From NCBI GenBank assembly GCA_963695555.1, contig CAVOGR010000001.1, forward strand, positions 672,001-736,000: DNA of 64,000 nucleotides, in the 5' to 3' direction. This DNA is from an uncultured Gemmatimonadales bacterium. GTDB taxonomy: Bacteria > Gemmatimonadota > Gemmatimonadetes > Gemmatimonadales > GWC2-71-9. A program made the translations under genes and the position numbers. Every line of letters starts with the position of its first letter. Position 1 is the stretch's first letter. A model generated the notes under the pieces. The model did no database searches. It saw nothing but the letters and a program-made list of their open reading frames with translations, and was not told the origin of the DNA. Below are positions 1 through 64,000 of this stretch, piece after piece.

Positions 1-98
1 ATCTCGTCGTCGGTATTGACGACCGTGAAGCACTCCTCCCGTGCCGGATCGGCGGCGAGGACAAAGCCGCGGATCTCCTTGGTTGGTGCACTGTTCAC
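1..98 (-). CDS. N-terminal fragment of a probable DUF455/ferritin-like protein (runs off the window edge)
   Basis: GTG at 98 overlaps the TGA of the 95-670 ORF (GTGA coupling); open to the edge: MNSAPTKEIRGFVLAADPAREECFTVVNTDDE. Family call rests only on a PAR-x-x-x-F-like motif and context. Confidence 0.5.
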   Translation of the reverse strand, partial: MNSAPTKEIRGFVLAADPAREECFTVVNTDDE

Positions 99-670
99 GA
101 CGAGACCCTCTCGAGCGTCTGTGGCGGCGCGGGGCGGAAGGCGATGAAATCCGCCGGCGCCTTGGCGATGGACTCGAACCGGCTCTTCCAGCCCTTGTCC
201 TTGGGCCGGAGGTCCGGTCGCTGGTCACGGAATTGCCGGTAGTCCGCTTGCATGCGCTGGAAGTCGCTGAGCACCCGCTCGATGACCCGGACGGACGGTT
301 CGTCCTGCATCTGGTTGGTGCCGTCGAGATAGGCTTGATAGCGCTGCTCGAGATCCGGCAGGAACCCGGCATACATCGCCTCCGCCCGCTCCGCCGTGTC
401 GGTCAGACCGGCGAGGGTGTCCAGCACCTTCATGTAGGCGTCGGTGGGCCGGGCGCTGTAGTGCAGCGGCGCTCTGAGCTCACTGGTGCGTTGGCCCAAC
501 CCGTCGGCTTGCTGGGCCATGTCCCAGATGTGGCGGCCGAACAAAATCTTGGCCTCGAGCTCCGGGGTGAGCGGTACCCAACGGGCCAGCGTTTCCATCA
601 GGTTGACGCTGATGAAACGAAACGTGCCAATGGCGTCGGCTCGCTCGCGAATCGTGTTGTATCCCATCAC
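95..670 (-). CDS. Ferritin-like four-helix-bundle protein (DUF455-associated type)
   Basis: 191-aa helical ORF, METLARWVP..PELEAKILFGRHIWDMAQQAD..QRTSELR and YLDGTNQMQDEPSVRVIERVLSD; coupled to both neighbours by overlaps. Confidence 0.6.
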   Translation of the reverse strand: MMGYNTIRERADAIGTFRFISVNLMETLARWVPLTPELEAKILFGRHIWDMAQQADGLGQRTSELRAPLHYSARPTDAYMKVLDTLAGLTDTAERAEAMYAGFLPDLEQRYQAYLDGTNQMQDEPSVRVIERVLSDFQRMQADYRQFRDQRPDLRPKDKGWKSRFESIAKAPADFIAFRPAPPQTLERVSS

Positions 671-1686
671 ACATCTCCTAGGGCTTCAATGAGGTCCGTA
701 GTGTCATCTGGCGTGCCAACGTCGAGAAAGAAACAGCGCGTGCTCGACATGAGACGCAGCATCTGCATGATTCGCAAGGCCCGTGGCACACCCCACAACG
801 TGCACCCTAGCGGCGTCAGGAGCGACAGGTGGTCGCGTCCCGGGCTGAACCCTTCGAGGTGGGCTGTCTCGCTGAATCGCCGCAGGAAGATAATCGCGCG
901 CACCGGCGCTTCGGAGTGACCGGCGCCTGGGAACAGGCTGGCCACCTCGCCTCGCAGGCGGCGGGAACCGTCGGGGAATTGTTCGTGGCGCAGTCCTCCC
1001 TGCTCGACCAGCCGGTCCACGGCACGCGGGCGCGGGCCCTCGCGAATCGATACCGACCGGCGCATTGGGATCAGGTCCAGCGTGCCGACCCTGACTCCGG
1101 CGATCTCGTCGCCCAGGAACCCGTGTCCGCGCTCCGCCAATGCGAGAGAGAGGGTCGTCTTCCCCGATCCCTTCGGCCCCACCAGGAGAATTCCCGAGCC
1201 CCGGACGCTCGCCGAGGCGGCATGAAAGAAGAGGAGGTCGCGCTGGCGTCTGAGCAGTCGGTTGAGCGCCAGATTGCCCAGGAGCGACTGCCACTGGAAG
1301 TCGCGATCGGCCAGAGCGTGGGGGCCGGAGAACGCGAAGGGAGCCCCAGGGCCGGGAGCATCGAGCCGGCGCCATCCGGCGGACGGCGGCTGCCCCTCGG
1401 TGTATCCCCGCTCGCCGAACAGCTCGAGCGTGAAGTCCACCAGGTCGAGCGGCTCGGCATCCTCGAAGCTGACCAGCGCGGCGTTGAATCGTTCGAGCAG
1501 CCGCACCTGGCAGAGTACCCTTGGCAGGTCCGCCCGATCGGGGCCCGGGACGACGCACTCGGCGTAGAGTTCCCGGAACCGCTCACCGAGCGGTTCGTCC
1601 TCGGACTGGATGCCCAGATAGCCGTCCCCGATCTGATACCAATCGGGGAGGCCCGTGAGGGGCCTCCCCGATTCCTGCTCCTGCAC
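667..1686 (-). CDS. HPr kinase-like P-loop kinase (HprK-related / RiPP kinase-like)
   Basis: FHAASASVRGSGILLVGPKGSGKTTLSLAL...FLGDE: His motif, Walker A and DE motif of HprK-related kinases. Start placed at GTG 1686 (uncertain). Confidence 0.75.
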   Translation of the reverse strand: MQEQESGRPLTGLPDWYQIGDGYLGIQSEDEPLGERFRELYAECVVPGPDRADLPRVLCQVRLLERFNAALVSFEDAEPLDLVDFTLELFGERGYTEGQPPSAGWRRLDAPGPGAPFAFSGPHALADRDFQWQSLLGNLALNRLLRRQRDLLFFHAASASVRGSGILLVGPKGSGKTTLSLALAERGHGFLGDEIAGVRVGTLDLIPMRRSVSIREGPRPRAVDRLVEQGGLRHEQFPDGSRRLRGEVASLFPGAGHSEAPVRAIIFLRRFSETAHLEGFSPGRDHLSLLTPLGCTLWGVPRALRIMQMLRLMSSTRCFFLDVGTPDDTTDLIEALGDV

Positions 1687-1763
1687 CGCAATCGACTGGC
1701 TACACCACTGGGAGATTGCGTCTGACGCGCCCGCCAGGTTGGGCTGGCCGTGCGTCACATCAT

Positions 1764-1790
1764 GGGCGATCCGAGGGTTCGAATCGGCCC
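1764..1790 (-). terminator. Stem-loop directly after the precursor-peptide stop codon
   Basis: Minus-strand GGGCCGATTCGA-ACCC-TCGGATCGCCC folds into a ~11-bp stem; no U-tract. Confidence 0.5.
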
Positions 1791-1922
1791 TCAGCCCCAC
1801 CAGGACGCGCCGGCGCTCGTAATCTGGAACGCCTTCAAGACCTCGGCCTCGTCCATGACTTTGACTGCGGGGGCCACATAACGGCGCCGAGTCGACTCCG
1901 ACTGCATCTTCTGTTCGGCCAT
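1791..1922 (-). CDS. Putative RiPP precursor peptide (43 aa)
   Basis: MAEQKMQSESTRRRYVAPAVKVMDEAEVLKAFQITSAGASWWG; GGAG 7 nt before ATG; YxxPxV leader motif; lies directly downstream of a PqqD gene. Confidence 0.8.
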   Translation of the reverse strand: MAEQKMQSESTRRRYVAPAVKVMDEAEVLKAFQITSAGASWWG

Positions 1923-2051
1923 GCGATAACTCCAACGATTAGGGGGAAATCGAACAAGTAAATGTAAGAACTTTTCACCTCGGGCGCCAGCCTGGATTCC
2001 TTGCCGCCCGACGACTGTCAAACAATGATACAACGAACCGGCCGCCCTGTA

Positions 2052-2324
2052 TCACGATGACTCGACAATCAGGTCGAGTCGCTGGAACTCCTCGAGGACG
2101 CGCTGGACGTCGGCGGTGGCGGTCGCCACGTCGACACCGTCGAACGACTCACACACCTCGGCTGCCAGCTCCTCCACGGTGCTGGGGGAGGAGAGACAGT
2201 TCCACAACAGCGTGGAGGTCTCGTTCAGGACGCAGAATTGCTTGCTTGACGGGTTCAGGAGAATCGTCTCTTCCAGCATCGGCGATCCCTCGATGTTGGG
2301 ATTGCGCCGGTATCGAATGCTCAC
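2052..2324 (-). CDS. Stand-alone PqqD-family RiPP recognition element (RRE)
   Basis: 90 aa; ETILLNP..QFCVLNETSTLLWNCL..PSTVEELAAEVCESFD..ATADVQRVLEEFQRLDLI is the PqqD pattern; AAGGAG RBS before GTG. Confidence 0.9.
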   Translation of the reverse strand: MSIRYRRNPNIEGSPMLEETILLNPSSKQFCVLNETSTLLWNCLSSPSTVEELAAEVCESFDGVDVATATADVQRVLEEFQRLDLIVESS

Positions 2325-2383
2325 CGCGGGCTCCTTGGTCAGTGACGATGTGGAACTCTGTCATGGTCAATGTGGTACGACTG

Positions 2384-3262
2384 TCAAGATGGACGGCGCC
2401 CGCCCGAAAACGACTCGGCGGTCTTGGATGGTGGCGCGGCCACCGAACGCCGGACCAGCTGCCGGAACGGAACCACCAACTGATGCGGCAACGACTCCGG
2501 CATATCCAGCCCATCTACCCCGTAGCGTTCCGGACGCTCGGCGTGGGCGGCCGCCGTGCCGAACAAGTGGTCCCAGAGGCTGAGCATCTGTCCCAGGTTC
2601 TTGTTGTGGTCCTTCGGGTCCGCCGAGTGATGCACCGAGTGGAAGATGGGGCTGACCACGATGCGGTAGAGCGGACCGAACCGCCAGTTGAGCTCCGTAT
2701 GGTGGAGCGCCTGAAGCGAGGTCGCCAAAATGTAAAGCGGCATCCACGACCGAGTTGGAAGGCCGAGGGCAAACACGAATACCACGAACAGCGCAACATC
2801 GAGCAGCAACCGGTCGAATGGATGCCGACGATATTGCGTGAGCGTGGTCAGCCGCTCTTGCGAGTGGTGGACGCTGTGAAATGCCCAAAGGAGCGGCACG
2901 CTGTGCTGGAGCCGGTGGACCCAGTAGAGCAGGAAATCGCCCGCCACCCAAAATACCAGCAATGCGAGCCAGAGAGGCGCCGACGCCAGGAGGTCGAATT
3001 TGAGGAACTGGAGTTTCGCTTCGAAGGCGTTGGCGACTGCCGCGAAAATCAAGATATGGTAGAAGGCGCCACGGTAGAAGAGGCTATATACCACGTCGTT
3101 CAGGAAGCTTCTCGTCTTGTAGCGGGCGAGATCCGCCCCGGCCCGACCTTCGAGCACCACAATCGCCGCCAAGAATGGCAAGAGCAAGAGCCCGGCCCTG
3201 ACGGCGGACATGCCAAGCTCTTGGAGACGCATGGTTGCAACCAGTTCTGCCAGTGTGCTCAC
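2384..3262 (-). CDS. Sterol desaturase / fatty-acid hydroxylase family membrane di-iron enzyme
   Basis: His boxes HRLQH, HSVHH, LHH, HSVHH, plus NKNLG..LSLWDHLFGT; several TM segments. Confidence 0.9.
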   Translation of the reverse strand: MSTLAELVATMRLQELGMSAVRAGLLLLPFLAAIVVLEGRAGADLARYKTRSFLNDVVYSLFYRGAFYHILIFAAVANAFEAKLQFLKFDLLASAPLWLALLVFWVAGDFLLYWVHRLQHSVPLLWAFHSVHHSQERLTTLTQYRRHPFDRLLLDVALFVVFVFALGLPTRSWMPLYILATSLQALHHTELNWRFGPLYRIVVSPIFHSVHHSADPKDHNKNLGQMLSLWDHLFGTAAAHAERPERYGVDGLDMPESLPHQLVVPFRQLVRRSVAAPPSKTAESFSGGRRPS

Positions 3263-3363
3263 GGTGCGGTCGGGAATTCCCTCGAAGAAGTATGATGAAA
3301 TGGTTCGAAACCCGGCGAACCGTAATCACGCGGTCTCGGCGGGGTCAACCTTTTCGGGGAATC

Positions 3364-5388
3364 TCAATCGAATTCGGCCTCGAAGTGCCGGGCCCAGGCC
3401 GCGAGGCCGACCAGCCGCCAGACCAAGAAGCTGTTGCGCAGCTGATCGCCTTTGGAAATCCGGCTCAGGAATCCCGACAGCGGTTGCCCCGATTGGACCG
3501 CCACTAGCAAGCGCTCGACCACTCGTCGGTTGACCGCGGGAATCCGACCGGCCTCCGCCAGCAAACCTGGCAGGTTCGGGACCAAGGGAATCCACGCCTG
3601 AATGGGGACGGCAAACCCTACCTTGTCACGCCGATCCAGGATGGCGTCCGGCACCAGGCCCCGCATAGCAGCCCGGAATACCGCCTTGCTCGTGCCTGAA
3701 GCGTCCACCAGATACTCGGCTGGGAGGGACAGGATAAATTCGGCGAGTTTGGTGGTGAGGAACGGCAGCCGCCCCTCGACCGAATACGCCATGGAGTTGC
3801 GGTCCTCGTAGCGCAGCAGGGTGGGGAGGCTTTTCTCGCTGATCGAATGCCACAGGGTGCGCCGAATCCCTTCCTTGCCGACACCCACCCACCAGAGGTT
3901 CCGCGTCCCGATGCCGTGAGCTCGGCACCACGCGCGGTCGATCCAGGGACGCTGGCCGCGCCCGGAGGCCTTGACGGCAGCGGTACCGAGCCAGGCCGGC
4001 AGGGCCATGGCGAGACCCCACAGGGCGGTGTGGCCGGCCGATGGATCCCAGGGCTGGCGCGAGGCCCTGGTTTGCCTCAGAAAGCGCGCCGCTTGGCCTA
4101 TCTGGCCGCGCCCCAGATGCTCTGCCATCCGAGCCGACCACAAGTAGCGATATCCGCCTAGGAGTTCGTCCGCTCCCTGCCCATCCAGGACCACCCGCAC
4201 ACCCGCTTCACTGGCGCGGCGGAATAGGCGGTTCTGGGCATAGATGGCGATGGTGCCGAACGGCTCATCCTGCGATTCGATGAGGTGGTCGAATTCCCGG
4301 ACCCATTCCCCCGGATCGAGGTGGATCTTACTGCTCACGGCCCCGGATGCCTTGTTGACCACATCGATCCAAGGTTCTTCGCTCACGGTGCCGGCGCCGC
4401 CGATATAGCTGAATGTGTGAATATCGAGTTGCGGGCCACCCAAATGCCGCATCGCCATGACGATGGCCGAGGAGTCGAGGCCTCCCGAGAGCATGGTGCC
4501 GACGCGAACATCGCTGCGCAGATGAAGCGAGACGCTTTCGAGGAACAGGTCCCTGAGCTCGGCTGCCGCCGCTTCGCGCGAGACGGCTCGTTCATAGTCC
4601 AGGTCCGGCATCCAATAGCAGCTGGGCTCAGTCATGCCGGGGCCGTCCGGGCGGACTTCGGCCCAATGGGCCGCCGGCATGCTCCGGATGCTCGAGAAGA
4701 GCGTCGCTTCGCCGAAATCGGTGATGCCGCGGTCTAGGTAGTCGTAGAGTCGGTGTGGGTCGACCCGGCGATCGGTGCCGGGCAGCTGCAGGAGGGCGGA
4801 TATCTCGGACGCGAAGGCGAACTCGCCGTTTCGCAGGGTGTAGTACAGGGGCTTCATGCCAAAGGGGTCGCGGGCCAGGAAGAGTCGTCGGTCGCGCCGA
4901 TCCCAAACAGCGAAGGCGAACATCCCGACCAAGCGGGGCAGGCACGCCCGGCCCCATTCGGCATAGGCGGCCAGGAGCACCTCCGTGTCCGACCGCGAGC
5001 GGAATCGATGTCCCCGCGACGACAGCTCGTCCCTCAGCTCGACGTAGTTGTAGATCTCGCCATTGAACACGATCGCATAGCGGCCGTCGGCGGTGAGCAT
5101 CGGCTGATGGCCCGCCGAAGATATATCGATGATGGCGAGGCGCCGATGGCCGAGGACGAGGGTGCCTGATGCGGATCCGGCCTCGTTCGACGCTCCCGTA
5201 CCCTCGTGTGGGAGTGAGGTGCGTCGACCGTCGCGATCGATGGTCGCCGTCGATCCCTCGCGGGGGCAGTCGACCAGGAAGCCCAGATCGTCAGGCCCCC
5301 TGTGGGCAAGCCGATCGAGCAGGCCGCGCACGGTTGCCAGCGCGACCGTCCCCTCACGATGCCCGAGGTATCCGACGATGCCGCACAT
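3364..5388 (-). CDS. asnB: Asparagine synthase (glutamine-hydrolysing)-like amidotransferase
   Basis: MCGI N-terminus, LGHRRLAIID, FNGEIYN, LSGGLDSS, LDGQGADE, EDRNSMAYSVEGRLPFL. Confidence 0.9.
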   Translation of the reverse strand: MCGIVGYLGHREGTVALATVRGLLDRLAHRGPDDLGFLVDCPREGSTATIDRDGRRTSLPHEGTGASNEAGSASGTLVLGHRRLAIIDISSAGHQPMLTADGRYAIVFNGEIYNYVELRDELSSRGHRFRSRSDTEVLLAAYAEWGRACLPRLVGMFAFAVWDRRDRRLFLARDPFGMKPLYYTLRNGEFAFASEISALLQLPGTDRRVDPHRLYDYLDRGITDFGEATLFSSIRSMPAAHWAEVRPDGPGMTEPSCYWMPDLDYERAVSREAAAAELRDLFLESVSLHLRSDVRVGTMLSGGLDSSAIVMAMRHLGGPQLDIHTFSYIGGAGTVSEEPWIDVVNKASGAVSSKIHLDPGEWVREFDHLIESQDEPFGTIAIYAQNRLFRRASEAGVRVVLDGQGADELLGGYRYLWSARMAEHLGRGQIGQAARFLRQTRASRQPWDPSAGHTALWGLAMALPAWLGTAAVKASGRGQRPWIDRAWCRAHGIGTRNLWWVGVGKEGIRRTLWHSISEKSLPTLLRYEDRNSMAYSVEGRLPFLTTKLAEFILSLPAEYLVDASGTSKAVFRAAMRGLVPDAILDRRDKVGFAVPIQAWIPLVPNLPGLLAEAGRIPAVNRRVVERLLVAVQSGQPLSGFLSRISKGDQLRNSFLVWRLVGLAAWARHFEAEFD

Positions 5389-5400
5389 AATGCGAAGAAA

Positions 5401-5450
5401 GTAGGGGAGGGAGGAGAGAGAGGGAGTAGGGAGTAGGGAGTAGGGAGGAG
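5401..5450. repeat. Purine-rich AGGGAGT heptamer tandem repeat
   Basis: agggagt x3 plus partial units between asnB and the M28 gene. Confidence 0.8.
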
Positions 5451-5468
5451 TTGGTTACGCGACCTGGG

Positions 5469-6461
5469 CTAGTTCCGTTGCTTCGTCGCCAGGTTACTCG
5501 TGAGGGGAGCGGAGAAGGTCGGCGGAGTCTCCTGGACGAGCAGCTGGGTCAGGACGCGCGTCGCGAGGCTGCCGACTGTCATTATCCCATCGGTGTCGAT
5601 CAGCGCGACATCGTCGCGGGGCGTGTGGTATTCGCCGTGAAGCCCGGTATGGAAGAAGAGCACCGGTATCTGCGCCATGAAGAAGCAATACTGATCGCTG
5701 GCCCCCAGTAATTGGCTGTTGTCCCCGTGGGTCGCCAGTTGGCTTGCGCCCGCATCGTTCAGCATCGTCATCCAATCGGCTGACGAGGAGGAGCCGATCG
5801 TCCAGAGCCCGTTCTGAGCGTAGCGCCCCACCATGTCCAGGTTCAGCATGGCCGCGACACTGTCCATGTTGATCGTTGGCTGGCCACAAAAATGCGTGGA
5901 ACCAACCAATCCGAGTTCTTCGGCGCCATAGGCCTGGAATAGCACCGAGCGCCGGTCTCGACCGGCCATGTTGCCGCCGGCCACGTACGTGCTCAGGGAG
6001 CGGGCGATTTCCAACAGCAGGGCCGTTCCCGATGCGTTGTCGTCGGCGCCGTTGTAGACCAGGACGGAGTCCGGTCCAACCTGGATGAATCCCACGTGAT
6101 CATAGTGGGCCCCGATGACCACCCACTGCCGGGCGAGGCTCCCGTGCCCGGGCAGGATCGCGAGCACGTTTTGCGACATCCGACCCTGCTGGAGTTGAAA
6201 GTGCTGGAGGTACCCGGGGGTACCGGGTCCGAGGCCGTAAGCCATGAAATGATCGCGCAGGTACGCCGCAGCCTGGGTCTCCTGGGAGGATCCCGCCTGG
6301 CGTCCGGCCATGCTGTCGTCGGCCAGCGCGCCGAGGTGCTCGAGCAGATTGGCTTGGCTCAGCGACGGGGAGGGAGGGGTCGGAGTGGTGTCGTCCCGAG
6401 GCGCTGCCGGGGAGCTGCAGGCGGCGAGCCCGAGGAGGGCCAGGTGAACGAATCCCTTCAT
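5469..6461 (-). CDS. M28 family metallopeptidase, lipoprotein
   Basis: Lipobox LAAC; GAHYDH, NGADDNASG, AEELGLVGS, YHTPRDD. Confidence 0.9.
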   Translation of the reverse strand: MKGFVHLALLGLAACSSPAAPRDDTTPTPPSPSLSQANLLEHLGALADDSMAGRQAGSSQETQAAAYLRDHFMAYGLGPGTPGYLQHFQLQQGRMSQNVLAILPGHGSLARQWVVIGAHYDHVGFIQVGPDSVLVYNGADDNASGTALLLEIARSLSTYVAGGNMAGRDRRSVLFQAYGAEELGLVGSTHFCGQPTINMDSVAAMLNLDMVGRYAQNGLWTIGSSSSADWMTMLNDAGASQLATHGDNSQLLGASDQYCFFMAQIPVLFFHTGLHGEYHTPRDDVALIDTDGIMTVGSLATRVLTQLLVQETPPTFSAPLTSNLATKQRN

Positions 6462-6591
6462 TTAAGAAAGCCCTCCCAATGGGGCGGCGCGGAAGCCTTC
6501 CGCCCGAATCCTATACCTGGGGGGTCCCCTAGTCGAGCCATCGCCTCAGGGCGGCCGCCGCCAACCCCCCTCTCCCCTCCTGATTCTTCCC

Positions 6592-6620
6592 TTGACCGGG
6601 CCCCTGGACGGCTCTAGCTT
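6592..6620 (+). promoter_or_regulatory. Sigma70-type promoter of the str operon
   Basis: TTGACC-N17-TAGCTT about 50 nt upstream of rpsL. Confidence 0.7.
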
Positions 6621-6671
6621 ACCGTGCTGTCGACTTTTGAGCCTTGTGTCCAGCTCGTAAAACGGAATGGT

Positions 6672-7052
6672 ATGCCGACGATCAACCAGCTCATCCGCCG
6701 AGGCCGCCGGCCGCTCCGCGCCAAGGACAAGGCGCCGGCGCTCAAGGCCAATCCTCAGAAGCGGGGAGTATGCACTCGCGTGTACACCACTACGCCGAAG
6801 AAGCCGAACTCGGCGCTTCGCAAGGTGGCGCGCGTGCGGCTGACCAACGGGTTCGAGGTGACGGCCTACATTCCGGGAGAGGGGCACAATCTCCAGGAGC
6901 ACTCGATCGTGCTCATCCGGGGTGGCCGGGTGAAGGACCTGCCGGGGGTACGGTACCACATCATCCGGGGCACGCTCGACTCGGCCGGGGTCAACGACCG
7001 CAAGCAGAGTCGCTCGAAGTACGGGGCCAAGCGTCCGAAGGGCGGATCATGA
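6672..7052 (+). CDS. rpsL: 30S ribosomal protein S12
   Basis: [36 protein letters not shown]. Confidence 0.99.
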
Positions 7053-7519
7053 GCCGTCGAACGAGGGCCACGAAGCGTCAGGTTCCGCCGGATCCGCGGT
7101 ATGACAGCCAGACGGTGTCGAAGTTCATCAACAACCTGATGTCGTGCGGCGAGAAGAGCACGGCCGAGGGCATCTTCTACCGCGCGATGGACTTGATCGA
7201 GCAGCGCACCGGGCAGGCGGGTGTGGCGGTGTTCAAGCAGGCGCTGTCCAACGCCAAGCCGGCCGTCGAGGTCAAGAGTCGGCGGGTGGGTGGTGCGTCG
7301 CTGCAGGTGCCGGTCGAGGTCCGTCCCGATCGTCGGACGGCGCTAGCCATGCGGTGGCTCATCGGCTTCAGCCGGGCGCGGAGCGAGCGCACCATGGAAG
7401 ACCGGCTCGCGACAGAGTTGGTCCTGGCCTCGAAGGGCGAGGGGAACACGATTAAGAAGAAGGAAGACACGCACCGGATGGCCGAGGCCAACCGCGCGTT
7501 TGCTCATTATCGCTGGTAA
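7049..7519 (+). CDS. rpsG: 30S ribosomal protein S7
   Basis: [30 protein letters not shown]. Confidence 0.99.
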
Positions 7520-7738
7520 GTAACCCTGAGCCGGCGGGGGAGGCGAGCCCGTCGACGTAGTGACACATCGGGCTATGTGACGCGGAGCAGCGTCACCTCT
7601 GGTCTTCTGAAAGCACAACGCGTGGGGTCACGGCTGGCTCCTCATCGTCAGGCGAATGCCTGGATGACGCGCGGAGCGATACCACCCGGACTGCCGGGGC
7701 TCGGTCGCCCCGCTTTTTCGCAGGATAGAGTTGAGGAT

Positions 7739-9829
<2,091 letters not shown>

Positions 9830-9917
9830 GCCGACCGCATGAGTAGTGTGATGGATGGACCGATAGCCGATAGCCGAAGACGGACTCAAATACGGACCGA
9901 TTCGAGGAACGCACGCC

Positions 9918-11111
<1,194 letters not shown>

Positions 11112-11179
11112 CGGGAGTAGGGTGTAGGACGGTCGGGAGTAGGAAGGCCCACCGTTGACCCAGAGCCAAGGTATTGAAC

Positions 11180-11488
11180 ATGGCAGGCAAGATTCGCATT
11201 CGTCTCAAGGCATTCGACCACGTGGTCCTGGACCAGGCGGCGGCCGATATCGTGCGCACCGCCGAGAAGACCGGGGCCAAGGTGTCGGGGCCCATCCCGC
11301 TGCCGATGAAAATCGAGCGCTGGACCGTGCTCCGGAGCCCCCACGTGGACAAGAAGAGTCGCGAGCAGTTCGAGCTCCGGACGCATAAGCGCCTGCTCGA
11401 CATCCAGGATTCCCGGCCGCAGACCATGGATGCGCTGACCAAGTTGGATCTGCCCGCCGGGGTCGACGTGGAAATCAAGGTCGGTTAG
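11180..11488 (+). CDS. rpsJ: 30S ribosomal protein S10
   Basis: [24 protein letters not shown]. Confidence 0.98.
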
Positions 11489-11490
11489 CG

Positions 11491-12117
11491 ATGACGACAG
11501 GATTGATCGGCCGCAAGCTCGGCATGACGAGGATCTTCGCGGATGACGGCACCGTGACACCGGTGACGGTGATCGAGGCGGGTCCCTGTCCGGTGGTGCA
11601 GGTCCATCCCGACCGGGTGCAGCTCGGCTTCGGGCAGCGCAAGGCCAAGCGCACGACGAAGCCAGAGCTTGGGCACGCCCAGAAGGCCAAGCTCGAGCGC
11701 GCGCCACGCGTGCTGAAGGAATTTCCGCTCGCGGGGAGCGAGGCGCCCGAGGTCGGCAGCCAGGTCACCGTCGAGCTGTTCGCTCCGGGCGACCGGGTCA
11801 AGGTGACTGGTACCACGAAGGGACGGGGGTTCCAGGGTGTGGTTCACCGCTACGGTTTCGCTGGCGGCCCGGCGTCGCACGGCAACACACGGTACCGGCG
11901 GACCGGCTCCATCGGCCCGGGCACCAACCCGTCCCGCGTGCTCAAGGGGAAGCGGATGCCGGGGCATCAGGGCGCAGCGCGGCATACCGAACTGGGATTG
12001 ACCATCATGCGAGTCGATCCCGAGCAGAACCTGCTGTTCATTCGGGGCGCGGTGCCCGGCGCACGCAACGGCATTTTGACCATCGCCAAGCAGGGAGGCA
12101 GGAGTCGTCATGATTGA
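11491..12117 (+). CDS. rplC: 50S ribosomal protein L3
   Basis: GRKLGMTRIF..KGRGFQGVV..; S10 operon order. Confidence 0.98.
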   Translation: MTTGLIGRKLGMTRIFADDGTVTPVTVIEAGPCPVVQVHPDRVQLGFGQRKAKRTTKPELGHAQKAKLERAPRVLKEFPLAGSEAPEVGSQVTVELFAPGDRVKVTGTTKGRGFQGVVHRYGFAGGPASHGNTRYRRTGSIGPGTNPSRVLKGKRMPGHQGAARHTELGLTIMRVDPEQNLLFIRGAVPGARNGILTIAKQGGRSRHD

Positions 12118-12934
12118 GGCGCCACTCTACTCGGCGTCCGGCGAGAAGCGCCGCAAAGCGTTCGCCCTACCGGTCGAGTACTTCGACGGTCAGGTGAACC
12201 ACGCCGTGCTGCATCAGTCGGTCCGCGCCTTCCGGAACAACCAGCGGCAAGGCACGCATCAGACCAAGACCCGGTCCATGGTCTCCGGCGGGGGGGCGAA
12301 GCCCTGGAAACAGAAGGGGACGGGCCGTGCGCGACAAGGCAGCATTCGGTCGGCCCAGTGGCGGGGTGGTGGGACGGTCTTCGGACCCTCCCCGCGCGAC
12401 TACACGACACCGGTGCCACGGAAGGTCCGTGGTCTGGCCCGCCGCTCCGCGCTCAACGCGCGTGCCGCCGAGGGGGCGCTCACGGTGGTCGAAGGGTGGG
12501 AACTGGCGGCGCCGAAGACTGCCGACTTTGTCGCGCTGCTCGATCGGTGGGGTGCCACGGATAAGAAGCTCCTGGTGCTCACCCACGGCATGAACCGGCC
12601 GGTCTATCTGAGCGCGAGGAACCTCCCCTCGATCGAGGTCATGCCGTACAACGAGGCGACCGCGTATCACGTCTTGTGGGCGGACACCGTGGTCGTGGAA
12701 CAGGCGGCGCTGCCCGAGGGTGGCGAAGAGGTGGAGCCGACGGCCGAGCCGAAGCCCAAGCCGACGCCGGCCAAGAAGGCCAAAAAGGCAGCCCGGCCCA
12801 AGACCGCCAAGCGGGCCGCGCCAAAGAAGGCCGCCAAGAAGCGCGCGGGTGGAACGGCAACGGCCAAGAAGAAGACGGCCAAGAAAGCGGCGAAGAAGAC
12901 CGTCGCGAAGAAAAAGAAGAAGGGAAGTAGCTGA
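12110..12934 (+). CDS. rplD: 50S ribosomal protein L4 with Lys/Ala-rich C-terminal tail
   Basis: KPWKQKGTGRARQGS..WRGGG.VFGP; ~65-aa AKKA-rich extension. Confidence 0.97.
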   Translation: MIEAPLYSASGEKRRKAFALPVEYFDGQVNHAVLHQSVRAFRNNQRQGTHQTKTRSMVSGGGAKPWKQKGTGRARQGSIRSAQWRGGGTVFGPSPRDYTTPVPRKVRGLARRSALNARAAEGALTVVEGWELAAPKTADFVALLDRWGATDKKLLVLTHGMNRPVYLSARNLPSIEVMPYNEATAYHVLWADTVVVEQAALPEGGEEVEPTAEPKPKPTPAKKAKKAARPKTAKRAAPKKAAKKRAGGTATAKKKTAKKAAKKTVAKKKKKGSS

Positions 12935-13221
12935 TGCCCGCACTTCACGAGATCATCGTCAGGCCGCTGGTCACCGAGAAAAGCTCGGCCGCATTTCAGG
13001 CCCGGCGTGAGTACACCTTCGAGGTGCATCCGGAGGCCAACAAGTTCCAGATCCGCGATGCCTTGGAGAAGCTGTTCGACGTGACCGTGACTGACGTGCG
13101 CACCATGCAGGTGCGGCGGAAGTCCGTCTTCCGCGCCCAGACCATCGGTGCCAAGCCTCGGTGGAAGAAGGCCGTGGTGACCCTCAAGGACGGCGACGAG
13201 ATCGCCGTGTTCGAGAGCTGA
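12934..13221 (+). CDS. rplW: 50S ribosomal protein L23
   Basis: [15 protein letters not shown]. Confidence 0.97.
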
Positions 13222-13223
13222 GC

Positions 13224-14063
13224 ATGAGCATTCGCAAGTTTCGCCCGGTGACGCCGGGTACGCGGTTCCGCTCGGTGTCGGGCTTTGACGAGATCACCCG
13301 GACCACGCCCGAGAAGTCGCTGGTCGAGCCGCTGCGAAAGACCGGCGGACGCAACAGCCGGGGCCACTTGACCATGCGCCACCGTGGCGGTGGCCACAAG
13401 CGCCAATACCGCCGAATAGACTTCAAGCGGGACAAGTTCGGCGTCCCGGCCCGGGTGGCTGAGATCGAATACGATCCCAACCGAAGCGCTCGGATTGCGC
13501 TCCTGGTCTACGCCGACGGCGAGAAGCGCTACATCCTGCACCCCAAGGGCCTCGAGCAGGGTGCCACGGTCGTTTCCGGGCCCGGATCCGACATCCGGAT
13601 CGGCAACACGGTGCCGCTCCGTGAGATGCCCCTCGGGACGACGGTGCACAACGTGGAGCTCAAGGTCGGCAAGGGCGGCCAAATGGCCCGCTCGGCCGGT
13701 GCCGGGGTGCAGGTGGTGGCCAAGGAAGGCAACTACGTCACGCTGCGCCTGCGCTCCACCGAGATGCGGCGGGTCCATGAGCGGTGCCTGGCAACCATCG
13801 GCGAGGTGGGCAACTCGGAGCACGAACTCCTCAGCGCCGGAAAGGCCGGAAAGACGCGCTGGCGCGGACGCCGGCCGAAGGTTCGCGGTGTCGCGATGAA
13901 CCCGGTGGACCACCCGCTCGGCGGTGGCGAGGGCAAGGCCTCCGGCGGCCGCCCACCGACCTCGCCGTGGGGCAAGGTCGAAGGGCGCAAGACGCGGAAG
14001 CATAAGAAGGCAAGCACCAAGCTCATCGTGCGCGGCCGCAAGCGCGGCAAGGCGACCAAGTAA
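13224..14063 (+). CDS. rplB: 50S ribosomal protein L2
   Basis: [27 protein letters not shown]. Confidence 0.99.
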
Positions 14064-14087
14064 CCGGCAGGGAATGAGACTGAGACT

Positions 14088-14378
14088 ATGTCGAGAAGCG
14101 TAAAGAAGGGACCCTACGTCGAGGCTTCGTTGGCGCGGAAAGTTGAGGCGCTCAACCAGCAGAACGACAAACGGGTGATCAAGACCTGGAGCCGGGCGAG
14201 CACCATCTTGCCGGAATTCGTGGGCCACACGTTTGCGGTGCACAACGGGAACAAGTTCATCCCGGTGTACGTGACCGAGAACATGGTGGGGCACAAGCTG
14301 GGCGAGTTCGCCCCCACGCGCCTGTTCCGCGGCCATAGCGGCAAGTTGGCCGCCGACAAGAAAGTGAAGCCGACCTGA
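14088..14378 (+). CDS. rpsS: 30S ribosomal protein S19
   Basis: [21 protein letters not shown]. Confidence 0.99.
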
Positions 14379-14738
14379 TGGCTGCCGGGCATGCGATTCA
14401 GCGGGAGGCGCGCCAGTCTCCCAGGAAGATGCGGCTCGTGGTCGACCTGATTCGCGGCAAGAACGTGAACGAGGCCTACGCGATCCTCAAGTTCAACAAG
14501 AAGCTTGCCGCGCAGCAGATCGAGAAGACCCTGCGCTCCGCCGTGTCCAACGCGGAGCAAAAGGCGATCCGGGACAATCGAGCCGTTCGATCTCGACCAG
14601 CTCTATGTGTCATCGGCGTCGATCGACATGGGGCGAACCCTCAAGCGGTACAAGCCCGCGGCACAGGGCCGAGCCACGCCTATTCGGAAGCGCACCAGTC
14701 ACGTGGTAATCCGCGTGGCAACCAAGGAGACCGACTGA
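14378..14738 (+). CDS. rplV: 50S ribosomal protein L22 (one apparent +1 indel near 14579)
   Basis: [14 protein letters not shown] in one frame, ..[17 protein letters not shown] in the next; removing one base joins them. Confidence 0.92.
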
Positions 14739-15400
14739 TGGGGCAGAAGACGCATCCGCTCGGCATTCGGCTGGGCATCGTGAAGCCTTGGCGGTCGCGC
14801 TGGTACGCAACGGCCCGGGACATGCCCGCGTTCCTCCGAGAGGACGAGCTGATCCGGAAATATCTCTGGACTCGACTCGGACACGCGGCCATCGCGGAGA
14901 TCCACATCGAGCGCAAGCCGGGCAAGGTGACGGTTACCGTGCATACCGGCCGGCCCGGCGTGGTGATCGGGAAGCGGGGCGCCGAGGTCGACAAGCTGCG
15001 TGATGAGCTGGCCCAGTTGACCGGCAAAGAAGCCGCGATCAACGTCGAAGAGATCAAGCGTCCCGAGACGTCGGCCAAGCTGGTGGCGGAAAATATCTCG
15101 CACCAGCTCAAGATGCGGATCTCGTTCCGCCGGGCTATGAAGCGGGCCGTCCAATCGGCGCTGCGCATGGGGGCGCCGGGCATCAAGGTGCGGTGTTCCG
15201 GTCGGCTGGGTGGAGCGGAAATCGCCCGGACGGAAGGGTATCACGAGGGCCGGGTGCCGCTGCACACGCTGCGCGCGGACATCGATTACGCGACGGCGAC
15301 GGCAAAGACCACCTACGGCACGGTTGGCGTCAAGGTATGGATCTTCAAGGGTGAGATCGTGGAAGACCTCCACGGGCGCACCTACAGCACAGGAGCCTAA
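14738..15400 (+). CDS. rpsC: 30S ribosomal protein S3
   Basis: [25 protein letters not shown]. Confidence 0.98.
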
Positions 15401-15405
15401 GGCCG

Positions 15406-15819
15406 ATGCTCGCGCCGAAGAGAGTCAAGTTCCGGAAGATGTTCAAAGGCCGCACACGGGGCATCGCCCGTCGCGGCAACACGGTGACTTTCGGAGAATA
15501 CGGACTCATGTCGCTCGATCCGGGGTGGATTTCCAATCGCCAGATCGAGGCCTCCCGGGTGGCTATGAGCCGGGCCATGAAGCGCGGCGGGAAAGTCTGG
15601 ATCCGCATCTTTCCGGACAAGCCCATTACCAAGAAGCCGGCGGAGACGCGGATGGGCAAAGGCAAGGGAAACCCCGAGGGCTGGGTGGCGGTGGTCAAGC
15701 CCGGCCGTGTGCTGTTCGAAGTGGAAGGGGTCACCGAGCAGGTGGCACGGCGTGCCATGGAGCTCGCCGCGGCCAAGCTCCCGGTAAAGACCCGCTTCGT
15801 GCGGCGCGAGGAGGGCTGA
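15406..15819 (+). CDS. rplP: 50S ribosomal protein L16
   Basis: [14 protein letters not shown]. Confidence 0.99.
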
Positions 15820-15823
15820 CCCA

Positions 15824-16036
15824 GTGCAAGCCAGAGACCTTCGGGAACTGTCGACGGAAGAGCTCGGCCAAAAGCTGGCCGAGTTGATTGAGGAGCGCTT
15901 CCGGTTGCGATTCCGCTCGGCGACCGAGCAGATCGACAACCCACTCCAATTCCGGACCATCAGGCGCGACATCGCGCGGATCAAGACCGTGCTTCGTGAA
16001 CGAACGGGGCAAGTGGAAGGAACGACGCATGAGTGA
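15824..16036 (+). CDS. rpmC: 50S ribosomal protein L29
   Basis: [13 protein letters not shown]; operon position. Confidence 0.96.
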
Positions 16037-16304
16037 CGCAGCCAAGACATCCGCGCCCCGGACGCAACGCAAGGTCCGCACCGGTGTGGTAACCAGTGAC
16101 AAGATGCAACAGACCGTGACAGTCGAGCTGACGCGGCAGTTTGCCCACCCGACCTACGGGAAGCAAATGACTCGCACCACTCGGATCAAGGCGCGCGATA
16201 CCAACGGTGCCAAGACGGGCGATACGGTTCGCGTCATGGAGACCCGGCCACTGTCGAAGACGGTGCGGTGGCGGGTGATTGACATCGTCCAGCGCGCCAA
16301 GTAG
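16029..16304 (+). CDS. rpsQ: 30S ribosomal protein S17
   Basis: [18 protein letters not shown]. Confidence 0.97.
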
Positions 16305-16317
16305 CGCGGAGCATCTC

Positions 16318-16686
16318 ATGGTTCAGCAAGAGAGCATTCTCAAGATTGCGGACAATTCCGGGGCCCGAAAAGCCCTGGTCATTCGGGTCTTGGGTGGAAG
16401 CAAGCGCCGCTACGCAGGCCTGGGCGACAAGGTGGTCGTGGCCATCAAGGACGCGATTCCGACCGGGCAGGTGAAGCGGGGCGACATCGCGAAAGCGGTC
16501 ATCGTCCGTACTGCCAAAGAAACCCGCCGACGGGATGGATCGTACATCCGGTTCGACGATAACGCGGCGGTCCTCATCAACGATCAGGGAGAGCCGCGCG
16601 CGACCCGCATCTTCGGCCCGGTAGCCCGGGAACTGCGCGACAAGCGCTACATGAAGATCGTCTCCCTCGCTCCGGAGGTGCTGTAA
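16318..16686 (+). CDS. rplN: 50S ribosomal protein L14
   Basis: [24 protein letters not shown]. Confidence 0.99.
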
Positions 16687-17067
16687 GTGAATCGACTGGT
16701 CTATCGGAAGGGCAAGCGCAAGCGCCAACGCCCGGTGATCCGTGTCAAGATGTCGATCACCAAGGGCGACATGGTGCAGGTCATCTCGGGGGAAGACAAG
16801 GGGAAGCGCGGCCGCGTAATGCGTACCCATCCCAAGTCGGGCCGGATCACCATCGAAGGGGTGAACATCGTCAAACGGCACCGCGCGCCAACGGGAACGA
16901 CCGAGGGCGGCATCATGGAGATGCCGGCGCCCATCCATCACTCGAAGGCGATGCTCATCGACCCCAAGACCAACGAGCCCACCCGGGTCCGTCGCCGTGT
17001 CGACAAGGACGGCACGGTCGAGCGCATTGCGACCAAATCGGGCGACTCGATCCCGAGGAATAGATAG
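16687..17067 (+). CDS. rplX: 50S ribosomal protein L24
   Basis: KOW motif GDMVQVISGEDKGK..EGVN. Confidence 0.96.
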   Translation: MNRLVYRKGKRKRQRPVIRVKMSITKGDMVQVISGEDKGKRGRVMRTHPKSGRITIEGVNIVKRHRAPTGTTEGGIMEMPAPIHHSKAMLIDPKTNEPTRVRRRVDKDGTVERIATKSGDSIPRNR

Positions 17068-17069
17068 GT

Positions 17070-17750
17070 ATGGCAACCCAGAGTCCGAAAGCGGAACAGG
17101 CCCCCGCAGGGGAGAAGCCGGCGGGAAAGCGCGCGAAGGCCAAAGAGGGCGGCGCCGAGCGCGAGGCCAAGCCCAAGGCCCGTGAGGGCAAGCCACGCCT
17201 CCAGGTCCACTACGAGACCGTCGTGCGGGGACGGTTGGCGCAGGCGTTCGGCCTCGACAACCCGATGCAGGTGCCGCGGCTGGCCAAGATCGTGCTGAAC
17301 GTGGGCATGGGAGAGGCGCCGAAGAACCCCAAACAGCTCGAGGCCGCGGTGGACGAGCTGGAGCGGATCACGGGGCAGAAGGCCGTCGTCACCCGCGCCA
17401 AGAAGGCCATCTCGAATTTTGCCCTCCGGGCCGGGATGCCCATCGGAACCCGGGTGACGCTCCGCGGGGCGCGCATGTACGAGTTCCTCGATCGGTTCGT
17501 GACGCTCGCGGTGCCGCGGCTGCGCGACTTTCGCGGCCTGCCGACCAAGAGCTTTGATGGCCGTGGCAACTACAGCATCGGCATCAAGGAACAGATGATC
17601 TTTCCCGAAGTGGACTTCGACAAAGTGGAGAAGATCCACGGGATGGACATCACGATCGTGACGACGGCCGGGCGGGATGACATGGCGATGGCGCTGCTTC
17701 GGGAGTTTGGATGGCCGTTCCGCAGCGAGACGCCGATTCGTGTTGGATAA
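17070..17750 (+). CDS. rplE: 50S ribosomal protein L5 with N-terminal extension
   Basis: KIVLNVGMG..FDGRGNY..GMDITIVT. Confidence 0.98.
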   Translation: MATQSPKAEQAPAGEKPAGKRAKAKEGGAEREAKPKAREGKPRLQVHYETVVRGRLAQAFGLDNPMQVPRLAKIVLNVGMGEAPKNPKQLEAAVDELERITGQKAVVTRAKKAISNFALRAGMPIGTRVTLRGARMYEFLDRFVTLAVPRLRDFRGLPTKSFDGRGNYSIGIKEQMIFPEVDFDKVEKIHGMDITIVTTAGRDDMAMALLREFGWPFRSETPIRVG

Positions 17751-17785
17751 CGCAGTAGACGACACTGAGGACACATAGGGACATT

Positions 17786-17971
17786 ATGGCCAAGACCTGT
17801 TGGATCGAGCGATCAAAACGTACGCCGAAGTACAAGGTCCGTGCAGTGAATCGCTGTGCACGTTGTGGGCGCGCACGCGCCTTTCTCCGCAGGTTCGGCC
17901 TGTGTCGTATCTGCTTCCGCACGCTCGCCCTCCAGGGGGAAATTCCGGGCGTGCGGAAGGCTAGCTGGTAA
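17786..17971 (+). CDS. rpsN: 30S ribosomal protein S14, Zn-binding (type Z)
   Basis: 61 aa; CARC..CRIC. Confidence 0.97.
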
Positions 17972-17986
17972 GGGGGCAGTGATCGA

Positions 17987-18385
17987 ATGACGATGACAGA
18001 TCCAGTCGCGGACATGCTGACGCGCATTCGGAACGCGTGTTCCGCAGGGCATCGCCGGGTGGATGTCCCGGCTTCGAAGCTCAAAGTGGAGTTGGCCCGG
18101 CTGCTCCGGGACAATCACTACGTGACCGATTTCAAGGTGCTGGAAGACGGTGGGGGACGGGGCTCGTTACGGCTCTACCTCAAGTACCACAACGAGGTGC
18201 CGGTGATCCGGGAACTGCGCAAGGTCTCGACCCCAGGGCTCAGGCGCTACGTCAAGAGCCGCGAAATCCCGCGGGTCAAGAACGGGCTGGGGATGGCCAT
18301 CGTCTCGACGCCGAAGGGCCTCATGAGCGACCGGGATGCCCGGACCGCGAACCTGGGCGGCGAGCTCGTCGCTTACATCTGGTAG
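17987..18385 (+). CDS. rpsH: 30S ribosomal protein S8
   Basis: DPVADMLTRIRN..STPGLRRY. Confidence 0.98.
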   Translation: MTMTDPVADMLTRIRNACSAGHRRVDVPASKLKVELARLLRDNHYVTDFKVLEDGGGRGSLRLYLKYHNEVPVIRELRKVSTPGLRRYVKSREIPRVKNGLGMAIVSTPKGLMSDRDARTANLGGELVAYIW

Positions 18386-18392
18386 GTGCATC

Positions 18393-18932
18393 ATGTCGCG
18401 AATTGGTAAGCGGCCAGTCCCGATCCCCAAGGGCGTCACGGTGGAGCTCTCGGGGTCGCGCCTGGCGGTCAAAGGCCCCAAAGGCACGCTGGAGCGGACG
18501 CTCCCGGGCGAGATGGCACTCGAGTACGCGGACGACCACATCACCGTGACTCGGCCCTCGGAGGCGACTCGGCACCGGGCACTCCACGGGCTCACTCGCT
18601 CCTTGGTGAACAACATGGTAGAGGGTGTCGCGCGCGGGTTTTCGAAGCACCTCGAGATCCAGGGCGTCGGCTACCGCGCGGAGGCCAAACCCTACGGCGT
18701 TGACCTCATTGTCGGATACTCGCACCCAGTGAAGTATCAGGCGCCCGCCGGGATCACCATCTCGGCGGAGGCCCCGACGATGCTGAAGATCGAGGGCGCC
18801 GACAAGGAACTCGTGGGTCAGGTGGCGGCGGAAATCCGCAAGGTCCGGCCGCCCGAGCCATACAAGGGCAAGGGAATCCGGTACCGCGGGGAACATGTCC
18901 GCCGCAAGGCCGGAAAGACAGGAGCGAAGTAA
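18393..18932 (+). CDS. rplF: 50S ribosomal protein L6
   Basis: MSRIGK..PEPYKGKGIRY. Confidence 0.98.
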   Translation: MSRIGKRPVPIPKGVTVELSGSRLAVKGPKGTLERTLPGEMALEYADDHITVTRPSEATRHRALHGLTRSLVNNMVEGVARGFSKHLEIQGVGYRAEAKPYGVDLIVGYSHPVKYQAPAGITISAEAPTMLKIEGADKELVGQVAAEIRKVRPPEPYKGKGIRYRGEHVRRKAGKTGAK

Positions 18933-18934
18933 TC

Positions 18935-19306
18935 ATGCGATCGATTCACGCACCCAAGACACGACAGGAACGGCGGTACCGCCGTCGGCTCCGCGTGCGG
19001 AAGCGGATCCAGGGGACGGCCGACCGGCCCCGGTTGGTGGTGTTTCGTTCACTGAAGCATATCTACGCCCAACTGGTCGACGACGATCGGGGCGTGACTC
19101 TGCTCGGCGTCGCAGACCAAAGCGAGGGCGTGACCGTGGATGGCTCCGGCAAGGTGGCCCGGGCCCGCGCCGTCGGCGAGGTGCTCGCCGCCAAAGCCCG
19201 TGCCGCCGGCCATAGCCGAGTGGTGTTCGATCGCGGAGGCTACAAGTATCATGGCCGAGTGCGCGCCGTTGCCGAAGGCGCGCGGGCCGGAGGATTGGAG
19301 TTCTAA
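18935..19306 (+). CDS. rplR: 50S ribosomal protein L18
   Basis: [21 protein letters not shown]. Confidence 0.98.
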
Positions 19307-20028
19307 TGGCTGACGAGCAGACGAAGCAGGACGCGGCAGCAGGCGAGCCCGCCAAGGAGGCGGCCGCGCAGTCCGTGCCAGCGGCGGCGGAACAACCCGA
19401 AACGGCGCCGAAGACGGAGGCGGAATCTCCCGCCGTGGCCGCGCCGCCCAAGAAGCGACCGAGTCAGCGCAGGTCCCAGGAAGGACGCGGTGGACGGGGG
19501 GGCCGACGGGATCGCAGCGATCGGGATCGAGGCTCGGATCTCGTCGAGAACGTGATCACGATCAATCGGGTAGCCAAGGTCGTGAAGGGTGGCCGGCGCT
19601 TCTCCTTCAACGCGCTGGTGGCGGTTGGCGATGGCGATGGCAAGGTGGGTGTCGCCATGGGCAAGGCCAACGAGGTCTCCGAGGCGGTGCGCAAGGCGGT
19701 GGAGGCGGCACGGCGAAGCATGGAGACGATCCCACGCTCTGGGACCACTATCCCGCACGAGATCGTCGGCCAGCATGGCGCCGGCCGCGTCCTCCTGAAG
19801 CCCGCAACGACCGGGACCGGCGTCATCGCCGGTGGGCCGGTCCGACAGGTGCTCGAGTGCGCGGGTATCAAAGACATTCTGACGAAGTCGCTCGGGTCGG
19901 CCAATCCGCACAACATGGTGCGAGCCACGATGGATGGCCTGGTTGGCTTGGTGTCACCGGCGCAGATCGCGCGCGAGCGCGGCGTCGATTTGGAGCAAAT
20001 CCACTACCGTTCCCGGCAGGAGGTCTAG
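19306..20028 (+). CDS. rpsE: 30S ribosomal protein S5 with long N-terminal extension
   Basis: [22 protein letters not shown]. Confidence 0.98.
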
Positions 20029-20029
20029 G

Positions 20030-20233
20030 ATGCCAAAGAAGACCGCTGCCAAGCTCGCGGTCAAACAGGTCCGGAGCGGGATCGGGCACGCGGAGACGTT
20101 CCGGCGAACGCTCCGCTCGCTTGGACTGCGGCATCATCAGGCGCGAGTCGTAGTCGATGACACGCCCTCCATTCAAGGCATGTTGTATAAGGTGCGGCAC
20201 CTGGTCGAGGTGACGCCGATCGAGGAGACCTGA
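20030..20233 (+). CDS. rpmD: 50S ribosomal protein L30
   Basis: QVRSGIG..TLRSLGL..GML.KVRHLV. Confidence 0.95.
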
Positions 20234-20694
20234 TGGCCGAGGATACCAAAGCAGAGAAGCTGACGCTCTCCAATCTGCGTCCGCCCAAGGGTGCCACCCA
20301 GCCACGGCGGCGCGTCGGGCGGGGCCCGGGCTCGGGCCTGGGCAAGACTGCGGGGCGCGGCCACAAGGGCCACAAGGCCCGGACCGGCGGGTACACCAAC
20401 CCCGGATTCGAAGGCGGGCAGATGCCGATCTACCGGCGCCTGCCGAAGCGGGGCTTCACCAACCCGTTCCGGGTCCCAGCCCAGCCGGTGAACATCGCTC
20501 GGCTCGCCGGGCTCGAGGGCACGGACGTGACGCCGGAGACCCTGCACGCCGCCGGGCTGATCGGGAAGCTGGGCGCTCCGGCCAAGATTCTCGCGACCGG
20601 GAACGCCGAGCGTGCCTACACGGTTCGCGGCGTCGCCATCTCTCAATCGGCTCGCGCCAAGATCGAGGCGGCGGGTGGGACCGTCGAGGAGTAG
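20233..20694 (+). CDS. rplO: 50S ribosomal protein L15
   Basis: [25 protein letters not shown]. Confidence 0.98.
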
Positions 20695-22011
20695 GTGACC
20701 AGCCCCCGCCTTCCCACGATGTCGATCGATCCGGAGCTCAAGAAGAAGCTCCTGTTCACCTTGGCGGTGTTGCTCATCTACCGGGTCGGCGCGCACATTG
20801 CCGCTCCCGGCGTCAACGTGCAGGCCCTGGCGGACTATATCAGGAATTCCGCGGCGGCGGGGTTCTTCGGATTGTACGACATGCTGGGCGGCGGGTTGTC
20901 CCGGGCCACGGTCTTCGCGTTGGGCATCATGCCCTACATCTCCGCATCCATCGTCTTCCAGCTGGCGGGCGGCGTTGTGCCAACCATCAGCAAGATGCAG
21001 AAGGAGGAAGAGGGGCGGAAGAAGATCACCCAGTGGACTCGGTATCTCACGGTGATCCTGTCGGCGTCGCAGGCCTATACCTTTGCGTTGTTCACCGAGT
21101 CGATCCCCGGCGCGATCCAGAACCCGGGGCTGGGTTCCCGCATCGTGATGATGCTCATGCTCACGACCGGCGCCATCTTCGTCATGTGGCTGGGAGAACA
21201 GATCACCGAGCACGGAATCGGCAACGGGATGAGCCTGCTCATCACGTTCTCCATTCTCGAGCGGGTGTGGCCCGGCGGACTCCAGCTGTTCGGGTTCGTG
21301 AGCGGACAAGTGGTGTCCATTGCGGCCGCGGTGACCTTCCTTCTGGTGTTGGTGGCGGTCGTCGCCTCGGTCACGGCCATGACGATCGCCGCGCGGCGTA
21401 TTCCGATCCAAATCCCGCGGAAGGTGATGGGTAGAGGACGGGTGCGCGAAGGGCAGAAGAGCTTCATTCCGATCCGGCTCCTCACAGCCAACGTGATGCC
21501 GATCATCTTCGCTCAAACGATCATCATCGTGCCCGGCACCGCCGCGAGCTTCACCAATAACGAGATTCTCCGTGAAGTGGCGAATTTCTTCGTCCCCGGC
21601 GGCATTCCCTACGCCATTCTGTTCGCCGTCATGATCATCTTGTTTACCTACTTTTACACGTCGATCATCTTCAACTCGGTGGATCTGGCCGAGAACCTGA
21701 AGAAACAGGGCGGGTTCATTCCCGGTGTGAAACCAGGGGCGGCCACCGCCGATTACATCGACGGGGTATTGGGCAGGATCACGCTCCCGGGCGGTATCTT
21801 CCTCGCAGCCATTGCCCTGATCCCGATCTTCGTGTCGCAGCGCCTGGGCATCCAGGCGCAGTTTGCCGGTGCGTCCGTTCTGATCGTTGTCGGCGTGTTA
21901 CTCGATACCATCGAGAAAATCGAGCAGCATCGCCAGTTGCGACGGTACGACGGCTTCATGCGCAGTGGACGCGTCCGCTTCCGCGGGGGCCGGCAGCCGC
22001 GCTACATCTAG
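20695..22011 (+). CDS. secY: Preprotein translocase subunit SecY
   Basis: ALGIMPYISASI, WLGEQIT..GIGNG, GGFIPG.KPG. Confidence 0.98.
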   Translation: MTSPRLPTMSIDPELKKKLLFTLAVLLIYRVGAHIAAPGVNVQALADYIRNSAAAGFFGLYDMLGGGLSRATVFALGIMPYISASIVFQLAGGVVPTISKMQKEEEGRKKITQWTRYLTVILSASQAYTFALFTESIPGAIQNPGLGSRIVMMLMLTTGAIFVMWLGEQITEHGIGNGMSLLITFSILERVWPGGLQLFGFVSGQVVSIAAAVTFLLVLVAVVASVTAMTIAARRIPIQIPRKVMGRGRVREGQKSFIPIRLLTANVMPIIFAQTIIIVPGTAASFTNNEILREVANFFVPGGIPYAILFAVMIILFTYFYTSIIFNSVDLAENLKKQGGFIPGVKPGAATADYIDGVLGRITLPGGIFLAAIALIPIFVSQRLGIQAQFAGASVLIVVGVLLDTIEKIEQHRQLRRYDGFMRSGRVRFRGGRQPRYI

Positions 22012-22115
22012 CGATGCCGAGTATGACATGGCGGTGAGCGGGGCCCTGCGTGCGCGCGGCCCTGCTCACCGCCGCCGTTTGCTCTCGGCACACCAGGGAC
22101 GGGGATAGGACGCTC

Positions 22116-22679
22116 ATGGACATTCTCTTGCTGGGCCCGCCCGGGGCGGGAAAAGGCACCCAGGGAGTCATCCTCGCAGACCGGTTGGGCATTCCGAAGT
22201 TCGCCACCGGCGACCTGCTGCGGGAGGCTGTCCGTCAGGGCACTCCACTCGGGCGGGAGGCCAAGGCCGTCATGGAGGCGGGGCACCTGGTGAGCGACGA
22301 CACCATCCTCGGCGTGATGCAGGAAGAGCTGGCCAAGCCCGGCGCGCGACACGGGGTGATCTTCGACGGCGTGGTCCGAACCGTGCCCCAGGCGGAGGGG
22401 CTGGCTCTGCTGCTCGCCTCGCTCGGCCGGCGGCTCGACTTCGTGATCTTTTTCTCGGTAACCGACGAAGAGATCCTGGCGCGCCTGGCAAAACGCCGCA
22501 CGGTAGAACAACGGGCGGATGACGATCCCGATGCCATCCGGAACCGGCTGAGAGCGTACCGCGAGCTCACGGCGCCGGTGCTCGACTGGTACGAGGCCCG
22601 GGGCCTGGTACACAGGGTCCCGGCGGTCGGCGCGGTCGAGGTGATCGCCGAGCGGGTGCGCGCGGTCGTCGGCAAGTAG
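22116..22679 (+). CDS. adk: Adenylate kinase (short type, reduced LID)
   Basis: GPPGAGKGTQ, TGDLLR, RADD; follows secY. Confidence 0.95.
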   Translation: MDILLLGPPGAGKGTQGVILADRLGIPKFATGDLLREAVRQGTPLGREAKAVMEAGHLVSDDTILGVMQEELAKPGARHGVIFDGVVRTVPQAEGLALLLASLGRRLDFVIFFSVTDEEILARLAKRRTVEQRADDDPDAIRNRLRAYRELTAPVLDWYEARGLVHRVPAVGAVEVIAERVRAVVGK

Positions 22680-23432
22680 ATGATCACTATCAAGTCGCCG
22701 CGTGAAGTCGAGATCATGGCTCGGGCAGGCCGGATCGTTGCCGAGACGCTTCAGCTGGTCCGGGCCGAGTGCCGCCCCGGCCGGTCGACGGAGGATCTGG
22801 ATCAGGTCGCCGAGGCCTTCATCCGAAGCCACCCTGGCGCGACACCGTCGTTCAAAGGGCTCTACGGCTATCCCAAGACCCTCTGCACCTCCCTCAACGA
22901 GGAGATCGTCCACGGGATTCCTTCACCGGAGCGGGTGCTTCGGGAGGGCAACATCCTGAGCGTCGACGTGGGGGTCTATCTCGAGGGATTACACGCCGAT
23001 TCCGCGACCACCATTGCCGTGGGCGAGGTGACCCCTGAAGCTGTTCGACTTCTCGACGTCACCCGTCGCTGTTTGGAAGCCGGTGTCGTCCAGGCACGGC
23101 ATGGTAACTACGTCGGCGACATCGGGTATGCGGTGCAGCAGGTGGCGGAGGGCGCGGGCTTCGGGGTGGTGCGGGAGTTAGTGGGGCACGGCATCGGTAC
23201 CGAGTTCCACGAAGAACCTCAGATCCCCAATTTCGGCGCCCCGAGACGCGGACGGCGGCTGCTCGAAGGCATGACCGTCGCCATCGAGCCGATGATCACC
23301 GCCGGCGATCCGGCCACCAAGACCCTGGCGGACAAGTGGACCGTGGTCACGGCAGACGGGAGCCTCTCAGCGCATTTCGAGCACACGGTGGCCATTACCC
23401 GCGACGGGCCGCGGATTCTCACGACGGTCTAA
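22680..23432 (+). CDS. map: Methionine aminopeptidase type I
   Basis: GHGIG..FHEEP, IEPMI, SAHFEHT. Confidence 0.97.
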   Translation: MITIKSPREVEIMARAGRIVAETLQLVRAECRPGRSTEDLDQVAEAFIRSHPGATPSFKGLYGYPKTLCTSLNEEIVHGIPSPERVLREGNILSVDVGVYLEGLHADSATTIAVGEVTPEAVRLLDVTRRCLEAGVVQARHGNYVGDIGYAVQQVAEGAGFGVVRELVGHGIGTEFHEEPQIPNFGAPRRGRRLLEGMTVAIEPMITAGDPATKTLADKWTVVTADGSLSAHFEHTVAITRDGPRILTTV

Positions 23433-24135
23433 GGCCACGACTGAGCTGGGCCACCAGCTGCCGTTCCTCCTGCCCGAGTTCGAGCATCAACTGCGCCGCT
23501 TGATTGAGGGTGGCGTCCACCCGCTCCGGTCTGACGCCGCCGTCGGCTACCGCCTCCGCCAGGCCGAATTCCGTGCCCCATCCCAGGCCGGCAAGGTTGG
23601 CTTCGACGTTGTACTGAGCCCCGCGGCCCGCCCCAACAGCCAGGAAGATCGCCGCCGCCGCGTCGGCCCGCACCGACGGGTTTCCGGCCTCGAAGACGCG
23701 CCGCGACGTAGCGGCCAGGTTCCGACAGAGCCTGAGGACCTCCAACTGGACGTCCGCCGCTCCCAGGAGGGCATTATTGAGGTTGATCAGACGGAGGGAT
23801 GATTCGTCCGGGTTGGCATGGGGCAAGGCTCGCGCCTCGATGACGGAGCCGTAGGCCACCACGTCCTCTTCCGCCAGGAGAATGAGGTTTTCACGGATCT
23901 CATCCGCCTCTTCCTTGAGCTTTGCGAACTCGGCTTCGACGTTCGCAAACCGTTTCCGGCCTACCGTGAGACCAAGACACATGACCAGAACTGCTCCGGC
24001 CAAGGAAGCCGCAATGGCTGCGGCGGACCCGCCACCAGGGGCAGGGGTCGCCTGCGCAATCGCATCGCTCCATTGCCTGAGGGAGTGTCCTTGGGCCAGC
24101 ACGTCGGAAGGAGTCGGCGTCTCCGCGTCGGTCAT
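23419..24135 (-). CDS. Stand-alone formiminotetrahydrofolate cyclodeaminase-like (FTCD C-terminal) protein
   Basis: TPAPGGGSAAA..GNPSVRAD..NVEANL. Confidence 0.85.
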   Translation of the reverse strand: MTDAETPTPSDVLAQGHSLRQWSDAIAQATPAPGGGSAAAIAASLAGAVLVMCLGLTVGRKRFANVEAEFAKLKEEADEIRENLILLAEEDVVAYGSVIEARALPHANPDESSLRLINLNNALLGAADVQLEVLRLCRNLAATSRRVFEAGNPSVRADAAAAIFLAVGAGRGAQYNVEANLAGLGWGTEFGLAEAVADGGVRPERVDATLNQAAQLMLELGQEERQLVAQLSRGLRPS

Positions 24136-24142
24136 CGCATGC

Positions 24143-24952
24143 TCACGGTGATGGTAAGTGGTGGGCCGTCTGGGCGAGCCGTTCCAGCAACCACGGATGG
24201 ATGGCCGGGTTGCCGGCCACGACGGCGGTGTGTGCTACTGCAATATCGCTGCCTCGGAGGTCGGTAATATGGCCACCTGCCTCCCTGATGAGGAGCGCCC
24301 CGGCGGCGATGTCCCACGGGGCGAGGGCCAGCTCCCAAAACCCGTCCAGGCTTCCCCGCGCAACCTCCGCCAGGTCGAGGGCCGCGGACCCGGCACGCCG
24401 GATCCCGCCGGATGCCGTCAGGATGTCGGCAAATTGCACGAGGTAGTGCTCCAAACGGTCGCGGTGCTTGAAGGGAAACCCGGTTCCGATGAGCGCGTGC
24501 TCCGGGCGCGCGATGGCGGACGTGGTCAAGCGATTTCCGTCGAGCCAGGCGCCCGCGCCTGCCTGTGCCTGGTAGAGCAGGTCTCGCACGACATCGAGGA
24601 CTACTCCGGCCACGACCTGACCGTCCTGGACTGCCGCGATCGACACCGCATACGCGGGATAGCCGTGCAGGAAGTTCGTGGTCCCGTCGAGCGGGTCGAC
24701 CACCCAGGTAAGCGGCGCCGACAGCGCTTCGGGCGAGAGTTCCTCGCCCAGGATGGCCGCCTCGGGTGTCGAGGCGCGGAGGATCTCCGCAATCATACGC
24801 TCGGCGGTCCGATCCACCTCGGTCACGAAATCGGACGGGCCCTTCGTGCCCCAGGCCTTCGGGTCGCGCGGGCGAGACACGCTTTGGAGGTATTCTGCGG
24901 CATCGCGCGCCGCCCGGCAGGCGATGCCGAGTAAGTCTTTGGTTGATACCAT
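24143..24952 (-). CDS. suhB: Inositol monophosphatase family protein
   Basis: GEE, WVVDPLDGTTNF, RRAGSAALDL, PWDIAAG. Confidence 0.9.
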   Translation of the reverse strand: MVSTKDLLGIACRAARDAAEYLQSVSRPRDPKAWGTKGPSDFVTEVDRTAERMIAEILRASTPEAAILGEELSPEALSAPLTWVVDPLDGTTNFLHGYPAYAVSIAAVQDGQVVAGVVLDVVRDLLYQAQAGAGAWLDGNRLTTSAIARPEHALIGTGFPFKHRDRLEHYLVQFADILTASGGIRRAGSAALDLAEVARGSLDGFWELALAPWDIAAGALLIREAGGHITDLRGSDIAVAHTAVVAGNPAIHPWLLERLAQTAHHLPSP

Positions 24953-24953
24953 C

Positions 24954-24982
24954 TTGCACGTCCACCGCGGGCTAGGTAGCTT
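24954..24982 (+). promoter_or_regulatory. Sigma70-type promoter for trpS (probably leaderless transcript)
   Basis: TTGCAC-N17-TAGCTT, 6 nt before ATG 24989, no SD. Confidence 0.55.
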
Positions 24983-24988
24983 GGCGTG

Positions 24989-26005
24989 ATGCCCCGAATA
25001 TTCTCAGGAATCCAACCTTCCGGTGAACTCCACATCGGTAACTGGCTCGGTGCGGTCCAGAACTGGGTCAATCTACAACAACAATACGACTGCTTCTACG
25101 CGATCGTGGACCTGCATGCCCTGACCGGCGTCCACGAGGCGCGTGGGGACCTGAGTCAACGCACTCGGGAGATGGCGATCGGACTGCTCGCGTCCGGCAT
25201 TGATACCGATCGCGCGACCCTCTTCGTGCAGTCGCACGTGGCGGAGCACAGCGAGCTCATGTGGTTGCTCAATGCCGTCACCCCGGTCGGTGAATTAGAA
25301 CGCATGACCCAGTATAAGGACAAGGCCGCCGGGCTGGAGAGCATTCCGGCCGGGCTCCTCAACTACCCGATTCTCATGTCGGCCGACATCCTGCTGTACC
25401 GCGCCGACCTCGTACCGGTAGGTGAAGACCAGGTGCAGCATCTCGAGCTGGCACGCGGGATCGCACGGCGGTGGAATGCCGAGTATTCCCCTGACGACCC
25501 GTACTTTCCGGAGCCGCAGCCACTGTTGACGCGGGCGAAGCGGATCATGGGGCTCGACGGCGGGAGTAAGATGTCAAAGAGCAAAGGCAACACCATCGGG
25601 ATCCTCGACTCGCCGGACGTCATCTGGCAGCGGCTCCGGCCGGCCGTCACCGACCCGGCCAGAGTCACGCGGAAGGACCCCGGCACTCCTGAGATCTGCG
25701 GCCTGTATCACCTTCATCAGCATTTCTCGCCGCCGGAGACGGTCGAGGAAGTAGCGAAGAAGTGCCGCACGGCCGGATGGGGATGTCTCGACTGCAAACG
25801 GGTCCTGGCGGACAACATGGCGAGTACCCTCGCGCCAATCCGGGCCAAGGCAAAAGAGCTGACGAACGCTCCCGACCAGGTGGATGATCTCCTTGCAACG
25901 GGCGCGGCGAAGGCCCGGGTCCTCGCCCGGCATACGCTGGACCGGGCCCGCGCCTTGATCGGGCTCATGCCGCCGCACCCGGTCGCCGCATCCCACGATT
26001 CTTGA
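24989..26005 (+). CDS. trpS: Tryptophan--tRNA ligase
   Basis: SGIQPSGELHIGN, VPVGEDQ, KMSKS. Confidence 0.97.
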   Translation: MPRIFSGIQPSGELHIGNWLGAVQNWVNLQQQYDCFYAIVDLHALTGVHEARGDLSQRTREMAIGLLASGIDTDRATLFVQSHVAEHSELMWLLNAVTPVGELERMTQYKDKAAGLESIPAGLLNYPILMSADILLYRADLVPVGEDQVQHLELARGIARRWNAEYSPDDPYFPEPQPLLTRAKRIMGLDGGSKMSKSKGNTIGILDSPDVIWQRLRPAVTDPARVTRKDPGTPEICGLYHLHQHFSPPETVEEVAKKCRTAGWGCLDCKRVLADNMASTLAPIRAKAKELTNAPDQVDDLLATGAAKARVLARHTLDRARALIGLMPPHPVAASHDS

Positions 26006-26024
26006 CGCGATTGGAACCAGCCGC

Positions 26025-27131
26025 ATGAAACAGGATCCTGTTCAGAAGATCATTCAAGTCGCCGTCAAGCGAGGCGCCTCGGACCTGCACATCAAGGCAG
26101 GCGATGTCTTCCGGGCGCGCATCGACGGCAAACTGGTGCCGCTCACCAAGCAACGACTGACACCGGATCAGACGCGGGCCATCGCGCTCATGCTCATTCC
26201 GCACGAGGAAGACCGCCGCCGGATCGATCACCTCAAGGACTACGATTGCTCGTGGGGCATGCCCGGCGTTGGCCGGTTTCGAGTCAACCTGCTCCGCCAA
26301 CGCTCTTCCTTCATGATCGTCATGCGGGTCATTCCTTTCGCCGTGCCGTCCCTGGAGTCGCTCGCCGTCCCCGAGGTCCTGGCGACGGTGGCGGAGCAAC
26401 CCCATGGCTTCATTGCCATCAGCGGTTCCAGCGGCAGCGGACGCAGCTCCACGATGGCGGCCATGATCCACCACTTGAACAGCACCGCGGAAAAGCACAT
26501 CGTCTCGATCGAGAATCCGATCGAATTCCTCCATCGCGACCTCAAGAGCAGTATTACCCAGCGCGACGTCGGCATCGATACCGCTTCGGTGAATGCGGGC
26601 CTGCGATCGGCGGTGCGCCAGGATCCGGACGTGATCGTCATCGGAGACATCCGCGACGGCGACACGGCGGAGACCGCCATCAAGGCGGCGGAGATGGGCC
26701 ACTTGGTGATCGGCGTTCTCTCGGCGCCCAACGTCCCAAGTACCCTGTCACGGCTCCTCGCCATGTTTCCGTCGGAAGACCGGGATATGGCGCGCACCCG
26801 GTTGGCGGACGTGCTGATCGGCGTGAGCGCCCAGCAACTGATTCCACGGAAGTCGGGGGACGGTCGCGTCGCTGTGTTCGAAGTGCTGGTGGCCACCGAC
26901 GCGGTGCGGAACTGGCTCCGGACTCACGGCACGCTGCTCGAACTCCAGGAGCTGATGTCCGCCGACGACGAAGAAAGCGGCATGTGCACCTTCGATTCCG
27001 AAATCGCACGGCTCCGCGACGAAGAGACCATCACGGCCCAGACCGCCGAGGCGTTCTCTGCCCAGCAGCACGCGCCGCCCAAGAAGTCGAGCCGCGGGGC
27101 CAAGGCTCGATCTCGCAAGTCGTCCTCCTGA
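26025..27131 (+). CDS. PilT/PilU-family protein with degenerate ATPase motifs
   Basis: ASDLHI, RFRVN, IENPIEF, QDPDVI; Walker A reads GSSGSGRSS. Confidence 0.85.
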   Translation: MKQDPVQKIIQVAVKRGASDLHIKAGDVFRARIDGKLVPLTKQRLTPDQTRAIALMLIPHEEDRRRIDHLKDYDCSWGMPGVGRFRVNLLRQRSSFMIVMRVIPFAVPSLESLAVPEVLATVAEQPHGFIAISGSSGSGRSSTMAAMIHHLNSTAEKHIVSIENPIEFLHRDLKSSITQRDVGIDTASVNAGLRSAVRQDPDVIVIGDIRDGDTAETAIKAAEMGHLVIGVLSAPNVPSTLSRLLAMFPSEDRDMARTRLADVLIGVSAQQLIPRKSGDGRVAVFEVLVATDAVRNWLRTHGTLLELQELMSADDEESGMCTFDSEIARLRDEETITAQTAEAFSAQQHAPPKKSSRGAKARSRKSSS

Positions 27132-27146
27132 TCGCGGCGGAAACTC

Positions 27147-28427
27147 ATGTTCGACCCGAAGAGCCATTGTGTCGTGGTGGTTGGTGCCCAGTGGGGCGAT
27201 GAGGGGAAGGGCAAGGTTGTCGACGTCCTCACCGAGCAGGCCGACCTCGTCGTCCGCTACCAGGGCGGGGCCAATGCCGGCCATACGGTCGTGATCGGCG
27301 ACACTGAGTTCATCCTCCACCAGATTCCATCGGGTATCCTGCGTCCCAAGGCGCGCTGCGTCGTGGGCAACGGGGTGGTCCTCGATCCGGATACCTTCTT
27401 TACCGAATTGGATGCGCTCACCGCGCGCGGCATCGAGACCAGGGGGCGCCTCTTCATTTCCGACCGGGCCCACTTGGTGCTGCCCTATCACAAACTCCTC
27501 GATGCGGCCAGCGAAAAGCGGCAGCAAATCGGCACCACCGGCCGCGGGATCGGCCCGGCCTATGAAGACAAGACCGGCCGGCGCGGCATCCGCGTAGGTG
27601 ACGTCATTCACCCGGCCGGGCTCCTCCAGCGTCTGACGGCGCAGGTGGAGCGCTCCAACATGCTGCTCGAGTCGATGGGGAGCGCGGAGCGGGCATCGCT
27701 CGAGCACCATCTTGCGCTCCTCGAGCGAATCGGACCGCGGCTCGAGCCGCTAACCGCCGACACAGGCCTCCTGGTCCACCGTTCGCTCCAGGCCGGGGAG
27801 CGGGTGCTGCTCGAGGGCGCCCAGGGCGCGTTGCTCGACGTCGACCACGGGACCTATCCGTACGTCACCTCCTCCAACACCACGGCGGGCGGCGCGGCGG
27901 TGGGCGCGGGCATTGGGCCTACGGCCATCGATCAGGTGCTGGGGGTGGTCAAGGCCTATACCACCCGGGTCGGGAACGGCCCCCTCCCGACCGAAGCGGA
28001 CGATCCGGATGGCACTCGGTTGCGCGAGGCCGGGGGTGAGTTCGGCGCCACCACCGGCCGCCCCCGGCGCTGCGGCTGGTTCGACGCTTCGGTGGTGCGG
28101 TACTCGGTCAGAGTGAACGGCCTCACCGGGCTGGCGGTAACCAAGCTGGACGTGCTGGACGGCTTCGCGGAGATCCCGGTGGGGGTGGGATATCATGTCG
28201 ACGGGGCGGTATCGGACGACTTGCCTGCTCAGGTAGCGGCGCTCGAGCAGGTCGAGCCCCGGTATGAGATCTTGCCCGGTTGGGAAAAGCCTACCGACGG
28301 CGCCCGCCGCATGGCCGACCTGCCTGCCCAAGCCCGGGCCTATCTCGACCGGATCCAGGACCTGGCCGGCGCTCCGATCCGGTACGTGAGCGTGGGCACG
28401 CGGCGGGATCAGATCATTGAAGTCTGA
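27147..28427 (+). CDS. purA: Adenylosuccinate synthetase
   Basis: GAQWGDEGKGK, GGANAGHT, EFGATTGRPRRCGW. Confidence 0.98.
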   Translation: MFDPKSHCVVVVGAQWGDEGKGKVVDVLTEQADLVVRYQGGANAGHTVVIGDTEFILHQIPSGILRPKARCVVGNGVVLDPDTFFTELDALTARGIETRGRLFISDRAHLVLPYHKLLDAASEKRQQIGTTGRGIGPAYEDKTGRRGIRVGDVIHPAGLLQRLTAQVERSNMLLESMGSAERASLEHHLALLERIGPRLEPLTADTGLLVHRSLQAGERVLLEGAQGALLDVDHGTYPYVTSSNTTAGGAAVGAGIGPTAIDQVLGVVKAYTTRVGNGPLPTEADDPDGTRLREAGGEFGATTGRPRRCGWFDASVVRYSVRVNGLTGLAVTKLDVLDGFAEIPVGVGYHVDGAVSDDLPAQVAALEQVEPRYEILPGWEKPTDGARRMADLPAQARAYLDRIQDLAGAPIRYVSVGTRRDQIIEV

Positions 28428-28456
28428 CGGCCCGGCTCCCTCGGGGAGTCGGGCCG
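28428..28456. terminator. Hairpin between convergent purA and pilin operons
   Basis: CGGCCCGGCTCCC-TCG-GGGAGTCGGGCCG. Confidence 0.6.
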
Positions 28457-28532
28457 CCAATTAATGGCCGGGATGCAGGGGGCAGGGACGTAGGCCCTCC
28501 GCCCTCACTGGTCACTTCTTACTCTGCACTCT

Positions 28533-30398
28533 TTACTGATTTGCCGCGAACCAGGCCGCCACGTTGAAGCCGGCCGGGTCCAGCTCGTAGTACCGATTCT
28601 TGTAGTAGCGCCCGGTCGTTGGGAAATACGGCGGCGGTGCGATGAACATGCAGCGATCGTAGGTCCACTGCGGGTTCCACCCGGTGCCCGATCCGGCCAT
28701 CCGGGAGCCGTTGATGCCCTGGATGGCAGAGCCTACCATGTTGAAGCAGCCCCGCCCGATCGGGATGCCGACACACACCTCCGAGTTGGTGGAGCCACTG
28801 AACACGCTTTCCGTCTGAATCGAGTTGAGGGTCAAGACCGCGGCGTGGAGATCCTCATCGGGACTCTCGTCGTAGCCGGTGATGTAGGCGTTCTGGACCA
28901 TGAACGGGGCGCTCACGCTGTTGTCTTCCAGCATGAAGAACTGAGTGCTGATGACGCCAAGGGCGTCGGCCGCACAATCGGGATCGCTTCCCGGCGCCGT
29001 CACGTAGGTCAGGTCATCAGCCAACATGACGTTGCCGCTTGCGGCCACCGTGACCCTGCCGCGCACGAGTCCGCTCACACCGGTGCTCCCGTTCACGTAC
29101 ACCACGCCCTTGAAGTTCGGGTTGTAGTACCGGGTCACGGGCCAGAGGTACTGGGCCATGGTTGCGCCCACGGGGGTGCCGTTCGGCAGGATGCCCGCAG
29201 CAATGGCGGCAGGCGGCACGCCACCCCAGCCAGGCCAGGCCACCCACCCGCCGTAGGTGTCGTTGGCCCGAAAGGTCGAATCCGGGTAGAGGCGCGGGTC
29301 TCCGCCGAGGAAGCACCGCCGGGCTGCGCTCCGGAGCGCGTTGCGAACGGCCAGTTGTTTTTGTGCGGTCGTACCGGCCCGCTTGGCGTAGATGGAGTCG
29401 GCCGTCCACCAGTCGCCGTCGCCCCCGTCGGCCACGGACCACGTCCCGCCACAATTCGCCGAGATCATATTGGGGTCTTCGCTCGCGACGGTCCCGGCGG
29501 GGACCGAGGGCCAGCGGCGGCCGGTCACGTACGCCAGGGCCTGCGGGGTCGTGAGTGAAGTCTGGAACACCCGCATGAACCCCTCGTCCTCCCCGCTGAA
29601 ATCCCCGTCGCCGTTCAGGTCGACTGGGATGAACTCGATCCGGGTGTTGGGATTGTAGATCGTCGTGCCGAGGGCACCGCCGGTGAATGATGTCTGCCCC
29701 GCCGTGGCGTAGGTGTTGAGCGTCGCCAGAGCGGTGGGTGTGGGCATGGGAATGACTTGAACGTTCTCGGTGTATCCCTTGAGGAAGTCGCCGTTCGCGG
29801 CGACGGAGATGGTGCTGGCCGTCGTGACCTCGGCGTGGAAGGTCGGCCGCCCGCCGGCGGCGTCTACGTAGAGGACGCCGTTCGTGTGGAGCGGGCCGAA
29901 CACCTGGATTCCCCGTGCAAAGCGAATGCTCGATGTCGTCACATCGTCGAACCGCGCGAACTTGGCGAAGGACTCTTGGGACAGCTCGGCCCGGCGCACC
30001 ACCACTGCGCCGCGCGGGCTATTGATGACCGAGATGACGCTGGCAAACACGCCGTACTGGCCGGTGATGTTCCCCGACAGCCCGGCGTAGACCGACCGCG
30101 TGAACCCGGGAATCGGGTTCCCATCGGCATCATAGGCCTGGGCGTTGGTCTCGAGGGTTGTGAAGCCGCCGCCGGGCGGTATCAATCCCGGGGTACCGTT
30201 CAGGGTGTCCCGGGCTTGTTCGAGGCCCGCCTCGGCGGCGGCCTGCATCATGGCCTCGTTGGCGTGGAACTTGGACACCAGGCTGTTGTTCTGGGCGATG
30301 AGGACCATGCCGATCGCCATGCTGGTCACCACAACGGCGAGAATCAGGCTCAAGAGCAGGGCCATCCCGCGTTCGCCATGTCGGGTTCGTTCGATCAT
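28533..30398 (-). CDS. PilX-like minor pilin with large C-terminal domain
   Basis: ERG|MALLLSL hydrophobic N-terminus, AAEAGLE motif; last gene of the pilin cluster. Confidence 0.75.
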   Translation of the reverse strand: MIERTRHGERGMALLLSLILAVVVTSMAIGMVLIAQNNSLVSKFHANEAMMQAAAEAGLEQARDTLNGTPGLIPPGGGFTTLETNAQAYDADGNPIPGFTRSVYAGLSGNITGQYGVFASVISVINSPRGAVVVRRAELSQESFAKFARFDDVTTSSIRFARGIQVFGPLHTNGVLYVDAAGGRPTFHAEVTTASTISVAANGDFLKGYTENVQVIPMPTPTALATLNTYATAGQTSFTGGALGTTIYNPNTRIEFIPVDLNGDGDFSGEDEGFMRVFQTSLTTPQALAYVTGRRWPSVPAGTVASEDPNMISANCGGTWSVADGGDGDWWTADSIYAKRAGTTAQKQLAVRNALRSAARRCFLGGDPRLYPDSTFRANDTYGGWVAWPGWGGVPPAAIAAGILPNGTPVGATMAQYLWPVTRYYNPNFKGVVYVNGSTGVSGLVRGRVTVAASGNVMLADDLTYVTAPGSDPDCAADALGVISTQFFMLEDNSVSAPFMVQNAYITGYDESPDEDLHAAVLTLNSIQTESVFSGSTNSEVCVGIPIGRGCFNMVGSAIQGINGSRMAGSGTGWNPQWTYDRCMFIAPPPYFPTTGRYYKNRYYELDPAGFNVAAWFAANQ

Positions 30399-30428
30399 GC
30401 GTTCACTCCCACTGGCGTTCCACCGGAC

Positions 30429-31607
30429 CTAGAACGAGACGAAGGTTGCGGCACTCTGGATCAGAGTCGATTCCCTGGGCGTACAATCCTGTGCCCCCAC
30501 CGCAAACTCGTACGTCTGACCGGCCACCAATCCGTTACCACTGGTGATGTTGTAGGGATTCTGGCCCGGCGGGATGGTCCCCATCAGATCCCAATCCGTC
30601 GCTGCCATCACTCGGCGGTACACGTTGTACTGGGTCACGTCGGTCTCGCCGCTGGACTCGTCGACCGACGGCGGCCAAATCAATTGCACGGAGGGCGGGG
30701 TGCCGGGTGCATTTGGATTCGCGGTGAGCGGCCCCGACAAGATCGGGCGCGAGCCACATGTGGCCAGCTTGACCAAGCCGTTGTTGGGAGTGGCGATCAT
30801 GGTCGAGACCGTCCGGGCTGAAGCCTCAGGCCCGGTGAGCCCGTTGGTCGCCACGAAGTTCACCCGCACGATCCGAACACTGTCTGCCAGGGCCGACGCC
30901 GCCGTGTCGGCCGGGCTTCCGTGAATCGGGGCCAGGTGCCGCACAGGGATCATCGATGCCGGCATCTGGCGGGACACGCGATTCCCACTCGCCAGGGTCG
31001 AGTCATACCAAAATTCGAAAAACGCCCGGCTCGGATACGGCGCGAGATTTCGGGCAATCAGCTCCGGTGCGAGATCGTTCACCCGCTGCATCAAGGCGTA
31101 GTCGCTTGGATTCGGGGTGGACAGGTCAGGCTCGAAGTAGAACATGATCGTCTCGGCCCGGCTCGGCGTGCCGCTCGTTCCCCAGTAGTAGTTGGTGTCC
31201 GGGTAGGTAATGGCCGTGCCGTAGATCGTCATGAGCGACGCGGTCGTCATCGAGAGGGCTGCAGTGGGTGGCAGATCGGGATTCACGTAGACTGCGTCGC
31301 CATCGGCCGTGTCGGTGGCGAAGTTGGCGTTGAACACGATCACGTCGTTTGCGCCGTACACCAGCATCGGCTGTCTGGCCGTGGTGCCGCTGCCCAGGGT
31401 ACGCAGCGAGCGATCGATGGTTCCGAGCGCGAAGCGCATATTCTGGATCGCCTCCATCTTGGTGCTGCCGACCCGAAAGCTGCTGCTCTGCGAGCGGAAC
31501 AGATTGAGCGCCGTACCCATGATGATCCCAACCAGGACCAGCGCGATCAGGAGTTCGATCAGCGTGAAGCCATGGGGCGCAGGGCGACGCGAGGAGGCGT
31601 GCGTCAT
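30429..31607 (-). CDS. PilW-like prepilin with C-terminal FN3-like domain
   Basis: G|FTLIELLIAL; C-terminal LIWPPS..YNVYR..LVAGQTYEFAV. Confidence 0.8.
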   Translation of the reverse strand: MTHASSRRPAPHGFTLIELLIALVLVGIIMGTALNLFRSQSSSFRVGSTKMEAIQNMRFALGTIDRSLRTLGSGTTARQPMLVYGANDVIVFNANFATDTADGDAVYVNPDLPPTAALSMTTASLMTIYGTAITYPDTNYYWGTSGTPSRAETIMFYFEPDLSTPNPSDYALMQRVNDLAPELIARNLAPYPSRAFFEFWYDSTLASGNRVSRQMPASMIPVRHLAPIHGSPADTAASALADSVRIVRVNFVATNGLTGPEASARTVSTMIATPNNGLVKLATCGSRPILSGPLTANPNAPGTPPSVQLIWPPSVDESSGETDVTQYNVYRRVMAATDWDLMGTIPPGQNPYNITSGNGLVAGQTYEFAVGAQDCTPRESTLIQSAATFVSF

Positions 31608-31999
31608 GGACGCGCCACGACCGCGGTCACGTTGACGGTGTCCATCACCGTTGAGCCGGGACGCCGCATGGTGGGCTCGGTCACCTTCACGGTGACGACC
31701 GTGTAGTCACGCACCGGAGCGGTCCCGGTGACCCGAGTCACCCGCGTGATGCGGGTCATGGCGGGATAATCCGGAAACCCGATCGCGGTGCCGACCCAGG
31801 CGCCGGGCAGGGGATACGTCGGATCGGCCCGCACTTCTTCCAACCGCTCGCGGGCCACCGACGCGGCCACGGTGCGCGTAGTGGAAGTACCCACCGCGTG
31901 GAGGAATTCCCCGGCAAACCGCGCAAGCCCGAGGATCACCACCGACAGGATGGCGAGCGAGATCACGATCTCGATCACGGTGAAGCCGCGGCGGTCCAT
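31604..31999 (-). CDS. PilV-like minor pilin
   Basis: MDRRG|FTVIEIVISLAIL. Confidence 0.8.
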   Translation of the reverse strand: MDRRGFTVIEIVISLAILSVVILGLARFAGEFLHAVGTSTTRTVAASVARERLEEVRADPTYPLPGAWVGTAIGFPDYPAMTRITRVTRVTGTAPVRDYTVVTVKVTEPTMRRPGSTVMDTVNVTAVVARP

Positions 32000-32577
32000 C
32001 AGTCTCCTCGAGTCCACCCGCTCGCACCGTAGCGGTACCAGGTCACCTTGCCGGTGGCACGGACGATCTCGGCGGCCCGCACGTCGTGATCCTCGCCCGC
32101 GGCCATACTCTTGGCCGTGATCAGGTAGAATCCGCCGTACTCGCTGGCTGAGCCGTCGCGGCGGAAGATGATGGCCGGCATGCCGTCCTGGGTGCGGGTG
32201 AAGTTGATCGGGGCGCCGCCAAAGACATGGGCGCCGGCGCCGCCGAGCCCGAACGTGACGCCGTCCTCCAGCGGGTGTGACGTCACCCGCTCCGTCCCGT
32301 TGATCGTGCCGTCGTTGTCCGCATCCTCGTGGATCCGCAACCGGTTGTTGCCCGCGTCGAAGGCAACGACCACGTTGTGCTGCAGGCTTACCGAGAGCCG
32401 CTGGGCCGAGCTGAGCTTGCTGGACACGCCGCGCACCGCGGCGTTCACCTTGTAGGCCTCCATATCGAGCTGCGGGATCGCAATAGCCGCGGCCAGGCCG
32501 ATGATGACGACGATGATCACCAACTCCGCCAGGGTAAACCCGCGTCGGTCGGCGAGGATTCGGTGTCTGTGGTCCAT
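31999..32577 (-). CDS. FimT/GspH-like minor pilin
   Basis: RRG|FTLAELVIIVVIIG..AIP; first gene of the cluster. Confidence 0.8.
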   Translation of the reverse strand: MDHRHRILADRRGFTLAELVIIVVIIGLAAAIAIPQLDMEAYKVNAAVRGVSSKLSSAQRLSVSLQHNVVVAFDAGNNRLRIHEDADNDGTINGTERVTSHPLEDGVTFGLGGAGAHVFGGAPINFTRTQDGMPAIIFRRDGSASEYGGFYLITAKSMAAGEDHDVRAAEIVRATGKVTWYRYGASGWTRGD

Positions 32578-33041
32578 TCCACTGCTCCGTCAGAAGGCGC
32601 GGGGGTGGCGGGATCAGCAACCGTGGGCTCGAGGCGCACCCGGAGCCCAGGGATTCGGCACCGCCCGAATCCCCGCATGTCTTGTTCGACGACACTCGAG
32701 AGCAAGCTTTGAGCCAGCGGATGAGGCAGTATAAGGTGTTGATATACAATAATCTGACAGTTCTTTGACACCATGCAAAGTGGGACCGTGCGAGGCAGAT
32801 TTCGGCGGGGTGTTGGACATTGACAACTGGGGCCAGGCCGGGGAGGGAGGAGGTGGAACGAGGCCAAGCGCCCCTCCTCCAGCGCCCCCACAGACCGGTC
32901 GTCCAACCCGCCCGCTCAACGACCGTTGGGCCACGCTCAACAATCCCAATGGCTTAGCTTGCCTGGCCCCGGCCGACTGGGGTATCTTGAGCCGCCGGCG
33001 GCCGGCATTTCCCTACGACCCACCACCCGAGACCAAGACCC

Positions 33042-34393
33042 ATGGCCGAACAAGGACTCATGGACAAGCTCGTGTCGCTGTCCAAGCGGCGGGGGTTCGT
33101 CTTCCAATCATCCGAGATCTACGGCGGGCTGGGCTCCGTCTGGGACTACGGCCCCCTCGGCGTCGAGCTCAAGCGGAACGTCAAGGAGCGGTGGTGGCAG
33201 GCCATGGTCCACGCCCGGGACGACATCGAGGGACTCGACGCCGCCATCCTCATGCACCCGAAGGTCTGGGAGGCCTCGGGCCACGTGTCGGGGTTCACGG
33301 ACCCGCTGGTCGACTGCAAGCAGTGCAAGAACCGCTTCCGGGCCGACGATCCCGCCATCAAGGGAACCCCAGGGACGCCGGATGCCCAGTGCCCGGTGTG
33401 CGGCACCAAAGGGTCGCTCACCGAGCCACGGCTGTTCAACCTCATGTTCAAGACGTTCATGGGACCGGTCGAGGAATCGGCCGCCGTGGTGTATCTCCGG
33501 CCGGAGACGGCGCAGGGCATCTACGTCAACTACCTCAACGTGCTTCAAGCCTCGCGGCAGAAGATGCCGTTCGGCATCGCCCAGATCGGCAAGGCGTTCC
33601 GCAACGAGATCACGCCCGGGAACTTCATCTTCCGGACCCGCGAGTTCGAGCAGATGGAGATGCAGTTCTTCGTGAAGCCCGGCAACGACGAGGAGTGGTT
33701 CGAGCACTGGCGCGACGGCGCATGGCCTGGTACCACGACCTCGGCCTCACGCCCGACAAGCTCCGCTTGCACGAGCATACGCCAGACGAGCTCGCCCACT
33801 ACGCCAAGGCTGCGTACGACATCGAGTACGAGTTCCCCTTCGGCTGGAACGAGTTCGAGGGCATCCACAACCGGACCGACTTCGACCTGAAGGCGCATCA
33901 GGAGCACTCGGGCAAGAAGCTCGAGTACTTCGACCAAGCGGCCAACGAACGCTACATCCCCTACATCATCGAGACGTCGGCCGGCGCCGACCGCGTCGCG
34001 CTGATCGTCCTGGTCGACGCGTATCGTGAAGAGGAAGTGAAGGGCGAGAAGCGCGTGGTCCTGGGACTCCACCCCGGGCTCGCCCCGATCAAGGCCGGGG
34101 TGTTCCCGCTGGTGAAGAAGGACGGGATGCCGGAAATCGCGGAACGGCTCTACGACGATCTCCAGCGGACACTGCCCGCATTCTACGACGACAGCGGGGC
34201 CATCGGCCGGCGCTATCGGCGACAGGATGAGGCGGGCACCCCGTATTGCATCACGATCGACGGGCAGACCATGGACGACCAGACCGTGACCGTCCGCGAC
34301 CGCGACACCATGGAACAGGAGCGGGTCGCGCTCGATCGGGTGGTGGAGTGGGTGAAGGGGAAGGTGGGAGGTAGCTTGGTCGATACCAAATAA
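33042..34393 (+). CDS. glyQS: Glycine--tRNA ligase, homodimeric type (indel near 33715)
   Basis: [39 protein letters not shown], then in the next frame [27 protein letters not shown]. Confidence 0.93.
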
Positions 34394-34450
34394 AAACAAT
34401 CAGCTAATGGCTATTAGCTATTAGTCGGGTGCGATTATCTTGCTGCTGAA

Positions 34451-34499
34451 TAGCCAATAGCCAATAGCCAATAGCCAATAGCCAATAGCCAATAGCCAA
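34451..34499. repeat. (TAGCCAA)7 heptamer array
   Basis: Seven perfect units; degenerate complementary GCTATTA units at ~34402-34423. Confidence 0.95.
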
Positions 34500-34525
34500 T
34501 GGCCCTTTTACCGGAGGGCAGACCG

Positions 34526-35803
34526 TTGCGCAACCCAAAACAAAGATCCATCGGCTCGCGATCGCTGAGGCCCGAGAGCCTCATGATGAGTTATGGATTC
34601 GATCCGCGTCTTTCCGAAGGGGCACTCAAGTGCCCCATTTTCCAAAACTCCACCTTCGTGTTCGAGTCGGCCGAGGCGGGCAAGGCCTTCTTCGAGCTGG
34701 CCTATGGGCTTCGGGAGCTGGGCCCGGGCGAGGAGCCGGGCCTCATCTACAGCCGGCTCAACAATCCGGATCTCGAGATTCTGGAAGATCGGCTCACGCT
34801 GTGGGACGAGGCGGAGGCCGCGATCACCTTCGAGAGCGGGATGGCCGCCATCGCCACCAGCCTTCTCGCCTACTGCCGCCCGGGAGATGTGTTGGTCCAC
34901 AGCGAGCCGCTCTACGGCGGGAGCGAGTACCTGATCACCCAGGTCCTGCCCGAGTTCGGCATCGAGCCGGTCGGATTCCAGGCCGGCATTCCCGCTGCGA
35001 CATTGGCACCCGAGATCACCAAACGCGTCGCTGGTCGCAAGGTGGCGGCGGCCCTGATCGAAACACCAGCCAATCCCACCAACGCCCTGGTCGACATCCA
35101 GGGCATGTCCGACCTGATCCACGGCATGGGGACGGGCGAGCAACGCCCCGTCGTGATGTTGGACAACACCTTCCTGGGCCCGCTCTGGCAGCACCCGCTC
35201 GAGCACGGCGCCGATGTGGTGATCTACTCGGCCACCAAGTTCATCGGCGGCCATAGCGACCTGATCGCAGGCGCGTGCCTGGGCTCGACCGAGATGCTCC
35301 AACCGATCCGCGTGCTCCGCACGTTCATGGGCACCATGGCCGGGCCGTGGACCGGCTGGCTGCTGCATGCGGAGCCTCGAGACGCTCAAGATGCGGATGA
35401 CCGCCGCCGATGAAGAACGCCCGCTACGTGGCCGACTTCCTGGACGATCACCCCAAGGTGACCTCGGTGTACTACCTCGGCCTCCTCAGGGAGAGCGACC
35501 CGATGTTCGAGGTGTACCGTCGCCAGTGCGTCGGGCCCGGCTCGCTGATCGCGTTCGAGGTCGAAGGACGGGGAGGCCGGCGCCTTCCGCTTCCTGAACG
35601 CGCTCCAGCTGGTGAAGCTGGCCGTGAGCCTGGGCGGCACCGAGTCGCTGGCGGAACACCCCGGCACCATGACCCACGCCGACGTGCCCCCGGAGGATCA
35701 ACTGCGGATGGGCGTCACGCCGGCCATGGTTCGCATGTCGGTGGGGGTGGAGCACTACAGCGATATCTTGGCAGATTTGGAGCAAGCGCTGGAGGCAGTC
35801 TGA
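34526..35803 (+). CDS. Cys/Met metabolism PLP enzyme (methionine gamma-lyase / cystathionine gamma-synthase family), three apparent indels
   Basis: [48 protein letters not shown]; frame changes at ~35366, ~35408, ~35570. Start TTG 34526 after GGAGGG. Confidence 0.88.
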
Positions 35804-35878
35804 TAGGAGGTAGGAGTGTAGGGGAGTAGGACGCTTGTAACTACCTTCCCACTTTCCTACCACCTACCTACTAGCCAC

Positions 35879-36577
35879 GTGATCCTCACCGAATTCGAAG
35901 CCCTGGTCACTCGCCTCACCAAGGCCATTCCTCCTGACTACCTCAGGGGCGTGGCCGACATTACCGTCTCGCCCCGGGCGGTGCCCCATCCGGAGAGCCC
36001 CGACGTGTTCACCATGGGCGAGTGCGTGCCGCTGCTGGTGGTGATGGAGGATGACGAAGACGCGGACAGCAGCCGGATTGTGCTGTACCACGGTTCGTTT
36101 GCGGCCCTGGCCCAGTTGAACCCGGAATTCGATTGGGAAGAAGAGGCGTGGGAGACGCTGACCCACGAGCTGCGTCATCATCTGGAACGACGCGCCGGAG
36201 AATACGGACTCGAGACCTATGACTGGGCCGCGGACCAGAATTTCGCTCGGCGCGACGGCCAGTTGTTTGATCCCGGGTTCTACTTGGACGGGGAGCAACT
36301 CGCGCCCGGTGTGTACGAAGTCGAAGGCGACATCTTCATAGACCAGCGCGTGTCCGACCTGCCGGATCAGATCGAGTTCGAGTGGCAGGGAAGGGAGTAC
36401 CGTGTCGTGCCGCCGGTCGATATGACGCTGCCCGCGTTCCTTACCATACTGGTGGGCGAGGCGAGGGCGGAGGATGGCGACCTGATCCTGGTACTCCGCC
36501 GCCGCCCGGGGCTCCGCTCGTTTCTCAGGCCGAGCGAGCCGTATGAGGCGGCTGTGGGAGCTGTTGAGCAGGGGTGA
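35879..36577 (+). CDS. Zincin-like metallopeptidase family protein
   Basis: IVLYHGSF..ETLTHELRHH (HExxH). Confidence 0.75.
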   Translation: MILTEFEALVTRLTKAIPPDYLRGVADITVSPRAVPHPESPDVFTMGECVPLLVVMEDDEDADSSRIVLYHGSFAALAQLNPEFDWEEEAWETLTHELRHHLERRAGEYGLETYDWAADQNFARRDGQLFDPGFYLDGEQLAPGVYEVEGDIFIDQRVSDLPDQIEFEWQGREYRVVPPVDMTLPAFLTILVGEARAEDGDLILVLRRRPGLRSFLRPSEPYEAAVGAVEQG

Positions 36578-36623
36578 GCGCTACTAGCTACTAGCTATTA
36601 GTCGACAGTATTAGCTTCTCGCA

Positions 36624-36719
36624 TAGCCAATAGCCAATAGCCAATAGCCAATAGCCAATAGCCAATAGCCAATAGCCAATAGCCAATAGCCAATAGCCAA
36701 TAGCCAATAGCCAATAGCC
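36624..36719. repeat. (TAGCCAA)13 heptamer array abutting the ftcD start
   Basis: 13 perfect units plus TAGCC, then CC-ATG. Confidence 0.95.
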
Positions 36720-36721
36720 CC

Positions 36722-38413
36722 ATGCCAACATCTCGTCCCATCATCGAATGCGTCCCCAACTTTTCCGAGGGGCGCGACTTGGACCTGATCCGCCAGATCA
36801 CGGACCAGGTCGAGACGGTCGATGGTGCGAGGCTGCTCGACGTGGACCCCGGCGCCGCCACCAACCGGACCGTGGTCACCATCGCGGGGCCTCCCGATGC
36901 GGTGGTCGAGGCGGCCTTCCGTGCCGTGGCTCGGGCCACCGAGCTGATCGACATGACGAAGCACAAGGGCGAGCATCCGCGCTTCGGTGCGACCGACGTG
37001 TGCCCGCTGGTGCCGGTGTCGGGCATCTCGATGGATGAGACAGTCGTCTATGCTCGCGCGTTGGCCAAGCGGCTCGGCGAGGAGTTGGGGCTCACCATTT
37101 ACTGCTACGAGCACGCGGCCCTTACGCCGGACCGGAGGAACCTGGCCACGGTGCGCGCCGGTGAGTACGAGGGCCTGGCCCAGAAGCTCAGCGATCCCAA
37201 CTGGAAGCCCGATCTCGGCCCTGCCACATTCAATCCCAAGTCCGGCGCCACGGCCGTCGGTGCGCGGAACTTCTTGATCGCCTACAACGTGAACCTGAAC
37301 ACTACCTCGAGCCGGCGGGCCAATGCGGTCGCGTTCGACGTGCGCGAAAAGGGACGCGTCAAGACGGTGGATGGGAAGCCGGCTTCCGCCCCGGTACTCG
37401 ATGCCCAGGGCGAGAGGGTCTGGACGCCCGGGACGCTCGAGGGGGTCAAGGCCATCGGTTGGTACATCGAGGAGTATGGCATCGCCCAGATCTCGATGAA
37501 CCTGACCGATATCGACACGACGCCCATGCACGTGGCCTTCGACGAGGCAAGCGCCAAGGCCGCGGCGCGCGGGCTCCGGGTCACGGGCTCGGAGATCGTT
37601 GGCCTAGTGCCGCTCCGTGCGATGCTCGATGCCGGCAGATATTATCTCAAGAAGCAACACCGCTCGCTGGGTGTCTCGGACGGCGAGCTGATCAAGATCG
37701 CCGTCAAGTCGCTCGGCCTCGACGACCTGGGTCCCTTCAAGCCGGAGGAGAAGATCATCGAATACCTGCTCGCCGATTCGGACCGGAAGCTGCTGGTGGA
37801 TCTCCCGGTCGCGGCCTTCGTGGAAGAAACCGCCTCGGAATCACCCGCCCCGGGTGGCGGCTCGGTCTCAGCCACCGTGGGCGCGCTGGGTGCCGCGCTG
37901 GGCACGATGGTGGCCAACCTGTCGTCCCACAAGCGTGGTTGGGACGAGCGCTGGGAAGAGTTCTCCAATTGGGCGGTCAAGGGGAAGGCACACCATGAGG
38001 AGCTGGTCCGCCTGGTCGACCAGGATACCGAAGCGTTCAACGCCGTCCTGGCAGCCATGCGGCTACCCAAGACCACGGACGCGGAACGGGCCGAGCGAAG
38101 CGCCGCTATCCGGGATGCCACCGTGGGTGCCATTCGAGTGCCATTCCGCATCATGGAGCAGGCGCTCGAGTCGATGAATCTGCTCGAGGCCATGGCACGC
38201 GAGGGCCTGCCCGCATCGGTTTCGGATGCCGGCGTCGGCGCCATCTGCGCCCGGGCCGCGGTGATGGGCGCGTTCCTGAATGTCCGAATCAACGCCAAGA
38301 ACTTGGCAGACCACGAAACAATCAAGGATCTTCTCGCGCGCGGCCAGCGGATCCAGGCGGAAGCCATCGAGCGAGAGGCGAAGATCTTGGAGATAGTGGA
38401 GGGGAAGCTCTGA
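36722..38413 (+). CDS. ftcD: Bifunctional glutamate formimidoyltransferase / cyclodeaminase
   Basis: IECVPNFSEGR, GEHPRFGATDVCP, QISMNL, then SPAPGGGSV cyclodeaminase domain. Confidence 0.93.
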   Translation: MPTSRPIIECVPNFSEGRDLDLIRQITDQVETVDGARLLDVDPGAATNRTVVTIAGPPDAVVEAAFRAVARATELIDMTKHKGEHPRFGATDVCPLVPVSGISMDETVVYARALAKRLGEELGLTIYCYEHAALTPDRRNLATVRAGEYEGLAQKLSDPNWKPDLGPATFNPKSGATAVGARNFLIAYNVNLNTTSSRRANAVAFDVREKGRVKTVDGKPASAPVLDAQGERVWTPGTLEGVKAIGWYIEEYGIAQISMNLTDIDTTPMHVAFDEASAKAAARGLRVTGSEIVGLVPLRAMLDAGRYYLKKQHRSLGVSDGELIKIAVKSLGLDDLGPFKPEEKIIEYLLADSDRKLLVDLPVAAFVEETASESPAPGGGSVSATVGALGAALGTMVANLSSHKRGWDERWEEFSNWAVKGKAHHEELVRLVDQDTEAFNAVLAAMRLPKTTDAERAERSAAIRDATVGAIRVPFRIMEQALESMNLLEAMAREGLPASVSDAGVGAICARAAVMGAFLNVRINAKNLADHETIKDLLARGQRIQAEAIEREAKILEIVEGKL

Positions 38414-38500
38414 AGGGAGCAGGGAGCAGGGAGCAGGGTGTCGGGAGTAGGCTGCGAAGGAGTAAGGAGTAAGGAGTGAGGAGTGAGGGTTGCCTCATCA

Positions 38501-38622
38501 TGTCATCCCGAGGGCGCGTTAGCGCCAGAGGGATCTCGCTGGTTTGTGCTCCTGGCTGGCGGATGCGCATGTCGGTCCACTGGGTCAGGTGAGGAAGATC
38601 CCTCGCTGCGCTCGGGATGACA
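38501..38622. repeat. REP/MITE-like palindromic element
   Basis: TGTCATCCCGAG...GAGGGATCT ... AGATCCCTCGCTGCGCTCGGGATGACA inverted arms. Confidence 0.8.
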
Positions 38623-38687
38623 GATGGGGCGGAAGGTCGGAGTTCGATTGTCTTTCCCGCTTTCCAATTCTTGGGTGAGGAGCATGC

Positions 38688-39767
38688 ATGAGACGTTTGT
38701 TCGCGGTGGGATTGGTATTGCTCAGCACGACGTCACTTCGGGCGCAGACCGGGGAGTCCGATTATCTCGTGGGCGTGGTCAGCGAATCGGGTGATATGGT
38801 CACCTGGATTCGGCCCGGCGTGGACGCGCTCACGCTGGACCGGACGGTGCCGCTTGGCATCATGCCGGCCGACATCGACGGGCCACACAACCTGGCCGTC
38901 TCGCCCGACAACCGGTTCTACTACGTGACCATCGCCCACGGGCAGCCCTTCGGCACCCTCTGGAAGATGGACGCGACGGCGGACACGCTGATCGGGCGGG
39001 CAACGGTCGAGATGTTCCCGACGACCATCGCCCTGACCCCGGACGGTGGCTTTGCCTTCGTGGCTAATTCCGATTTCCATGGTGATCACCCACGCCTGAA
39101 CGCCGTCTCGGTCGTGTACACGCCGTCGATGACCAAGATCACCGACCTCATGCTCTGCGACATGCCGCACGGGGTGAAGGCCAATCACGCGGGCACGCGG
39201 GTATACGTCTCATGCATGCACTCGGACGAGATCGTCGAGCTCGATGTCTCGACCTTCGACGTGCTCCGCCGTGCGAAAGTGGGCGGGGGTCATGCGATGG
39301 CGAGTGGAGCCGGCGAACACACCGGGCTCGAGAACGAATGCGCCGCCACGTTCGTCTCGGTGTCCTCCGACGATCGTACGCTCTACGTGGCCTGTAACAA
39401 GAAGGGCACGCTCCAGGTGTGGGACGCCGCCTCGCTCACGCTGACGCGAGAGATCCACGTAGGGAAGGGGGCTTACAATGTCGAGCCCTCGCCCGACGGG
39501 CGCTACGTCATCGTCACCAACAAGAAAGAACAGAGCGTGAGCATGCTCGACGCGGTAACGCTGGAGGAGCTGGCCCGGATCCCGACCTCTAAGCCGATCG
39601 TGCATGGGGTCGCATACTCCCCAGACCATCGCTACGCCTATATTTCGTGCGAGTCCATCGGGTCCGATCCCGGCGCGGTCGACATGATCGATCTTGCGTC
39701 TCGCACCGTGGTCGCGAGCATTGCAATACCGGCTCAGCCAACCGGCGTCGCCATCTGGCGGCGCTGA
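38688..39767 (+). CDS. Secreted YncE/YVTN-type beta-propeller protein
   Basis: Signal peptide; repeated PH/SPD..YV blades. Confidence 0.8.
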   Translation: MRRLFAVGLVLLSTTSLRAQTGESDYLVGVVSESGDMVTWIRPGVDALTLDRTVPLGIMPADIDGPHNLAVSPDNRFYYVTIAHGQPFGTLWKMDATADTLIGRATVEMFPTTIALTPDGGFAFVANSDFHGDHPRLNAVSVVYTPSMTKITDLMLCDMPHGVKANHAGTRVYVSCMHSDEIVELDVSTFDVLRRAKVGGGHAMASGAGEHTGLENECAATFVSVSSDDRTLYVACNKKGTLQVWDAASLTLTREIHVGKGAYNVEPSPDGRYVIVTNKKEQSVSMLDAVTLEELARIPTSKPIVHGVAYSPDHRYAYISCESIGSDPGAVDMIDLASRTVVASIAIPAQPTGVAIWRR

Positions 39768-39788
39768 CATCATTCAGGAACCGACATC

Positions 39789-40067
39789 ATGGTCTATGAG
39801 AGACATACCCCGTTGAGTAGCGCCCAAGTTATCGAACGGGCCAAGGAGTTCTTCGCCGAGAGGGTGCCGCACAATGCCGCCTACCCTGAAGAGGAAGGGC
39901 CGACCTACTTGACGCTTCGCGGCCAGGGAGGCGAGGAGATCGCCATCGCCGCAATAGAGGACCAGGCTCGGGGCGAGACCTACGTCCGCGCGTCGACCCT
40001 CCTGTTCGACCAGGCGCTCGACCGGTTCCTATCGACGCTGCCCGCGGCCGGGGAAACGGTCCAATGA
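39789..40067 (+). CDS. Hypothetical protein
   Basis: 92 aa, AGGA RBS, ATGA-coupled to the next gene. Confidence 0.7.
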   Translation: MVYERHTPLSSAQVIERAKEFFAERVPHNAAYPEEEGPTYLTLRGQGGEEIAIAAIEDQARGETYVRASTLLFDQALDRFLSTLPAAGETVQ

Positions 40068-40327
40068 GCGGCGACACGATGCTGGTCCGCATCATGGTCC
40101 ATGAGGCATGGGACGAGGTCGAGCTCGATCTCTCGGCCGCGACCTCGGTGACGGCGGCAAAACAGCGGGCGCTCGAGCTGACTCATGTGGACCAGCCGGC
40201 CGACATCTTCGAGGTCAAGTATCGCGGCGGCTCGATCCTGGACGAGAGCGTCTCCCTGCGCGACGCTGGTGTGGTCCCGAATGCCGGGTTGATCGTGTTA
40301 CGCCGGCGCCGGAGTCCGGTCCGCTGA
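40064..40327 (+). CDS. Ubiquitin-like (beta-grasp, YukD/EsaB-like) small protein
   Basis: 87 aa; ..YRGGSILDESVSLRDAGVVPNAGLIVL matches the ubiquitin-fold C-terminal pattern; no terminal Gly-Gly. Confidence 0.6.
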   Translation: MSGDTMLVRIMVHEAWDEVELDLSAATSVTAAKQRALELTHVDQPADIFEVKYRGGSILDESVSLRDAGVVPNAGLIVLRRRRSPVR

Positions 40328-40341
40328 CCGCTGGTGCTGGC

Positions 40342-40605
40342 ATGACGCGCGCCCATCCCGCCTCCCGGCCGCTCACCCTCCTGGCCTTCGGTTTCCTGCT
40401 GATCGACGCCATTCTGCTCACGCTGGCAGGGCTCTGGAGCCACCGCGGAGCGCTCCTGGTGTTGGGCGCCGTGTTCGGCCTGGCGGCCGCCGGTGTCCTC
40501 GTCTATTGGCGGGCCCATCAGAAGCGGCTGGCGGATATTGCGGAGGCGCGGCGAGAATTGAAGGCAGAAGCGGAGGCACTCCGCGACCTAGTCAACGACA
40601 AGTGA
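40342..40605 (+). CDS. Small two-TM membrane protein
   Basis: Two hydrophobic helices plus a C-terminal coiled coil. Confidence 0.7.
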   Translation: MTRAHPASRPLTLLAFGFLLIDAILLTLAGLWSHRGALLVLGAVFGLAAAGVLVYWRAHQKRLADIAEARRELKAEAEALRDLVNDK

Positions 40606-40609
40606 TGCC

Positions 40610-41515
40610 GTGAGCCCTTCACCCGTACCCGTCTACACCCATCCCGATTGTCTCCGGCACGATCCCGCACCCGACCAGCCCGAGACCCCGACCCGCCTGG
40701 CCACCATCCTGCGGCGCCTCGAATCCGACCTCGCGGCCGACGTACGTCATGCGGCACCGGCCGGCATCGAGCCGCTGCTCGCCGTGCATCCCGCGGACTA
40801 CCTCGAGCGGCTCCGCACGCTGAGCGCGGAGGGCGGGGCTATGCTTACGTGGGACACCTTCGTCGATTCGGCTAGCTGGGACGCCGTTCTGGGCGCGACT
40901 GGCTGTGTCATGGCTGCCGTGGACCATGCCCAGAAGGGGCTCGGCAATGCGTTCTGCGCCATCCGGCCGCCGGGACATCATGCCCTGGCCACGACCGCGA
41001 TGGGGTTCTGCCTGGTGAACAACGTGGTGGTCGGCGCGCGCCGAGCCCAGGCCGCCGGCTGCGAGCGGCCGTTGATCATTGATTGGGACGTGCATCACGG
41101 CAACGGCACTCAGGCGCTGGTGGAGCGTGACGAGACCATCCGGTACATCTCGCTGCACCAGCATCCGCTCTATCCCGGCACCGGCATGGCCGAGGAGCGC
41201 GGTGTCGGCAACATCTTCAACCTGCCGCGCCCGCCCGGCTTGTCGGCCGCCCAGTATGTGGGCGACCTGTGGGACGCGATCGTCCGCGCCACCGACGGCT
41301 GGGACCCGGACATGCTGTTCATCAGTGCCGGATTCGACGCCATGGAAGGGGATCCGCTGGGTGGATTTACCCTGATACCGCAGAACTACGCCGACCTGAC
41401 GACCCGGCTCCGCGAACGACTGCCCAACGTCCCAATCGTGAGCCTGCTCGAAGGCGGCTACAACCCGGCGGTGATGGCGGAGGGTGTAGCCGCTCACATA
41501 GCGGCGCTCGGTTAG
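40610..41515 (+). CDS. Histone deacetylase family protein
   Basis: RPPGHHA, MGFC, DWDVHHGNGTQ, SAGFDA, LEGGY. Confidence 0.95.
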   Translation: MSPSPVPVYTHPDCLRHDPAPDQPETPTRLATILRRLESDLAADVRHAAPAGIEPLLAVHPADYLERLRTLSAEGGAMLTWDTFVDSASWDAVLGATGCVMAAVDHAQKGLGNAFCAIRPPGHHALATTAMGFCLVNNVVVGARRAQAAGCERPLIIDWDVHHGNGTQALVERDETIRYISLHQHPLYPGTGMAEERGVGNIFNLPRPPGLSAAQYVGDLWDAIVRATDGWDPDMLFISAGFDAMEGDPLGGFTLIPQNYADLTTRLRERLPNVPIVSLLEGGYNPAVMAEGVAAHIAALG

Positions 41516-41685
41516 GGGTATACTACGGCGGATCGGCGGATCGGCGGATAGCGGCGCTCGGCTAGGGGGCGTATCTACGGCGGCGGGCGGATGGGCGGTT
41601 CGAACAACGATAGGCATGAGCGATCCGCCGAACCGCCCGTTCCTCTCCTCATTCCTCACTCCTTACTCTTCACTCCTTACTGCCG

Positions 41686-42705
41686 ATGCGACTAGAAGCC
41701 GAAATCCTGAATCTCCGCACCAAGCATCCCTTCGTCATCGCCCGCGGCGGGAAGAGCGACTACCCCAATGTGTGGATCCGCCTGATCGACGACGACGGCG
41801 TCGAGGGCTGGGGCGAGGCGACGCCCAGCGCCTACTACGGCGAGACGGCGCAGACGGTGCTTGCCGCACTCGAGAAGTACGCGACCGCGCTGCCCAAGGA
41901 CCCGATGAACCTCGAGGAAGCCGAGCGGGCTATCGAGGCGGTGCAGCGGCACAACCCCTCCGCCCGGGCCGGCCTTTCGGGGGCGTTGCACGATCTGGTG
42001 GGCAAGCGGCTGGGCATTCCGGTGTATCAATTGTGGGGACTCGATCCCGCGAAGGCGCCCCAATCGACCTTCACCATCGGGATCGATACGACCGACATGA
42101 TGCGGCAGAAGGTTCTCGAGGCCGAGCAATATCCCATCCTCAAGATCAAACTCGGGGCGGGGAAGGCGCGCGATATCGAGATCCTCGAGACCATCCGGAG
42201 TGCGACCGACAAGGAACTCCGCGTCGACGCCAACGCCGCCTGGACCGTCAAGAATGCGATCCAGATGCTGCCGGTGTTGCAGGAGTTTGGTGTGACCGTG
42301 TTGGAGCAGCCCCTGGCGCCGCACGATCTCGAGGGCTTCTCGCTGCTGCGCCATCACTCGACCATCCCGATTTTTGCTGACGAGAGCTGCTTGGTGGCGA
42401 CCGACGTGCCGAAGTTGGTGGGCCGGGTGGACGGCGTGAACATCAAGCTGGCCAAGTGCGGCAGCCTGCGTGAGGCCATCCGCATCATTCACGTGGCGCG
42501 GGCCAACGCGATGATGGTGATGGTCGGGTGCATGATGGAGAGTTCGATCGGCATCACCTCGGCGGCGCACTTCACCCCGCTGGTCGACATCGTCGACCTG
42601 GACGGCGCCGCACTGCTCGCTCACGATCCCTTCATCGGCGCCAACATCGACGGCGGCCAGGTCACGCTTCCCACCGGACCGGGCCTCGGCCTGTCGCGGC
42701 GATGA
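41686..42705 (+). CDS. Dipeptide (L-Ala-D/L-Glu) epimerase, enolase superfamily
   Basis: GWGEA, KIK, RVDAN, EQP, ADES, NIKL.K, GCM.ES, DLDG. Confidence 0.9.
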   Translation: MRLEAEILNLRTKHPFVIARGGKSDYPNVWIRLIDDDGVEGWGEATPSAYYGETAQTVLAALEKYATALPKDPMNLEEAERAIEAVQRHNPSARAGLSGALHDLVGKRLGIPVYQLWGLDPAKAPQSTFTIGIDTTDMMRQKVLEAEQYPILKIKLGAGKARDIEILETIRSATDKELRVDANAAWTVKNAIQMLPVLQEFGVTVLEQPLAPHDLEGFSLLRHHSTIPIFADESCLVATDVPKLVGRVDGVNIKLAKCGSLREAIRIIHVARANAMMVMVGCMMESSIGITSAAHFTPLVDIVDLDGAALLAHDPFIGANIDGGQVTLPTGPGLGLSRR

Positions 42706-42718
42706 CCGCTCCGCGGCG

Positions 42719-42952
42719 TTGGCGGAGGCTGTCTGGAACCGCGCCACGAGAGGACACGAAGCACCTGCTACGCCCCAGGTGGATTTCAGCCAGCACGCGC
42801 TGATCGAAGCGTCGAGTGCTGGCCCAATCGGCGACGAGATTCGTATCGACAGCCTTGGAACTCAGGGCCAGGACATCATTGCGGTCGTTTGGACTGTGAG
42901 GTTCTGCTCGCCATTCAGGACGGAGGTAGCCCCAGTGGACATGGTACTGTAC
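42719..42952 (+). pseudogene. Fragment of a PrcB-like lipoprotein gene, paralogous to 48007-48504, cut by the IS3 element
   Basis: AVWNRAT..PQVDFSQH..DEIRIDSL..DIIAVVWT..CSPF..APVDMVL aligns with the 48 kb ORF; no N-terminus; ends at the IS inverted repeat. Confidence 0.8.
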
Positions 42953-43021
42953 GGTAAGCTCCCCTATCGCGTAGACAGTTGAAGGTGGACTTTCGGATGC
43001 CCGGTTGGAAGGGAGCGAGGC

Positions 43022-43288
43022 ATGCGGAAGAGCCGATTCACGGAGGCCCAGATCGTCGCGGTATTGAAGGAGGGGGAGGCTGGGGTGCCGGTGGCCGAGA
43101 TCATCCGGAAGCATGGCATCAGTCGGAACACCTACTTCAACTGGAAGGCCCGGTATGGCGGGGCGACGACCCACGAGCTACGGCGCTTGCGGGAGTTGGA
43201 GGTGGAGAACGCGAAGCTGAAGCGGATGTACGCCGAACTGGCGCTGGAAAACGCTGCGATCAAAGATGTGCTCAACCGAAAGTCGTGA
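43022..43288 (+). CDS. IS3 transposase OrfA
   Basis: MRKSRFTEAQI..RKHGIS..WK.RYGG..LEVENAKLKR. Confidence 0.93.
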   Translation: MRKSRFTEAQIVAVLKEGEAGVPVAEIIRKHGISRNTYFNWKARYGGATTHELRRLRELEVENAKLKRMYAELALENAAIKDVLNRKS

Positions 43289-44146
43289 CGCCGTCCGCGA
43301 AGCGGCAGGCGATCGAGGCCCAGTTGGTGGGGGCCCAGCCGGATCTCGGTGGTGCGGGCCTGTCGACTGGTGCGGTTGGCGCGGGCGGCCTGGTACCGGC
43401 CGCCAGTCCCTGCCCTCGAGCGCGACGCCGCCGTGGTGGCGGCCCTCACGGCCGTGGTGGCGCAGCACGGGCGGTGGGGCTTCTGGAAGTGTTACGCCTG
43501 GCTGCGCAACCAGGGGCACCCGTGGAATCACAAGCGGGTGCATCGCGTGTACTGCGCCTTGCGGCTCAACCGGGCGCGCCGGACGAAGCGGCGGGTGCCG
43601 CGGCGGCCGGGCGTGCCCCTCATGGCCCCACCAACGCTGAACCGGACGTGGGCGCTGGACTTCATGCGGGACACGCTCTACGACGGGCGCGTCTTCCGGA
43701 TCCTCACTGTGCTGGATCACGGCAACCGGGAGGCCTTGGCGATCGAGCCTGGCTTCTCGCTGCCCAGCCGCCGCGTACAGGCGGCGCTGGACGAGCTGAT
43801 CACGCGGCACGGGCCCCCGGCCGCCCTGCGGATGGACAACGGACCGGAGTTCATCGCGGTGACGTTGGCGGCCTGGGCCGAGGCTCGCGGTATCGTCCTC
43901 GACTTCATTCAACCCGGCAAGCCCGCGCAGAACGCCTTCATCGAGCGCTTCAACCAGAGCTATCGGGCCGAAGTGCTCGACGCCCACGTCTTCACCTCGC
44001 TGGCCGAGGTCCGGGCCATCAGCGAGACCTGGCGGGGGCAATACAACATGGAGCGGCCCCACGACAGCCTCGGGCGGGTGCCGCCCCTCACGTTTCTCCC
44101 GAGGCCCACGAGCATCCTGGAGTACCAGCTTCAAGTGTCTGCGTAG
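43285..44146 (+). CDS. IS3 transposase OrfB (integrase core), extra indel near 43340
   Basis: WALDFMRD, RMDNGPEF, PGKPAQNAFIERFN. Confidence 0.9.
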
Positions 44147-44225
44147 CGGGGAAGCTTACCGAGGCAGCGCTCACCACCGCGATTCTCTCTTCATCAGTCC
44201 GAATTTCTGTCCTCCACTGTGTCGA

Positions 44226-44277
44226 GCTAGGGTTTTCCCTAGCAGTTCTTCATATCTACTAGGGTTTTCCCTAGTAG
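44226..44277. promoter_or_regulatory. Tandem palindromes CTAGGGTTTTCCCTAG, candidate operator
   Basis: Two exact copies at 44227 and 44259; variants at 51123 and 54273. Confidence 0.55.
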
Positions 44278-44456
44278 TCCATTCAAAGTCGACTCTCGTG
44301 GAGATCTTCGGCGCTTGACGTGGCTCCGCGTGCAGGCCATATGATGTTCACATCCCCAGTTTAGAGTTGGTTGAGAGTTGGTTGATACCTTGGCTGTGGT
44401 CTGTGTCGCACACACGTGTTCGTACCTTGGAATCCGTTCTAGGCCGGAGAGACTCC

Positions 44457-47400
44457 ATGCATTCACGATCCCCTCATCGGCTCGTCTTGCTCAGTCTGAC
44501 TGTGCTGGCAATCGCTGCGTGTCGCGATGAATTCGAACCCTCTACGCATAACGACATTCCGGGGGTTGCCTTCGCGGCAGTGGCTACGAGTGACACTGCG
44601 TTCGCGAGCATGGACACCTATATCAACGAAGGGAAGCCCGACGAGAATTTCGGAAACCTGCATAGGCTCCGTCTCCGTAAGGCTGGCCGCAACCGGGCGC
44701 TGGTCCTTTTCGACCAGGCGGCGATCCAGGCCGCCGTCGGGACCGGTACCCTCGTATCGGCGACGCTCGAGCTGACTATCAGGTCGGACAAGAACGACGA
44801 CTGGCCACCTTCCGGGGGTACGATCGACATCCACCGCATGAACCAGAGTTGGGCAGAGCTGGGAGCGACATGGCATTGTGCTGCGGACTCTGATGTCACG
44901 AATAGCCAGCCGGATTGCCCCGCTACCTCCTGGGACATGGCCGGAGCTCCCCCATGGGAACCCTCGGTAACCGCCCAGGCGCTGATCACGAATGGTCAGA
45001 CAGGGGTCGTATCGTTTGAGGTAACGCAGGATGTAGCGGCTTTCCTCAGTGGAACGGCCAACCACGGCTGGATCGTCAAGAAGGCCGACGAGAGCCAGTC
45101 TGGGACCGTTCTCTTCCACTCTCGGGACGTCAATCAACCGAGCAACACACCGCCAGCGCTCATTCTGACGGTGGCGGCCTCCACAGTGCCGCCGCAGGCG
45201 CCGGACACTTTGCCCGCCTGGGTGTACAGCGACACCAACGTCGTGTCGAACTCCACCGCCATTCCAGCACCATTTCTCAAGAACATTGTAATCGTGGAGT
45301 TTTTCCCGTCTGCCACGCAGGCGGACCGTGAAGCGGCCGTGGCGCTGGTGGGCGGAATTGCCGTGGGAGGCTACCGTCCCTCCCAAGGTGAGGGAGACTA
45401 CTACATCCAGATCGCCGACACCGCGGCCGGCCAAGGGCTCATCGACGCGGTCGACCAGCTCCAGCAACTTCCCCAAGTTCTTCTGGCCACGTACGAAGTA
45501 GCGGTTGACTTTCACTGGCGAAAGCCCAACGACGGCGCGCAGTGGCAGAGCTGGAAGCTTTCCCCAGATTCGGCGTCCTCCGCGAGCATGATGTGGGCCC
45601 TGGAGGCGATAGCGGCACCCCTCGCGTGGGGGTGTAGTGTGGGAGATTCCTCGACGGTCGTCGCGGTGGTCGATGGTGGTTTCAAGGCTGGTCTGCCCGA
45701 CCTCGGTAACCTGAGCATCATGACGCCCGGGGTCACCTCCGCAGGGGAGCACGGAGTGAATGTCTCTAGTGCGCTCGGTGCGACAGGAAACAATGACTCC
45801 CTCATGACAGGGATGATGTGGAAGGGTGACGTGCGCGGCTACGATTTCGGGTACATCAGCCAAGGACCTAATTCCCTCGCCTGGACCAGGTTGGCGATGC
45901 AGCAGCTCCAGCAGGCAGGGAGGGATGGTGCAAAGATCATCAACCTTTCGTTGGGCAAGGACTGGAACCCCAACGTGACGTTAACCCCCCAGAGGAATCT
46001 TCTCTTAACCGTGTACGGCAACAACTTAGAACTTGCTCTCTTGTCCCTTCAGTTGCAGGGCCATGAACCGTTAGTTGTCGTCTCTGCCGGGAACGACCGG
46101 GTCGATGCGGCCTTTAGTGGGTTCCCCAGAGCGAATGCGGTAGGTCGATTGTCTGCTAACCGCATTCTCGTTGTGGGAGGCAGCGACGATCAGAGAAACT
46201 TCTATGTAGACGCCCAGGGGGGGTCGAATGACGGGAACCTGGTGGATGTGGTCGCTCCAGGAAAGCAGGTTGTGTTTCTCGACAGCGTTGGTCAGCTCCA
46301 GAGCGACAATGGAACTTCATTTTCGGCTGCATATGTCAGCGGCATCGCCGGCCTGTTGCTCTCCTTTGACCCTACTCTTACGGCGGTTGAGCTTCATAAC
46401 CTCATCATCGATGGCGCACAGCAAGGCAATCGAACGGTCCCAATCGGTGGAACCCACTACCTTGCCAACGCGTACGAGACCCTCAGGATGGCTGCGCGTC
46501 GGCCCGGTGCCCCCCTCTGCGGCAATCGGGTTTGGACCGTCGGCGGGCAGGTCTTCGCCGAACGGGTGCCCGGCGATCCTCCGGAGCCTCTGGCAACCCT
46601 GGCGGACACGCTGAGCGAGACACGCGTACATCACGGCGGACGCCGGATCGATCTCCGATCGTTCGGCGCGAGACACAGCCTCCTCTACAGCAACGGCACG
46701 TGGACGCCGGCTCCGGACCCGTCGATCCTGCCGGACGGGCTGCCGGGAGGGACGGCGTACTCGTGGCTCGCGATCTCCCACGGCTTCGACAGTATGGCTG
46801 TCCTGGAACCCTCTGGTGGCGCGGGGCCGGACATGGACGTCGGTATCTTCGACGTGTATTCGGGCAGCACCGTCCATCTCGCCACCGTACCGGCTGCCCT
46901 ACCGCCATTATCCTCCTCGGCACAATGCATCCGTCTGCTTGCCCAGTTCACGAGCGACAGTGTCCCGGTCTTCACGGGGTACCGGTGCATTGACTCTGTT
47001 TTTGTGGGCACAGGCTATTCAGCAGGATTCACTCCTTCATTCTCGCCCTTCAGTGATTCCGTTTACGTGGCGGTGACCCTGTCCAGCTCGAGCACGACGA
47101 GCTCGGGGCCTCCAACGGCTCCCTGTCCGTGGTCCCAGCTGCAGAATGGACATGAGACACAACTGTGCACGTCATCGTACACGAGCACCAGTAATGGAGC
47201 GGTGAACACGGATTTCTGGGCAGTGCAGAAAAGGCAGAACGCGACGCCATCCCGCCTGCCATGGTCCATTCCAGGGTCGATTTCAGCTGGCGGTGTGGTC
47301 GGCATGGCCCTCAGCGAAGACGGAACACAAGGAGTATTCGACGTCTATGCTACCTCGAGCAGTACCACCTTCACCCCCCAGACGATCACGACGCAAGGTG

Positions 47401-47582
47401 GTACTACCATCAATGGTTTCTTCGTCAGCAGCTCTCAATCCTCCGAGAGCTGTGCGTATGCTTTCCTCGACCTCGCCAGCGGTCAGCCAACCCGCCAAGC
47501 AGTCGATCTGAGCGGAGCATGCGTCTTCACTGGTGGCGGAGGGACGATTTCGCCGCTGAGAGCGGGGCTGTCCAGGAACTGA
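44457..47582 (+). CDS. S8 subtilisin-like serine protease lipoprotein with N-terminal DNRLRE/CBM96-like domain
   Basis: Lipobox IAAC; DTYI..PDENFG..RALVLFD..SATLEL..NHGW; triad VAVVDGG, EHG, SAGN, NGTSFSA. Confidence 0.88.
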   Translation: MHSRSPHRLVLLSLTVLAIAACRDEFEPSTHNDIPGVAFAAVATSDTAFASMDTYINEGKPDENFGNLHRLRLRKAGRNRALVLFDQAAIQAAVGTGTLVSATLELTIRSDKNDDWPPSGGTIDIHRMNQSWAELGATWHCAADSDVTNSQPDCPATSWDMAGAPPWEPSVTAQALITNGQTGVVSFEVTQDVAAFLSGTANHGWIVKKADESQSGTVLFHSRDVNQPSNTPPALILTVAASTVPPQAPDTLPAWVYSDTNVVSNSTAIPAPFLKNIVIVEFFPSATQADREAAVALVGGIAVGGYRPSQGEGDYYIQIADTAAGQGLIDAVDQLQQLPQVLLATYEVAVDFHWRKPNDGAQWQSWKLSPDSASSASMMWALEAIAAPLAWGCSVGDSSTVVAVVDGGFKAGLPDLGNLSIMTPGVTSAGEHGVNVSSALGATGNNDSLMTGMMWKGDVRGYDFGYISQGPNSLAWTRLAMQQLQQAGRDGAKIINLSLGKDWNPNVTLTPQRNLLLTVYGNNLELALLSLQLQGHEPLVVVSAGNDRVDAAFSGFPRANAVGRLSANRILVVGGSDDQRNFYVDAQGGSNDGNLVDVVAPGKQVVFLDSVGQLQSDNGTSFSAAYVSGIAGLLLSFDPTLTAVELHNLIIDGAQQGNRTVPIGGTHYLANAYETLRMAARRPGAPLCGNRVWTVGGQVFAERVPGDPPEPLATLADTLSETRVHHGGRRIDLRSFGARHSLLYSNGTWTPAPDPSILPDGLPGGTAYSWLAISHGFDSMAVLEPSGGAGPDMDVGIFDVYSGSTVHLATVPAALPPLSSSAQCIRLLAQFTSDSVPVFTGYRCIDSVFVGTGYSAGFTPSFSPFSDSVYVAVTLSSSSTTSSGPPTAPCPWSQLQNGHETQLCTSSYTSTSNGAVNTDFWAVQKRQNATPSRLPWSIPGSISAGGVVGMALSEDGTQGVFDVYATSSSTTFTPQTITTQGGTTINGFFVSSSQSSESCAYAFLDLASGQPTRQAVDLSGACVFTGGGGTISPLRAGLSRN

Positions 47583-48006
47583 GTCGAAGTGCATTACGGC
47601 GGGAACTGGGCTGCCACAAGCCCGCCTGATCGCGGGAGAGGCCAGATGGCTCCGAATGCCGGGAACGTCTACGAACCCAGTGGGTTCGGATCTCCGCCAT
47701 TCACTCTCTGACAGCGTCAGCAGTGAGAGGTGCATGCTTCTGTGGCGATCCTGCGACTTACGAAAGCCGTGGGTCCATACTCCGGACTATGTAGCAATGC
47801 CGGAGCCCACTCGCTTGCCATGATGGCTGACGGAACTCCCGCCGACGCGCAACGATGGTATCTTTGAGACGAGCGCTTATTTCCCACTGGTTCCAAGTCA
47901 AGAGATGACCGGCCTAGTCTCAAACGCCTCGGAGGGACGTGTGGCAATCCGAACGACCCTAGAGTGCCTACCATCTGCGAACGCTGAGCCGAAGAGCGTC
48001 GCTGGA

Positions 48007-48504
48007 GTGGCGAGTTGTTGTCTGGGTGTCGCCGTTTTCTTGGGAGCTTGCGCAAGTCCTCAACCGGGTGATGGATGGCAGTCGCCCGAGCCGGTCACGA
48101 ATGAACCGGTGCTGGCGCAGCCGGTGGACGCCGAGGCTCGGGTATACCGAAGCGGGAGTAGTGGAATGGGACCGCCTAGAAGGATCGTCGTGCGGGATAG
48201 CATGGAGTGGGATGCGGTTTGGGCCCGCGCCACGAGTAACTATGGTGCGCCACCGCTCAAGCCTCGCGTCGATTTCAGCCGCCACATGGTGCTGGTTGTG
48301 TCGAGCTATGGCTCACCACCCGACGAGATCCGGATTGACAGCCTTGCGGTGCGAGATCGCGACATTATTGCGGTCGTTTGGACCATGAGGTTGTGCTCAC
48401 CCTTTATGAAGCGGGCAGCCCCGGTGGACATGGTCCTCGTGCCCCATACCACCGGAAAGGTGCGGTGGGTGGAGCGAGCGAACCGGCCCAACTGCCTGGA
48501 GTAA
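48007..48504 (+). CDS. PrcB-like lipoprotein
   Basis: Lipobox LGAC; W..W..P.VDFSRHMVLVV..IRIDS..PVDMVLVP resembles PrcB C-terminal domains. Start uncertain (ORF opens at 47905). Confidence 0.6.
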   Translation: MASCCLGVAVFLGACASPQPGDGWQSPEPVTNEPVLAQPVDAEARVYRSGSSGMGPPRRIVVRDSMEWDAVWARATSNYGAPPLKPRVDFSRHMVLVVSSYGSPPDEIRIDSLAVRDRDIIAVVWTMRLCSPFMKRAAPVDMVLVPHTTGKVRWVERANRPNCLE

Positions 48505-48641
48505 CTTGAGCCTGAATGCCAGCTGGTCCTTCAGGCTGGCCGCGCGCCGGCTTGAGCGGGTCTCCCGGCCAATGAGTGCGAGCGCCGGAATGAGAGGCAA
48601 GTAGTGCATTCGAGACGCTTTCACGCACGAGTGGCCCAGCC

Positions 48642-51066
48642 ATGACCGCTCCCGGGTATGCCGACGTAGCGCTCCCGCTCCCCATACCCGCGCCCTACAC
48701 CTACCGCATTCCCGACACCCTTGGCGACCGGGTAACACCCGGCGCCAGGGTTGTGGTGCCGGTCAGGAGCCGCGAGGTGATCGGCGTCGTGGTCAAGGTC
48801 GATGTTTCAGAGCCTGAGGGCCAAGTCGAGCTGAAGTCGATCCTGGGCACGCCCGACCCCGAGCCGGCGCTCACGACCGAGCTGCTCGAGGTCGCCACCT
48901 GGATGGCCGGCTATTACGCGGCGCCTATCGGGTTGGCGCTCAAGGCGGTGTTGCCCGGTGGCATGTGGGGTGCGTCGAAGGTGATGCTTCGCGTGGTCGA
49001 TTCATCGAGGGTGCCGGGCGGCTTCGGCGCCGAGTTGCTCAGGTGGGTGGAGGACAAGGGCGGCGAGGCATCGGTCAGTGCGGCGGCCAAGAAATTCAGG
49101 AAGCCGGTGTGGGACGCGGCCGACCGGCTGGCGCGGGTGGGTGCGGTGGAGCTTCGCGTCGAGCCGCCCAAGATTGGCGTCCGGCCCCAGACCGAGCGAG
49201 TGCTGGTGCTCGCGCCTGAGCAGCCGACACTCGTTGAGCGCCAGACGCTGTTCAAGGGGCGTCCCCGCCAGCGCCAACTGTACGAGGCGCTCGAGGAATT
49301 GGGCGGCTCTGCTCCCGTGCCTCACTTAAAGGAACGGCTCGGCTTCAGCGATGGTGTCATCAAGGCCCTGATGGGCCATGGGTTGAGTCGGGTGGAAGAG
49401 GTCGAGACCCTGCGCGACCCCTTCGCCGGTCAGGCAGGCGTCCCGCCACCGCCCGAGCCCACCGATGCACAGGTCGACGCGATCAGCAGACTCGAAACGT
49501 TGAGCCCCGGCGAGGGTGCGCTCTTGTTCGGCGTGACCGGAAGCGGCAAGACGCTGGTGTACTTGGAAGTGATCCGGCGAGCGCTCGAGCGGGGACGGGG
49601 GGCCATCGTGCTGGTGCCCGAGATCGGGTTGACGCCGCAAACCGTGAGTCGGGTGCGCGGCGTCTTCGGCGACAGGGTGGCGGTGCTCCATAGCGGGTTA
49701 TCCGAGGGCGAGCGGGCCGACGCCTGGCGGGCACTCCGTCAGGGCGAACGGATGGTGGCGGTGGGCGCTCGATCGGCGGTCTTCGCGCCTGTCAGAGATC
49801 TCGGTGTTATCGTGATCGACGAGGAGCACGAGGCCACCTACAAGAACGGCGAGACGCCGAGGTACGATGCACGGCAGGTGGCAACGGTGCGCGCCCGGCT
49901 GGAAGGCGCGCGCTTGATCTATGGTAGCGCAACGCCCTCGCTCGATACTGCGGCAAGGTTAGACAAAGACCTGATACGGCTGAGCCTACCCGATCGGGTG
50001 GGTATGCGCCCCATGCCCGAGGTCAAGCTGATCGACTTGAAGCACGAGCCGCTAGTGAACGAGGCCCGCCCCATCCCGTGGAGCGAAGAGCTGGACCGGG
50101 CCGTGGTCCAGACCCTGGAGCGGGGCGAGCAGGCCATGCTGCTGCTCAACCGCCGCGGCTTCGCCTCGTTCTTGATTTGCCCCGACTGCGGCGAGGTGTG
50201 GATGTGCGGCCGCTGCAGCATCTCGCTCACCGTTCACACGGCACCTTCCACGCTGCGTTGTCACTATTGTGGCCGCGAGGAGCCGATCCCTTCCGAGTGC
50301 CCCCGGTGCAGCCACGCCATTCACCGGATGCGCGGCATTGGCACCCAACAACTCGAGCGCATGGTGACCGAGCGTTTCCCCAAGGCTCGGCTTGCCCGAA
50401 TGGACTTGGACACCACCAGTACCAAGTGGTCGCACCACAAGATCCTCGGTGCCGTTGAGCGCGGCGAGGTGGACATCTTGCTCGGCACCCAGATGATCGC
50501 CAAGGGATTGGACTTCCCGAACGTGACGCTGGTCGGGCGTGGTCGACGCCGACACGGCCTTGTACCTACCAGATTTTCGCTCGGCCGAACGCACCTTTCA
50601 GCTGTTGGCGCAGGTGGCGGGACGAACCGGGCGGGGGCCGAAGGGCGGGCGGGTGCTGGTCCAGACCCGGCGGCCCGATCATCATGCGTTACGATACACG
50701 GTCGACCACGACGTCGAGGGCTTCCTGGCCGAGGAGCTGGAGACCCGGAAGAGCCCACCGTATCCACCGGAGGTGGCGCTGGCCAACGTGCTGATGTCCG
50801 GCACCAATGACGTAGCGGTGGGGCGCGAGGCCGCGCGGGTGGCCGACTGGTCGGCTGCGCTGGTGCAGCAGCAGGACCTGCCCGTCACGGTGCTAGGCCC
50901 CGCGCCCGCGCCGTTGGCCAAGATCAAGGACCGGTGGCGCTGGCACGTGGTGTGGAAGGGAGACTCTCAGGCGATTGGGCGGGTGGTGCGGTATGCGGCG
51001 GAGCGGCTGGCGGGGAAGGGTGGGGTGCGGGTGGTGATCGACCGGGATCCGGTGAGTTTGTTGTAG
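48642..51066 (+). CDS. priA: Primosomal protein N' (indel near 50535)
   Basis: GVTGSGKT, DEEH, SATPS, four CxxC, GTQMIAKGLDFP; next frame DFRSAERTFQLL.QVAGRTGR. Confidence 0.95.
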
Positions 51067-51199
51067 GTTTGCAGGTTGCGCGTCTAAGGATTGTGCAACC
51101 AAGGGAGTGGACCGCTAAACGGCTAGGGTTTTCACTAGCCTAGAGAATCACACTTGACCCATCCTAGCCAACCTCCGATGCGGGCCTAGCGCGAGCGCG

Positions 51200-51570
51200 T
51201 GCTCTGTCCCCCGGTTCATGCGACACTTAGGGGTCTAGCAGCTGTGCCTCTTTCGGGGTCCGTTCGCGCCGGTACTCCCGTGGCGCGCGGTGCCCCAGCG
51301 CCGAGTGCGGCGCATGTTCGTTGTAGTCCTCGAGCCATTGCGGGAGCTGTCCCAGCACCGCCGCCGCACTCGAGCAGTCGGCCCCGTCCACATAATCCCG
51401 CTTCAGCGTATGCACAAACGCCTCGCTCATCCCATTGGACTGCGGGCTATAGGCCGGCGTCGTGATCGGGTGCAGGTTCAAGCGTTCCGCTTCCCACTCC
51501 GTCGCGAGGGCGGTGTAGATGCTGCCGTTGTCGCTCAGCCACTGGATCGGCTCAGCTCGGCAGTAGGAGA
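51200..51570 (-). mobile_element. Truncated IS3-family (IS2-like) remnant: right end and C-terminal integrase fragment
   Basis: WLSDNGSIY..SPQSNGMSEAFV.TLKRDY..YNEHAPHSALG; end reads ..GGGGGACAGAGCA on the minus strand; 5' part absent. Confidence 0.8.
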
Positions 51571-51576
51571 CTCGGT

Positions 51577-52659
51577 TTGAGAAGATATCCCACACGCGTG
51601 CGGCAGGCCGCACACGCCACCTTTGCGCTATGCATTGCCGCCTGCACCGAACCCCCCGCCATCACCCCTGAGATCATCATCTCCTCGGTCGACACGCTAG
51701 TTCGTATGGAGACGGAGCTTTTCGACCGGGCGTCCGAGGTCACGCTGGGGTCGGATGGCCTTCTGTTCGTCACTGATGTCGGCGCGTCGCGCATCTTCGT
51801 GTTCGATACTACGGGGCAGCCGGTGCGTGAGATCGGGCGGGTCGGCGCGGGGCCGGAGGAGTTCCAAGTGCCTCGGTCGCTTACGCCGATCGGAGACACG
51901 TTGTTCATCGTGGACGGCATGAACGGTCGGCTCCAGCTGGTGACGTCGGCCGGCGTGTTCCTCGGCACGTCTCTCCTGCCGCCCATCACCTTTAGTGGAG
52001 CCGTGGCCCTGGCTTCGAGAGACGGCGGCAGGCCTCACATGCTGGTCAGCACCGGCGGTCACGACAGCTCGCTCGCGGTGCTACTTGATCCGGCCGGTAC
52101 GGAAGTGCGTCGCTTGGGTCAGCCTCCAGCCGCAGTGCCGGAAATGACCGACTTCGTCGCGGTGAAGCGGGAGATTGCAGACGGGAAGGTGCCCGCCATG
52201 TTCCGCTCGATCGTTGTGCCGGCCCTCGCGTCCGACCTGAGCGCCTGGTTGGTCTTGGCGGGAGAAGGTGAGGTACAGCGGTACAGCAGCACGGGCGAGC
52301 TCCTCTGGACCGCACCGATTGAAGATCCCGGGTTCGAGTTGATCAAGGACCGCTTCTTCGAGCAGAACCGCGCCGACCCCGACCCCAGCCGTCTCTATTC
52401 GCTCAGCTATGTGACCGCAGCTCGGCAGCAGGGCCAGAACCTCTGGCTCCTGTTGCGGATGCCGGAGGACGAGGGCGCGCGATTGATTGTTCTCGGCCCG
52501 GACGGCTCGATCCGCTCTCGTATCCAGGTGCCTGGGGCCATCGGCGTCCGGTCGTTCGACGTCGATCCCCAGAGCCGGTCACTCTACCTGATGGCGTACT
52601 ACGACGGTACGCTCCTCCGCGCCCGGCTTCCCGGGGAGGGAGGAAGGAGTGAGGAGTAA
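51577..52659 (+). CDS. 6-bladed beta-propeller lipoprotein
   Basis: Lipobox IAAC; LFVTD..IFVFD..IGRVGAGPEEFQ.P. Confidence 0.75.
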   Translation: MRRYPTRVRQAAHATFALCIAACTEPPAITPEIIISSVDTLVRMETELFDRASEVTLGSDGLLFVTDVGASRIFVFDTTGQPVREIGRVGAGPEEFQVPRSLTPIGDTLFIVDGMNGRLQLVTSAGVFLGTSLLPPITFSGAVALASRDGGRPHMLVSTGGHDSSLAVLLDPAGTEVRRLGQPPAAVPEMTDFVAVKREIADGKVPAMFRSIVVPALASDLSAWLVLAGEGEVQRYSSTGELLWTAPIEDPGFELIKDRFFEQNRADPDPSRLYSLSYVTAARQQGQNLWLLLRMPEDEGARLIVLGPDGSIRSRIQVPGAIGVRSFDVDPQSRSLYLMAYYDGTLLRARLPGEGGRSEE

Positions 52660-52824
52660 GGAGTGAAGAGTGAGAGGGACCGATAGCCGTTAGCTGATAG
52701 CCGATAGCCTCCCTTCTCCGATCACACCAATCGCAATTCGGCCGGCTCCACCCTTGACCCAGCGCCTCGGTCGCTGCATTACCAATCACAATCTCAATTT
52801 CATGGGTTCGCCGAGGGGGTCCGC

Positions 52825-54089
52825 GTGAAGTTCCCGTCCATGTTCGCCGTTCTCGCCCTTGTTCTCTTCTCCTTCTCATCTCCGACCATCGTCAACGCAC
52901 AGTCTTCCGCCTGCCGCGACTGTCACGGGCAGGGCACGCCCGGCATCGTAGCCGATTGGGAGGCCAGCAAGCACGGCGCCCGCGGCGTCGATTGTGCCGT
53001 CTGTCACGGCAGCGAGCACAATTCGGCCGAGACGGTCGCGTTGGCCAAGATCCCCACCCCGGAGACTTGTGCCATCTGTCACGCCGATCGGGTCGCACAG
53101 TTCAAGAGCGGCAAGCATGCTGCCGCCTGGGCCGCCTTGAACGCGATGCCCACCACCCACTGGCAGCCGATGGCGCTGATGCGAGGGCATGAAGGGATGC
53201 GGCGGGTGCCACAAGATCGGGACTGAAGACCGAGGCGAGATCCGACGCTCAAGGAAGAGGGCGGTGGATTCGGGGTGGCCTCGTGCGACGCCTGCCACAC
53301 CCGGCAACTCTTCTCGGTGAAGGAAGCCAGGCAGCCCCAGGCCTGCCAGACCTGTCACATGGGCTTCGACCACCCGCAGTGGGAGATGTACTCGGGCTCG
53401 AAGCACGGGGTACGTGCTCTGCTCAAGCAGATCGGCATCCTGCCCGAGACGGCCGCCGCTCCGACCTGCCAGACATGCCACATGCAGGAGGGGAACCACG
53501 AGGTCCGGACCGCGTGGGGGTTCCTGGCCGTGCGGCTCCCCATGCCCGACGACCAGCAGTGGGCCGCCGACCGCGCCACCATTCTCCAAGGCGCTGGGCG
53601 TGCTCGATCCCGACGGCAACCCGACCGCGCGGCTCGACGTGGTGAAGGCGGCCGACGTGGCTCGGCTGACCCAGGAGGACTGGCAGCGGCGAGCGCGACA
53701 AGATGCTCGCCACCTGCGGCCAGTGCCACTCGGCCAACTTCGCCAAGGGCGAGCTGGACAAGGGCGACGACATGATCCGCGAGGCCGACCGTCTGATGGC
53801 CGAGGCGATCCGGATCGTAGCCGGGCTCTACAAGGATGGCCTACTCGAGAAGCCCGAGGCCTACGCCTACGCCTTCCCCGATCTCCTGACCTTCCACGAC
53901 GCGGCGACCACGATCGAGCAGAAGCTGTTCGTGATGTTTCTCGAGCACCGCATGCGCACGTTCCAAGGCACGTTCCACGCGAGTCCCGACTACGCGCTCT
54001 GGTACGGCTGGAGCGAGATGGTGCGCGACCTGACGGAGATCAAGGAGCTGGCGGAGGAGATGCGGGAGACGTGGGGAGTGAGGGAGTAA
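52825..54089 (+). CDS. Octaheme HAO-family cytochrome c, copy 1 (several indels)
   Basis: Near-identical DNA to 56679-57926; frame breaks at ~53180, ~53235, ~53590, ~53690. Confidence 0.85.
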
Positions 54090-54409
54090 GGAGTGAGGAG
54101 GACCAATAGCCAATTGCCAATAGCAGGGTGGTGGGTTGGAGGGGCCCGCACGGCCCCCGTCGCTTTAGCGACAGCAGCCGAGTCTCGACCGGAGGAAGTC
54201 CTTTAGGGCGGCTTTAGCCGAGGGCTCCCGATGCCGAATCCTCTCAAGAGCGATGCCGGGGTGTCACGAGCACTAGGGTTTTCCCTACTGCTGCAAGTCA
54301 AGGAGAGACAGCGCACGGCGAAAGCACTAACACCGAGAGTTTCTTCGCCTTCCTTTCACGGGTCCTTCATGAGCCCGATGGAATTCTGGCCTGAACCGAA
54401 CCCACTCGT

Positions 54410-54931
54410 ATGCAGCCACTTCCTGATCCTCCTCGCACCACCCGGTCCACCTTCGGCCGCGATCTCGCCCTCCTTCTCGGCATACCGGGCCTGCTGTTTG
54501 TCGCCCTGCTCTGGTGGTTGCAGCCCTGGCGGGGCTATGAGGTGTGGGAATCGGCCACTATCTTCGACCGCGTCGCCGGCAGTTGGGATTGGGAGCTTGC
54601 CGAGGATCAATGCGCGCATCCTCATATGATCACCTTCTCCCTCGATAGTTCGGTCATGATTCTCACCCATGCGTACCCCTGGATCGACTCCGCGGGGCAG
54701 GAGCACGCTGTCACCGAGTATGACATTCAGCAGTACAATCAATACATGATTCGGGTAGTAGTCCGAGGCGAAACACGACGCACTGATAGCGGTGAACCCG
54801 TCGCCCAAGATCTGGTTCTGTTCTCAGGTGATACCTACCGTTGGCACGATTCCCACCGGCCGCCGACCTCCGGATACACCGGACTGGCTGTGCGGTGCAG
54901 CGACGGCAAGAGAGTGATGCGGAGTGATTGA
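54410..54931 (+). CDS. Hypothetical protein with N-terminal TM anchor
   Basis: 173 aa; LALLLGIPGLLFVALLWWL then a beta-rich domain. Confidence 0.65.
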   Translation: MQPLPDPPRTTRSTFGRDLALLLGIPGLLFVALLWWLQPWRGYEVWESATIFDRVAGSWDWELAEDQCAHPHMITFSLDSSVMILTHAYPWIDSAGQEHAVTEYDIQQYNQYMIRVVVRGETRRTDSGEPVAQDLVLFSGDTYRWHDSHRPPTSGYTGLAVRCSDGKRVMRSD

Positions 54932-55015
54932 AAGGATAGGGAGTAGGGAGTATTGGTATGGTAAGGAGGGAGGGGCTGGGGCGGCAGGTAACCGTCGCTT
55001 CGAGGCCAGGCGGAC

Positions 55016-55050
55016 GAGATCCTAGGGCGCTCCACGCCCTCGGGATGACA
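55016..55050. repeat. Half copy of the REP-like element
   Basis: AGATCC..GGGCG..CGCCCTCGGGATGACA, same end as 38501-38622. Confidence 0.65.
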
Positions 55051-55187
55051 ATCTCTTTCGGCGCCCAACCGCTCACCCCCGTGCAACCCTTGGACGCCCT
55101 ACTGCATCTAAGGACGAATCGTGTCCGCTCAGGAGCCGCTTGGCCGGGTCCTGGCAGACTTCCCATGCCGTCTCCCAAGGTGCCACC

Positions 55188-56539
55188 ATGAGCCGCGACT
55201 CCGCCCGTTCTCCCGCCTTCACGAAGACCCCTCGTCTTGGTGCGGGTCTCGTTCTTTCGCTGGTCTTCCTCGTCTCTGGTGCCGCGACCGCCGCGGCACA
55301 GGGTAACCCTGTCGCTGGACACTGGGAGGGCGCCCTGCGCTATCGGGGGGCGGACATGCCGATCCGCTTCCACGTGGAGTCCTCGGGTGATTCGCTGGTC
55401 GCAACGCTCGACATTCCGAGCCTGGTCATGGCGTGGGAGCCCGTGCCTACGACGCCTACGCGCTATGGCGTCTTGGTAGAGTTTCCCTTCGGTTTGGGCG
55501 CCCTGTCGGTTGAGCCCAAGGGCGATCGAGTGCGTGCCGAGAAGCAATTAGACGACGAAACGCTGGCCCTCGATCTCTGGCGGGCTCAGTCGCCGCCGTC
55601 CACGCGGGAGGAGGTCGTGTTTCGGAGCGGCGAGGTGAGTCTTGTCGGCACGCTCGTGGTCCCCAACGGTAAGGGGCCGCATCCTGCGGTCGTGCTAGTC
55701 CATGGGTCCGGGCGCCAGGGTCAAAGCAACTGGGCGTATCGCTCGTGGGCCGACCTGTTCGTCCGGCAGGGACTTGCCGTGCTGTACTACGATAAGCGTG
55801 GTATCGGTGCCTCGGGAGGCGAATACGGTGCGGGTCTAAGCCGACTCACCGAGGACGTCGTCGCCGCAGTCGAGTTCCTCAAGGCGCGGTCGGAGGTGGA
55901 TCCCAGTCGCATCGGGCTCAAGGGATCGAGTCAGGGCGCATGGATCTCGGAAGCCGCGGCCTCCGAGATCGGCGACGTTGCATTCTTGCTCCTCGTCTCG
56001 GCTGCGGCCAGCACGCCCAGGGACCAGGAGCTGCAGAAGATCGAGTATGGGATGCGCGACGATGGCAAGAGTGAAGATCAGATCGAAAACGCGCTCGCCT
56101 ATGCGGGGCTCTACTTCTACGTAGCTCGGACAGGCGAGGGGTGGCCGTTGCTCCAAGAGGCCGTCGAGCGAGCCCAGGCCGAGGACTGGGGCCAGTACGT
56201 GGATCAACCCCGCTCCGAAGCAGATCTCGCGTGGTGGCGCGAGAACCACGCGTTCCAACCGGCGGAGGTGGTGAGGGGCTCGACCTCCCGGTCTTGTTGC
56301 TCTACGGCGCCGCCGATTGGATCACACCGCCGGTGGAAAACGCGGACAAACTTCGGAACCTGTTCCCATCACCCGAACGAGTCGAGATCCATGCCTATCC
56401 CGGGGCCGATCATCGGCTGGAAGTCGGCGCGGGGCAGGATGCGGCAGGCAATTGGCACTGGCCCTCGATCGCTCCTGGGATGCGAGAGACGGTTGGCACG
56501 TGGCTCGAGAAGCATGTAGCTGTAAGGAGTGAGGAGTAA
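55188..56539 (+). CDS. Secreted alpha/beta hydrolase (S9/S15-like), indel near 56278
   Basis: VLVHGSG, YDKRG, GSSQG nucleophile; next frame PVLLLYGAAD..YPGADH. Confidence 0.85.
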
Positions 56540-56678
56540 GGAGTAAGGAGTAAGGAGGACCGATAGCTGATAGCCGATAGCCGATAGCTTGTTTCCGCCT
56601 TCCCCCCTCTTCCCGCCATCCCGCCTGGCCTTACATTATCAACCACAATCTCATTCATGGCTCGTCGAGGGGGTCCGC

Positions 56679-57926
56679 GTGAAGTTCCTGTCCGGGGTGG
56701 CCGTCTTCGCCTTCGTCTTCCTTTCCATTCCAACAGATTCCCACGCTCAGTCCTCGGTCTGCCGCGACTGTCACGGGCAGGGTACGCCCGGCATCGTGGC
56801 CGATTGGGAGGCCAGCAAGCACGGCACCCGCGGCGTCGATTGTGCCGTCTGTCACGGCAGCGAGCACAATTCGGCCGAGACGGTCGCGTTGGCCAAGATC
56901 CCCACCCCGGAGACTTGCGCCCTCTGTCACACCGATCGGGTTGCACAGTTCAAGCGTGGCAAACATGCTGCCGCGTGGGCCGCCTTGAACGCGATGCCCA
57001 CCACCCACTGGATGCCCATGGCGCTGAGCCAAGGGATGAAGGGCTGCGGCGGGTGCCACAAGATCGGGACGAAGACCGAGGCAGAAATCGCGACGCTCAA
57101 AGAAGAGGGCGGTGGATTCGGGGTGGCCTCGTGCGATGCCTGCCACACCCGGCATCTATTCTCGGTGAAGGAAGCCAGGCAGCCCCAGGCCTGCCAGACC
57201 TGTCACATGGGCTTCGATCACCCACAGTGGGAGATGTACTCGGGCTCGAAGCACGGGGTACGTGCTCTCCTCAAGCAGATTGGCATCCTGCCCGAGACGG
57301 CCGCAGCTCCCACCTGCCAGACATGCCACATGCAGGAGGGGAACCACGAGGTCCGGACCGCGTGGGGGTTCCTGGCCGTGCGGCTCCCCATGCCCGACGA
57401 CCCAGAGTGGGCCGCCGACCGCGCCACCATTCTCCAAGGGCTGGGCGTGCTCGATCCCGACGGCAACCCCACCGCTCGGCTCGACGTGGTGAAGGCGGCC
57501 GACGTGGCTCGGCTCACCCAGGAGGACTGGCAGCGGGAGCGCGACAAGATGCTCGCCACCTGTGGCCAATGCCACTCAGCCAACTTCGCCAAGGGCGAGC
57601 TGGACAAGGGCGACGACATGATCCGCCAGGCCGACCGGCTGATGGCCGAGGCGATCCGGATCGTAGCCGGGCTCTATAAGGATGGCCTACTCGAGAAGCC
57701 CGAGGCCTACGCCTACGCCTTCCCCGATCTCCTGACCTTCCACGACGCGGCTACCACGATTGAGCAGAAGCTGTTCGTGATGTTTCTCGAGCACCGCATG
57801 CGCACGTTCCAAGGCACGTTCCACGCGAGTCCCGACTACGCGCTCTGGTACGGCTGGAGCGAGATGGTGCGCGACCTGACGGAGATCAAGGAGCTGGCGG
57901 AGGAGATGCGGGAGACGGACGAGTAG
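56679..57926 (+). CDS. Octaheme HAO-family cytochrome c, copy 2 (intact)
   Basis: Signal peptide; 8 CxxCH (CRDCH, CAVCH, CALCH, CGGCH, CDACH, CQTCH x2, CGQCH); HTRH.FS..EARQP..CHMG.DHPQ.E.Y..SKHG. Confidence 0.9.
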   Translation: MKFLSGVAVFAFVFLSIPTDSHAQSSVCRDCHGQGTPGIVADWEASKHGTRGVDCAVCHGSEHNSAETVALAKIPTPETCALCHTDRVAQFKRGKHAAAWAALNAMPTTHWMPMALSQGMKGCGGCHKIGTKTEAEIATLKEEGGGFGVASCDACHTRHLFSVKEARQPQACQTCHMGFDHPQWEMYSGSKHGVRALLKQIGILPETAAAPTCQTCHMQEGNHEVRTAWGFLAVRLPMPDDPEWAADRATILQGLGVLDPDGNPTARLDVVKAADVARLTQEDWQRERDKMLATCGQCHSANFAKGELDKGDDMIRQADRLMAEAIRIVAGLYKDGLLEKPEAYAYAFPDLLTFHDAATTIEQKLFVMFLEHRMRTFQGTFHASPDYALWYGWSEMVRDLTEIKELAEEMRETDE

Positions 57927-58231
57927 GGAGTGAGGAGTGAGGAGTAAGGAGTGAGGAGGAGGTAGTGAGTAGGAGGTAGGTCAGTAGGTCCCCGTCGCTT
58001 TAGCGACAGCAGCCGAGTCTCGGCTTTAGCCGAGGATCGGTGAGGAGTGAGGGACGAGGCGGGAAGGTGGTAGGAGGGAAAGACGGAAAGTGGAGTACTA
58101 GCAAGCTTCTGGACCGCCTTCCCGCCTTCCCGCCCTTTCTTTCAGCCCAACTTCATCGGCGTTTCACGCTCCTTGCGATAGCGTCTGCTCTGGGCAGATG
58201 AACCGCCTCCAGCGGTTCGAATAGACCGGAG

Positions 58232-59158
58232 TTGATGATGATACTCAAGAAACGTGGACTCATTGCCTTTACAGTAATCGTCCCTCTCTTCACTCCTGCA
58301 CTCCGCGCCCAGGAGCCCTACCCGATACGACGGCTCACGAACCATGTGGCACAAGAGGGATTCCCCTCCTGGTCGCCCGACGGACAAACCCTCGTGTACT
58401 CGATGGGCATGCGGGACGATACGCTCGGCATCACCGGTCTCTGGATGATTCCGGTAGCAGGAGGTAAGCCTCGGCAGCTCACCAGCTACATCGGGGAGCA
58501 TCCCGACTGGTCGCCCGATGGGAATCACATCGTGTTCGATGCCGACACAGGAAACAGCGTCAAGCTGGTGGCCGCCACCGGAGGGCACGCCATCCGAGTT
58601 GTCCCTGCGTCAATCCCCATCTGGCGGGGCGGGAACCCCAACTGGTCTCCCGACGGCTCGCGCATCGCGTTTCGGGAGGGGTCGAACCTCTGGGTCTTGG
58701 ACGTCCGAACAGGAGAGGCAAACGTCGTCTTCAGCCAAGAAGGCACGCTTCCCCTTCCAGGTTGCTGGTCGCTGGACGGCGAGGAGATTTACGTGTACTT
58801 GCGCGCGGCGGAGTCGCAGGAATCCTCCATCTGGGCCGTATCGGTAGCCGGTGACGAGCGCAGACAACTCGCCTCCGACTCGAGCCACGTCTACCGCTAC
58901 ATGGACCTCTCGCCCGACGGGTCGATGCTCGCCTTCGCCTCGTTCAAGAACGAGAACCTCGACCTGTGGATCATGCCCGCGGAAGGCGGAACGCCGATTC
59001 GACTCACGACGCATCCGGCGCACGACGGTACCCCCCGATGGTCACCGGACGGGACCAAGATCGCCTTCACCAGCACGAGGACCGACAACTTCGACGTGTG
59101 GGTCATGGAGTTGGATCTCGAGCGGGTACGCCGGGAGCTGAGGGAGGCGAATCAATGA
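58232..59158 (+). CDS. TolB-like PD40 beta-propeller protein
   Basis: Repeated P.WSPDG; signal peptide. Confidence 0.85.
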   Translation: MMMILKKRGLIAFTVIVPLFTPALRAQEPYPIRRLTNHVAQEGFPSWSPDGQTLVYSMGMRDDTLGITGLWMIPVAGGKPRQLTSYIGEHPDWSPDGNHIVFDADTGNSVKLVAATGGHAIRVVPASIPIWRGGNPNWSPDGSRIAFREGSNLWVLDVRTGEANVVFSQEGTLPLPGCWSLDGEEIYVYLRAAESQESSIWAVSVAGDERRQLASDSSHVYRYMDLSPDGSMLAFASFKNENLDLWIMPAEGGTPIRLTTHPAHDGTPRWSPDGTKIAFTSTRTDNFDVWVMELDLERVRRELREANQ

Positions 59159-59258
59159 AGGGCCACTCGCTGTCTGCTATCGGCCATCGGCTAACAGCGA
59201 TATCCTTTTTGTCTCGCCGTTAGCCGTTAGCGCATGGCCGCTGATCATCAAAACGAGG

Positions 59259-61280
59259 ATGTGGGACATGATTCGAAACCGAGTACGCACTCGACGTACC
59301 GCCTTAGCCCTGCTGGCGCTCATAGCGCTTGCCGCTCCGACAACGCTCCTGGCCCAGGCGATTACGCCGGAGCAGATCGTCTCCTTGGAGCAGGTGGGCA
59401 CGGTGGCCCTGAGCCCCGACGGGAACCAGATCGCCTACACGCTGACCAAGCCGCGCACCGCGGACGAGGAGTTCGGCCGCTCCCGAAGCGAGCTCTGGAT
59501 CGTCCCGGCCACGGGCGGCACGCCGCGCGCGATCGTGACCGCCCCCCAGAGCGCGGGCGGGCCCGAGTGGTCGCCTGACGGGGCGATGCTCACGTTCACG
59601 GCCCGGCTCGACGAGAACGGGAAGACGCAGGTCTACGGCGTTCCCGCCGAGGGCGGTGAGCCGCGGCAGCTTACCCACTCGGCGCTCGGCGTCATGGGGT
59701 TTGACTGGGCGCCCGACGGTCGTTCCATCGCCTTCACCGCCCTGGAGCCGGAATCGAAGGAGGCCATCGCCCGGCGGAAACAGGGCGACGACGTCCAAGT
59801 GGCCGGCGAAGGCGACCGGTACGTGCGGCTCTGGATCGAAGACCTGGCATCGGGAGAACCTCGGGTGGTGACCCCGGCGGACAAGATGGTGCGGAGCTTC
59901 GCGTGGATGCCGGATGCGAAGGGCTTGGCCCTCCAGCTCACCCAGACCACCGACATCGACGCTGGCTACATGTGGCGCCAGATCTTCGTGACCAGTGCCA
60001 CGGGTGGTGACCTCAGGCAACTGACCGAAACCAAGGGCAAGCTCGGTGACATGGCTTGGTCGCCCGACGGCGAGAAGATGGCTTTCATCGGCGCCGTGTC
60101 GCTCAACGATCCGCTGGCCCAGAGTGTCTTCGTGGTGCCGAAGAGCGGTGGCGCTCCGGTCAATCTCACACCCAATCTCGAAGCCTCCGCCCAATCACTC
60201 GGCTGGCTGAACGGCAACACGATCTATTTCACCGCCGCGACGGGGACGAAGCAGACCCTGTTCTCGTTGCCGGCAGGTGGCGGGACACCAACCACCATGG
60301 CCGGAGGCGGCGCCGAAATCATGGGAAGCGTGAGCTTCGATTCCCGGATGCGCCGCTTCGCAACCTCGGTCCAGACCGCCCAACACCCCGATGATGTGTA
60401 CCTTGGTGACGTACGGAACGGACGGCTCAATCGGGTCACGACGCATAACGAGTGGCTCGCTCGAGTGGAGTTGGCCCCCCAGGAGACCATCACCTGGAAG
60501 GGCGCCGACGGATGGGACATCGAAGGTGTCTTGGTGCGGCCGTTGAACAAGGTTCCGGGTGCCCGATACCCCCTGGCGATTCTTCCGCACGGCGGCCCCG
60601 AAGGGATCAGCTACGACGGGTGGACCACGCGGGGGCTCTATCCGGCGCAGTACCTCGCCGCCAACGGATACGCGGTGCTCATGCCCAACTACCGCGGCTC
60701 GGGCGGACGCGGGGTCGCGTTCTCCAAGGCCGACCATCGTGACCTGGGCGGCAAGGAATTCAAGGATGTGATTGCCGGGATCGATCATCTGGCTGCGGAG
60801 GGCCTGGTCGATCCGGATCGGGTGGGGATCAGTGGCACGTCCTACGGCGGATATTTCTCCGCCTGGGCCGGCACGAAATACACCGACCGCTTCAAGGCGG
60901 CGATCACCTTTGCCGGCATCTCCAACTGGGCGTCCTTCACCGGGACCACCGATATCCCCTACGAGATGTCGATGGTGCACTGGGATACCTGGTGGTTCGA
61001 CGATCCCGGCTTGGCCTGGGACCGCTCGCCCTTGGCTCACATCAATGGGACCAAGACGGCAATCCTGGTGGGCCACGGGCTGGCCGATTCCCGGGTGCAT
61101 CCGGAGCAGTCGATCGAGATGTACACGGCACTCCGGATCAAGGGCGTGCCCACCGGGCTCCTGCTCTATCCCCGTGAACCTCATGGGCTGCTCGAGCGGG
61201 CCCACCAGCTCGACTTCATGCGGCGCATGCTCCAGTGGTTCGACCAGCACGTGAAGGGAGGGGTGACGGCGACGTCATAG
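59259..61280 (+). CDS. S9 family (prolyl-oligopeptidase-type) peptidase
   Basis: WSPDG propeller; HGGP, PNYRGS, GTSYGG, D.RV, EPHG. Confidence 0.93.
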   Translation: MWDMIRNRVRTRRTALALLALIALAAPTTLLAQAITPEQIVSLEQVGTVALSPDGNQIAYTLTKPRTADEEFGRSRSELWIVPATGGTPRAIVTAPQSAGGPEWSPDGAMLTFTARLDENGKTQVYGVPAEGGEPRQLTHSALGVMGFDWAPDGRSIAFTALEPESKEAIARRKQGDDVQVAGEGDRYVRLWIEDLASGEPRVVTPADKMVRSFAWMPDAKGLALQLTQTTDIDAGYMWRQIFVTSATGGDLRQLTETKGKLGDMAWSPDGEKMAFIGAVSLNDPLAQSVFVVPKSGGAPVNLTPNLEASAQSLGWLNGNTIYFTAATGTKQTLFSLPAGGGTPTTMAGGGAEIMGSVSFDSRMRRFATSVQTAQHPDDVYLGDVRNGRLNRVTTHNEWLARVELAPQETITWKGADGWDIEGVLVRPLNKVPGARYPLAILPHGGPEGISYDGWTTRGLYPAQYLAANGYAVLMPNYRGSGGRGVAFSKADHRDLGGKEFKDVIAGIDHLAAEGLVDPDRVGISGTSYGGYFSAWAGTKYTDRFKAAITFAGISNWASFTGTTDIPYEMSMVHWDTWWFDDPGLAWDRSPLAHINGTKTAILVGHGLADSRVHPEQSIEMYTALRIKGVPTGLLLYPREPHGLLERAHQLDFMRRMLQWFDQHVKGGVTATS

Positions 61281-61335
61281 ACGGGAAGGCGGCCAGAAAG
61301 GAAGGCGGGAAGGTGCCGATCAGCTAGCTTCTGGT

Positions 61336-61388
61336 CCGCCTTTCCGCCTTTCCGCCTTTCCGCCTTTCCGCCTTTCCGCCTTTCCGCC
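61336..61388. repeat. (TTTCCGCC)6 octamer array
   Basis: Six perfect units; complementary GGAAGGCGG units upstream at ~61283-61313. Confidence 0.9.
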
Positions 61389-61425
61389 TACTCTCCAACT
61401 TCCTCCGGTCCTACATTCCTACCCC

Positions 61426-61953
61426 ATGCCCGACAGCCTGCGCAGCATCCTCCTCGGCCTCATTCCGCTCCAGATCATATTGCTGGTGGCACTCGGCCTC
61501 ACGCTCGTGCGACGCCCTCGCACCGACTCGGCTGCGCGCGATCGGCTGATCTCGCTCTTCCTGATCGGGGTCGCGGCCCAATCACTCCACTTTATCGAGG
61601 AGTTCGTCACCGGCTTTCACTGCCGGTGGCCCGAGCTGTTGGGCTTGAGCCCCTGGTCGGCCGAGTTCTTCGTCAGCTTCAACGTGAGCTGGATCGCCGT
61701 GTGGGCGCTCTCGGCTGCCGGCCTTCGGGCCGGCGTCCGAGCCGCGCTCTTCCCGACCTGGTTCTTCGCCATTGGCATGACCGCAAACCTCGTGGCCCAT
61801 CCGCTGCTGGCGCTCAACGCGGGCGGCTACTTCCCGGGGCTCTGGACGTCTCCGGTAGTCGGGGTGATCGGGGTGATGATGCTCGGCCGCCTGGCGGGGT
61901 ACACAATGGGAGGGCATCTTGACCCTATCGGAGTCGTGCCTTCCGATTCGTGA
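61426..61953 (+). CDS. HXXEE-domain membrane protein
   Basis: LHFIEE, H..L...GYFPGLWTS; multiple TM helices. Confidence 0.8.
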   Translation: MPDSLRSILLGLIPLQIILLVALGLTLVRRPRTDSAARDRLISLFLIGVAAQSLHFIEEFVTGFHCRWPELLGLSPWSAEFFVSFNVSWIAVWALSAAGLRAGVRAALFPTWFFAIGMTANLVAHPLLALNAGGYFPGLWTSPVVGVIGVMMLGRLAGYTMGGHLDPIGVVPSDS

Positions 61954-61974
61954 GTCACGGTTGGATCGCGTTCC

Positions 61975-62385
61975 ATGGAGCAGCTTATGACCTCCATCAA
62001 GCGTGCCCTCTTGTTCGGCCTCCTCGTCTGGCTCATTCCCTTTGCCGTCGCGTTCGTGATTTATCCAATACACGAGTCGTCCCGGTCGTTGTTCGAATCG
62101 ATCATGCCGGTGACGATCAGCCTCGCGACGGTTCTGTTCGGTGTGACCTACTTGCGCCAGGTGACTCGACAGCCCCTGCGCGAGGGCATCCTGATCGGGC
62201 TCATCTGGCTGATGATGAGCCTGCTCATCGACATGCCGCTCATGCTCTTGGGCGGCCCCATGCAGATGACGCTTCCCGAGTACATCGCCGATATCGGCGT
62301 CACCTACCTCATGATTCCGGTGATCACGATCGGGATGGGGGCGGTGGCAGTGAGGAGTGGATTGGATCGGGATGACAACGAATAG
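61975..62385 (+). CDS. Four-TM hypothetical membrane protein
   Basis: 136 aa, four hydrophobic segments. Confidence 0.75.
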   Translation: MEQLMTSIKRALLFGLLVWLIPFAVAFVIYPIHESSRSLFESIMPVTISLATVLFGVTYLRQVTRQPLREGILIGLIWLMMSLLIDMPLMLLGGPMQMTLPEYIADIGVTYLMIPVITIGMGAVAVRSGLDRDDNE

Positions 62386-62466
62386 CTATTGGCTATTAGC
62401 CATTGGTCCAACGCACTAGCTTCTCAGCAACCAAAAGCCAATAGCCAATAGCAACCGGGAGCGCAC

Positions 62467-62943
62467 ATGCGACCCTCTCCACTTCTCCCGCTCGTCGCCC
62501 TTGCCCTCGCCGCGGCGTGTATCCCTGCCCAGCCCGCGTCTCTCACCGACGCCGAGCGCCAGGCAGTCGCCGCGAACGCCGATTCGGCCACCCGCGCCTT
62601 CGAGGCCGCCCAGCGGGCGATGGATCCAGAGCGCGTGGTCGCCCACATCGCGCCCGACTTCTACATGTACAACGACGGGGTGCGCGCGGGGTATGAATCG
62701 ACCGTCCAGTCGATCCGCGACAACCTCGGGTCCTTCCAGTACATGGATCCTAGCTTCAACAACTTGGAAACGAAGGTGCTCGGCAGAGACGCAGCCGTCG
62801 TGTCCTTCACCTTCCGCGACAGCTTAGTGGACGCCTCGGGTGCGACACTCATCCTCCGTGGACCCACCACGCTCGTGTGGGAGCGGCGCGGCGCCGAGTG
62901 GCTGATCACTTACGCGGATGCGGATCATTACCCGGCGGAATAA
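62467..62943 (+). CDS. NTF2/SnoaL-like (DUF4440-type) lipoprotein
   Basis: Lipobox AAAC; VLGRDAAV..TLVWERRGAEWLI. Confidence 0.8.
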   Translation: MRPSPLLPLVALALAAACIPAQPASLTDAERQAVAANADSATRAFEAAQRAMDPERVVAHIAPDFYMYNDGVRAGYESTVQSIRDNLGSFQYMDPSFNNLETKVLGRDAAVVSFTFRDSLVDASGATLILRGPTTLVWERRGAEWLITYADADHYPAE

Positions 62944-63012
62944 TTGCCTCAGACCTTGCGCCTCGAGACTAGCAGCGCCTTGGCCGTTTGAGCACGCTGG
63001 GGAGTGCAAGAA

Positions 63013-64000
63013 ATGACTGCCGTCCGCCCGTCTGTCCAACCACCAATCGATTGGCGGTTCATCACCGTCCTAATCGGCATGACGCTCTCGATCCACGTCG
63101 TCACCAATCTCATCACGCCATATGAATTCCACCGCGACGAGTTCCTCTACTTCGCGATGGGCACCCACCTGCGACTCTTCCACATGGATTTTCCGCCGCT
63201 GATCGCGCTCCTGTCCGAAACAGTCCGAGCAGTGGGCGGGACATCACTCTTCGCATTCCGCATGGTTCCCGCGATCGCGGGAAGCGTCGTGCTGCTCCTC
63301 GCTCTCCTCATTGTAAGAGAACTTGGCGGCGGCCGGCTGGCGCAGGTCCTCACCGCCTTTGCCATCATCTTCAATCCGCTTTTTCTCCGCACCGCAAACC
63401 TGTTCCAGCCGGTCGTGCTCGATCAGCTCTGGTGGATGCTCGGCTTCTACGCCTTGGCGCGACTCGAGAACACCGACGAGCCCAAGTGGTGGCTCCTGCT
63501 CGGGGCGGCGGGCGGGCTCGGACTCCTGAGCAAGTTTTCGATCCTGTTCTTCGGGCTCGCCGTCCTCATCGGTCTCCTGCTCACTCGCCGCCGCCGAGCG
63601 TTCCTGGGCCCCTGGCCCTGGATTGCGGCGGGCATCGCACTGGTGGTCGGAGCCCCGAGCGTGATTGGTCAGATCGCCCTTGGATTTCCCCTCGCCCAAC
63701 AGATGGAGGGGCTCCACCAAATGCAGCTGGCCCGCATGACCTTCGGAGAGTTCGTCATGGGCCAGGCCCTGTGGGGCCCCGCCGGCTTTCTGCTTGCCGG
63801 GGTGGGCCTGATCGCGTTCATGGTGCACCCGGCTCTCCGCCGGTACCGCTCCCTGGGCCTCATTGCCGCGGCGGCGTTCGTGCTCTTTACGCTCGCCAAG
63901 GGGAAGTCTTATTACGTCGGCCCGATCTATCCCGTGCTCTGCGCAGCCGGCGCCGTGTGGGTAGACCGCCTGTCGCAACCTCGAGTCAGGTCGGCTCTTG
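63013..64000 (+). CDS. Glycosyltransferase family 39 (ArnT/PMT-like), truncated by the window edge
   Basis: YEFHRDEFLY..DFPPL..GLLSKFS..GKSYY; many TM helices; open to the edge. Confidence 0.85.
   Translation, partial: MTAVRPSVQPPIDWRFITVLIGMTLSIHVVTNLITPYEFHRDEFLYFAMGTHLRLFHMDFPPLIALLSETVRAVGGTSLFAFRMVPAIAGSVVLLLALLIVRELGGGRLAQVLTAFAIIFNPLFLRTANLFQPVVLDQLWWMLGFYALARLENTDEPKWWLLLGAAGGLGLLSKFSILFFGLAVLIGLLLTRRRRAFLGPWPWIAAGIALVVGAPSVIGQIALGFPLAQQMEGLHQMQLARMTFGEFVMGQALWGPAGFLLAGVGLIAFMVHPALRRYRSLGLIAAAAFVLFTLAKGKSYYVGPIYPVLCAAGAVWVDRLSQPRVRSAL

Follow-up and report, generated by a model that had tools for sequence, protein, structure and literature searches.

A candidate ribosomal-peptide cluster joining genes of the linear polyphosphorylated peptide type to three ferritin-like proteins in a Gemmatimonadales bacterium

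Closest described systems

The system that most closely resembles the locus described here is that of the Linear Polyphosphorylated Peptides (LPP; PMC13381572, Nat Commun 2026). According to the available part of that report, LPP clusters are defined by an RRE, an HprK-like kinase, a SpI-like peptidase, an NTP transferase and a YxxP leader, the genes being designated LppA/B/K/S/N/D, and the hosts are described as restricted to Bacillota. The leader is cleaved after F-E-T, for which F-3, E-2 and T-1 are required.

Paeninodin-type lasso clusters share with the locus a PqqD-type B1 protein for a [Y/W]xxP leader and an HprK-like kinase as well as, in the neighbourhood, an NTP transferase and an AsnB homologue. 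In the HPr-rel-A system, as defined in NCBIfam, a PqqD-type protein adjoins an HprK-related kinase as it does here. Among oxidising enzymes, PaaA/PaaC, the toluene-4-monooxygenase hydroxylase, aldehyde-deformylating oxygenase and R2lox comprise a four-helix bundle with an E...ExxH...E...ExxH pattern as in DUF455 proteins, and the non-catalytic subunits of heteromeric di-iron oxygenases resemble the ligand-poor ferritin-like protein u191 of this locus.

The locus lies at the left end of the window, a stretch of 64,000 nucleotides from an uncultured Gemmatimonadales bacterium (GCA_963695555.1, contig CAVOGR010000001.1, positions 672,001 to 736,000), and was compared with 39 related loci whose flanks extend 7 kb or more in both directions (long loci). 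With LPP clusters, as far as these are described in the available part of the report, it has in common the RRE, the HprK-like kinase, the SpI-like peptidase, the NTP_transf_5 protein and the YxxP leader. In contrast, the genes that define LPP clusters do not include the ferritin-like trio that is obligatory here (39/39 long loci). The core of the peptide is short, contains an invariant Trp-Trp and lacks a conserved equivalent of core Ser3, the residue phosphorylated in LPP. Furthermore, the leader distance from the Tyr to the putative cut is 5 residues longer than in LppA, the MsbA-like exporter of LPP is absent from this locus and found in only 7 of the long loci, and AsnB, a formyltransferase, a fatty-acid (FA) hydroxylase and HTTM pairs occur as additional accessory genes. 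Instead of Bacillota, the hosts belong to Gemmatimonadota, Acidobacteriota, Proteobacteria and Methylomirabilia. The statement of an earlier note on this DNA that the locus matches no RiPP class therefore had to be given up for the RRE, kinase, peptidase, NTP transferase and YxxP motif, which are the LPP set, so that the locus maps in part to a described class; it was retained for the ferritin-like proteins, the WW core and the hosts outside Bacillota, none of which appears in the available part of PMC13381572. The peptidase and the NTP transferase had been missed since both lie outside the window.

Altogether, we consider it probable, at roughly 70%, that the locus is a small-ribosomal-peptide cluster in which an LPP chassis is combined with an obligatory ferritin-like oxygenase module.

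Organisation and conservation of the locus

All seven features named in the earlier note were found at their places on the minus strand, in the order AsnB-like amidotransferase, FA_hydroxylase-type protein, PqqD/RRE protein, precursor peptide, HprK-like P-loop kinase, u191 and the first 32 codons of a DUF455 protein (no. 1). The overlaps of stop and start codons between kinase and u191 (667-670) and between u191 and DUF455 no. 1 (95-98) follow from the ORF coordinates. As had been expected, the cluster continues to the left of position 1, where about 8 kb more were found. This part contains the remainder of the no. 1 gene, another DUF455 gene (no. 2), an archaeal-type signal-peptidase homologue of the S26 type on the plus strand, a formyltransferase (PF00551, 107 bits), two membrane proteins of the HTTM type (PF05090, 30.8 bits) together with their partner genes, and an NTP_transf_5 protein (PF14907, 53 bits).

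In the long loci, which span four phyla, PqqD, the kinase, u191, DUF455a and DUF455b were each present in 39/39, which makes the ferritin-like proteins an integral part of the cluster. Lower values were determined for NTP_transf_5 and S26 (34/39 each), the formyltransferase (32/39), AsnB (31/39), the FA hydroxylase (26/39) and HTTM with its partner (25/39). Methyltransferases and ABC exporters were present in some related loci. All 15 loci fetched from the same phylum kept PqqD, the peptide, the kinase, u191 and DUF455a. The gene order with a conserved peptide ORF was observed in these 15 loci as well as in a second collection comprising 80 loci, and since the same arrangement recurs in both, it lies above chance. 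The proposed absence of radical SAM, YcaO, LanB/M and B2-type protease genes also held: in a Pfam analysis of 143 flanking ORFs from 14 loci none was found, apart from two radical SAM ORFs in one locus (L119), which are not adjacent and lie 6-7 kb from the PqqD gene.

The precursor peptide and its predicted processing

The precursor gene (1791-1922, minus strand; 43 codons and stop) carries a GGAG 7 nt before its ATG. A homologous peptide ORF was detected by tblastn in 15/15 phylum loci, and of 78 loci scanned, 66 yielded a peptide gene in which YxxP, FQ and WW are invariant. Together with the constant presence of PqqD and kinase, this supports the earlier proposal of a RiPP-type cluster that depends on an RRE and has a conserved precursor, with PqqD, kinase and a YxxP...WW peptide occurring together. 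In the alignment of 39 sequences (A3), Y15, P18, L29, F32, Q33, W41 and W42 are invariant; the motifs are encoded at 1878-1880 (Tyr15), 1869-1871 (Pro18), 1824-1829 (Phe32-Gln33) and 1797-1802 (Trp41-Trp42). The proposed core comprises residues 35-43 (1794-1820), of which WW is the sole invariant part. Among 59 distinct peptides, the spacer from Q to WW amounts to 7 residues in 48, the residue preceding WW is Ser/Thr in 50 and Gly, Ala, Cys, Gln or Val in 9, and the tail after WW comprises only 1-2 residues in 37. Many family members show long tails after WW, some of them Cys-rich. No Ser/Thr position is invariant among the aligned peptides, and Thr35 is replaced by Pro, His or other residues in some Acidobacteriota peptides.

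Altogether, the small ORF is conserved in the manner of a leader and core: it contains an RRE-type YxxP motif and ends in a hypervariable tail. In addition, an HFCD flavoprotein gene was present in 7 of the 8 long loci with a Cys-ending peptide and in 0 of the 31 others, a co-variation that fits a RiPP character and a peptide product. Both observations speak against a non-RiPP reading, in which the small ORF would encode a chaperone or regulator and the enzymes would act on a lipid or polysaccharide. Envelope chemistry of this kind would suit the FA hydroxylase, the formyltransferase, the amidotransferase and the HTTM proteins, polysaccharide genes (Wzy, Bac_transf, DegT, MurJ, Wzz) adjoin the related loci L094, L090 and L100, and LPP clusters are likewise located in capsule loci according to the available part of PMC13381572. 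Nonetheless, the flanks of the window (2-oxoacid:ferredoxin oxidoreductase, M28 peptidase and ribosomal genes) are not envelope genes, and we regard this reading as very improbable. The hydroxylase itself (2384-3262, minus strand; PF04116, 96 bits) has OlsE as its nearest named relative; however, with 88.6 bits against a cut-off of 475 an identity with OlsE was rejected, and by its sequence the protein is assigned as an accessory membrane protein of the fatty-acid-hydroxylase superfamily.

Proceeding from the gene content, conservation, motifs and folds observed, we infer each chemical step of the most likely mechanism, which by analogy would combine recognition, phosphorylation and cleavage of the LPP type with a di-iron oxidation of the Trp pair. 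In the first step, the discrete PqqD/RRE protein (90 aa; 2052-2324, minus strand), which exceeds the PF05402 cut-off of 23.4 bits with 56.8 bits, would bind the precursor (43 aa) at its YxxP motif.

The best NCBIfam matches of this protein are lasso-type PqqD chaperones, all below cut-off, which raises the question of whether the locus encodes a phosphorylated, paeninodin-like lasso peptide with the AsnB homologue as macrolactam cyclase. The AsnB-like protein (3364-5388, minus strand) comprises a GATase_7 and an Asn_synthase domain with a Cys directly after the start Met, and reaches 289.7 bits with the lasso cyclase model NF033535; a Ramlibacter locus shows a weak GATase domain in its AsnB homologue and an ABC exporter. 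However, the cyclase cut-off of 525 bits is not reached, while the asparagine synthase model TIGR01536 is passed with 422 bits (cut-off 267) and the glutaminase domain is intact. A transglutaminase-type B2 cysteine protease is missing from the flanking ORFs mentioned above, AsnB is missing from 8/39 long loci, and this genome's peptide contains no Asp/Glu after FQ and hence no side-chain carboxylate for an isopeptide ring. A lasso peptide is accordingly the least probable of the readings considered. The protein, one of four full-length Asn_synthase homologues in the genome (in addition to one short match) and not the best-scoring one, is on sequence grounds a glutamine-dependent asparagine-synthetase-like amidotransferase encoded by an accessory gene. 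It may act on the C-terminal carboxylate, the core's only one; a modification of RiPP C-terminal carboxylates by asparagine-synthetase-like enzymes is described in the available part of PMC13060819.

In the second step, the kinase (667-1758, minus strand) would phosphorylate a Ser/Thr of the core, with Thr35 and the Ser/Thr immediately preceding the Trp pair as candidate sites. Its assignment as HprK-like is suggested by matches that cover only the P-loop region and lie below threshold (PF07475, 25 bits, cut-off 33.3; TIGR04352, 45 bits, cut-off 200). The HPr-rel-A models, TIGR04352 (HprK-related kinase A) for the kinase and TIGR04353 (PqqD family peptide chaperone; 26 bits, cut-off 35) for the PqqD protein, were the best or near-best NCBIfam matches, both below cut-off. 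The best PDB sequence matches are HprK chains with E values of about 0.01, and an alignment of 8 orthologues (A6) shows an invariant Walker A G-K-T, a His upstream and an Asp downstream. The start is uncertain, the ORF being open to 1935: the listed ORF (667-1935) overlaps the peptide gene, and since the orthologues comprise 342-379 aa, translation probably begins at the in-frame GTG at 1758, which would give 363 aa, or at a later codon.

In the fourth step, the signal-peptidase homologue encoded just left of the window would remove the leader. Its score with TIGR02228 (sigpep_I_arch) of 29.7 bits lies below the cut-off of 51.85, and all 13 sequences compared share G-x-S-M, H-R, G-D and D. The spacing of Ser79-His117-Asp142 (38, 25) is almost identical to that of S29-H68-D93 in LppS (39, 25), as given in the available part of PMC13381572. 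By analogy with LppS, the cut may occur after the invariant F-Q-aliphatic triplet, resulting in a nine-residue core.

The ferritin-like proteins and the Trp pair

DUF455 no. 1 (3-98 on the minus strand within the window; whole gene L004:11301-12098, 265 aa) and no. 2 reach 106 and 77 bits with PF04305 (cut-off 34.3). The E...ExxH...E...ExxH ligand set is invariant in 20/20 sequences (A2) of both paralogues. For no. 1, the AF2 model (pLDDT 87.6) gave as best Foldseek matches an aldehyde-deformylating oxygenase (E 6e-4), PaaC and R2lox with TM-scores of only about 0.5. The sequence profile similarity of the DUF455 proteins to di-iron proteins is marginal (E 0.013 to PaaC, 8e-5 to bacterioferritin). 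According to the model, the fold would be nearer to substrate-oxidising di-iron enzymes than to storage ferritins.

The third protein, u191 (95-670, minus strand; 190/191 aa), had been called ferritin-like. This was not reflected by its sequence, which matched no Pfam or NCBIfam family, and was borne out only at the fold level: the AF2 model (pLDDT 91.8) showed weak but consistent Foldseek matches (E about 0.06, all above 0.05; TMq 0.52-0.69) to toluene-4-monooxygenase hydroxylase chains, CADD, PqqC and PaaC. As no invariant ExxH pair is present in its alignment (A1), u191 is read as a putative ligand-poor accessory subunit with a ferritin-like helical bundle. A profile search among 1.84 billion representatives yielded 893 clusters at E<=1e-3, 319 at E<=1e-10 and 31 at E<=1e-30. 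In other genomes, u191 is fused N-terminally to a DUF455-like domain in a single ORF, and the neighbourhoods of these fusions contain no RRE, which points to another native substrate of the module elsewhere.

These fusions, together with the match to the LPP core set, would agree with an ordinary LPP-type cluster that yields a phosphorylated linear peptide, the ferritin-like genes serving iron handling or a neighbouring pathway. Contrary to this, the trio is always located directly 3' of the kinase in the related loci of all four phyla and is joined to it here by the overlapping codons, DUF455 occurs nowhere else in this genome, and both paralogues comprise catalytic-type ligand sets in a fold resembling oxygenases. 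Moreover, 'ferritin' does not occur in the main text of PMC13381572 and DUF455, PF04305, HTTM and Gemmatimonad do not occur in its supplements. In its LPP domain matrix, 'Ferritin' has a single entry, in the SpI neighbourhoods of the main SSN cluster, and DUF455 has none. An ordinary LPP-type cluster is thus improbable.

For the preferred reading, the third step would be an oxidation of the core by a heteromeric oxygenase formed from the two DUF455 proteins and u191. Unlike in known di-iron oxygenases, a conserved reductase or effector component is missing from the long loci, and the putative substrate is a peptide. The oxygenase would most probably act on the Trp pair, by hydroxylation and/or cross-linking, since nothing else in the core is invariant. 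Finally, the AsnB-like amidotransferase, the formyltransferase, the FA-hydroxylase-type protein, the HTTM proteins with their partner and the NTP_transf_5 protein may tailor or handle the product.

A Trp-Trp oxidation could also serve a different purpose. In the biosynthesis of PQQ and mycofactocin a PqqD-type protein likewise presents a peptide, and the Trp-Trp quinone chemistry of the TTQ type is a further precedent for a peptide that acts as scaffold, from which the oxidised C-terminal Trp-Trp is cut out as a small indole-quinone-type cofactor or pigment. The conserved WW at its fixed distance of 7 residues from FQ, the short tails in 37/59 peptides, the two or three oxygenase paralogues next to amidotransferase, formyltransferase and peptidase, and PqqC among the fold matches of u191 are consistent with this. 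On the other hand, the long, partly Cys-rich tails with matching tailoring genes (HFCD, 7/8) fit a peptide product, and neither a second peptidase to free the dipeptide nor a dependent enzyme conserved nearby was found. The spread, with matches of any kind in 34 of 401 genomes of the phylum (16 of them close) and a cluster in 0 of 2 genomes of the same genus, fits a secondary metabolite better than a cofactor, so that the scaffold explanation is rather unlikely.

In the literature searched, neither the three ferritin-like iron proteins nor the invariant Trp-Trp core of such a cluster was described. Compared to LPP, the locus is new in its host range, in its short Trp-Trp core and in having the ferritin-like trio as an obligatory part. 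Based on its patchy spread and the confinement of DUF455 to the locus, the cluster is accessory in nature.

Gene content and extent of the cluster

In the genome carrying the cluster (3.57 Mb, 87% complete), all seven features that the earlier note had read from the DNA were recovered as ORFs where it had placed them, every one on the minus strand. These comprise an AsnB-like homologue of glutamine-dependent asparagine synthases (TIGR01536, 422 bits) with a cysteine directly after the start methionine, a protein of the fatty-acid-hydroxylase superfamily (PF04116, 96 bits), a PqqD protein of 90 aa, and a peptide ORF of 43 codons (1791-1922, minus strand) with a GGAG 7 nt upstream of its ATG. 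They are followed by a P-loop protein that was matched by HprK-type models only, each below threshold (TIGR04352 with 45 bits vs 200, PF07475 with 25 bits vs 33.3), by u191, a protein of 190 aa without a named family (95-670, minus strand), and by DUF455a, the first of two DUF455 paralogues (265 aa), of which the first 32 codons lie in the window and the rest to its left. Stop and start codons overlap at the junctions of kinase and u191 and of u191 and DUF455a. The long ORF of the kinase runs over the peptide gene, its orthologues comprise 342-379 aa, and the GTG at 1758 is probably its start. An HPr-rel-A system was rejected, TIGR04352 and TIGR04353 both remaining below their equivalog cut-offs (45 vs 200 and 26 vs 35). 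Within the kinase gene, a stretch of 33-38 nt (1435-1472) resembles G000:C4:27448-27485 on another contig with 89% identity and an inverted copy at 1641-1673 of the same gene with 91% identity, which is probably a chance similarity originating from the GC-richness.

That the cluster continues past position 1 was borne out by the left-flanking DNA (L004, which includes 12 kb left of the window and whose coordinates, less 12000, are those of the window), and it is larger than what is visible in the window. Beyond DUF455a lies its paralogue DUF455b (260 aa, 38% identity to DUF455a), and 1.5 kb left of the window an S26-type peptidase is encoded on the opposite strand (L004:9806-10513, plus strand), for which the archaeal signal peptidase I model TIGR02228 was the best. 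Past the peptidase there are a formyltransferase, an unnamed protein of 238 aa followed by an HTTM membrane protein (L004:7171-8819), an NTP_transf_5 protein (L004:5967-7154, minus strand) and, to the left of it, a second pair of unnamed protein and HTTM (L004:3963-5548). The cluster is bounded by a 2-oxoacid:ferredoxin oxidoreductase on the left and, on the right, by ordinary genes, namely an M28 peptidase (5469-6461, minus strand) followed by rpsL-rpsG-fusA (6624-9829, plus strand).

Across the related loci, the HTTM (vitamin-K-carboxylase-like) membrane protein always comes after an unnamed partner of some 210-240 aa, and one to four such pairs occur per locus, with up to four in L102, L110, L117 and L119. 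For the 238-aa partner no Pfam or NCBIfam family was found and the protein atlas gave unnamed clusters only, while the literature found on HTTM together with RiPPs consisted of a single linaridin paper. Counting the AsnB homologue, which is not the top-scoring one, the genome contains four full-length paralogues besides one short match. As a lasso cyclase the AsnB homologue was rejected, since it reached 289.7 bits with NF033535 compared to a cut-off of 525, whereas TIGR01536 was passed. A lasso peptide cluster fails on two further features. The absence of a B2 protease, already remarked in the earlier note, holds for the cluster genes of the window as well as for 13 + 130 flanking ORFs of 14 loci, none of which showed such a Pfam family. 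In addition, a lasso peptide needs an acidic residue at core position 7-9, and the peptide of this genome contains no Asp or Glu after its Phe-Gln. A lasso cluster is the least probable of the explanations considered here.

Distribution and conserved gene set

A search with the 190-aa u191 protein gave a match in 34 of 401 genomes of the phylum, 16 of them close (E<=1e-44), and none in either of the two congeneric genomes examined. PqqD, a small homologous ORF, the kinase, u191 and DUF455a were found in unchanged order in all 15 close loci fetched from the phylum. A second collection, for which each species was represented by a single genome, was obtained by a pattern scan; 80 of the 84 relatives that it gave were retained. 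As judged by record title, their hosts belong to the Gemmatimonadota (45), Acidobacteriota (27), Proteobacteria (4), Methylomirabilia (2) and Rokubacteria (2), and the four Proteobacteria include the cultured Ramlibacter monticola KACC 19175 (locus L107). The co-occurrence of PqqD, kinase and a YxxP...WW peptide with homologues of the 95-670 protein, which the earlier note had put forward as a check, was observed in 15/15 phylum loci and recurs across the second collection.

Among the 39 long loci, i.e. those with at least 7 kb on either side, the kinase, DUF455a, DUF455b and PqqD are each present in 39. NTP_transf_5 and the S26 peptidase were found in 34 each, the formyltransferase in 32, AsnB in 31, the fatty acid hydroxylase in 26 and HTTM with its partner in 25; an ABC exporter and an HFCD flavoprotein occur in seven each and a methyltransferase in five.

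Three of the 80 loci are exceptions (L127, L128 and L129, from the two Rokubacteria and one of the two Methylomirabilia). Here DUF455 precedes u191 in reversed order, no match to PqqD, kinase or peptide was found near the two genes, and the surroundings of the rokubacterial loci yield no clue to a substrate. In the proteobacterial versions L094, L107 and L120, a third DUF455 paralogue is inserted after the peptide gene and before the kinase. Their peptides have a longer spacer preceding the Trp pair and tails that contain Cys, and an ABC exporter and a methyltransferase are encoded as well. Two loci (L088 and L090) contain two near-identical precursor genes each, one before the kinase and the other several kb downstream. 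On the contig shared by L046 and L075, the tblastn matches of kinase, DUF455a, HTTM and fatty acid hydroxylase each fall into two to three pieces, which could result either from frameshifts by decay or from assembly errors.

The precursor peptide and its relation to LPP clusters

A small ORF of the peptide family was found in 66 of the 78 loci scanned. Eleven of the 12 loci without it are contigs ending short of the gap between PqqD and kinase, and the sole real miss is L109. In the alignment of 39 peptides Tyr15, Pro18, Leu29, Phe32, Gln33, Trp41 and Trp42 are invariant, while Glu25 and Thr35 are nearly so, Thr35 being substituted in some peptides of the Acidobacteriota. The N-terminal part is variable and the segment from YxxP to Phe-Gln is conserved. 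Among 59 distinct peptides, 48 have a spacer of seven residues between Gln and the Trp pair, the 11 deviating ones including some artefacts of the regular expression, and in 50 a Ser or Thr directly precedes the Trp pair. The tail past the Trp pair is hypervariable, with 1-12 residues. Judged from sequence, this conservation is that of a leader followed by a core.

Also indicative of a RiPP is the link between an HFCD-type flavoprotein (PF02441) and a C-terminal cysteine. The flavoprotein was found in seven of eight long loci with a Cys-ending peptide (L101, L106, L110, L114 at 7601-8383 on the plus strand, L115, L119 and L120; the exception is L100) and not in any of the remaining 31. Enzymes of this family catalyze the oxidative decarboxylation of C-terminal cysteines, and the covariation suggests such a decarboxylation in the variants of Acidobacteriota and Alphaproteobacteria. 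An envelope pathway instead of a RiPP would leave both the leader/core pattern and this covariation unexplained and is very improbable. The peptide could also serve as the scaffold for a cofactor, its two Trp being oxidised and excised as a small product. This would suit the minimal Trp-Trp core and fits poorly with the long Cys-rich tails, their matching tailoring genes and the patchy spread, so that it is regarded as unlikely.

The Linear Polyphosphorylated Peptides (LPPs) of Bacillota were defined in 2026, and the following comparison refers to the available parts of PMC13381572. There, the precursor carries a YxxP motif, its leader is cut after F-E-T, with F-3, E-2 and T-1 required for the cut, the RRE is required for cleavage, and Ser3 of the core takes several phosphates, the final product still being undefined. 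Four of the five LPP genes, among them a putative kinase with sub-threshold matches, and the YxxP leader are found here as well. The discrete PqqD-like RRE (PF05402, 56.8 bits) occurs in 39/39 long loci and the NTP transferase (PF14907, 53.2 bits vs a cut-off of 31.2) in 34/39. The counterpart of the signal-peptidase-type leader peptidase is the S26 homologue (34/39), which matches TIGR02228 with an E of 5e-7 and 29.7 bits, under the cut-off of 51.85. Its G-x-S-M, H-R, G-D and D motifs are invariant in 13 orthologues, and its Ser, His and Asp are separated by 38 and 25 residues, compared to 39 and 25 for the catalytic residues of the leader peptidase LppS (S29, H68, D93; PMC13381572). For the putative HprK-like kinase, the sub-threshold matches cover only the P-loop region; among its orthologues the P-loop is invariant, as are a His upstream of it and an Asp downstream.

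Differences were observed as well. The MsbA-like ABC exporter of the LPPs is lacking in the 18 kb around the cluster of the window, and an ABC exporter occurs in 7/39 long loci. The precursor has YxxP and a later invariant Phe. The stretch between them differs from that of the LPPs and contains five additional residues, and core position 3 lacks a conserved Ser. The available text describes LPPs as restricted to Bacillota, in contrast to the five host groups found here. The word 'ferritin' does not occur in the available main text, nor do the supplements, as far as accessible, mention DUF455, PF04305, HTTM or Gemmatimonadota. They list a few Acidobacteriota SpI homologues beside 'other' RREs in small SSN clusters (3, 7, 13 and 33), which may overlap with the present family. 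The earlier claim that the cluster matches no RiPP class has to be divided. The chassis of RRE, putative kinase, peptidase, NTP transferase and YxxP leader belongs to the kind described in 2026. What sets the cluster apart is its putative ferritin-like oxygenase module, together with the Trp-Trp core and the range of its hosts, none of which is described in the available parts of that paper. That it is a plain LPP cluster with unrelated ferritin-like neighbour genes is contradicted by their linkage in 39/39 loci and is quite unlikely.

A complex prediction for PqqD and the peptide, based on alignments of both, gave a score of 0.53 ('weak support'; best of three controls 0.01) and was not used as evidence. 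The runs share at least 90% of contacts, with a partner pLDDT of at least 58. During calibration, 116 of 157 solved complexes reached the mark, as did 2 of 215 mismatched pairs, and the passes at or below 0.60 comprise just 18 of the 157 solved complexes plus both mismatches. Since RRE-leader complexes have already been solved, the pass may reflect likeness to these.

The ferritin-like trio and the proposed maturation

Both DUF455 paralogues exceed the gathering cut-off of PF04305 (106.1 and 77.2 bits vs 34.3) and keep the di-metal ligand set E...ExxH...E...ExxH in 20/20 sequences; no other copy of DUF455 was found in this genome. The AF2 model of DUF455a (pLDDT 87.6) showed aldehyde-deformylating oxygenase (E 6e-4), PaaC and R2lox as nearest folds, with TM-scores of about 0.5. 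At the sequence level, the family profile picks up bacterioferritin (E 8e-5) and PaaC (E 0.013). Crov588, the top match of DUF455a in a sequence search of the PDB, was rejected as a repeat-protein artefact consisting of many weak stretches.

For u191, the AF2 model is a helical bundle (pLDDT 91.8) with weak best fold matches (E ~0.06) to the hydroxylase chains of toluene-4-monooxygenase, CADD, PqqC and PaaC, and its alignment contains no invariant ExxH pair. The family is small: of 1.84 billion representatives searched, 893 clusters match at E<=1e-3 and 31 at E<=1e-30. Fusions of a u191-like domain to the N-terminal side of a DUF455-like domain occur in other genera of the Gemmatimonadota, in open frames of about 450-720 aa (L021:1357-2817 on the plus strand, L022-L034, L130, L132 and L133). 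Of the 14 loci L021-L034, one (L030) belongs to G157, an unpublished genome; every claim has further loci behind it. These frames gave no Pfam match, no RRE was found nearby, and their neighbourhood gives no clue to a substrate; in two genomes (L130 and L133) the frame adjoins a GH38 alpha-mannosidase and prolyl oligopeptidases. Three observations, namely the fusion to DUF455, the adjacency of the genes without exception and their overlapping stop and start codons, speak for u191 as a subunit in a di-iron enzyme of heteromeric type, by analogy to the non-catalytic partners of PaaA and of the toluene monooxygenase hydroxylase.

The cluster is real and well observed in its gene set, conservation, leader/core pattern, catalytic motifs and folds, and from these we infer its chemistry. 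The PqqD-type RRE would bind the YxxP of the precursor, the kinase would phosphorylate a Ser or Thr of the core, and the S26 homologue would remove the leader. By analogy to the LPP cut after F-E-T, Phe32, Gln33 and the aliphatic residue 34 would represent positions -3 to -1, leaving the last nine residues (1794-1820) as the putative core. The trio of u191 and the two DUF455 proteins would oxidise the core, presumably at the Trp pair, since this is its sole invariant part. Among relatives of the fold, PaaA, T4MO and R2lox act on aromatic rings by hydroxylation or epoxidation, or introduce cross-links. Accessory enzymes would tailor the product. For the AsnB homologue the C-terminus is the likeliest target, because the core contains no side-chain carboxylate; AS-like enzymes converting the C-terminal carboxylate of RiPPs are reported in the available part of PMC13060819. 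Altogether, a heteromeric di-iron oxygenase of u191 and two DUF455 proteins may act on a ribosomal peptide whose Trp-Trp pair it would hydroxylate or cross-link, giving a unit that is possibly quinone-like, a tentative reading with a probability of roughly 0.3.

Among the papers listed for DUF455, none gives it a function or relates it to a RiPP, and in the literature found no publication combines HprK, PqqD, a precursor peptide and a ferritin-like protein. The RRE-Finder paper mentions neither kinase, ferritin nor Gemmatimonadota. Searches for ferritin-like or diiron enzymes of RiPPs gave MNIO and HDO papers, none resembling the present cluster, and the iron enzymes named in RiPP contexts, as far as these sources are accessible, are MNIO/DUF692 and alpha-KG-dependent enzymes. 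For polyphosphorylated peptides, the LPP paper and a chemistry paper were the only results.

If the proposed reading is true, DUF455, which gains a testable substrate, would have its first function, RiPP biosynthesis its first ferritin-like di-iron maturase, and the LPPs a Gram-negative sister class. The cluster extends the LPP architecture of 2026 beyond Bacillota, to four other phyla at the least, and would tie its chassis to oxidative chemistry. Ramlibacter monticola KACC 19175, with the full cluster at L107, offers a cultured entry point, and the Trp-Trp chemistry, if confirmed, would add an enzyme class to the RiPP toolbox.
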